A stretch of DNA of 54,911 bases, counting the filler, from Catajapyx aquilonaris (lineage: Eukaryota): NCBI GenBank assembly GCA_000934665.2. It is 2 parts of 2 records of this genome, joined end to end, with 100 filler letters (N's around TTAATTAATTAA, not from the genome) between each part and the next. Parts side by side here need not be neighbours in the genome. Positions count along the whole stretch, not along the records: positions 1 to 27,560 come from JYFJ02005084.1; 1 more part is not named here. One strand, 5' to 3'. The first letter of the stretch is position 1. The number at the start of each line of letters is the position of its first letter. The position numbers were made by a program, and so were the translations under genes. The notes below the pieces were generated by a model that was not told where the DNA came from, did no database searches, and saw only the letters and a program-made list of their open reading frames with translations. This document shows, piece after piece, positions 1 through 54,911 of this stretch.

Positions 1-3000
1 TACATGTCATTACAATTTGGTCAAAGTCCTCGAAGATTTGTCGGAAAGGTGGCCCGCTTGACGTGGAATGCCTCATATATATATATATATATATATACCG
101 GGGACTCGCATTCAAGCTTCTGGCTGTGCGACGTAGCACATGTGCAACATGCTTGTAGTCGGTATGGCGTAAACACCCGGTGCGATTTGTGTCGGAAACG
201 TCGTTTGCACGATCGAGGTTCATATCGTGAGGGCGTAAACACACCTTTAGGTTGCAAATGAGGATCACAGCCAGTAGTCTGGAAGAGAATTTCCTGTGTT
301 ACAAGGGCATTAGAGAGTCCAGAACTGCACTTGATTGATCTTGAGTACAGGGTTGCTAGATGGCATGCACTCACTGAGCAGTGCAGAATAATTAGTCCAG
401 TGCAGTGTTGAATTCATGCTCATATTAAGAGCACCTCACTAGTTTCAATTTATGTTGCAGAATATTTACTACTTGTGGGTATAAAGCTTTATATTCTACT
501 TGACTACAATAGGTGCTTCTGAACACTGCATCTGTGGCACCAATTATGTTGCCATAAATTGGCTGTTACATATGAAGCAGATTTCACATCGTGGATATTG
601 TTCTCGTGAGAATGGTGGCCAAGAAATGAATAATGTATACCTTAACCACCAACGATTTGAACAGCTAATTTTTTAAATCTAGAGTTTCTGGAGAAATAAG
701 CAAACAATTCAAAAATGATAGGTTTTCAGAGCAGATGGGGGCAGTTTGTGTCATTATAAGCAGTCTCCCATGTCACATGATCCAGTGTAAGAACCTTAAG
801 AATGGTAATACCTATGTTTAAGCACTTGAAAGTGGTCTTTACCAGTCATCCCTCAGATTAAGTGAATTTTGAATTTATTTCAGGAGGATGCCCTCTAGAC
901 CCTTCCTCATATTGCCTATATACTGTATGCACCATGTAGACCTACCCACTAAACATGAAGAATTCTGCCTGTCAGTTTTTGCAAAGAAATGCAGCAGCAG
1001 CTGGTTCACTTCTAGGGGTAATTAATTTTTAATTATATTACTACCATAATATGGCCGAATATGGCACTACTCATTTGGAAGTCACAGGTGTTATTTCCCA
1101 GGAAACTGGCATCCTAATGACATCATACCTTGTTTACCCTATGATCATGTCATTCAAACACCACTTACAGTACATGGGTAATTATTGATTTGTTGATGCC
1201 CAGATGGATGGTGCCCCCTAGGTTTGTAATAGTCTTGAAAAACTACCCTCAACCACAAAATGAGTGGCTGTCAAATGATAATCACGTCATGTACAGGTTG
1301 TTTCTAACTCCAGTGAAGTATCGGTGAAGAGTTGTAGTTGACTACCCCCTCTCCATTCAAAGGGCCACATATGAATTCACTATAGAACATAATTCTATGC
1401 TTGGAAGTGACCATCTGGGCCTTTCCACACTTCCATTGCATTTACTTGAGCATTCTGTGATGCAATTAGTTCTCTTTTGCTTGAGTAGTCTGAACAGTTC
1501 TAATGTAGTTTTAGTAATTTGTGCAACTTGATGTGTTACCTCATTAGAATTCTAGCTGAACACGCCCTAACTGTAGGAAAGCTGAAGAGGCAAAATCTGG
1601 TATGCTAGGTTGGTTCTACTGGATTTTGACAACCATAATGTTTCAGTGAGGCAACTGTAGTATGTCATGAATTCCCAAGAGGATTCTTGAATTTCAAGAA
1701 TTTTTGCATTCCCAAAGAGATATGTTTGAAATTAAGGGACCCTGTGTGGGATAATGCCATCTTCCCACTTCAAACCCTCATACCTCAAAATCACCCCATT
1801 GCATTGTAACTGTGATTCTTCTGCATTTTCAGTTTCCAAGTGTAAAATGTACAAGTGAGACTATTCGAGGCACTAACCAGTAAGAATGGAAATAACAGCA
1901 AACATTTGTTTTTTTCGTAAAGATGCTCTGCAAGTTGTCAGCCGTTATACCAGATTATCCTGGAACATAGTCAATGTCTTTTCAGGCAGGTGTATCAGGC
2001 AGGTGGGAGTGGAGAAGAAAATACAGACATCGGCCTACAAAAGAAATACGCTATGTCCCATTCGTTATTTATGTAGGCCCAGTCATATGAACATGAGTTA
2101 AGATTAACTACGTACAAAGTTAGTCTATTTTTAAACAACAGCTGACTCTGTAATTAATGTTGTGTTTATACAACTGGCGCAAAATATAATTTCTTCTGCT
2201 CTCTTGCCTGGTGAAGTCCATTTAGTCCCAACGATTTGTAATGAACCATGTGGCCAGGATTTCCTTCCTTCCCTAGCGTGTAAACAAGTGCAAGGTCAAA
2301 TCATTGTCTTTGATTATCTCAAAACTAGTTTTTTGGACTTCATTTGTTTCACGTGCAAGCCGATGAGATGGAAGGGAAAAGAACAGGTGCAGTGGTGGGC
2401 ATTAGCACCTATAATCTGCTAACTTCTAATAGCAGAACTAACTTTTCGGTTAGCTGTTTAGCGTTTTCGGTAACTTTTAAACCGGCTAGCGGACCGATTA
2501 CCTGTGTGGTTATTCTAATGTGCTTAAAACCTTCCCAGTAAAAAACTACCCCTAGTGATACTCCTGGGGCATATGTGGAGGCCTCCGTATGAATCTGTTG
2601 AGGTCACAGACAGACAGACAGACAGATATAGGTCTTGAAATATGTATTAGATTGTCAAAGTCTAAAGGTTAAGTATACTTCTGACACCCTGTTACTGCTA
2701 AGGTGAATTTGATGAAACTGGCATAGCATAATGTTATTCAAGGGTTTTGTATGGCTGAGGTATGATGGCATTATTGGCTGGCTTGTTTCATGTATTGTGT
2801 AGGGAAGACTTCATTACTATTTCATAGGCATTTACTGTTCCCAAAGAAATACTCATGTAAGTAATCCTAGTTATTTGAATCCAGATGATGTACTTTCTCA
2901 CACTCAGTATGGCATTACATGTCTTGGAACTGCCACGTATAGCCAGGCAGTTACATTTATTCTTTACAAGTTTACATGTAAGCTAAGTTAACTCATGGTG

Positions 3001-3618
3001 TGGTCTGCTTTTATTATGAGACCTAGTCATCAAGTACGACTTGCTACAATCTCCAAGTGCCATTTTTTCGAAACTGATCTTTCCTAATTAGTGAGTATTA
3101 GTGAGTAATTAGTGAGTATTATTTATTTATTTATATATATATACACACACACAGGGCGATCCAACTTGATTGCCCCAACAGTTATTGGAAAAATCGTGTA
3201 AGCTGCTACTTTTTTAGATGCTACTTGCTAAGAGTTACTTTCTCGAGTATCTGGAATAGCACCTGCTGATATTAGGTCCAATGCCCATGTACCAATTAAT
3301 GACCTATTTATTGACACAACCGGGTCTATCCCCTCTGATTGGCAGCTAGTAACCTCATCTGAATCCCTCCAGCGAACACCAAAATGGGCCCTTTTGAAGG
3401 CCAACACATGAATCAGTTTGGAGATGAGGAAATAAAAGGGATGATGACAGGCACATGGGCACCTTTCCATTTCAGGGTCGCAAGTCTCGCAACAGTTCGC
3501 ATCCGACCCCTCGCGATTGACCCATTAGGCCAGTCACAACCTGGCAGACGACCTGTTTCCCACGGGTGACCCTTTTTTCCCTCATTAATTGGTACATGGG
3601 CATTGGACCTAGTATCAT

Positions 3619-3658
<40 letters not shown>

Positions 3659-3871
3659 GTATATGTGAGTGGGTGAGGGAGCAAGTGAGTGAGTGAGAGA
3701 ATCAGTCAGTCAGTGATAGAGAGTGCTATACACTGCATGTCTATTATTCTTGTTGTTGTTGTTATTATTATTAATATATTACCTGTGCATTATTGGAGTT
3801 CATCATACTGTATATACATCTTACAGGTTGCTTCATTTAACTTGTGATATGGTAGCATATGGGAAGTAGTA

Positions 3872-4779
3872 CGAGGGTGGTTCAGTAAATAACCTTACGA
3901 GTTGATTTACAAATTTGTACTATACATTATGTGAACTATTCTTGCTGTAGGTGGTACGGCCATTCGTGTCGTAGGTATGGAGCATTTCAGATCCACCATG
4001 TGACACCAGGTAGTCACGTGACAGCTATTTGAAGATGGCGGCCCCACTGTAGGTGTGCACCAGAGAAGAGCAGTTGGATTTTGGGGAAGACGAGAGTCGC
4101 CATTCTTTGCTGGAATGTTTAGTTCTGGCTGGAAGTGATGCACCCAGCATTCATCGCCAGTCACTATACGACCCAAAAAGTCTTCTTCCTCCTCCTCGTA
4201 ATGTCTGAGAAGCTTTGCACACGCATCGACACACAGTTCCTTCAATTCATGCGTCAATTGCCTGGGAACCCATCTGGCCGACACTTTTTTGTATCTCAGG
4301 TGCTCATGTATGATGACCTCAACTGACCCAACACTCCCATCATTCACACTGATGCATTGGTCTTGACAAATAAGCACATCTGCGGCCGCTACAGTCTCGT
4401 CCGTGACAGCAGTGTGCGGGCGACCAGGTCGTCGGGTGTCCGGCACACTTGTCAAGCCTCCTGGGAACTTCCACGTCCATTCATACACCTGCTGCAGTGA
4501 TATGCAGGCACTACCATACTGGTCCTTCATCCGACTGTGAATGTCTGTGTTTCACACCTTCACTGGCAAGAAAACCGCTGCTCTTCTCTGGTACACACCT
4601 CCAGTGGGGCCGCCATCTTCAAATAGCTGTCACGTGACTACCTGGTGTCACATGGTGGATCTGAAACGCTCCATACCTACTACACGAATGGCCGTACCAC
4701 GTACAGCAAGAATAGTTCACATAATGTATAGTACAAATTTGTAAATCAACTCGTACGGTTATTTACTGAACCACCCTCG
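3872..4779 (-). mobile_element. Non-autonomous mariner derivative with ~202-bp inverted arms (two 5' ends) and truncated transposase
   Basis: TA|CGAGGGTGGTTCAGTAAATAACC ... GGTTATTTACTGAACCACCCTCG|TA. Arms 3872-4073 and 4578-4779. Minus-strand remnant has RPGRP, WVPRQL and IVTGDECWVHHF (first catalytic D); the C-terminal half is missing. Confidence 0.93.
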
Positions 4780-5638
4780 TACATTGGTGAACATGTTTTG
4801 TTGACTTTACCAGAAGGTAATATGTAAAGATGAGATGCAAGAGAGGCAGTGTGCTCTCATTTTACTAGTTGTCCTTTTCCAGTACTAAACTCATGTCCAG
4901 TATCACTATTTTGTTAACTTTTTATAAGCAGGCCAACTGTTACATTGTCTTCATAATTATATTGCTCACTTGTGAGTGTAACTTGTTTTTAATTTGATAT
5001 TCTCAATATTACTAACTTGTACAGTAAAGTGAATGCTTTGCATGAATATTTTGATATGATGAAGATTTTCTAAATGTCGTGATGAAGGGGAAAAATTGTG
5101 CACAGCATTGTGAATACAGCGGTCGTATTGAATTGTGTAATGGAAAACTACAATACTTTTTAGGTATATTTTAAGTATTGTCAATGGTTTGGAACCAAGA
5201 ATAGGACATGCCCATACCACATTTCATTCTTTCTGGGAAGGACAGAATACCTCGACCCAGTAACCTCAAGCTGTGAGTTCTCCTCATGCCTTAATTATTG
5301 TTAGGATGTATTACAAAATATATCCACCCATTTTATTCAGATAATTATCCGCGGATATTTCGCGACCCTTATTTCTGGACATGATCTACTGTGGTTCTAA
5401 ACCTTTCTATTGTCAGTACTTTTTGTCATTTATACTATGTCATAAATATTGTATATATACATATACACACATGTACATTAAAGTAGTAAGGGTGTATTTT
5501 CAAAAGTTATGCTACACGTGAGTGGGAGGTTTAGTTACAAGGACGAGTTTGATATTGTCATGCTGAATCAATTGAAAACTCTGCAACTTCTAGCCTGAGC
5601 CATTTACAGGCAATTAGCAGCCAAAAAACATGGGGTCG

Positions 5639-5749
5639 AATTTTCATCCCACTACTAGTTACTGCTAACTTAGCCGACTACTTACTGCTAACCATCCCGA
5701 ACACTGGTACTGCTAAGTTAGCAGTAACTAGCAATGGGACGAAAATTCC
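5639..5749. mobile_element. Small palindromic MITE (second copy ~10359-10485)
   Basis: CTAGTTACTGCTAACTTAGC ... GCTAAGTTAGCAGTAACTAG inverted arms in both copies. Confidence 0.6.
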
Positions 5750-6480
5750 ACTGATGGTTTTAAAGATTGAACATGGTACTGCTGGTATGGGAGATATACA
5801 TAATTACACCTACTATATTACTTTTTCCAGGTAAAAAATGTATTTCAGACTTAGCAATTCCAATTTGCCCAGTTCTTGACCTGTGACATGATATATTAAT
5901 TGCCTTTGACTAAAAGTGTGATAATACTGATAGGATAATAGTGTGTTTGAATTTAAATGGACATGCTCTATTTGGAGTTGTAATGATTCCCTGGTCAAAT
6001 GCATGCGACCCTTCTGCTTGCATAATCACTCAAGTTGCAGTCAACAATATATTCGCACATGATGACCAATACACACGAGATTATGGACACTGGTTGTTGT
6101 GTCATGAAAGTTGAGTTTTGTTTTTACTATTCTTTAATGCATATCTACTATTCACCTTAATTCTCTCCCCTTCTTTCTCTATCACTCTGTCCCCCTCTCC
6201 CCACTTTCCTCATCCTCCCTTTCATCTGCATTGCTCAGATCCTCCAAATTATGAATGTGAAAATGCAATAGGATGGAAAAGAGGGGTCCATAATTATATG
6301 TAGTAAGTTGCCCTATTCAGTGAAGAGAGCCTATACATGCTCTAAGATGTGGGCTCTGGGATCTAGGCCTACATAACTCATTGGTCCACGGTAGTCTTCT
6401 GATTTCTGGTAGTAATTAAACCAATGCACAATGATAGCAAACACTACTACATGGCTACCATTCATGCAGAAAATACTTAA

Positions 6481-7607
6481 CCCTTTGCTGCCTACGGCCA
6501 TCATATGATTTCCGAGCTTGCATTGCTGGAGGGCCTACGGACATCATATGATGTCCGAAGATTTGCCCTGCCAACTCGGGTCATTTTTCAACGCAAAAAA
6601 TTTCAACCTCACCGATTTTCTTGAAATTCGGTGCATTGGTAGCCCACCCCAAGGGATGAAAAACGCACCTATAGTGACCTGATCAAAATGACCTCGTGAC
6701 CCAATTTTGAGGGGGGCAGAGGTCAAATTTTGACCTCACCGGATTTTTTTCAAATTCGGTGCATTGGTAGCCCACACCAAGGGATGAAAAACGCAACTAT
6801 AGTTACCTGATCAAAATGACCTTGTGACCCAATTTTGAGGGGGCAGAGGTCAAATCATAAAATTCCGACCTCACCGATTTTCTTCAAATTCGGTGCATTT
6901 GTAGCCCACGCCAAGGGATGACAAACCCACCTATAGTTCCCTGCTCGACATGACCCTGTGACCCATATTGGAGGGGGACATATGTCAATGCACCGAATTT
7001 CAAGAAAATCGGTGAGTAGGGCTGTGCGATATCCGAAATTGCATATCGACTTTCGATACTCAAAAAATATCGAATCTAAGTCGATATATCGAAAATCGAA
7101 AAACCGACATCGAAAAATATCGAAAAATATCGCAAACCGACATCGAAAAATATCGCGATGTCGGTTTTTCGATTTTCGATATATCGACTTCGATGCGATA
7201 TTTTTTTAGTATCGAAAGTCGATATGCAATTTCGGATATCGCACAGCCCTACCTATCGGTGAGGTCGAAATTTTATGATTTGACCTCTGTCCCCCTCAAA
7301 ATTGGGTCACAAGGTCATTTTGATCAGGTAACTATAGGTGCGTTTTTCATCCCTTGGTGTGGGCTACCAATGCACCGAATTTGAAAAAAATCCGGTGAGG
7401 TCGAAATTTGACCTCTGCCCCCCTCAAAATTGGGTCACGAGGTCATTTTGATCAGGTAACTATAGGTGCATTTTTCATCCCTTGGTGTGGGCTACCAATG
7501 CACCGAATTTGAAGAAAATCGGCGAGGTCATAAAATTTCCGGAAAAGGGGAAAAAAAACTCAGGCCCTGGGGTAATGCAATCCCTCAAAAACTCCGTCAT
7601 CAAAGGG
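6481..7607. mobile_element. piggyBac-type MITE built of inverted ~130-bp tandem arrays
   Basis: TTAA|CCCTTTGCTG ... CATCAAAGGG|TTAA. About three tandem units (6606-6990) are mirrored by inverted units (7256-7530). Confidence 0.85.
7017..7251. mobile_element. hAT-like MITE nested in the piggyBac MITE
   Basis: TAGGGCTGTGCGATATC TIRs and ATCGA-rich interior. The 8-bp TCGGTGAG is duplicated (7009-7016, 7256-7263, with an extra CCTA). Confidence 0.85.
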
Positions 7608-9186
7608 TTAAACACACCAATATATGTAATGAGTGACAAAATATGAAAACAACTTGACTAAATCAGCAATGAGACATTGCTGTTTGACTGTTTCATATCG
7701 AATTGACTTGTAAGAGCCACTGGCACCACTACTGAAGATGGACATTATAATAGTTCCCAAAACATTTGTGAGCTTTTCAAACCTTGATGGCTCTTTAGAA
7801 GAACCACTTTAATATTTCTGTAATAATGTGTTCTCGGTATGATAACAGGAAAACGCTCTCATGTTTAGCTGCTGAAAGCATTCACCTTATGGATTTCTTA
7901 ACACTCAGAAGGAAAATTGCAGTATGAAAATGACTTGCTTCCCTGTTACTTCCCTGAGCAACTTTTCGATATTCAAGTGTTTTCTTTTCTCTGCTTATCA
8001 GATGAGTGGGATATAGAAATTTTTCAGAAAGACTTGCACATAAAGTTACATTATAATATTATGGATGATGTCATGTTCAAAGAAAAGTTGTGTATGCTGG
8101 TTTGGCACTGGATGCCTCTCTGACACTTCCTTATGCAAAAAAGGCATCTGGTACCCCAGTCTGTTACGTACTATACAGTATATTGTGTTGAATTTTTCAT
8201 AAGTGCTACGATTGCATGTGACTAATTGCCTGTGACGTTCACCATTGTTATTCTGGCACTTTTTTCTATTTGATATAAAAACCTGAAATGCAGAACGATC
8301 AGAAAATTGAGTAGGCATTATTTAATGTAGTCCTTGATGACATAACTTTCTGATTGAGAATTTTTGAACCTTTTTTTGAAAATTAACCCTTATGAGAGAA
8401 TGCAATGTCTGTTCAAACTTGAATGCCTCATATCTCGAAATCTGTTATTTGTGACTGATGGTTCTGCATTTCAGGTCTTCATATAGAAAAGGCTATTGTT
8501 GCTAACATGCAAGTGGCTCAGTTCGCATGATGATACCTATAGTATTGTACATCATCTCCTCTACATAAGTTACAGTGATAATGTAAAAGACAAATCGTGT
8601 GTCACATTTTTGCCTTTCCCTTGTTGTTTGACTAGGCATTTTTCAATTGTTACATTGTTATATGCTTCTAAATAAATATATTTCTTTGATATCATACTCA
8701 TGTGATTTTTTTAACATGCGAGAAAAGCAGATATGAAGGCTTGGGCATACAAATGGACTAACAAGGGAACGACCAAGGGTCTCCCCCTCCGATTTGGCTG
8801 AATCTCGCTTGAGGGGTAAATCATGTCGAGTTTTCATTGTATTGTTATTAATCAAGCATTTTAAGGCATTCACAAACTTCAAAATGTTTGTTTTTTACAC
8901 CTTTCCTCCCATTAAAACACAGGTTCCGAAATTAGGAACACTTACTTGAAACTGAAAAAATGGATGTCGTCACCTTTTCAATTTTGTGCTTTTTCCTAGG
9001 ATTTTTTAAAACATTTTCATTGCAGGACCTAGTAGGTAAATATTCAATGTATTAACATTCACTTTCCTTACATTTCTGCGTTCAGCCATTTTCTAACAAG
9101 AGGAAAACAACGTAATGGTGTCGAAATTTGGGCCCCTTACCCTATGACTTTTACCCGAGCTTTTACCAGATTTTGAAGCTCCGTCG

Positions 9187-9295
9187 ATGTACTATATCGC
9201 TCCAAAACATAGAGACGATTTTGCATTTGATTCAAGAGCAGGTTGCACTTGAGTCAAATGCAAAATCGCCTCTGTCTTTGAGCGATACAGTACAT
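9187..9295. repeat. ~110-bp near-perfect palindrome (MITE-like)
   Basis: ATGTACTATATCGCTC..AGAGACGATTTTGCATTTGATTCAAG mirrored by CTTGAGTCAAATGCAAAATCGCCTCT..GAGCGATACAGTACAT. Confidence 0.8.
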
Positions 9296-9329
9296 TTGTG
9301 AGGGTATGCAGATTACGCAAAAGTCACGA

Positions 9330-9620
9330 GAAGGGGGGGCGGGAAGGGGGGGGGGGGACGAAAGAAGAACGACGACACCCCCGAGACGCCATTTTCGACC
9401 AGTGTTACAGCCTTATTGTCATTTGAAAACCAAAAGAGTTATGGATATGGACTTTACTGGGCTTTGAAGGTCTGTCGATGTCACTTTGTGATGTATAGAG
9501 ATGGACCAATAATCACGCGAGGGGGCGTGGGAAAAAAGAAAGCTGATTTAAAGAATAGGATGATTTGTGAGGATCCGCCCCCTGCAGGTCATGTGACGTG
9601 GGCGGGGCATGCGCACTGCT
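9330..9620. promoter_or_regulatory. Candidate CpG-rich promoter-like motif cluster
   Basis: YY1-like CGCCATTTT 9387-9395, CCAAT ~9506, TGACGT 9594-9599, GC box GGGCGGGG 9600-9607, NRF1-like GCATGCGCA 9607-9615. Partly inside inverted arms (~9425-9910). Confidence 0.35.
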
Positions 9621-9912
9621 TCCCTGGTTTTGGCCAGGGGAGAGGGGAGTTTGTATCCAGAGTCGATCGAGTGAGTCTAGGAGACTCGCTGTACTAAGGT
9701 GGTGACCAGGAAGGTTCAATACACCAGTGTCCATGATGGGAGCCCAGGTGTTTTCTTGTTATAGCTAGCATGGGGTTGGTCCGGGGTCATCACAAATTGT
9801 ATACCATAGGTTGGACAAAATAACGGATTTTTAGCCATCTGTATAGCACAAAGTGACATATAGAGCTTCAAAGCCCAGTAAAAATAATTTCTGCAAGTGT
9901 TTTGGTTTTATA

Positions 9913-10168
9913 ATTGAAGGGGTCGGTGCAATACTGCCCTAACCCTCCCAAACCTGATTTTGAGAAAACTGAAGTTGAAAGTTTGAGATGACCCATAATA
10001 AATCACATTTACCATATGACAATTTTCATATCTCCCCCAATATACAAGGCACTAATAAGAGACATTTATGTGCTATTATGATGAGGATGATGCACCACCC
10101 GCTCTAAGAATGTACAAAATAAGGTGGCCACGTGTGAAAAAAAGGGTTAGGGCAGTATTGCACCCAAC
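9913..10168. mobile_element. TA-flanked MITE (intact copy at 39310-39564)
   Basis: TIR ATTGAAGGGGTCGGTGCAATACTGCCCTAACCC; right end damaged here, complete in the 39.3-kb copy. Confidence 0.8.
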
Positions 10169-10827
10169 TTGTAATTAGATCAAAAACTTTCCCTTCAGTA
10201 AAAAAAAAGAGAAGTAAGACCTCCGCGGCGGAATGAAAGTACTGAAACAAGGCAGGCGCACGTAAGACCTTCACCAATTGATTTAAGCTGTACCATAGGT
10301 CTTACTCAAGCAATTACCAATTTACTATTCATGAAATCTCCTTTCTGAAAACAAATTTGTGGAATTTCTGTCGTACTACTAGTTACTTCTAACTTAGCAG
10401 TACCAGTGTAGTGCAATGGTACCGCTAAGTTAGCAGTAACTACAGACTTATAGTTAATAGTAATAGTAGTAGTACGAAAATTCCACCTATTAATTTTCCA
10501 TGAGCCACTCCATATTAGCGTTTTATGAAATATTAGGAACTTCAACATTAAGCACCTTGAATTTCTATGCGATTGGTGCGAATTATTTCCATGAAACATT
10601 CATGCAGAATCGGCACCCCTTTTAGATGCTGATTTTAACTCTAACGTTTCATTTTTCACATGTAAACGTTAATTGGAGAAGTTTAGATGGTCTTTTTCGA
10701 TTGGACAAGGTCTGTTAGAATGGGTTTAGTTTTTCCCCCATTTTTTTCTTTTCATAATAAAATCCTGCCTACTGCTCTGAGTAGTTTGCAGCAGTCATTT
10801 TACGAGACGTTCCATACCGTACCTGAG

Positions 10828-12098
10828 AATTGCTTGAGTAAGACCTATGGTACAGCTTAAATCAATTGGTGAAGGTCTTACGTGCGCCTGCCTTGTTTCA
10901 GTACCTTCATTCCGCCGCGGAGGTCTTACTTCTCTTTTTTTTTACTGAAGGGAAAGTTTTTGATCTAATTTCAGTTCTTTTTTGACAGTACACGTAACTT
11001 ATGCTCTATGAATCCATTGGAGACGATTTTCGTCGCTTAGAAGTCCCTAAAATTATTTTCCCGGAGATAGTCGTAAAAAAACGAAAGTCGAGTGCTACCA
11101 GCCAACGGTTAGTCTGATTTAATTAGTCTGGCTTAATAGTACAGTTGAATCCGGATAAAACAAACTTCAAGAGACTGCGAAAAAGTATGTTATAACCGAG
11201 GTCTGTTATAGCCGAATCGTCACGCAACGAAAACATAAATTTCTGATTTCCATATGGCTGTGTACTATGCACTATACTAGACAACATACTGATTAATGAA
11301 ATCTGTCACAAATGCAATATTGGCTCACCCGAAAATTATGCAGGACCAAATTATCCGAAATTTCCTTCTGCCGTCTCCTTTTTGCATTTTATACCTGGAA
11401 AACAATACTGTATTTTTCCCACCGATGGTTTAAGAAATGGTCTGTCATACCGGAGGTGAGGTGAGAATGAGTCTGTTACATCAGGAGTGCAAATACACAG
11501 TGCCTAATGGAAGCATGCCGGGACGGCCTTTATAACCAAGTCTGTTATTGCCGAGGCTGTTATATCCGGATTCAACTGCAAATCTGTAATAAGTGCAATG
11601 TGTTCACTCCAGCGGCAGGGTAACATTTGGCTAATAACAATATGGCTAGTGGGTAAACAAGATTGTCGTTTCTAGGTGATGGGATTGAACAAATGAATTA
11701 ATGACAGAAAAAATAACAGGTAAAAAAAATCACAGCTCCAATCCTGTAGCAGTGGGAACTGTGAGATTTTGAACATAGATCCGCACCATCCCACTGCACC
11801 TTCAACCTTTTGATGAAGGAACCGAATTCCGAATAGTTATTGAGCAAAAAAATATAGACGTATTTTTTGGTGGTTTTAAATTTTTTGCGGCGTTTTGAAG
11901 AGGAATTGAGTTTAGCCGTAAATGGTAGGAATGCACTTCACGACGGTGGGCATCTGTGTTCCAAATTTGGAAGCTCTACCTACAGCAGAACTTGAGTTAG
12001 GGCGAATGAAAAAAACGTAACAAGAAGAAGAAGAAGATGTTGAAGAAATTCATTGTTGAAATCTATGCTACGGTCTTACTAAGGGGCTATCGCCCCTT
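10828..12098 (+). mobile_element. Helentron-associated/DINE-1-like non-autonomous element
   Basis: 5' subterminal AGTAAGACC (10837-10845), internal inverted GGTCTTACT (10922-10930), 3' GGTCTTACT (12072-12080) followed by stem-loop AAGGGGCTATCGCCCCTT. An inverted 5'-end copy lies at 10173-10315. Confidence 0.7.
11142..11578. mobile_element. pogo/Tigger-like MITE nested in the DINE-like element
   Basis: TA|CAGTTGAATCCGGATA ... TATCCGGATTCAACTG with subterminal GTTATAnCCGA repeats. Confidence 0.85.
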
Positions 12099-12154
12099 AA
12101 ATGCGAACTAAATTTTGATCAAGAACTTATCACAAGCTTCACTAGTTAGTTTAG

Positions 12155-12842
12155 TGTTCATATAAATTATATCAAATGAACTATCGTGAGATGAGGAACA
12201 TTTTGGTGGCATCGGGTATAACCTAGATTGTAAAATAAAAATGCTAAAAAATTCGCATTATTGTTCAAAACGGATGCATTTCATATGGTCCAATGTCATT
12301 GTTAAACACATGCTAAGCGTGTGGAATTAATATGCTAGGTATACATTGTCATCTGATCATTACTATACTGTCGAAGGACAACATCACAGGTCAAGCAGTC
12401 TTGGAAATAAAACTTCTGAAATGTCTGTTTTCCACTAATTTGGTCATCTTTGGGGTCATTTTTGTCAATGTGGGGCTGGGTTTAAGTTACCAGAAGCGTC
12501 TTTTCATGCATAACATAGCGGTATAAATGGTTCACTGGCAACATCAAATAACGTGGAGTAACCTATAGAGGGCTTTTCCGGACATTTCATGATTTATTAT
12601 GTCCATGTCTGATTGACCTACTTGATGTTGCCCTACAGTAGTAATGATCAGATGACAATGTACCTACCATATTAATTCCACACACTTAGCATGTGTTTAA
12701 CAATGACATTGGACCATATGAAATGTGTCCGTTTTGCACAATAATGCGAGTTTTTTAGCATTTTTATTTTACAATCTAGGTTAAACACGTTGCCATAAAA
12801 TGTTCCTCATCTCACAACAGTTCATTTGATATAATATGAACA
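12155..12842. mobile_element. Fold-back element with ~240-bp inverted arms
   Basis: 12155-12400 is the diverged reverse complement of ~12607-12842. Confidence 0.85.
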
Positions 12843-12982
12843 TGAGGGCACAACAATAACTTCACCTGAAATAAATGGACCTTCCGTCTTCATTGTTTCT
12901 GAAAGACGTTGCCATATCTCCGTGGGATTTTCACCTGGGAGGCTCTTAACTTTATTTTTGGCAACACTTCAATGATTTTTAT

Positions 12983-13202
12983 ATAAGGTGAAGTGGGGGA
13001 AGTGCATACACGGGGTAAGTGCATATATTGTGCCGCCATATTGGAAAGAAAATGGCTGACGACACCAAGACGCGGGGGATGTTATGTGCAGCTACACAAA
13101 GAGTGCCTGACGGGTTTTGGTGTCGTCAGCCATTTTCATTCCAATATGGCGGCACAATATATGCACTTACCCCGTGTATGCACTTCCCGCACTTCACCTT
13201 AT
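12983..13202. mobile_element. Palindromic MITE
   Basis: AAGGTGAAGTGGGGGAAGTGCATACACGGGGTAAG ... CTTACCCCGTGTATGCACTTCCCGCACTTCACCTT, ~85-bp arms. Confidence 0.85.
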
Positions 13203-13519
13203 CAAATTATGAGATGGTCGAGCCACCAACTTGTCTGTCTTGGCATGGAATGACCCAACTATTATTATTATTTTGCTGCAATTGACTACTACTTTGCACA
13301 TCATCATTATCAGGATCGGACTCTGAATCTTAGGTAGCCTACTCTCATCCACATTGGCGTCATCAGGCAAAAGCTCAGTATTTAAGCCCGACTCGTGAGA
13401 CACAGCTGCTCGCAGCTGCAACCTACGCGCTGCCGTATTCTATTTGAAGATGGAGGGTTAGGGCGGTTTTGCTGCAGAAAAGGCATTCATAACCTTGCCG
13501 CAATAAAAACATTGTTTGA

Positions 13520-15192
13520 TTTCTCACCGACAAATGGCAGAAACTGGACAATCTAAGTGTATTTACGCGGACGACATTATCCTTCTTGCTGATAACCCCC
13601 TCTATCTCCAGCAAAACCTTTGAATTATGCAGCAATTTTTTCACGAGAACCTGCTAAATTTAAACACCAAAAAACCAATGTGATGTGTTTTAAAAGAGCC
13701 GGCAAACGCCCAGGCATAACTTTCTACTGGGAGGCAACACATATTCTTTGGTCAAATTCTTATACCTACCTGGGGGGTTCCCTTCTCTGCCAGCGGAAAT
13801 TTTGCCATTGCTAGTAATTACTTCAAATCCAAAGCAATAGTAGCAATTAACAGCCTTTGGCCAGCCTTGATGAATTTAAAGCTCCGTGATATTCAGGTTG
13901 CTCTCAAACTATTCCATGCTCAGGTAGTCCCTGTTCATTTTTATAGCGCCCAAGTTTGGGGGGTATCTAAAGTTAATGTTCTCAATCAAGTGCAAAATTT
14001 CCCCCCCCCCCCCCAAAAAAAAATAATCCTCCTTCTTCCTAGTAATACTGCTAATAATTTTTTTAACATATGGAAACCAGATTCCGCCCTTTATCATATA
14101 GATATTTTGGCCTTCTTTGTCGTTTTATAATCAAAATGAAAAACTTACCAGAAGACAGGCTGTTGAAAATTGCTTACCTTACTGTTCTGCGTAACGCGAA
14201 CTCTACCACTTCTAAAAAAATAATTGGGTTACGCAAGCAAGGGTGTACTCTAGGTGACGTTGCACAGTGCTCCAGAATATTCAAATACCCGGACATAAAT
14301 AGATTCTTAAACTTTGTAATGCAATGCCATTATTTGGTCCAACATATTCTTAGATAATGTCTTCATGCTGTGTAGTACATAATTTGACCCATATGTATTC
14401 ATAGAGGTGTGCGGAGTCCCAAAGTTAATGGAAATTTTGCTTCAATTAAATAGTACATTTTCCGCCAGAATTGAAACGTTCATCATCAATATATTATATG
14501 AGGAATAAATATCAGATACTGTCATACCATATGAAGTCGCATATCAAGTAGTGCGTTGGTGACTGGGACGCATTGGACTACACATTGCCATATAGTTTGA
14601 AACATTACTCTGACTTCCTAGATGCAAGAAGCCCCCAGGCTTTATCTTCCTCCTCCACATGTTCCTTTTTTCGGTATGTAACCTCATTTCCAGACCCCTC
14701 ACCCTACTTGTCGTTATTGACCCCAATTAAAATAACCAGATTAGTGGCAAACCCGCTTAGGCATCTATCACCCAGGCTTCCTTTAATGGCTCGTGTCAGC
14801 ACTCTTGACAACGAAAACGACTGCACTTGGTGTAATCTAAATGAACCCTACTCTCTCTATCACATACTTTACAACTGGCCTTCTTATTTTATATGCCCAA
14901 CTATCCTCCAGACTTTCACTCTCATCAGAAGAAGCCTTTTTACTCCATATATTTTTTTAAAAAAGTTGCTAAAATGATTGAACTGTGCAATTGAAAACAT
15001 AACAACCCCCCCCCCCCTGCATGAATTATCAATGTGTTTTTTGACAAATGTTTTTGATCCATCTTTACTTCTTTTTTTTATGGTTAGCCCTGGCCATGTT
15101 ATTGTACCCATATAACGGGTGTCTGATGTCCCTCTAAAAGGGCTCCGCCCTATCATGGGGTCAAATAAATAAATAAATAAATAAATAAATAA
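13520..15192 (+). pseudogene. Degraded 5'-truncated non-LTR retrotransposon (RT C-terminal part)
   Basis: IYADDIILLA at 13561, NTKKTNVMCF and YTYLG motifs, C-terminal CTWCNLNEPYSLYHIL, (TAAA)n tail 15164-15192; many stops and frameshifts. Confidence 0.85.
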
Positions 15193-15264
15193 CCTTGTAT
15201 GTTGGTAAGCAAGGTCTGCCAAGAGCATAAGAAGAGTGACATAGAGCTGAGTGACCAACCTTAA

Positions 15265-15761
15265 AGGGACACTCCACTCAAAATGCAAGTTGGACTCTAA
15301 AAATCGGGCAAAAAATCCTGATTCCGAAGGTGCAATCGGTTTTTTTCTACGCGGAACAGAAAAGCCAGGACGAGGCGTTAAAGACTCAGAATTTGCGTCG
15401 TCTGCTAATGAGCTGCCCCGCCAGCCCAGTCCGCCACCGCCGTGAGCGCCGCCACTGGGCGCTAGGCGAAAGTGTTTAAATACTGAAAGTCGGGTCGGGT
15501 CAAGAGGTGGCGGGATAAACCTGTGGGACGGACCAAAGATGGCGCGGACCATGGCGTGGATCAAGATGGCGCAGGAATATGCCAATTTCTGCCCAGTCCC
15601 GGGAGAGGCGCTGCTGTTTTGCGGCAGATTCGAATTGCCTAACTTTGTCGGCTCGCCCTGACCTTACCGTTCGTCTCTCAGAAAAACTGCTTATACACTC
15701 GGAATCAGGATTTCTTGCCCGATTTTTAGAGTCCAACTTGCATTTTGAGTGGAGTGTCCCT
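15265..15761. mobile_element. Kolobok-like MITE (related copy 32768-33536)
   Basis: TTAA|AGGGACACTCCACTCAAAATGCAAGTTGG ... CCAACTTGCATTTTGAGTGGAGTGTCCCT|TTAA. Confidence 0.85.
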
Positions 15762-16374
15762 TTAATGTGGGCGTACACGTTTTCATGTTTAAATATACCG
15801 TATTCAGTCAGCGAGTAAATACGTACACATTTCCTTGAGGGTTATTAGTGTATTTCAATTTAATGTGCATGATTTTAAAAGGTTAGGTTTCTAAAGGTTG
15901 CCCATTATTGCACTCCAAGTAGGCTAAGTCATTTTTGCACGCCAGACTTTCATCTGGAGTGCAAACTTTGCACCGGCCTGGACAAAATTTTTATGATTCG
16001 ACTCCTATAGCATTAGATTAATAAACTTCCTACAGTATCCATAAAAGTACAACAGAATGAGGCGTTTCCACATGTCGATCAATCGGTGAGAGACAACGGC
16101 GGGTGAAAAAAATATTCATATTATAGGATCACATAAAATGTCCTTTAATAGACTATTGCATCTTCCTCCTCCCCATCATGTTTTATATCGTAAAAATAGA
16201 GAACCCATATGCACAACACTCCTATACAAGTTGCATTTCAGTCATCAGTCATGTGTTCTCATCCGTCCCATCACCACTGGGACATATCACCATTTTTGTT
16301 GCCATCCGATTGCGGTCGCGTGGAGTCAGTCCAGTGTGACGTTCATTTATAAGGTAGGTCTATATATGTTACTA

Positions 16375-16469
16375 CTACTTTTTCTTGTTCTTCTGCTTCT
16401 TCATCTTCTTCTCTTCCCTTTTTCTCTCCTTCTCCCGCAGGTTCTTGATAAGTTTGTATGAGAAGTATC
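16375..16469 (-). CDS. Exon 2 (last) of an 81-aa single-pass membrane protein: (G)YFSYKLIKNLREKERKREEKKMKKQKNKKK*
   Basis: Acceptor ATTCTTTTTGCAG, phase 1 matching exon 1, stop TAG TAG TAA, ATTAAA downstream (16149-16144). Confidence 0.88.
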
Positions 16470-16785
16470 CTGCAAAAAGAATAATCCACTAAAGTCATGG
16501 TTGAAATCGCATATTGTGTGGGATATCTTTTACAGCTCGTACGATTGCAACATCAGTTCCTGTAATGATAGTGGGATCGTTTAAAAGGTCCTCTGCGTGA
16601 TGTATTTTGTGCATGTGTACAATCGGAGTAGCCCCAATCAGCTAAAAATATATAACGCCTTATGAATGCCTGTACTATATTCCAATTTATATGGCTATGG
16701 GGTGTTTATTACTAGTAGGTCCAACGGCAGTCAGCAACGGCAGTCAGCAAAACAAGTCAAAAATGTAGCCCTGAGAAATGTCGAA

Positions 16786-17372
16786 GGACCAACTGGTTAC
16801 GTGGTAGACGACCAGAAACACTGGGCTGCCCACAAACACACGCGGCTACACACACCGCACCTCTTTATAGGAAGATTCCCTGACAGAATGATGGACCCAC
16901 TCACCTTACAATAGTTGCCTAGGGAGCAGGATATGAGACGATAATATTATTATTATTATGACTGCGGAAGAGGCCGTCCCGCAAAATAGCATCCTGCTCC
17001 CTAGGCAACTATTGGAGCTGAGCGGTTCCTCCTATACCAGGGAATCTCCCTACAAAGAGGCGTCGCGTCGTGTGTGTTTCCGCATGTGTCTAGGACTCCA
17101 GGGGCAGACCAGTGTATTGGGATTTGGGATCTCTTTAGTTATCGCTAATATAGTCCAATGTTGTTACTTCTGTCTCTGTGTAGCTTTTTCGCCCCCACGG
17201 CCCCACTGAGGTGCTCAATTACACCACCAGCTGCTGGACCACACTTGGGAATAACATGCGCAAAAAGCTACACAAACTATCAGCTTGAGGCGATATTAGC
17301 GATAACTACAAGGATCGACAAGGACCCAAACATTGGAACAGAATATATATAAGTTTGACGACATAACTACCT

Positions 17373-17435
<63 letters not shown>
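16786..17435. repeat. Cluster of short (TAA)n-tailed repeats in alternating orientation inside the small gene's intron (another copy ~35927-36080)
   Basis: CAATAGTTGCCTAGGGAGCAGGA on + at ~16909 and inverted at ~16990. TAGTTATCGCTAATAT / ATATTAGCGATAACTA form an inverted pair; (AAT)n at 17374-17435. Confidence 0.6.
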
Positions 17436-17436
<1 letters not shown>

Positions 17437-18338
17437 ATCCGTGCGAGAGAAAAAAATTCTGTATAAGGGGACGTACATGCTGAAATTGTATTGGCGCCAT
17501 TTTAAAACTGTACTGTTCCCGGTGCGCACTGCAGCAAAATTCCGAAACTTCGGTTTTGATTTTATGAACTCTTAGGTTCGCATTATTTTTATCAAGAAAT
17601 ACCCAGGAAGCCGAGGCACCACGCACATCACTGACGCACTTAATATGGAATGAGCCACGTTAAAATTACTATAAATACCAAGGGGTTAACCACTCGACTG
17701 TAAAGTGTACACTGGAGTACCAAAATTCAGGAGTACCTGGGAGTACCACTGCAGGTGTACAGTACACCGGAGTACCGAATGGTTAACCACTTGATAAATA
17801 CTGTATATCCACCAGAACTGTAACATTCACCCGGAACAACCTGCTTGTGATCCGGCGTTTGTCGGCCTCTCTTTTCAAAAATATTGCACAAAATAATCCT
17901 GCCCATTTTAAAAAGTTGCCCATGATTGTGAATCAGGCCACGAACAAACTCAGCTCATGCGTCAAGAGTAGAAAGCTGCAAACAAGATGCTATCCTAAGT
18001 TTAATATTGCATGTTTGCCAAATATATACTGTCCTTAGCTGTAAACAATATTTTCACGCAGGACTGAGACTGAACGACTTTATACAATATGAATTATACG
18101 CAAAGTCTGGATACAATAGTCATTAATTACTATCAAAAGATGATGAACCTTAACACGACTGCTGACATGAAAATGTGAAGCGAACATTAAGTTGCCATTG
18201 CAATACTGCTTTGAATAATGACGTGCATTTTCAAATGATACCGTATATCTGCAGGAGTTAGGGTTAGCCTCTATGAGTGGAAAATAATTAGCAAGAATTG
18301 TTGGTGAAGCCTTAACTGTGATTAGTGAGAGTAGATAC

Positions 18339-18489
18339 CTATGACCGAAGCGACGAGCAAGAAGGCCAAGAAGAAAAGTGGCCAACTGATGCTGGTTTGG
18401 GGTTTGAGGAAGGATTCCTTAAGTGTCTTCATCTGGTCTAGCACCTCCTCAGGGATTTCTCCCGTGGTGGGCTCATCCTCTGCGGCCAT
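18339..18489 (-). CDS. Exon 1 of the 81-aa membrane protein: MAAEDEPTTGEIPEEVLDQMKTLKESFLKPQTSISWPLFFLAFLLVASVI(G)
   Basis: Kozak context GCAGCCATGG, donor AG|GTATCT, hydrophobic segment continues into exon 2; 151+95=246 nt. Confidence 0.88.
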
Positions 18490-18830
18490 GGCTGCTGGTG
18501 CTACTACTGCTCTGAAGATGGAACAGCTGAGTGATTAGAACAGGACCAGCCAGCCAGCCAGCCAGCCAGCCAGTTCCGTTCCAACGCAACCCAGGTTGCC
18601 ACGTATTAGATGCCACATGGGCTTCTGAGCGCAGTTTATCTCCACTTTCCTTATCGGTTTATCTCGTAGTCACTACGTAGTAGGCAGCCTCACTCGGCCA
18701 GCTCTCTTGCTCGACCTCACTCACTCACTCACTACACTACACTACACTACACTACTTCTCTATACTAATGGCTGAAAGGAGAGAAAGTGGATGATGGGGA
18801 TAGGTTTTGCATCAGTGATTGCTGGGGAGG

Positions 18831-18892
<62 letters not shown>

Positions 18893-19684
18893 AACACCAC
18901 ATACCGTACTGTTATTTGCTGGGCTAGAACCAGGGAGTATGTCACCCATTATTTTTATTTATAGCGCTGTCATGCCTGGACACAATAGTACCGGTATTTC
19001 AGTCCTAATATAGGCCTACATGTGAAAACGAGCATGACCTACATGAGCTACTCCTCCAGGTGAAAAACTCACTCCGTTGGTTCGCCTTCTCTTTAATACG
19101 ACTTATTGCTGCTACAGTCATGTGCACCGGTGAAAGTCGGTCGCGATATGATCTCTTCCAGTGGCGTAATGTAGTCCTTGACGCCTACTTTCTGATGGTC
19201 ATGTCAGTTTTCTGCTAGACAAATAATAATATTACTAACAGTCCCGTCTGTACAGTTGTACAGTCTGTATAGTTTCGATATTTCTAACCCCTATATTTTT
19301 GACTTGCTTTGAGCCAACGAGTATGCCTACCATCAAACCGCTACCGCCACGGTAGCGGTTTGATCTGAAATTCACACTCACCCTCCTGTATAGTGCATGA
19401 TTGTGGCGAAGGTTATCAAGGAAGTGGACAAATTCCAGTTATGCAAACGACCTTGCTGTAGTTATGTCATCACCCTTCACTTGATATATCCCCTCTACCT
19501 ATTACTGTAGATTAGGGTGGAGCGAAAAAAACCAAAGTTGTCCGATTAAATCGCACGGGGTGTCAAAAGTTGTGTATTGACTAACAAGTATAGCACTGGT
19601 GAATTTTCAAATAATTTTCATACTTCTTCATTCCCCGCAAGAACCTTCAAGTTTCTCCATTATTGCGAGAAGAACACATGGCCA

Positions 19685-20649
19685 AAGAACGGATTTCTAG
19701 GCTCTAAAAACCCCGTAAATAGGTAGGCGTTTAGGTCCTGAAAACAGTTAAAATAGGCTCTTAAATAGGCACTATAAGTCAAGCAGGTCCTAATTTATTT
19801 TCAGTCCCATGCAACCTACACTCTTGGCCATGTAATTTTGCAACACCGTAAAAAATTAGCAGTTGTTCCACGTTTTAGTATTTTTATTATTATATGTCGG
19901 AGATGTGGCAGTACGACTTTATACGCTGAAAAATGACCTTTCACAAATCAACTGGATCTGAAACTGGATCATGAAACTGGATCTTGAAAAGTTAAATGTC
20001 TTGTACAGACAGTTCATCCAGCATGTTTATAGCTACAGATTCTTCGCTATTCACAGGTTGAAGCGGGAGGGATGACTTGAACGGAAAACAAGTAAAAACT
20101 GCCGAAAATATTACGAAATGGCGTCGAAAAGGCGTAAATAGGTGAAAATAGACGCTAATATGGGAGGCGGAGTGGTGCTGCGGTAACGCACGCGCCCCGG
20201 GTTCGATCCCAGCCCGGGGTTCCCCCTTCATCTCGTGCAGAGTTGGGCCATCTCTGGCTTCGTCTCGGGTGGAAATTTCCGCTAGACTAATCCACCCGGG
20301 GGAGTTCACAAAATGACCAATATACGACATTGCACTTGCACTTTGCATATCCCCTCCTACTTACCCTTGGAACAATTAAAACAGACACAATATGTACAGT
20401 TCCAAACATGGTGGTAGTCCACTCCCCTAACAAGGGCCCAGGGCCCGATAATGGGGTACAGTAAAAATAAAAAAATAAAAGAAAGACGCTAATAGGCAAC
20501 TTTGGTCCCAACGTCCGAAATAGGCAATTTTAGGTTTTATAAAACTAAGATTTTTGAGGTCCTTGTGTTATGAAACGGATAGATATTTTGGTTCCGGTGG
20601 GCTGCCTATACAAAAGAAAAAGTAGGTAAAAACCTAGAAATCTGTTCTT
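19685..20649. mobile_element. MITE hosting a SINE
   Basis: TIR AAGAACGGATTTCTAGG / CCTAGAAATCTGTTCTT; subterminal AAATAGGC repeats. Confidence 0.7.
20162..20483 (+). mobile_element. tRNA-derived SINE, family 1, tail type A
   Basis: A box TGGTGCTGCGG, B box GGTTCGATCC, shared core, A-rich tail, TSD AGACGCTAATA (20150-20160/20484-20494). Confidence 0.9.
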
Positions 20650-21311
20650 CGCATATTATGACACTATGCAACTCGATTTGTGTCCATGGAAATTCGTCGA
20701 CATTTCCATGTTCCTTACGTCACTGGTAACTCGTAATTACCATTCATTTTGTCTGAAAGTTGTTTTTGACCTCGGGGGAGTCAGAAAACAAAATCCCTCG
20801 AAATATACTGTATATAGGGGGTCATTCCGAATCAAGTAGGTCGTAATGTTGCTAGAACAACTAGGATTTTGCTGGAAAATATCACTGTACGTGACTATGC
20901 CATAACGCTGAATATCAAGTTTCAGCCATAATGCGCAATCCCGTGTGGAGGGAAAAAATCGAGACATTTTGAAAATTGCTGGTAGTGAAACCTTTTGTGG
21001 AGAATTTTTTCCAGATTTTTTCGGTTAGTCAAAGTGGTTAGAATCCAACGAACATACAGGGTGTGTCAGAGTAACGGGTCAAGCGCGCAAGAGGGGATGG
21101 AGAAAAATCGTGGGGGGCGATAACCCCGGTCGGTTTTATAAAACAATCAGTAATAAGGTAGTAGGCGCGATTTTTTATTACGGCATGACGTCACATCCTT
21201 TATGTTTGAATTGAACGGCGGGTGCAGTGTGGGTTGCACTAAACAAGGAGCTCTCATGCTACCCGCGCAAAGCAAACTGTTAGTAGTTAGTGTACAATAC
21301 TGTGAAGTACT

Positions 21312-21574
21312 GGGGCGACACGGTGGCCGAGCGGTTAGCGCCGCAGCCTTCCACCTCTAAGGTCCCGAGTTCGATCCCCGGGTCGGACGGAGGATACTTA
21401 TGTGGATAGAGTTTCGATGGGTTCTCTCCGTGTTCGCGTGGGTTTTCTCGGGGTTCTCCCGTTTCCTCCCACTATCAAAATCCATCACATTACAGGCAAA
21501 TGATTAAAGTCGGGTTTTCAAAAGATGATCCCCTAAAAGGCCCAAGGGGCCTATCACGGGGTATCCATTATTAT
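21312..21574 (+). mobile_element. tRNA-derived SINE with V-domain-like core
   Basis: A box TGGCCGAGCGG, B box GTTCGATCC, core GTTCTCTCCGTGTTCGCGTGGGTTTTCTCGGGGTTCTCCCGTTTCCTCCCAC, (ATT)n tail, 14-bp TSD TACTGTGAAGTACT. Confidence 0.9.
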
Positions 21575-22070
21575 TACTGTGAAGTACTGTATCGCACATC
21601 ATGACAGGTGCCCCTCGTAGGCCTACCGCATGGCAATGGAGGAAGACGTTCTGGATATGGTAGCCATGAACCCATCGATCAGCACCTGTCATGATGTGCG
21701 ATGTAGTACTTCACAGTGTGTGGAGGATCATCATTGACGAAGGGCTGTACCCGTACGTCGTACCTTGTGCATAAGGTGCACGACATTCTTCCTACAGACT
21801 CCGCTCCGCGGGTGGAGTTCAGTCGCTGGTATCGGCAACGATGCGAGGCGGAAACAAGTTGTTACTTCGCCGAACGGGTGCTGTGGACAAATGAGGCATG
21901 TTTCACACATGACGTCCACACTTGCAGAAACGCTCATGTGTGGGCGTATGTGCTTGACAATTGACAATTGACATGCCTATGGGGTGGTATGGGCGCGTAG
22001 TAATCTGTCGGAAGAATGTCGTGCACCTTTGCACACGGTACGGCGTACGGGTACAGCCCTTCGTCATGGA

Positions 22071-23513
22071 CAAAGGTTAAGAAGGTCAGTACGGACCTGT
22101 TATCTGCCCTTCGCCCTTTCCTTTTGGCGGCCACCAGGTCTTACAGAACCACGCCCAGTCATTTGCTTTGTGTCCTTACTGGCACCCTGCCTCCAGCACT
22201 TCAGGCCAATGCCATTTGGGAGGCCCGTAGGACATCTCAAGCCGAAGCTGCACGGGGACTTGTGAGACTACCAGTTCCTATGAAGGACTCTCCTCCACCA
22301 TGGAGATGGGTGAGGCCCAACATCTGTACCTGGGAAGGGGCGCCTGCTGCAGTAGATCTTCTACTGTTCACGGACGGCTCGGTCATGAGGAGGGGAGTTG
22401 GAGGCGCTGTGGTGGTCATGGATGGCGAGGAGCAGGTCATCAACTACGAGAACACCCCTTTTACTGCATCAATCGGGATCTTTGACGTAGAGCTTGCCAT
22501 GATTGTTAGGGCCCTGGAGATTGCCATCTCTTCTGCACCGAGGAATTCGGTTTGGGTGATCTCTGATTCTATGTCGGCGCTTCAATCAGTGGTGAACCCC
22601 CGATCCTCTCACGGACTATAGTCCAATATGCACAGAGACTCTTGAGAGAAGCTAGCCAGGACATTAGTCTCCATTGGGTTAAAGCGCACCAGGGGACCCT
22701 AGGCAACGAACTGGACGATCAGGAGGCCAAGAAGGCCACGTTGCTTTCGGTGGGTCGCCGTTTCCTGCCGGAATCATCCCGGAGTATTCGTCGCCGTGAA
22801 TTCCGTACGGCGTTGGAAACCTGGCAACAGGGATGGGAGCGTTGTCGGAACGAGTGGTATTTTGGCTTCTTCCCGGCCGTATCCATCAACAGACACATAC
22901 ACGGCCACCTTGCCAGAATCATCTCAGGTCACGGGCCCTATAGAGCATATCTGCGTCGCTTTCACCTTGGAGAGTACAAGGAGAGTGGAGTTGACGAGGA
23001 GGAGGGGGACAGTGTGATTGCAGACCGCTGTCCGTGCAACGGAGGGGTGCAGTCTGCGAGGCACATCATTTGGGACTGTTCTCTTCCAGAGGTGACAGGG
23101 GCCCGACGGGATTTGCGTCGAACTTCGGTGTCCAAGGGGTTTGGCTGGCCCTGTTCCAGAGATGCGCTCGTTTCGGATCAGCTGCTCCCTACCTTCAACC
23201 AATTCTATGCCTGGTGGTGGATCACTTATTATCGCAGATGAATGCTGGTAGGGGTCGGAGACGACAACAGTATGAAGAGCATGATTCCTCCTGAACAGAA
23301 GAAGACGTACAGAAGAAGACGGACAGAAGAAGACGGACAGAAGAAGACGGCCTGGTGAGTGGTGAGCCTGCTGTTGTTAATTGTTGATTAATGTTGATTT
23401 GTTTTATGACCTATATGGCTTTATGTATGTTGAGGAGATTTGTTCATTTGAATAAATAGCGGGAAACGGGCTGTAGGACTTGAAAAGGTTAGGACAGCCC
23501 TCATCCCCTTTTC
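22071..23513 (+). mobile_element. 5'-truncated R1/LOA-like LINE with RNase H and CCHC knuckle (one frameshift near 22615)
   Basis: SYRTTP..VLTGTLP, RNase H motifs FTDGS / ELAMI / SDSMSAL / WVKAHQGTLGNE, CPC..HIIWDC. 14-bp tandem repeat in the 3' UTR, AATAAA at 23451, 17-bp TSD CAGCCCTTCGTCATGGA (22054-22070/23514-23530). Confidence 0.93.
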
Positions 23514-23836
23514 CAGCCCTTCGTCATGGATGATCCTCCACACACTGTAAAGTACTGTATCGCACATCATGACAGGTGCTGATCAATGGGTCCATGGCTA
23601 GCATGTCTAGAACGTCTTCCTTCATTGCCATGCGGTACGAGAGGCACCTGTCATGATGTGCGATACAGTAGCCTACTCTTTACAGAACTGTACAGTGTAC
23701 ACTAACAGTTTGCTTTGCGAGGGTAGCATGAGACGCATTATTCAGTGCAACACACACGGCACCCGCCGTTCAATTCAAACAGAAAGGATGTGACGTCGTG
23801 CCATAATAAAAAATCGCCTACTACCATATTACTGAC

Positions 23837-23864
23837 TTGCAGGTTACCCGGCGTTGCCCGGGTA
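23837..23864 (-). mobile_element. Helitron-like 3' terminus truncating the Tc1 fold-back
   Basis: Reverse complement ACCCGGGCAACGCCGGGTAACCTGCAAG: a GC hairpin followed by a CTAG-like end. Confidence 0.5.
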
Positions 23865-24541
23865 TGTTGGGGTGCTGGTTGAGGTAGGGGTACGTATATT
23901 TTAGGAAGTTTGTTTGTTTGTAAATTTCCCTTCCATACACTCGAATCTCGATATGCCTTAAAATAGGCCGTATAAGTTACAATAAGCCAAAGTTTGTCAC
24001 TACCTGCTTCGGTTATAGCGTAGTCGACGCAGATGTGCTGATTGCATGTGTAAAAAGAGGAATGCGGTTAGACGAGTTGGCCCAGGAAAAGACTGTAAAG
24101 CTGTGTGTTTTTTCCAGAATTTTTGACCCCTTGACTCCCCAACCCCACCTATCACCCCCACCTCGTTCCATATGTTTGCCCTGAAGAACTTTAGAAATTG
24201 GCGGATGCGGTGAATTTACGGCGATGGGACGTGTAAGAAAGAGAGGCGCAAGATATAGATGCAATAAATGCTGGGTGGCAGGAAATCGATGCAAATGCAA
24301 ACCCCTGATTTAATTTGCTAGGTATTGTTGCCCAATGGCATCACCATGGGATTGGGAAATTGGAGAAAGAGCAATAATTGAGGAACTGTCTGCAATAAGT
24401 GGGTATCTCCATAAACCTATGTGAAACCAGCTAGTTTAGATATTTAAAATCCAGGGTGTTTCACTAGGTAGTCATCTCAAAGAATCGACGATATTTTTCT
24501 TACCACTATACTTGAAATAATTATGATGTTTGGTTTAAAAG

Positions 24542-25093
24542 TTACCTTAGTTCATTGGAATATAGAACTATTCGCAATAAATGCTGTACATGACCTCAAC
24601 AATCTCCATACTCACTCGAACGCGACTCTACCCAACCCTCCTTATTATCGAATCAATATCCTCCGCAGCATATCCTCATAAATGGTCCGGATTGCTGCAC
24701 TTATGTTGCTTTCCAAGTCTCCAAACCTCGAGGCTCACTGTTGCAAGCACAACTCTTCAAATATCCCCATTCTCCGTTCTTTTGACAGGTGGAAACAGGA
24801 TATCCGGTTTCTTGTGACAAAATCGTGGTGACTTTTTCGCTCATTCCAGCAGCCTGCGTGTGCTTCACTTTTTCGATTTTTTCTTTATCTAAAGGAAGTC
24901 ATCTATCACTGTATTGGTCCAAAACACTTGGTGCAGCAATCCTTACTATTAATGTCGATGTGCTGCGAAGGGCCTTCGATAATAAGGATCGTCTCGTCGA
25001 GTCGCGTTCGAGTGCGTGTGGAGATGGTTGAAAGACAGTCAATAAGTGCAGCATTTATTGAGACTGGTACTACATTCCCATGAACTAAGGTAA
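24542..25093. mobile_element. Old fold-back element/MITE
   Basis: TTACCTTAGTTCAT..CACTCGAACGCGACTC..CCTTATTATCGAA mirrored at 24975-25093. Confidence 0.7.
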
Positions 25094-25809
25094 GTGTAGC
25101 TTCTCCTTTTATTCTCAGACTCCTCCATACAGACACCAGGCTTCTACACACACCAGGCTTCTCTCCACACTCTGTCTGGGGACCGCCGAACGTCACGGCC
25201 ATCCGGCCAATCAGAGACGGGCACCCCCAGCGCCACATGAGAAGTGGCGGCATACTTTTGTACTACTAGGCTAGCAGACATCCTGGAATTTTCCCCTCCG
25301 CTGTGCCAGCAACGTGGGCCTTCTCGGTGACCGCCGCGCCGCCCGGCTCTTGCCTATTGCCGATCCACTTGAGCGCAGCCCGCCACTTGCCGCCATCGCC
25401 GTCCGTCCTGCAGAGCATTGACTTTAGAGATTAACTAATTGCTGTAAAACATGGGTCTACAGTTACGGTCGACGTATACATGGATGAATGTTTCCTACAA
25501 CATGTATGATAAAACAAAAAAAAAAAGAGGGGGTGGCTTAAGTTACCCCCCGATATGGGGTAACTTAAGCCAGCAGGAAGAATTCAGTGTTTCGCTTATG
25601 TTAGACGATGACACGGTAACAAAGTCCGTTCACAGGGCGAAAATAAACATTTGCATATTGCTCCAGAAATTTATTATTCAAAATTTCAGTTCATATAAGG
25701 GAAAGTATGGCGGCCTCTCTTTATGCTCACCGGCTGTACAGAACAAACAATATTTCTGATATGTGAACATACATTTCATCATCAACAATGCTCCCAACTA
25801 GGCAACTAC

Positions 25810-26082
25810 TAGGGCTGTGCGATATCCGAAAAAATATCGAATCGAAGTCGATATATCGAAAATCGAAAAACCGACATCGAAAACCGACATCGCAAAAGAT
25901 CGAAAACCGACATCGAACCGACATCGAAAAATATCGCAAATCGACATCGAACCGACATCGAAAAATATCGAAAACCAGCATCGCGATATTCGATACATCG
26001 CACATGCCAAGCGTCGGATATCGCAACTTCGATATTAGGAAAATATCGTATCGACAGTTGATCGAAATATCGCTCAGCCCTA
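25810..26082. mobile_element. hAT-like MITE (same family as 7017-7251)
   Basis: TAGGGCTGTGCGATAT ... ATATCGCTCAGCCCTA; 8-bp TSD GCAACTAC/GTAACTAC; internal ACCGACATCGA repeats. Confidence 0.88.
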
Positions 26083-26196
26083 GTAACTACTACTCTCCTG
26101 ACCCCCGCAGAAGCTAATCTCCGCACTTCTTGCCAGGCTTGGAACAAGTGGCCTATGTTACCCCGTACATGACGCAACGATTAATTTTTAAGTATA

Positions 26197-26764
26197 CAGG
26201 GTGTCTATTGTAACTCTGCAAAGACTTTCAGGGGTAATAGAGGGGACCAAGACAAGTATTTTTGACATAGGAACCCGTGTCCGGAAACGCCATCTAGAGG
26301 GGGTTCATAGACAAGGAAGGGATGCGCTCAGACGCGTCAGGCGCGTCAGGCGCTAGGCGAGAGGACTGTTTTGTTGATAGATGGCGCTCGGATAGTAACC
26401 AACGATGCGATGTGCCATAACCTGGCAATAGCAGAGCCATCTAGCAACTAAAGTACGCCTCCTAGGAGATGCGCGGATAGTCAACAGCTGTTCTGTTGTT
26501 GCCAGGTTATGGCGTATCGTGTTGTTGTTTACTTACAACGACGCGATACGCCATAACCTGGCAACAACTGCGCGCCATCTATCAACAACACAGTCCGCTC
26601 GACTAGCGCCTCTCGCGTGACGCGTCTGAGCACACCCCTTCCTTGTGTATGAACCCCCTCTAGATGGCGTTTCCGGACACGGGTTCCTATGTCAAAAATA
26701 CTTGTCTTGGTCCCCTCTATTACCCCTGAAAGTCTTTGCAGAGTTACAATAAACACTGACCCTG
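26197..26764. mobile_element. Tc1/mariner-type MITE (relative at 54564-54911, running off the window)
   Basis: TA|CAGGGTG..., near-perfect inverted arms longer than 130 bp, ...CCCTG|TA. Confidence 0.9.
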
Positions 26765-26908
26765 TATATTGACACCAAAATGGAAATTTAAGCTATGCAG
26801 TATAACTACCTTAAAAGGACTGTTGCAGGTTGTTTCATCATCTTTATAGCGAATTAAATTCAAACAGACGATGTTGGCGATGAAAGTTACGTATAGGGTA
26901 GCCTATTT

Positions 26909-27560
26909 AAGGGGCGATAGCCCCTTAGTAAGACCGTAGCATAGATTTCAACAATGAATTTCTTCAACATCTTCTTTTTCTTCTTGTTGTTGTTACGTTT
27001 TTTTTATTCGCCCTAACTCAAGATCTGCTGTAGGTAGAGCTTCCAAATTTTGAACACAGATGCCCACTGTCGTGAAGTGCATTCCTACCATTTACGGCTA
27101 AACTCAATTCCTCTTCAAAACGCCGCAAAAAATTTAAAACCACCGAAAAATACGTCTATATTTTTTTGCTCAATAACTATTCGGAATTCGGTTCCCTCAT
27201 CAAAAGGTCGAAGGTGCAGTGGGATGGTGCGGATCTATGTTCAAAATCTCACAGTTCCCACTGCTACAGGATTGGAGGTGTGATTTTTTTACCTGTTATT
27301 TTTTCTGTCATTAATTCATTTGTTCAATCCCATCACCTAGAAACGACAATCTTGTTTACCCACTAGCTATATTGTTATTAGCCAAATGTTACCCTGCCGC
27401 TGGTGTGAACGCATTGCACTTATTACAGATTTACAGTTGAATCCGGATATAACAGCCTCGGCAATAACAGACTTGGTTATAAAGGCCGTCCCGGCATGCT
27501 TCCATTAGGCACTGTGTATTTGCACTCCTGATGTAACAGACTCATTTTCACCTCACCTCC
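26909..27560 (-). mobile_element. Second, highly similar copy of the DINE-like element, cut by the gap
   Basis: Reverse complement of ~11452-12098, including the nested Tigger-like MITE end. Confidence 0.9.
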
Positions 27561-27660
27561 NNNNNNNNNNNNNNNNNNNNNNNNNNNNNNNNNNNNNNNN
27601 NNNNTTAATTAATTAANNNNNNNNNNNNNNNNNNNNNNNNNNNNNNNNNNNNNNNNNNNN
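27561..27660. other. Assembly gap with artificial linker
   Basis: 44 N + TTAATTAATTAA + 44 N (stop codons in all six frames). Confidence 0.97.
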
Positions 27661-28036
27661 ATATATATATATATATATATATATATACGATAACAAATTA
27701 TATGCCCTTACAGCAAGAACTAGTGATGCACAGAACTAACTCAGTTTTGATAATAGATCAGGAATAATATTTGAAATGAGCTTTTGAAAAATGAACTCCT
27801 TTTAAAATGTAGCGTGTTCCTCATTTATTAATAAACCTTTTCCCACCTGCGCAAAACATATTCGCAATATATTGTACAAAAAATATTACACTTCACAATA
27901 CTGCGCACCAACCGAAATAATTCAACATGTTAAGTCTCTTTTACAATCTCATAGTGCACATTCACACGAAACATGCCCTTAGATCAAGTGAGACTAGCAA
28001 TATGAACCCTTTGGTATATAGCACTACTGACAGAAA

Positions 28037-28261
28037 CGTGCAGAGTGCATGAGTCGTCTCTGACTTCGTCTCGGGTGGAATATCCTTAGACTAATCCACC
28101 CGGGGGAGCTCACAAAACGACCACATTTCAGACAAGGCACTGCACTTGCACATCCCCTCCTGTCATCCTGCCCGCGGGCCCGGGCGTTGTAAAAATAGGA
28201 TTCCAACTTGTAATAACACTTCAATAAATGTCTGGCAGAAAACCCCTAGGGGTACGCCTAT
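28037..28261 (+). mobile_element. 5'-truncated SINE family 1, tail type B
   Basis: Shared core CTTCGTCTCGGGTGG..CCACCCGGGGGAG; 15-bp TSD CACTACTGACAGAAA. Confidence 0.9.
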
Positions 28262-28281
28262 CACTACTGACAGAAAAGGTC

Positions 28282-28579
28282 ACCCATTGTACATGGAGTT
28301 GCTGAATGAAACTAGGCACAATAATAATTTATTATAGACAGGTAAGTTATTAACCAAAATGCAAACCATTTCGGCCTATATAAAGACACAAGGTCAAAAG
28401 TTATGACTTCTCGATTTCAACCCGGACAGCTTACGTAAGCGAGAAGGGCAGATAAAAAGAAGCAGAGCAAATTAGCACTTATGCATGTTTTTAATGAAAT
28501 GTTCAAAACAAAACCCATTTGTACAATGACACATCTCACAAACTATAAGTTTCATTCAGAAACTCCATGTACAATGGGT
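28282..28579. mobile_element. MITE
   Basis: ACCCATTGTACATGGAGTTGCTGAATGAAAC / GTTTCATTCAGAAACTCCATGTACAATGGGT. Confidence 0.75.
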
Positions 28580-28812
28580 TTGCAGGGAATTAGGGGGCCG
28601 GTGACGCAATCTTGACCTTTTCCCCGACCTTTCTAGTTCATTCGTGAAATTTTCTTATTCTGAGCATGCATCAGAGAGTGTCACCGCTATTACACTGCTG
28701 ACATTTGTTGCTAAAATGAGCATATGTTGAGAGTTGCCAATTTTATCGAAGCATTTATGGAAAATTGGTGACTCTAAAGGAATAAAGCATCCTTGTGATT
28801 GTCCTGCGAATA

Positions 28813-29392
28813 CAGTAAAACTTTTATAAGTCGAATCTCCATGGGGCCGGGAAAAAACTTTCAGTTATAGAAGATTCGAGTTAGGGAAGTTTGGATTTTC
28901 AAAAGCACAGAACTCTATAAGGAAGCCTACCTTTATATCCAGCGACGAAAGGGCGGGTTCAAAACTGAAAAGTAACTATCATTGTCACACTTACAATGTT
29001 CCTCGTTGTTTTGGTGTAAAAAAAAATCTCCGTTATGTACATTTGCCTACTCTTAGATCGAGTCAAACACTTCTTTCGGTGCGTTTGGTAGACTGAGATC
29101 AAGAAATTTAGCCTGTCTGTACATGTGGCCTACTCTCGACCCTTCGGCTGGGAAATGAGAAAATTTTCCGTACTCGCCAACATGAACTTGGACTTAGGGA
29201 GACTGAAAATGCATTGATATCCCATCGTAAGGCCCTGCCTGCTCTTCGAGTTATGGAGAACTTCGAGTTATAGAAATTCGAGTTAGGGAAGTTTATTTCC
29301 TATTCTTTTACATTGTGACCAACCAAGCTCGTCATTTTCTTCGACTTATAGAGAACTTCGACTTATGGAAGTTCGACTTATAGAAGTTTTAC
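28813..29392. mobile_element. pogo/Tigger-like MITE
   Basis: TA|CAGTAAAACTTTTATAAGTCGAA ... TTCGACTTATAGAAGTTTTAC; subterminal TTCGAGTTA repeats. Confidence 0.8.
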
Positions 29393-29551
29393 CTCAAAAC
29401 GACAACATGATCCTACAATATGTAATTATTGTATCATACTGGGAACATGATCCGTGTGTGCCGTGTGCCGTGTGCCGTGTGTGAGTGGATGCTCGTGTGA
29501 GAAAGAGTCCTGATAGGTTATTTCCTTGTTGGCCAAGTGTTATAAAAGTAG

Positions 29552-30001
<450 letters not shown>

Positions 30002-30293
30002 TAATTCGAGTTATTGCTATCTTTTAGGCCTAAGTAATCGATACTCCTCGCTTTGGGTCACCACTGTTAGGTTACATCCCTCTCAAATGGCCATGAGATA
30101 ACTATAGTTCCACACTTTGAATGGACAACCAAAATTCATATCACCTGTGTGTGAGGGCTAAGCTTCTTCTAAACACAAATATTCAAACCATCACAGCTTC
30201 CGAGAGAGGCTATTTATTTTACAGGCCAAGAGCACGGTCTTATAATACTCAGGTCTGGTCACTCCCCCTCTTATCGTGTTCTGGGTTTGACGG

Positions 30294-30714
30294 TTGACGG
30301 GGTGGTAATGCGCTTTTTGGCCGCTGCAGCGCTGAACTGCTGCAGCGATTACCGTGTGCCTAGCGGGGCTCATTTGCACTTAACCCTGGAACCGTGCCGT
30401 GGGGTCTTTTTGGACCCCAAGGAATTAAAATGGATTAAAATGATGATTACAATGAACTTTTGCAATTTTTTACAGTATGTAACAGGAAGTGCATGTTCAT
30501 TTTGAATTAGCGATCATTTTAGGCATAGTTCAAAGAATGATTGCATATAGTCAATACATTGAAAAGTATTATATAAAAATTAATAAATATTAAAATATGG
30601 ATTGGGTCCGAAACGATCCCACGGCACGGTTCCAGGGTTAATATAAGACACGGTAGCAGCAAGGTTGCACAGTTGCCTACCGTGTCTTCATTACTCGCAT
30701 TACCACCCCGTCAA
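30294..30714. mobile_element. MITE with a nested piggyBac-type MITE (30384-30637)
   Basis: Outer TIR TTGACGGGGTGGTAATGCG / CGCATTACCACCCCGTCAA; inner TTAA|CCCTGGAACCGTGCCGTGGG ... CCCACGGCACGGTTCCAGGG|TTAA. Confidence 0.85.
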
Positions 30715-30852
30715 TAGAGCTTGGGTACAAGTGTCAGGGGGCTGATCAAGAGGTTGAAGTTCTTTTAGCCACAAAAAAAACTATTCAATCTTTTCATGAC
30801 ATTGGCATGTGAAAAATCCTTAACGACATGTACGAAGCGAGAGGATCTTTAT

Positions 30853-30984
30853 TCTTCTTCTTCTTCTTCTTCTTCTTCTTCTTCTTCTTCTTCTTCTTCT
30901 TCTTCTTCTTCTTCTTCTTCTTCTTCTTCTTCTTCTTGCCGCCGCTGCTGCTGCTGCTGCTACTACTACTACTACTATTATTAT
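30853..30984. repeat. Compound trinucleotide microsatellite (TTC)n(CCG)(CTG)n(CTA)n(TTA)n
   Basis: Read directly from the sequence. Confidence 0.95.
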
Positions 30985-31112
30985 ATTATTTTATATCATA
31001 TTATATTATTGGTAGGCCTATATTACTTATTGGCTATAAATTATTTTATTTTAGTGTCCTACGAACGTGCCCATAGGCACGTTTGTGATTCTCCTGCTTC
31101 TAATTATTCTAG

Positions 31113-31221
31113 GGACCAGATCAACCTAGCCGTTTTGTCTCTGAAGGAAAATGGCGACCTGGCACGGTTCCACAACAAATGGTGGTACGACCGGAGCGAG
31201 TGTCAGCATACCGACAAGCAG
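31113..31221 (+). CDS. GluRIA: AMPA-type receptor exon homologous to the flip/flop module: DQINLAVLSLKENGDLARFHNKWWYDRSECQHTDKQ
   Basis: Acceptor TTATTCTAG, phase 2 to 0, donor CAG|GTAAGA; NLAVL and NKWWYD..EC motifs. Confidence 0.96.
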
Positions 31222-32175
31222 GTAAGATCATGATCGTTTCGTTGCGCATGAGGTAAATCAAAAGCCATGCAGTGTATGTCATATATCAAATTAATGTGCT
31301 TGCAATCTCTTACCTGTAAGTATCGCCAGCACCTATATAATCATAAATTTAATTTTGGTTACAATACTAATCCAAGTTGATATTTTTTTTAAATTCCGAT
31401 GGAAAGCTATTGCAGCCTCCTGGTAGAAGCCGTTAACAGCGGACTTGTGTGGAATTACACGGGAATATAATAAAGTGCATGCAAAGCCCTCAACACAACC
31501 TAATGCAATTTGAGTTTGATGACTCCGCGGTCTGGACATTAGCAGAAATTTCCGGCTATGAAAATAACCTCTAGCAGGCGATAATATTGCAAGTCAAGAA
31601 AAAAAGGTTTGGCAGGTGCGACACGAAAGCAGTCAGGTTTTAGTGCAGGGGTGGAATCGAAATCATGGCAATGTCACATAAAACTCGGTTGATTTACGAG
31701 CCCTACATTCCCTATCCTTACTCCACCACTCCCTCTCCCTTCTGTCGATCCAACAAGTGCCGCCTTCCATCAGACTCGGCTTATAATGGCCACTATTTCT
31801 TTTGAGATCCGGATATCGATCCCAGCGACTCGAGTTCAAGTCATCGGCCCTGTCCGAGCAAGACATTTCCAGGCAATTTGACCCCCTTCCTCCCCCTCCC
31901 CCTTCCCCTTTCCCAAGCTATAAATAGAGTCATTTTTGGAAATGTTTTGAGTTTTGTTGCCATTGGTGGCGGGGTTTTCCTTACTTCGCCCAAATTCCAC
32001 TTAGCATGATTCAATACGAGGCAAACGACTCCTTCGCATGTTCACGATCGATGTTAGAATAGCGAAATGAAATTAATAGGAACTTAATTCCTGCTGCTTG
32101 ATTCATTGTTATAGGTCATGATTGTAGTCAGGGCTTGGAATTTTTATGGTATCAGATCTGTTGAGGTACAGTATG

Positions 32176-32609
32176 CAGGGTGCCCGTGAACCGACTAGTC
32201 AGACCTGTACCCGTGGCTCAATTGACACCAGAGGATCATGTTATGTAGAGGAGTCATTTTGTCTGGGCAGCCTCATTGATGAGATAATATATTGATCATT
32301 TGCGATTCCCTTCAGAGACCCTGGGTCGGTCATCAGGGCACCCTTCGGCCATCCCTATTGCGTGTCAGTGTGTACCATGCGACATGCCAGTAGCCAAATG
32401 GGATCGCTGCTATTTTAACGATGATACGATTTCGGGCTGAAGGTTTCCATACCTCCCAGGATACTTTGTACCATTTTGTACTTGTACTGTGAAGGCAATT
32501 ACTTCAGTAATGAGGCTGCCCAGACATAATGACTCCTCTACATAACATGATCCCCTGGCGTCAATTGAGCCACGGTTACAGGTCTGACAGGTCAATTCAC
32601 GGATACCCT
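32176..32609. mobile_element. Tc1-type MITE (relative at 40020-40456)
   Basis: CAGGGTG termini; ~100-bp arms sharing GAGGAGTCATTATGTCTGGGCAGCCTCATT. Confidence 0.8.
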
Positions 32610-35600
32610 TATAGTATGGATCAAATCTTTCAGATAGAGTAACTAAAAGTCTCGTTTAACTAAAATCATTATGTATAACATTCTCATATTCGTGCAAAGC
32701 AATACCAAAATTAAGTACTCATATACCGGTACATACAGTACATTGATTGTTTCCTACATTACATTAAAGGGACACTCCACTCAAAATACAAGTTGGGCTT
32801 TAAAAATCGGGCAAAAAATCCTTATTCCGAGAGTATAAGCAGTTTTTCTGAGAGACGAACGGTAAGGCCAGGACGAGAGGTCAGATTCGTAAAATAATAG
32901 TCTCCTGCGCAGCGAGTGGTGCCGAACCACAAGCCTGGACGGGGCTTTCTAGTAGCTACAAGTAACTGCTAATGACACGTCCCTCGCCTAGGCCTGTAGT
33001 GCGTGCTACACCTAATTGTTTAACAACAAAATGAGTAGGCTAATGTTGTAGCCTGGCATACACAAATAGTGCTTCAAATTGGAATTAGTAATTGAAACAG
33101 AGCCATTAGCACTCTTCTGGGCCCTAACACATATTAGCTGCTATTCTCAAACGCGTCGCGGTTATTCCATGACGGTGCAGTCCAGTGAATCTGTTCCGGG
33201 ACCGAATATCATGGAAAAAGCGAGTGCGCGACCTGATACGGAGGCTAACGAGGTAGTCAGGAGCCACAACGGTGCGGAGAAGGCATCACTTAGCTCCGAC
33301 GGGGGGAAAAGCACGTTGAGCACCTTTAATTCGCGCCATCCCCTTGTCTAGTTCCGCCCGATTCGCCTTCCTCTGGTGGAGTCGCCACCTGCGCCGAGCG
33401 CAGTTTTCGAACGACACACTTCCAGCTTTCACCCTGGCCTTGCCGTTCGTCTCTCATTGTCAGAAAAACTGATTATATCATCGGAATCAGGATTTTTTGT
33501 CCGATTTTTAGAACCCAACTTGTATTTTGAGTGGAGCTGCAGGACTCCGATCACAAGAGTGCCTGCCCTCGAGGACTATCCTAAAAAACCTGATAGATCA
33601 AAAAGGACAGAAAATGTGCCCATAACGAGGGACGAAACTAGTGAGCATATCGAGGTCTACGTTTCACCTGAAAGATACACACATTCTAAGATGGAGTTTG
33701 TGTTGCATTGGAAGGTACACCCAAGTGTTGGTCGTCTTTTGTCATTAGCCTGCCGACTTTTATCTCGATATTTTTTTAAACTCTAATTGTACTATCCTTT
33801 TGGGCCATTGATAGCCAGATAACACTGTATACATGTTTTACTGGATGGTTTTCCTTTTTATAAGCCCACGCAATGTCTTCCTAGCTTTGTTCCATATTCT
33901 TATCTCCAAAATGAATGTGTCCTGGATGGCATGACTTTCTTGCCCTATGGGGATGCTGATGGGTTGCAACGGACAGTTCAGCCCAGGAACCATGACAACA
34001 AAATAATAAAAGTAGATAAATGTAAAGTGTTGTTCTGAAAATTCACGTTGAAGTTTGAAATGACGCGGACATTAATCTGCGTAAAAATTTCAGTTACGGT
34101 ACACGTAGAGTAGGCCTACTAGTATATTATTACGTTGCCCTGATTCATGCTGCAGATAAGCCCCTGTCACCTTCATCTTGGTGCAGTTTGTCAAATTTCT
34201 GGATAAAATTATAATAAACTAAGTCATGTCACACAAAATGCGGTCAGTTAATCAGAACTACTGAAGATGCGCGCTTTAAATAATTGATGAAAAATTGATG
34301 AAAATACTGAATGAAATACAGTTCCACGTGAGGTGTATTTTTCGCCGGACATTATTTTTTCGACAGATCCAGCTGGGTTTCCAATTATATGTCAATTATT
34401 ACTGTAGGAGCTCATCCCATTTTTGAGTAATAAAATTGCTTCAAATATTGTAAGTTCAAACAATGTGCACTATGTCCAGCAAGGACAAAATCAACGATTA
34501 CGGATATTTTAATAGTAGAGGGTGCAAAGTTGATCTTACTTGTGCAAGTTTACAGTACTTACAATTTTGCATCCCAGCAACGTCGTCTGGCCTTCATATT
34601 CCATAACTTTTCAACTATCCTTATCATATTTATGGGCTTTGGATTTGCATATTTTTTATTCCAGAAATAGGATGTGTTGAAACAGGCAATATTCTTGTTC
34701 TGGATACCCACGGAATTACGCATTGTAATTTTTTTCATGACAGCTACATTAGTATTTATCAGAGGTGATTCAGGGATTCATTTGATAAGCCAGAGCTCAA
34801 GTGGTGCCTCCATCGATCCAGCCAGGAAGCTCCCGGAATCCCTGGATCGAATAGGCATTGTTGTGTGTGACGGCCTACTTTGCCGTGTTGACGGGCTTGC
34901 AAGCTGATAAATTGTGAGATTGGCCGTTACTTTGTTGGTGCGGCATCACCCTCCCCTACTTTCCCCAGCCTCTCCCCTACGCTAACCCACCACCACCACC
35001 TTCCTCCATCCAGCAAACTCCTTGCACATCTCTCTCGCTCTCTCTGGCGCTTGAATTAATTAGAGGTGGGCTTCACTCTGGGACTGCAGAAGGAGTTAAT
35101 TAGCTTATCAATCAGACCAGTGCTCGCATCCAAAGTCGGGCTTCACCCGCCTACCTACCTACCTACCTACCTACCTACCTACCTCCCCTCTCTCCCCTCC
35201 CTCCCTACCTCCTCCCCCCTTCTCATCCTACTTTCCCCAAACTGTAGCATCACCAAGAAGAGAAAATAATCAAGTGACAATATCGCGCTCGCTGGAGTAA
35301 TGCACACGTGCTTCAGTTGTGCTCATTTCTGCCTTGGGGGGAGGCATCCGCGTGAAGACCAGCCTTTATCACCACCCTTTGATGCGCTTCCCTCCCCTGA
35401 AGGAAGAAATAACAGAGCCGATTGTTCAGTGCTGCAAAAACCTAGTGTACAGGAGAATTTCTCTTCTTTGTTGTACTCCCGCCAAAAGAAACGTTGATGT
35501 TGCCAAAAGTTGGCTATGGGTAATATGGAAACGTCGAGATGATGCCTTACACCAATCCATTTTGCACACTTTGATGGCAAGGAGAACAAGGGTATTGAGT

Positions 35601-37094
35601 TCAAGATTGTGCCTTAAGTGTTTGCTGTCTGCAATAATAACGCTCCATTCAGCTGTTCTGAACATCAAGCATCGTGATAAGAAAACAACTCATGTATTAG
35701 ACCAACTTGCAAAGGTGCGTCTTTGAGAGTCTGGTATAGGTAATGACAAGTTTGCCTTTCTATATGAAGTAGATAATTTTTTATGTATGGAATTAATTTG
35801 TCGTGATGTTATATTCGTGTTCAAAGGCGTTAAAATAATATTCAATTCTGTCTTCGTACAGGCTTATAGCGTACCGGAACTCGTTGGCCCAAAGTAAGTC
35901 GAAAATGTATGGGTGAGAAATGCAGAGGGACCAACCGGTGCGGTGACGAGGTAGATGACCAGACGCATTGATCTGCCCCTAGACACATGCGGCAACACAC
36001 ACTACACCTTTGTGTAGGGAGATCTCCTGGCATACGGCCCGACAAACCTTACAATGGTTGCCTAGGGAGCAGGACATGGGATTACAGAAATGATACACTA
36101 AATATTGATAGGATTTTGAGTGGTCGTCTAGTGAATAGCATCCAGTGTTACGGTCACATCCTTCTTCCTAGACAGCGAATATCCATGCATGGGACGCTGA
36201 TTGCCGGTCTCGCCACAAAAACTCGTTTGCCTAAAATAAGGGGCACCGAAACCTTCATCGTCGACTGCCTCGTTACCTGTTGGTCATGCGACATTTTTCT
36301 GACTCCTACATTTTACATTCTTTAGGCCCAAAGATTATATACACTGGCTGCCGAAAGTTCCATTAGTAACAAGATAACAGCAGTAAAAATAGTGATATTC
36401 GAGATTACACTGACTGTCAAATGCTTAAATGTCAGTTTAGAACAAGTCTCTTATTTCATTGACTTCAGGCAGTTTCCGATATGTTCCGAATCCGGAATAT
36501 CATTGTTCAAACGTCACTTTGACTCCCCAAGTGGATGGTCTGTAAAATGCACTTCGACAAACAAATATTCGCCTGATGCCCTATAGAATAGCGGCTTGCA
36601 CTGTAATATACTAGTAATATGTAACGACGTGACGCGACGCAAGGGGGCATCTGTGAACGGTGAACATGCATCGGGCGAGTTTGCATCGGGCGAATTTGTA
36701 TGATACCCTGTAAAAAAAAACTGCCTCCAGAGAATACGAATCATGGCAACTGACCTTTTCAATGACACTGCCTGGAGTTCATTTTCGGATCGTTTTTCAG
36801 CAATACAAATTGAAAGAGCACGGTGAGGTAGGTTTTTCTTTTTGCGGTTACGATCAGTATATATTCCACATTAAATTTTAAAATTCTCATTTACTTATGA
36901 TTTTTTTGTGGACTATTGAAAATTCTGCCATATGGGCCCATGTTAAATCGCGAACTTCTGAGCGCTCTAGTTCGCTAATTTGCACGGAGACGTGTATTTT
37001 TCTTTGCGCCATTGATAAGAGGACACGAAACTGCGTAACATATGTTTTTTTCATAAAATTCTCATTAAGTGACTCTAGCTTCATTTCCACCTTA

Positions 37095-37739
37095 AGGCCT
37101 CTACACAAATTCGGCGGAAGGCTGAGTGGGCGGAAAACGTGCGATTGGGGCGCGGAATGTGAGTGGTGGCAATATTCACAAATTCGGCGGTGGTGCTGCG
37201 GGCGGAAACTGGTGCGGTGGGCGGAAACTGGTGCGGTGGGAACAAAGATATCTGCTACATATAACTTCTAGATACATAACTGCTAAGAAAAAGTGAAGCC
37301 AGTTTGTGCTAGGGGTTTGTGCCAGTCGCCCAAAGCAAAGATGGCGGCTTTGGGCGACTTAGAACAATCTGCCGTGGTGTCCTGTACGTAGTTGGGCATC
37401 TTCAAGGGATGCCCCGCGCCCCTGGAAACGTCCCACTGCGGTCCGGCCCATCTGCACAGGGCCCGACCATAAGGCCGCTTCTGTTGCCCCGCACAAAGTA
37501 ACGATGGCGCCATCTTTACTTTGGGCATGATTTGGCTTCACTCGGCTGATATGGAAAGGGATAGCGAGTTATGCATCTAGCAGTATACAGTATATAGCAG
37601 ATATCTTTGGGTGGGAATCGCCCAAGTCCATCTGGATGGACTTTGCGATTGCACCTCTCAGGTTCCGCGCCCCAGACCACGCCCCCAAACGGACTCTTGC
37701 CGCCCGCTCAGCCTTCCGCCGAATTTGTGAAGCAGGCTT
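37095..37739. mobile_element. PIF/Harbinger-like MITE with nested MITE (37292-37541)
   Basis: CACAAATTCGGCGGAAGGCTGAG / CTCAGCCTTCCGCCGAATTTGTG arms, TTA-like flanks; inner AGTGAAGCCA / TGGCTTCACT. Confidence 0.7.
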
Positions 37740-38108
37740 TAGGCTCCTTTGGAAGCCTCTAAAGCATTGAGCAGCTCTGTTCAGGAAGGCAAGCTCAGCT
37801 AATTTTTCCACACAGTCTTCAAGATTTCAAACCCAAACATTTTGCCAGTCTTACTGTGGTTTGCCACACCTTATGATATCTGATCCGATGTGAGATTTTC
37901 ATCATATCGTTCTAGGGCCATGTACAGTACTATATTACTAGCAAAAATATGTCAGACAAAATAATTGAGGGTTCAATAATAATATTATGGCCTTATATGG
38001 TTTGGTTTGTTGCGGGAGCAACAGCAACTTCTGGCTATCTGGCATGGGGAGAGGGGGACTTGAGTGAGGAAAGGAGGCTTTTGGACAGTGGGCGGAAACG
38101 GAATAATG

Positions 38109-38952
38109 GGTCCGCGATAAACTCGGCGAAAGAAAACTCGGCGAATGACCATTCGGCGAAAATGAAATTCGCCGAACGTATTTTTCGGCGACAGGAGCAT
38201 TCACCGAAAACGGTTTTCGGCGAAATTACAATTGGGCGAGCACACTTTTCGGCGACAGGACAATTCGCCGACTCTTTTCGGTTAATGGAAACAGCGAGTA
38301 ATTTATTACCGCTAGTCGACTATGTCTGTCCAATGGGGAAGTATAGTCAGCCCTGTTGATATCTCCCTAATCACCTGACTTCCACGAAGCGTTGTGTATA
38401 ATTATGCTTTGGTCATTATTCCCCTGACGCACAGACAGGAATGTTGCAAAGTGAGAGAAGCAGACCGAAGCTGGTGGAGTGTGGTTTTGTGTATGTGAAG
38501 GATAAGTCTCACGGAGATAAGGTGAGTGTTTAATTTCCGAGACCTACCAACGAAAACATCCTTGTATATTTGAAGAATGTGACTTATAACATCTCTTATT
38601 AGACGAATTATTATGTATCATTGCATATATGAAGAATGCTGTGACTCATAATATCTCTTATGAAGATGAATTTATATGTAATGTTTTACCAGAATAATAC
38701 AGTACCTGCTACATTCTATCCGATCCATCGCTCCATTCTCTTCTGTGTCTATTTCTATCTCATCGAAAAGCTTTTTCAGTGAATTGTCCTGTCGCCGAAA
38801 AGTGTGCTCGCCCAATTGTAATTTCGCCGAAACCCGTTTTCGGTGAATGCTCCTGTCGCCCAAAAATACGTTCGGCGAATTTCATTTTCGCCGAATGGTA
38901 GTCGCCGAATGGTCATTCGCCGAGTTTTCTTTCGCCGAGTTTATCGGGAACC
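38109..38952 (+). mobile_element. Non-autonomous Mutator-like (MULE/Phantom) element retaining a FLYWCH-like exon
   Basis: ~165-bp TIRs built of TTCGGCGA repeats, 9-bp TSD GGAATAATG (38100-38108/38953-38961), internal MLQSERSRPKLVECGFVYVKDKSHGDK|GTGAGT. Confidence 0.85.
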
Positions 38953-39566
38953 GGAATAATGCCGAGAAAATCCAGGCGAATACTGAGAGAATCTTCTGAT
39001 TCGCGTGGATTTTTTTTTTTCACCTGAGGATCGAAATGGGACATCAGGAGTGGAGACTGAAATTGCCACACGGTTCCATCCTGGTCTGATGTGACTGTAA
39101 ACCAAACTATTGTGATAGAAACTGACACTCACTATGTTTTGATGTGTGAGTTTTTCCTCCAACAAGTCAATTAATTTAAAAAAAATAGCCTACATACAGG
39201 TACATAAATATTCGTACATTCTTGAGGCATTTTTGTCTGTTACATACTCGTTTCCCCCATAACATTATACTTCTGAGACTCGTGCTGTGGCTGACATTCA
39301 TACTGTATAATTGAAGGGGTCGGTGCAATACTGCCCTAACCCTCCCAAACCTGATTTTGAGAAAACTGCAGTTGAAAGTTTGAGAGGCCATATACATCCC
39401 ATATACCATGTGACTTATTTCATTTGATTTCTCAGTGACCGATGGCAGAAACTGCACAATTTCAATGGATTTTATTAGATACATGAGTGTAGTACATGGA
39501 AGTGTGCTTAACTCAATTTGTGTCATTTGGTGGGTTAGGGCGGTATTGCACCGACCCCTTCAATTA

Positions 39567-41674
39567 TGTTAGGCTCAAACCCCTAAAACGGCCATTGGGC
39601 GAAAAAAACATCCATACTGCAGAATGCTCTATGCCAAACCATCCATTCAGCAGAATGGATGGAGCATTCCTCAGAAACGTTTTAATGAAACAGCCAGACT
39701 CCGAAATGCTCTTTTAAAAATTCCAGAACGCTTTCCTGGGCTAAACTTAGACGTCAGGACGCCAATTTCGTGTCGGGATGGCTAGTTTAGAAGACGCCCA
39801 TAACTCGTTGTGTTAGTTTCCTGTTTCCTACTATGCCATGTAGATGCTGGAAATAAATCGCCATATTGTTGTTTGGCAAATGGTTGAAACATTAACATTT
39901 GATGATGATGTTTATTTGCCAGGAATTATTACCTTCATCATAAGATGCGGGTTTCCAATGTTCCCTAGGTCCATTTGTGTCCTTTTGAGATTTGAGTTTT
40001 TGTTGTCATAAAGTATATGCAGGGTGTATCAGAACTCAGTGCCCCGACGTATATGACTGGCTTCCTAGCCAACAGAGGATCGATTTAAGTATAGGAGTCA
40101 TTATGTCTGGGCGCCGCATTACTGACTGTGAGATAATTGGCCGCAAACATGTACAGTAGTACAAAATATCCTGTCGGTTAGGCCACCCATCGAACCCTCC
40201 CCCAGTCAGAAGGCTCTGGAAGGTCTGGGGGCGGGACTTTGTTGGTTTGTTGCCCACAGGTGGTAAGGCCTCTTTGGCTAGTCACACCAGAAAATTCTAT
40301 TTAAAAGTCAGAAGGAGCGATTAGGCAAAAAATCGCTAAAGAGTGTATGTCAGTAATGAGGCTGCCCAGACATAATGACTCCTCTACATAAGTTGATCCT
40401 CTGGTGGCTAGGAAGGCAGTCATATACGTCGGGGCACTGAGTTCAGATACACCCTGTATATGAACTTATATGGATTGGGAAAAATCCTCCGATTTCGGTG
40501 CATGGACTTATAGGGACATTTGGTGTATTCTGACCTCAGGAGGAGGTGGGGAGTACCATAAGCTACCAATCGATGTCCTCAGCTCATTTTTCTTGAAAAT
40601 GGACTTAGAGGACTTTGGAATCCGCCTCTAGCGTTCTTACAGGCACCGTTAGTCACACTTAGAATATTCTTACATTTTAGTATTACTTGAACGACATTTG
40701 CATTTCCTATCAGTGCAGTACTTTTTGCAACTGGAACTTACGAATCCCTGCTTACTACCTGAACTGAAAAGCTGAAGCCGATCGAAGAGATACAGATCTG
40801 GTGGAAGTAACTTCGTTCAGATCTATAAAATTGGAAATAGCAGGTGTAAACTCTTTGCGAGCATAGTTATTACAGCCTCTCTAAAACGCCTTCTTTGGTG
40901 CCCAACTGGTAGAGCCCAGATGCTTTAACGTAATCTAAAACAACTCCTGACACATTCCTATAGGAGCCAAGAACATTCTCGATCACCATCCTGCTGATTT
41001 CAATTTTATATATCTGAACGAATAAGTTCCTTCCGCCAGTTCTGTATCGCTTCGATCGGCTTCAGCTTTAAGTTCAGGTAGTAAGCAGGGATTCGTAAGT
41101 TGCAGTTGCAAAAAGTACTGCACTGATAAAAAATGTAAGCTGAATGTCGATCAAGCAATATTAAGTGGAATTCTAAGTGTCATTCGAACAGTGCCTGCAA
41201 GAACAAATAGACTAATAATTGAAGGATAACAGTGACTGGAAGAAGATGTAGAGTACTACTAATAATGGTAACAAATATTTGGATTCCTGGAATTCCTGGA
41301 AAATAAACAGCATCATCAAATGTAAAGTATTTCAAGCATTTGCCAAACAACAATAGGGTGATTTATTTCCAGCATCTTTATTTCCAGCATTATTTCCAGC
41401 ATAGTGGGAAACAGGAAACTGCCACAAAGAGTTATGGTCGCCTTCTATACCAGCCATCCCGACACGAAATTGGCGTCCTGACGTTTAAGTTTAGTCCCAG
41501 GAAAGCGTTCTGGCATTTTTAGAAATAGCATTTTGGGGTCTGGCCGTTTCATTAACCTGCAGAATGCTCCACCTCAAATTGTCCATTCTGCAGAATGGAT
41601 GGTTGGACAAGGAACATTCTGCAGTGTGGAGGTTTTTTTCGCCCAATTGCCGTTTTCGGGGTTTGAGCCTAACA
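39567..41674. mobile_element. Large fold-back element (~360-bp arms) with a nested MITE (40020-40456) and a second fold-back (40633-41204)
   Basis: TA|TGTTAGGCTCAAACCCC ... GGGGTTTGAGCCTAACA|TA; inner ~210-bp arms around GAATCCCTGCTTACTACCTGAAC. Confidence 0.88.
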
Positions 41675-41966
41675 TATATACTGCTTTTATAGTCAAATTT
41701 AAACTAAACTCAAGCCATTTCGTACAATCCTGACTGAATTCCCAACTCTCAAGTTTCAGAGTTTAGCAGTTAATTAGGAGTGACCTTTTGGAAAACGGAG
41801 ATATCTAACGCATCTTTTTGAAGGAAAAGTTTTGATTGAATGACGTAGTTCCTTATGCATGGGATGTAGTGCGCACTCGTTACTCTTGACCTTACTTCAC
41901 CTAGGTCTCATTTAATTAAGCAAAATTCTCAATTTACCGCTCTATATTGTACTCTCGTTTTCACAG

Positions 41967-42101
41967 GAGGCTCAAAATGAGCTGTCCTTGGGCAACGTGG
42001 CAGGAATTTTCTACATTCTGATTGGTGGGTTGGTGTTGGCCATGGCCGTCGCACTCATGGAATTCTGCTACAAGTCCAGGCAAGAAGCCAAGCGTGCCAA
42101 G
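41967..42101 (+). CDS. GluRIA: AMPA-type receptor M4 exon: [45 protein letters not shown]
   Basis: Acceptor CTCGTTTTCACAG, phase 0-0, donor AAG|GTAAGC; LSL.NVAG.FYIL.GGL.LAM and EFCYKSR.EAKR motifs. Confidence 0.97.
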
Positions 42102-43094
42102 GTAAGCTAACTCAAATTTTCTACTTTGCATGTCTGAAGCTGTGTTCATCACGCCGATCGTGACCTTTTTCTTGCCATTTCAATCAATAGTAACATGAAG
42201 GTATACCGGTATCATAGGAAAAATTGCATAATATTTCAATAATGTTTATATCATGCTCTCAATAACACGCTGACTCCCAATATGCAACACTGCAACATGC
42301 AATTGATCAGCTTGCAACTTGTCAGTGGTTACATTGGGAGTGAAACTTTGGCCGCATAACTTTTTCGGTTGCAATTCTTTTGATGACAACAAGCAGCGTC
42401 ACGTCACTTCGGGGGGAAATCCATCCTTTTATGGTCCGGATTTATTTACAAAGGATGTAGCAGGCTCTATGGGAGGGTATCATCGGGCTCCGAAAAAGAG
42501 AACATCTGGAGACGATGGTGCCTACCTCATATTTCCCCCAAGGCAGCGAAATATTGGTTTTGACACCGAATCCCTTTCCTTTTGTGAGACACACAATTGA
42601 TTCCACTTCGATACCCTCCCGGATCGAGCGACGCACACAATATTTGCCAACAGGGACACCGATTCGCATTTAGGCACACCCTTCACATTACATTATGGAT
42701 AACAGATTTCCACCCATACCAACTCAGACGTCTTTGCTCTATTATTTTTTGGATTGTCATAATATTATTGACTTATTCATGCAATGTTGAAATGGCAATA
42801 CCTTCTGTTTGTTGTTGTTGTTGTTGTTGTGGGGAAATCAACGCTGCTATATTGACTGCTATAAGTTATATTGTTGTAATGACGTCAGACGTCATTTTGT
42901 ATCAAGAAATCGAGTTTGCAAAAATTATGCTACCAATTACTGGAATTATATTGGTAGGCCTAAATCTAGCAAAAGTACCATTTTGCATTTACATTCTGCG
43001 GGTGCATGGGTTAATATCAAATGGCCTAATTTTCACAGTCATAGGTAATAATAAATTATAGGCCCGCGGACTCTCACTGTCATCGACTTGAATA

Positions 43095-43460
43095 TAATAA
43101 TACTATAATAATAATAATCCTTGGGTAGTGCCTGACCCTATATAGGGTATGCGGCACGGACCTTTATTAGCCTATACTTGAAGTACAATGCAGTACAATT
43201 CTGGAACCTTGAGCGAATCGCCCGGGTCCACGGGCAGGATGACAGGAGGGGATGTGCAAGGTGCAGTGCAATGACTTAAACGTGGCCATTTTTAGTGAAC
43301 TCCCCCGGGTGGTTTAGTCTGTGGAAATACCACCCGAGACGAAGCCTGAGGTGACCCTGAACTCTGCACGAGATGAATGGGGTGTCCCCGGGTTGGGATC
43401 GAACACGGGACCTTAACATCCGTGGGCGCATACGTTACCGCAGCACCACTCCGCCTCCCC
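43095..43460 (-). mobile_element. Full-length SINE family 1, tail type C
   Basis: A and B boxes on the minus strand, (ATT)n tail, 16-bp TSD GTCATCGACTTGAATA. Confidence 0.92.
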
Positions 43461-43568
43461 GTCATCGACTTGAATACGATTAACCAGGTTCAGTCGACGT
43501 TATAGTTTTCTGTATACCAGGTTGAGAGAAAGAAGTTGTTCACTTGTTAAGTAACAAACAGATAGTTT

Positions 43569-43616
<48 letters not shown>

Positions 43617-44973
43617 GAGTCTCTTCGATGATGTGCCCTGGGATGCTCTGTCGCCCGGGGCAAGCAAGCGCGGACTGTTTTCATTCCTATTCATTTCATT
43701 TTCATACATTCATTTATTCGGGGTCTTTTACTGGTGTATCTTAAGAGTGAGTGATACAAAACTCTAAACCTGCACTGCGACTCTTAATCCAAGTCACAAT
43801 GATTTGATTTGAAGTCTTCATTATTTGGCACCACATGTAGGACTCAACTGTATTATTGTAGATCATGACATAATGTTTTACTGACCACACAAAATTCCAA
43901 ATTGACGTGAGGTGAGCTTTTCAAACTGAGGTCAACGGTCACGCACTGAAAATTTCAACAGGAATTACATTTCAAAAGATCCTTTTATTAGTCGTAATAT
44001 TTCGCTCGTAAATTATTTTCTAAAAATGTCACTCTCTTCCGCGTATAATCACCATAGACGGAAAGTTATTTAATAACCGTAAGATATTAATGGTGATTCA
44101 CGCTCTCATCGAAGTTCACATTTTCATTGATCTTCCGTGACTATGGGGGTGACGAATTAGCATATCATTTGGTTCATTTCTTACATCAGTGACAGTTTCA
44201 ATTTCTGCCAGGTTTCGTCAAAATCGGCAGTGGTCCAGAAGATTTTCAGAAAATGATGAGTTGACATGGAAATACCCAAAGAGGAAGTTGAAACTGCAAA
44301 TATTCCTGAAAATGGGAATAAACTAATAATACGTAGATACGATTTTTTTTTATTTTTTTTGGAAAACAACCCATGTCAAAAAAGGAACTTTTCAGAAGGA
44401 CAAAAAAACACTCCTGACATCGGTTGTTTTTGCGTTATCTCCCGTTTTTTTACGCGTACTTCTCCCTTTGACATCGGTTGTTCTTGGGTGCGATTTTACG
44501 AAGACGTTGGACAGGCTTGGAAATATCCGAATTTGTATTTATCTCATTTTGCCCATTTTTTGACATAGGTTGTTTTCCAAAGAAACCCTTCATAACTTAC
44601 GAAGTGTTAATAAAAACTATGTGTTCATTTCACTGGAAAATAGGGATCACCAATACACACCTGTTTAGCCACTGAATGTACTTGTGTGCCCACTGACGTC
44701 ATCCTTCCCTTCTAGAGGGCGCGGACAACCGAATCTAATAGATTGGGATAGGTAAATAAGTTGGGAAACAATACTATTCAGTGATTTTTTTCTCTCTTTA
44801 TCTTCTTTAACTGCGGAGTCGGGCAGTGCAGCACCATGTAGAACTGGGCCATTGAATCTTACACCAGAAAGAATCCCGCCATGATCGAACAAATCTCGGG
44901 GGCTTTCGCCATTGGCGTATTGCGGCAGTAATTCGTAATTAGATTCGCCAACGCAATGCAGACTCTTGAGGTA

Positions 44974-45372
44974 CAGTACCCTGCATTAATGGCTATGCAC
45001 AGACATCGCCACCTGGCGGGATTGAGCGGGACTAGGCGTCGGTGGGCTGTGTCCAAAATACTTTGATCTCAAGACTGCTCACGAGACCGCTCTAGACGGC
45101 TCAAGATATCGCGGTGGATTAACAGGCATTCGCGTGGTCCGTGTAATAACTGGTTCACAACCTCAATACATTGATAGGAATCGCAGTGGCCTTATAATTC
45201 ATCCCACAGATATGTCTGTGATCCGCTGTGATCCATCTTTGTAACAAGCGTTTGAATCCACCGCGATATCTTGAGCTGTCCAAGTATTTTGGACGCAGCC
45301 CACCGACGCCTAATTCCGCTCGTTCTTGGACAGGTGGTGATGTCTGTGAATAGCCATTAATGCAGGGTACTG
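44974..45372. mobile_element. TA-flanked MITE
   Basis: TA|CAGTACCCTGCATTAATGGCTAT ... ATAGCCATTAATGCAGGGTACTG|TA. Confidence 0.85.
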
Positions 45373-46491
45373 TACACTGCCAACGTCTTTTAAATCTAAA
45401 TGGGAGTAAAAAAAGAATCAGCGATAGAGGGCAGTTTAATGTAACTACGTACTCTAGATCGGTAAAAGGATGGTCTATCTACATCGGTGGAAATTGCTTT
45501 GAAACGTTCCTTTCTGGCCTGCTTTCTGGGTAATAATACAAAAAATGGTACATGCGAAAAGCGACCTAAATGTTAGGCGAGTGGAATTGAGAAATGAAAA
45601 AAGAAAGCCGAGAGGAAAAGAAAGCAATTGGAGAAGCGATGGCGCAAAAGAGGCGCCCTGGGCCAAACCAACGCCAAATGGGGCTCAAGGAAGGAAACCC
45701 AAATCGATCTGCAGCACAGTGCCTGACACCAGAAGTGCTCTCACTCTCTCTTCTCTCTCTATTTTTTGTTCCTCCGTCCCTCTAGTTTTCCTTATATTGG
45801 GAAGGGAGGAATTTTGTGCCAACGACGCCGTTTCAGCCTCTCAAAGTCTCCTAGCCACATATCAGAGTGGGAACCATCATGTTCAGAATCCGTTGCCCTC
45901 CTTTTCCGGACTGATTTATTCGGATATTTGGATTGTAAATTCCTGTGTTCAACGGTAACCGACTCTAGGACCCAAGTTTATTATGGGCGTTTTCTTCGTC
46001 CCTTGGCTCGAAAGACGCTCTATTTTTAGGAGCCCACAAAGTTGTTTACATTTGCAGTAGGCCTAAATGGTATACTAGAAACTTTTAAAAGCGTGAAACA
46101 CCCAAGAAATAGACTTTCGAGTTATGTGTATCCTTGATATAATAACAATATAATAACCTTTCCCTGTATGTGTGGGTGTGTCTGTGTGTGCCTCAGGATT
46201 GCATACGTACCCTTCCCCTGTAGTACACCCTCGTATGCACAGGGTATGCCATAATGTTACTGAAAAACTTAATGTTGCATTCTTGTGAACCCAAGATAGA
46301 TTTATGAATGATTGCCATTCGGTCTGCCCTGCCTGTTACTGAAATAATTGGCTGTTATTCATGAAGATTAGCATATCCTGGAAGGTTGGCCATCCATACT
46401 GGGTGTGTATGAATAAAATAACTATGAATGCTCTGCGGGTAATACAGTAAGTTATATTGTATTCTCAGTGTAAATGTTATTCAGCAAAAAT

Positions 46492-46843
46492 GGGAGACGG
46501 AGTGGCGCCGCGGTAACGTGCGCGCCCACGGATGTTAAGGTCCCGGGTTCGATCCCAGCCCGGGGACACCCCCTTCATCTCGTGCAGAGTTCAGGGTCAC
46601 CTCTGGCTTCGTCTCGGGTGGTATTTCCTACAGACTAAACCACCCGGGGGAGTTCACTAAAAATGGCCACAGCGTCAGATTCACTGCACTTTGCACAACA
46701 TCCCCTCCTGTCATCCTGCCCGTGGGCCCGGGCGCTTCAAAAATAGGATTCCAAAATTGTATACCATCATAATAAAGGTCTGGCAGAAGGCCCCTCTGGG
46801 GCTAGCCGAATACCCAATCAATTATTATTATTATTAAAATTAT
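46492..46843 (+). mobile_element. Full-length SINE family 1, tail type B
   Basis: A box TGGCGCCGCGG, B box GGTTCGATCC, (ATT)n tail, 15-bp TSD TTATTCAGCAAAAAT. Confidence 0.92.
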
Positions 46844-47418
46844 TTATTCAGCAAAAATGCATGCATAAGCGAAACGCTCCATTCAAATGCACACCACAGA
46901 TGTCCTAAAATGAGTCACGAATCAGAGACTGCGTGTGATGTACTGTACTGGGTTGTCGCACATGCAGAGAACGCATAGTGTCTTAATGCGCGCCATGTAT
47001 GATCGGGTGCAAAACGTCAATGAATATTATATCGCCTACAACATACAAGAATTAATCACGGTAGTATTACTAATACTATTATTCGCAATAGCAGATTGAT
47101 GTGATTCCTAATAAATTAATGACTGTGTTATACATGAAATAAGTCGCAATATTTCGTACGGCAATAATAATGGTCCAGATATTTTCCTTGAACTTGTGGG
47201 TAAAATTATCCAATTTAATTTCGAAATCCGTATAGCGTATGTTTGGTAAAACATTTGAAAATTTTCCTTTGGCACGGAGAGCTTGTGAGGGTCCTCAGGT
47301 CATCCCTCTGACCCCGTAAGGTCACTCAGGGTCGTGGTCCAATAATGCAATAGAGGAGCCAAGAATACATTGTGCCCAAGTCCAGGTTTTTGGCATATTC
47401 GTTTTATTGCGGAATAAT

Positions 47419-47543
47419 CTGCCCGTGGGCTCGGTCTCTTCGTTAAAAGGTTCCAGCTTTGTACAGTGTAGTACCGTACTCCACGGTATAATAAAGGTCC
47501 GTGCTGCATAAGCATACCTCGATTAAGGTCTAGCACTACCCAG

Positions 47544-47620
<77 letters not shown>
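47419..47620 (+). mobile_element. Heavily 5'-truncated SINE family 1, tail type C
   Basis: Starts CTGCCCGTGGGC, then AATAAAGGTCCGTGC..GCACTACCCA and a long (ATT)n; TSD TGCGGAATAAT. Confidence 0.85.
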
Positions 47621-47622
<2 letters not shown>

Positions 47623-48271
47623 CGGAATAATGATGCTACTGTTGAGGGCTATCCATCCAAGAACACTTGTAACCCAGGTCCGAACGGTCGGAACAGGCCA
47701 AAACAGGACCCCAGTATTCCAAGATCCGTAAGTAGCCCAAGTCCAAGACTTGCCGGGTTACTTATTGGAATCTTTGATTCCTTTTGACATTTACAATGGA
47801 CACTGTTCATGCTCATTGTGAGTGGTTCATTTATGATATTTATGCAGAAATAAAGTTTACTCGGCTACATAACGAGAGCTTCAGCCATCCAAGAATGAAT
47901 AACGACCCAAGTCCTGCCCCTTCCACACTTTTACAGCATTCCTGCTCCTCATGAAAAGGTGAGATATGTCGTGTTGTGTAGAGTCCTTGGTAATGTACGG
48001 CATGTGTTATGTATTATTCCGTCTGTATCATTTTCCTGGATTAGGGAAGGTTTTTTTTTGTTCTCCTGAAAAATTTTGGTACTAGGACTTGGATACAATG
48101 GATTCTTGGGTCATATAGGTTCGAAGCTACCGATTTATTAGACAAGCCCGTAGCCGGACTGATTCACGACTGCTTTACAAAGAGTAGGCTATCCCCCAAA
48201 GTCCAAACGCAAGCGCGCGCAGGCGCCCTTCTGCCATCTAGTGAGGGGACGTCACAAGTTATATCCAATAT

Positions 48272-49668
48272 CACTAGTCAACAAGGTTTTTGGAACAGGA
48301 ACACTATTTTAGCGGTTTCTAATGCATTCATATGCGCTGATTCCGAATATGAAGTCAGAAAGTGTCCATCGCCCTCCATTTTTTTTGTAACACCCATACC
48401 TTATTTTGCAGAAAGTAGGCTACACTTCGCATTGCTCAATGTTACTAACATAATATGGTCAACAATGTTTTTTTTCACTTTATACGATGAGTTTGAATTT
48501 GTAGTCAAAATGTTTCTATCGGCATCTATTTTCGGGTAACAGGCCTTATACTCTCCCGAAAGTATAGGCCTACCTTGCATAACTCAATATTATTAATTTA
48601 TTGGGCGACATTAGGTTTTGTTTAAGGCACAATTTCTGGTGTTTCTCATGTACTAGTAGGCGCTGATTGTGAATATGAAGTCAGAATTTTAATATATGCA
48701 TCAATTTTCTTGTAACAAGCGTATACCTTGTTTTCTAGAATTACTGCACATTGCTCATTGTCACCTTATGCATATTTTGTGTAAACATTATTCCATATGA
48801 GGATTTTGGTATATCTACAATGGAGGCATCAAAACTAATCCATATTAAGTCCATACTAAGCCCTATTAGTCATTACTTACTCACAAATTTATTTCAAAGT
48901 GTATGAATCTAGCCTACATTAAGAGAGGCTTTTTGATACCTTAAAATGCCAATGACTCAAAAACTATAAGCCATAGAAAATATCGCTTAACATATTTGAA
49001 ATCATCACAAAGAATACAATAAGAATCGCACATTTATGTACAGTGCCGTGCACAATAGCATATAACAAGTGTAAACAACGGCTTTGGCGTTACCTGGCAA
49101 CTGGGCGTGTTCGGACATCGGCATGTGGAGAGTGTTTAGCGTTCTTTTTGTCGTTGCCACTGTTTACAGGTAGCGATTGATGCTGGGTGACCTATAGCGA
49201 AGGGTGTGAGCATGCTTACCAATGCATGGCATCGGAATAAGCGGCTGAGGGGATATTATTTTGAGAAGGCGCTTCGTTATTATCACACTATCGTCCCTGT
49301 CTTATTCCCATGATGATGGAGTTATCATCAATCGCTACCTGTAAACAGTGGCAACGACAGAAAGAGCGCTAAGCACTCTCCACATGCCGATGTCCGAACA
49401 CGCCCAGTTGCCAGGTAACGCCAAAGTCGTTGTTTACACTTGTTATATGCTATTGTGCACGCCACTGTACATGTACCGGAAATATTTTAATTTTGTTGAT
49501 CAGTAATACAAAATAATGAAGTACTTTTTACAGTAAAATGCTAATTACTCAAAATCTATAGGTGATAGAATCAAATGGTTAACATATTTGAAATCAGGAC
49601 AAAGAGTCCTATAGGAGTCGCAAATTCATGTACATGTGCCATAAAAAATTCAATTTTGTTCCCTAGTG
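48272..49668. mobile_element. Chapaev-like non-autonomous DNA transposon with nested palindromic MITE (49041-49467)
   Basis: CACTAGTCAACAA ... TTGTTCCCTAGTG ends, subterminal GCGCTGATT..GAATATGAAGTCAGAA repeats; inner TA|CAGTG ... CACTG|TA with ~140-bp arms. Confidence 0.7.
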
Positions 49669-50235
49669 TGTTTCAAATTCTCTTAGTCTGGCCTTACTGA
49701 CCTACAAAACTGAGGTTCTTATTCAAATTTAATTGCTTCCTCTAAGCGACACGATACTATTATCCCATAATGGTGATTACTGATGAAGTTAAATGGCAGT
49801 GTCAAATTTGCTGAAGTTTTTTCGTAAGTTACATTCTTCGGCCAATTGCATTTTGGGTCTGCAAGCGACAAGTGCACAGGAGAGGGCTGGGCTTAAAAAA
49901 GAGGCCATCTTCTGAGTCCGGATCGAAGAAGCAAGGCCGAAACATAAGTTGGAGAGATTTGGAGAATTTTCTGTGGTCTTCTTATGACCTCCTTCCATCC
50001 ATATACCCCGCTTCCTCCTCTAAAATCCTTAGAATCCATTCCTCTCAAAGACTTCTTTCCACCAATTCTCCCCAACTTTGGATGCCTCTAAGGCGACGAA
50101 TCTTCTCCTTTAATTAGTAAGAATGAATCTGTGTAGAAACTTAGCGAAGACGAAACTTTCGCGATGAATCCTTATCTCCTCAATAATTAGTATGAAGAAT
50201 GACTGGGTAAATTACTTTTTACAGGTGAAAACATA

Positions 50236-51153
50236 CGAGGGCGCGTCAATATAGAATGAGAAAGTTTTTTCACGTTTCACGTTGTGGACATACGGCGGAA
50301 AAACATTTTTTGAGGGGAATGGTCAGGTCTTGTAAGATTGGCTTTAAAAAATTGTGACCTTGTATGCGCATGTGTCAGATAGCATTGAGCCAAAGACGTA
50401 TGTATGGTGGGAATTCGCCTACCAAAAATGGAGTTTAGTTCGGGATAAGCAGTAGGCCTACGCTTCAGCGTCTGGTAGCGGAGTATGGCGACGCCTGCCT
50501 GAATACCATTATTACAGGTGTTTAGAGTTGGCTTCAGCACTACAATCCCGAATGCAAGTAGGCGAGCTAAGTCTGAAAATCACCCAGTTCTCCGACGCTG
50601 AAGAAGGCCGAGGTTGTTCGGTCGGCAGGAAAGGCAATGACCATTACCTTCTTCGAATCCCGGGAAATGGTTTACCAGTATGAAGTGCCCCTGCATACAA
50701 CAGTCACTGATAAGTATTACGTGACAGTTTTGAAGGTCCTGGACGAACACATCCGACGAAAGCTCCCTGAACTGCATCCTGCCTGCACCAGGATAATGTA
50801 TGACCACACGTTGCCAACGTTGTTGCCAAATATTTGACCCAACGAAACATCGAATATGTGCCATTCAGTCCGGACCTATCTCTCTGCACTGTTTTCTGTT
50901 CCCTTGTCTGAAATAGGTGCTGTGGGGCCACAGTTTTGGATCATCAACAGCCATTATGAAGAAGGCGGAGGCGGTTCTAAAGACGACGTCAAAAAACGGG
51001 TTCTAGCATGTCTTCCACGACTGCCAGAAATGTTGGGCCAAGTGCATACAACTCAATGAGAACTTTTTCGAAAAACACAATATCAACCTGGACCCTTCTT
51101 AATGTATTTCTTGAAAAATAAATTCTTTCTCATTCTTTATTGACTTGCCATCG
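50236..51153 (+). mobile_element. Internally deleted, decayed mariner element
   Basis: TA|CGAGGGCGCGTCAATATAGAATGAGAAAG ... CTTTCTCATTCTTTATTGACTTGCCATCG|TA; SAGKAMTITFF..YYVTVL..IRRKLP and PFSPDLS remnants. Confidence 0.88.
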
Positions 51154-51331
51154 TATATTTACTGATGCAGAGATTATACGCTTTCCATAATCATGATTGT
51201 GCAAAATATTTAATGGGTGGATGAAGGAATTAACAATTTACACATTGAAAAATACATATACTGTAAATGAAAATACGCAGCGTTTCGTTTAGTGTATTAC
51301 GCATGACTTTTTTTGCAATTGATCATTTCAG

Positions 51332-51406
51332 GTCTCCTTGGCTGACGCCATGAAAGCGAAAGCTCGTCTCACCATCGGCGGAGGAAGAGATTTCGAATCA
51401 GAGAGG
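51332..51406 (+). CDS. GluRIA: AMPA-type receptor C-tail exon: VSLADAMKAKARLTIGGGRDFESER
   Basis: Acceptor CATTTCAG, phase 0-0, donor AGG|GTATGT; resembles the GluA2-long/GluA4 tail motif (DAMRNKARLSI). Confidence 0.9.
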
Positions 51407-52614
51407 GTATGTACGAGCTACTTCATTGCCTTTTTTTCCCAAACGTGATGTGTCCAGCGGATTTTGAAATATTGTGGCTGGATAAAGGCCCACTTGCACA
51501 AACGCTACTCTAACCTACTTGTTAGATGTCCACACCACGTACAGTAGACCTTTCACGCAGGGTTCATGCTTCGTCCTTGAGGTTGGATGAAGAAGTAGGT
51601 CCGAAATATCAAGTGAAAAGCACGGAGGGATGCGACCGGTGGGGTGTCAAAGAAACGTGAGCACCAGCGTAACTGGCGTAGCGCCAGTGTGAATGGGTTA
51701 CTCAAGTGCCCATCGGAATATTTGTTTATTAAAGATTTGGCGGGACTTACCGAACGGACTTTTTACCTGGTTTTGCACGTAAGTGCAGTATGTCACACTC
51801 AAACAAAACGACTTATTCGCATACCGGTACATGTTTATGAGGTCTTATTAAAGTGACCGTATTTTACACCATTCTGCCGCCCTGGACTTACACCAAAAAA
51901 GGCTTCCAAGGGTAAAAGAGCAAGGGTAATAATTCTTTCAGTGCTGAATTTTCCAAAAATTTAGGTTTTCTTTGCCTTTACTGCAGTATAACAAATTTGA
52001 GTATAAGTACTGTAAATCAGTTATAAACAATATTATAACAAGAGTCGAGTGTACTAAAAATGCAGTGTGGTAAATTGAGGACAGCTGGAGAGGAAAAAGA
52101 GAATAAGAAAAAGGAGACTATACACTATATTGTTATTTTCATCACATTTTCCCTTCACATGACAAAGCCAGCAATGGTCGTTTCTTGTCTAACTGTAAGT
52201 CGGCTTAAGGGACAATAGACGATCGGAAAAAAGAAGCACCTTAATATTGGTATTGATGGAAGAATTTTTGCTGATAGGATTTTAGGAACATTTCTAAAAA
52301 TCTATACTGGCAGACAAAATTTTTGGGAATGTGCCTTTCCCTTACTAGGACTAATCGCAGTAACAAATGGCAACAAAATTGACAACAGCGTTTTTACGGC
52401 ATAAGAGTGAAGAATGTTTTATTTGTTATACATGTATTTGCGATAATACCTCATTAGCACATTAATATTTAGCATTTGGGCAAGTTGGGGTAAATGCGTA
52501 TATGGGTAAAGTGTATATTTACTTCCAATATACGGCACAAGGTGGCAGGAACTATCGAAAATCACGTAAATGTTCACGACGACTTCTGCCTACTCGGCTA
52601 AAAGTAGCACAGTC

Positions 52615-52693
<79 letters not shown>

Positions 52694-52801
52694 ACATCGA
52701 TAAATAATGGCCGTCGAGCTAAAGCTGGTGTTTTAACTTCCCGGCGAGTGAGTAAGCATCTTCTGCTAAAATTCTGACGAGTCTTGTATCTCATGCTGCA
52801 T

Positions 52802-53076
52802 CACACAGAAAAATAAGCGCATCAGATGCATTTTACATGCATCATTTGAAACACCAGATTGTTTCAAATGACGTCAGACGTCGCCATGTTGCTTAGTAAA
52901 TGCATGTGAGGTGAATAATAGTTTACGATGCAGCAAATACGCATCAGCAAAATGCATTTCAGGTGCATCAGCAAGGATGTATTATTTCTGTATAATGCAC
53001 CCTTAGTGTTTCACCCCCCGGACAAAATATTATGCATCAAAGATGTCTCATTGTTATGCACTTATTTTTCTGTGTG
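52802..53076. mobile_element. CAC...GTG-ended MITE
   Basis: CACACAGAAAAATAAGCGCAT / TGCACTTATTTTTCTGTGTG. Confidence 0.75.
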
Positions 53077-53265
53077 ACACGGACACTTCGGAGTAAGCTG
53101 AACATTGACAAGTGTCCATACCATTTCCGCGCCGAAAGTACTGTACATTGTTATATACATATCTTCATTTTATTTCCACGCTAACATATTGTCTGATTCA
53201 GTATTCATGGAAAAGGAAACAACAAAATATGACATGCCTCGATTGAGAATTTCAAAGGATATTAA

Positions 53266-53861
53266 CCCTTAATTGGTATCGTGGGGTCCTTTTTGGACCC
53301 CAGGGTATACTTATGGCACCACCTTGAAGCAGGTTTTTGTCAAAATGAAAATTCCCACGCCTATATTCCTGAAATATACTCTTTCGCACCTGAAAAAAAT
53401 TATGAGCGACGAAAAAAATTTTGAATGGGAGTTAACGTCATTTAAACGGTCACTAGTCGTCTTGGGGTCCAAAAAGGACCCCACGTTACCAGTTAGCGAC
53501 CAGTTTTTTCCGACCCTAAAAAATAGACACGGCAAATTCATGATGTAGCAAGCATAAAAAATCGCAGAGGTGTAAAAAAAATTATCTATGTATAGTATTG
53601 TAAGGAGACTACCATTACAGCTGCTGGGTCACTTATATGAGATACGGGTAAACAGTAAACACCGCCTCATCAGTCAACCAAGGGTCAGAGGAGGTCAAAA
53701 AATTTTTCTATCTGCCACTTATAGTCCCGGCCGAATTTAGGAATCATTTATATTTTGATTTTTTTGTTAATGTAAGTTTGTAATCGAAAAAACGACGTGG
53801 GGTCCAAAAAGGACCCCACGATACCAGTTAAGCATGGCTAAATGAGGATGCCAGTTAAGGG
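53266..53861. mobile_element. piggyBac-type MITE related to 30384-30637
   Basis: TTAA|CCCTTAA ... TTAAGGG|TTAA; repeated palindrome GTGGGGTCCTTTTTGGACCCC. Confidence 0.8.
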
Positions 53862-54911
53862 TTAAGGTTATGCCTTGATCCCACTGGAAAAAGGCAAGGG
53901 TCTAATCACTTATAATGGGGGGAAGTAGGGAAGAATGTGGAGATTGGCACCCCTGAAATCGATGGCAAAATTATTACCGGAAGCGGGTAGGACGAAATGA
54001 TGGGCGGATGTTAGACGAGATGAGCAATAATTATCCTATCCGCTGCTTGATGAGGAACACCAGACTGAAACTGCACGAGATATCTCAGTGGGGAGCAAAT
54101 GATGGAGGCAAAGAGATAAACCTATTCCGACCCGGCCATCCCATGCCTCACCCACCGGCCAGAAATTTCGCGTCTCCGACTTTGGCAACTAGTTTTTTCG
54201 CATCATCAAGAACTCATTTGGGCACTATTTGCATTCAGTAAACTTGAAATGATGACCCGGTATAACTTGACCTAATTTTTGTAATACGTTCGTTCCAAGG
54301 GCATGAATTCCGTGACTGGCATTTGTCACTTAGGCATCTGGATGAATAAAGATTATGAAAATTAATGTGCAAATTTTTCGTACCTTTGGCTAACGAAATT
54401 CCTGTGTCCATTTAAGCGATTCGGTTCTTCAGCAAATTAAACTCAAAAATTCAGAAATAGTAGCCTATTAATTCCAAATACCGTAAGCTAACGCTTCTGA
54501 ACTGTGGGATATTCGTTTATCTTTCATAATGCTCATCGGTACTTATTTCTAATCTAATATATACAGGGTGTAAATGAATTCGATCGACAAACTTGTAGGG
54601 GTGATAGAGGGGACCAAGACAAGTATTTTTGACATAGGAACCCGTGTCCGGAAACGCCATCTAGAGGGGGTTCATAGACAAGGAACGGGTGTGCTCAGAC
54701 GCGTCAGGAGGGGGCGCTAGGCGAGCGGACTGTTTTGTTGATAGAGGACTCGCAGTTGCTGCCAGGTTATGGCATATCGCGTCGTCGTAAGCAAACAACG
54801 ATGTGATACACCACAACATGGCAACAACAGAACCGTTGTTTACTCTCCACGCGTTTCCTAGGAGGCGTACTTTAGTTGCCAGATGGCTCTGTTGTTGCCA
54901 GGTTATGGCAC

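Follow-up and report, generated by a model that had tools for sequence, protein, structure and literature searches.

A spliced two-exon small gene of Catajapyx aquilonaris, on the strand opposite AMPA-type receptor exons, very probably encodes a single-pass membrane microprotein

Proteins of the SMIM15 family are about 70 residues long and consist of one helix followed by a Lys/Glu-rich tail. Many of the conserved animal microproteins that combine one helix with a charged tail are mitochondrial. Membrane proteins of the endoplasmic reticulum (ER), in contrast, can be retrieved by COPI through a KxKxx or KKxx signal, defined by Lys at position −3 and at −4 or −5 from a free C-terminus. It is also established that helices located near the C-terminus of a protein are inserted into the membrane post-translationally. 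With respect to genome organization, arthropods commonly have antisense genes nested inside long introns. Each of these systems offers a point of comparison for the locus described here.

The locus lies on the minus strand of a 54,911-nucleotide stretch of DNA from C. aquilonaris (assembly GCA_000934665.2), referred to here as the window, in which parts of two records are joined end to end with filler letters between them (positions 1–27,560 are from JYFJ02005084.1). It is a real, expressed and spliced two-exon small gene, of a kind that is ordinary for animals. The layout of SMIM15 recurs in its 81-residue product, a tiny protein whose predicted membrane helix (residues ~33–55) leads directly into a Lys/Glu-rich tail of 26 residues; unlike SMIM15, the N-terminal part is longer, acidic, and without a match to the family profile, PF15086. 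As in COPI dilysine membrane proteins of the ER, Lys occurs at −3 and −5 on a tail that is predicted to be cytosolic. Here, however, the motif sits within a tail that is 46% Lys, a composition from which Lys at both positions is expected ~0.21 of the time. The distance from helix to C-terminus fits that of tail-anchored proteins, whereas a net charge of +11 is unlike their short, weakly charged translocated tail. Finally, the gene is antisense to a receptor gene whose 5′ exons likely lie outside the window, as in host-nested gene pairs, but host exons are visible to one side of it only, and nesting in this case is inferred.

Coding exon 1 (18339–18489, minus strand) is 151 nt long and supplies 50 codons plus one base. 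It opens with the ATG at 18489–18487 in the context GCAGCC-ATG-G, with a purine at −3 and G at +4, and its 50-residue translation (P0001) covers the acidic N-terminus together with the greater part of the hydrophobic helix. The N-terminus is fixed, because an in-frame TAA at 18537–18535 precedes this ATG in the same exon. The intron (16470–18338, minus strand) is 1869 nt long, of the GT..AG type, and in phase 1. Its GT is found at 18338–18337 and its AG at 16471–16470; the donor reads ATAG before the cut and GTATCT after it, while the acceptor reads TTATTCTTTTTGCAG followed by G, with a pyrimidine-rich tract and CAG (16472–16470) at the 3′ end of the intron. Coding exon 2 (16375–16469, minus strand) completes a Gly codon that is split 1+2 over the junction, and then encodes 30 residues (P0002). 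These form the last part of the helix, followed by a tail rich in Lys, Arg and Glu (net charge +11) that finishes with K-N-K-K-K ahead of a TAG stop at 16377–16375. Joined by these coordinates, the two exons give an 81-codon frame on the minus strand. The start, splice sites, phase, stop and product of this gene model were all called correctly in the initial annotation, which had also described the gene as absent from the list of open reading frames. The latter description holds for the spliced frame, which a list of contiguous frames cannot show, but the 70-codon open frame of exon 1 is listed.

Evidence for the splice comes from run X1, the sole public run found to hold this DNA. X1 consists of 85,611 contigs (31.8 million letters), and its kind is not on record. 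One of its contigs, 1021 nt in length, covers 16000–16468 and 18338–18728 with 0 mismatches and omits exactly 1869 bases. With the cut moved by +1, the joint reads CT..AC on the plus strand, which equals GT..AG on the minus strand, at precisely the predicted borders. These splice-site dinucleotides assign the transcript to the minus strand. A separate X1 contig covers part of the intron (16542–16949). We infer that X1 is a transcriptome; were the joined form a DNA retrocopy, its origin would still be a spliced mRNA. The junction of 18339 with 16469, at which spliced reads had been proposed as the means of checking the model, is thus bridged by one contig. The splice is real, and the mRNA is spliced exactly as predicted.

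The mRNA is at least 1021 nt long (about 15839–18728 minus the 1869-nt intron). Its 5′ untranslated region (18490–18728, minus strand) extends at least 239 nt, to the end of the X1 contig. This end falls within a (CACTA)n tandem repeat (18718–18755), and position 18728 is probably an assembly break rather than a transcription start. Just 5′ of the contig end lie a (GA)32 microsatellite (18827–18890) and, still farther upstream with respect to the minus strand, the sequence TATAAATA (18944–18962). The small gene may actually start around 18827–18962. The main ATG is the second ATG of the transcript. The first, at 18618 and in a weak context, opens an upstream frame of 27 codons (18535–18618, minus strand) that is in frame with the main one and terminates at the TAA mentioned above, 45 nt before the main ATG.

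The 3′ untranslated region (15839–16374, minus strand; ~536 nt) lies under the contig from 16000 to 16374, while 15839–15999 was deduced from 161 further contig letters on the assumption of colinearity. A polyadenylation-type hexamer, ATTAAA, occurs at 15859–15864 on the minus strand, 20 nt before the deduced contig end. If the contig is colinear there, 15839 looks like the true 3′ end.

The intron contains a (TAA)n microsatellite (17374–17435), a set of nested inverted repeats (16860–17060) and a further repeat (17678–17745). In the nested set, inner arms of 24 nt (16909–16932 and 16991–17014) are 100% complementary, and outer arms of 23 nt (16860–16882 and 17038–17060) are 91% complementary. 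The segment 16860–17060 is a hairpin-forming, MITE-like element. At 17678–17745, which sits between the arms of another inverted repeat (I3), several unrelated X1 contigs with depths of 4 to 222 match only this segment before running into different sequence. The segment is a dispersed repeat that other transcripts also contain.

Computed charges and hydropathy bear out the architecture that had been read from the translation, namely an acidic N-terminus, one hydrophobic helix and a basic Lys/Glu tail. Residues 1–33 include eight acidic and three basic residues (net −5). Hydropathy averaged over 19 residues (Kyte-Doolittle) peaks at residues 33–51, with a mean of 2.07, and the hydrophobic run continues to ~55. 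The last 26 residues contain 12 Lys, three Arg and four Glu. No N-terminal signal-like segment is present in the 81-residue product. Taken at the level of its sequence, the product is very probably a single-pass membrane microprotein.

Several steps in the life of such a protein can be proposed. Since 26 residues follow the helix, the helix would still be in the ribosome at termination, and insertion would take place after release rather than co-translationally. The microprotein would thereby enter the membrane post-translationally. By the positive-inside rule alone, an N-lumenal/C-cytosolic topology is predicted, in which the acidic N-terminus would cross the membrane and the Lys-rich tail would stay in the cytosol (type III, N-out/C-in). 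The Lys residues at −3 and −5, which the initial annotation had pointed out, are indeed encoded by the translated exon 2. They constitute a formal match to the COPI retrieval signal, although KxKxx is a permissive motif that carries little information and is not diagnostic of retrieval. By these rules of thumb, residence in the ER or early secretory pathway, maintained by COPI retrieval through the C-terminal K-x-K-x-x, is a reasonable prediction and the one favored here. On the cytosolic face, the basic tail could contact acidic lipids, RNA or ribosomes.

Whether the frame encodes a protein at all has to be weighed against the view that the locus gives rise to a non-coding RNA that is spliced, runs antisense to the receptor gene and possibly comes from within one of its introns, the 81 codons then being a chance open frame without a functional protein. 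The frame is the longest on the sense strand of the transcript, but its length is not significant alone: when the 1021-nt transcript was shuffled 5000 times with its dinucleotides preserved, 354 of the shuffles contained an ATG-initiated frame of at least 81 codons. The 27-codon frame ahead of the main one and the lack of a homologue in searches with the first 50 residues (see below) are also in keeping with a non-coding RNA. Composition points firmly the other way. The GC content of third codon positions (GC3) is 0.70, versus 0.36 for the first two positions, a difference reached in only 8 of 19,102 random 243-nt segments of the window; a GC3 of at least 0.70 was reached in 2 of 19,203. For comparison, the four receptor exons of the same window have a GC3 of 0.64, and the small gene's intron has a GC content of 0.41. 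Likewise, AAG outnumbers AAA by 11:4 in the frame, opposite to the 29:62 of its untranslated regions and intron. The 81-codon frame thus has the codon-position composition of genuine exons of this genome. Moreover, the ATG context is good, the frame stays open through the splice junction, and the clean succession of acidic, hydrophobic and basic segments is typical of real membrane proteins. A non-coding locus is accordingly considered decidedly unlikely.

Two other readings accept the protein and place it differently. It could be a membrane microprotein of another organelle, for instance an accessory subunit or assembly factor of the mitochondrial inner membrane with its basic tail in the matrix, the terminal Lys residues then being a matter of composition. 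The frequency with which KxKxx arises by chance in such a tail is compatible with this reading, as is the mitochondrial location of many conserved microproteins of similar build. However, the acidic N-terminus is unlike a presequence, the long and very hydrophobic helix favors the ER, and the chains of solved respiratory and ATP-synthase complexes yielded no match at E up to 10, leaving a mitochondrial protein an improbable, though not negligible, candidate. A different topology would follow from tail-anchor-like insertion, with the N-terminus cytosolic and the C-terminus across the membrane, which would render the Lys tail lumenal and out of the reach of COPI. With 26 residues beyond the helix, the protein is close enough to its C-terminal end at this point for targeting to be forced into the post-translational, tail-anchor-like mode. 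Translocation of a tail of net +11 in preference to an N-terminal part of net −5 would, on the other hand, violate the positive-inside rule, which makes this arrangement very unlikely. Taken as a whole, the locus is best explained as a genuine two-exon coding gene for a single-pass microprotein of N-out/C-in topology that is subject to retrieval in the ER or early secretory pathway, and we consider this combined reading probable, if by no means assured.

The likeness to SMIM15, raised in the initial annotation without a family assignment, drew a single sub-threshold Pfam match, confined to the tail. In the Pfam scan, P0001 (50 aa) and P0002 (30 aa) were searched apart and not as one 81-residue chain. 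Residues 1–27 of P0002 align with profile positions 36–61 (of 68) of PF15086 (UPF0542, SMIM15) at E 0.18 and 12.1 bits. This was the only Pfam match of either half; it falls far below the gathering score of 27 and lies in the low-complexity tail. The first 50 residues, in contrast, have no Pfam match at E up to 10. It is conceivable, though at less than even odds, that the small gene is a very divergent member of SMIM15/UPF0542; otherwise, it may be lineage-restricted.

A homologue conserving both the helix and the basic tail, which had been anticipated for a genuine gene, was not found in protein searches made with the first 50 residues. A word-index search with P0001 returned 0 candidates, and comparison with 1.84 billion representative proteins revealed no true relative. 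The sole match in the latter, a 471-residue repeat protein with 22% identity, was rejected as spurious, its score being the sum of seven repeats. The collection includes many arthropod proteomes, and the blank therefore indicates either fast divergence or relatives that lack annotation, with the proviso that, in a database of that size, a 50-residue query is too short to pick up distant orthologues. In the ESM Atlas, P0001 scored 0.77 at best, against unnamed clusters, and the 31-residue tail gave no usable match. A sequence search of the PDB with both halves gave 0 matches at E up to 10. Within the window itself, the product otherwise matches only poly-Lys low-complexity frames. With respect to SMIM15, the portions available of the literature naming it describe no function for the protein, and those concerning SMIM15 together with Drosophila hold nothing relevant. 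Neither SMIM15 nor C5orf43 is named in the supplements of PMC9681215.

The neighboring AMPA-type receptor gene is represented by its last four coding exons, all on the plus strand. These were mapped by tblastn, for which five glutamate receptor 1-like proteins from arthropods served as queries, after GC3 ranking and a motif scan, and are described here relative to the 915-residue glutamate receptor 1-like protein of Ischnura elegans (P0007). An exon at 29627–29881 encodes a part of the ligand-binding S2 region and is 85% identical to residues 718–802. The end of S2 is encoded at 31090–31221 (aligning to residues 795–838), the fourth membrane helix at 41970–42104 (residues 841–885), and the C-terminus at 51329–51409 (residues 884–910). 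Together, the exons span 22 kb and are separated by introns of about 1.2, 10.7 and 9.2 kb. Directly upstream of the exon at 31090, a long tract rich in A/T homopolymers (30797–31073) translates to poly-Lys, poly-Phe or poly-Ser according to the frame.

The search for the remainder of the receptor was negative: with the same five receptors, tblastn found nothing credible for residues 1–717 in positions 1–29600. A scan of the window with a smaller set of six receptor motifs had yielded no genuine exon. Pfam recovered no glutamate-receptor family (E up to 0.01 or 0.001) among 125 open frames of at least 75 aa on both strands and 212 plus-strand frames of 45–74 aa. This last blank is uninformative, because two of the scanned frames hold real receptor exons, and the method is evidently too insensitive for short exons.

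Thus, the small gene (15839–18728) is on the strand opposite to the receptor, and 11 kb separate it from the first receptor exon found in the window, which lies downstream in plus-strand terms. It had been suggested that the gene lies antisense to the AMPA receptor exons and, provided that the scaffold is correct, within an intron. The orientation is as described, but the receptor exons occur on one side only (29627–51409). Since all four lie on that side, nesting needs exons for residues 1–717 to exist beyond the left edge of the window. For an intact receptor gene, 5′ exons to the left of the window are likely, and it is plausible in that event that a receptor intron, 29.6 kb or more in length, contains the small gene. 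By analogy with small single-pass auxiliaries of glutamate receptors, one could imagine a lineage-restricted ER protein that acts on AMPA-receptor assembly or export from within the receptor gene itself, but only the slimmest of chances is attached to this idea.

Remnants of mobile elements are scattered elsewhere in the window. For example, two adjacent open frames at 22004–23238 (plus strand), where the GC content of the window is highest (0.51), show sub-threshold matches to RNase H (E 0.0027 and 6e-05) and are probably a decayed retroelement. Transposase remnants include an HTH_32 domain at 3910–4551 (minus strand; E 0.0005) and a mariner-type Transposase_1 fragment at 50577–50834 (plus strand; E 0.00018), both below the Pfam cut-off. 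A weak NDUF_B6 match at 33070–33348 (E 0.0066) was rejected, as the frame is unlike NDUF_B6 on reading.

The small gene of C. aquilonaris illustrates that raw sequence, read with care, can reveal a genuine spliced gene of small size that is missed by lists of contiguous open frames, and one public assembly sufficed to confirm the splice. With its product, one more protein joins the common class of small single-pass membrane proteins. Should the location of the gene, beside the AMPA-receptor gene or within it, be conserved and functional, the case would gain weight. If the frame proves to be conserved across arthropods, SMIM15-type proteins would gain an invertebrate member to study.
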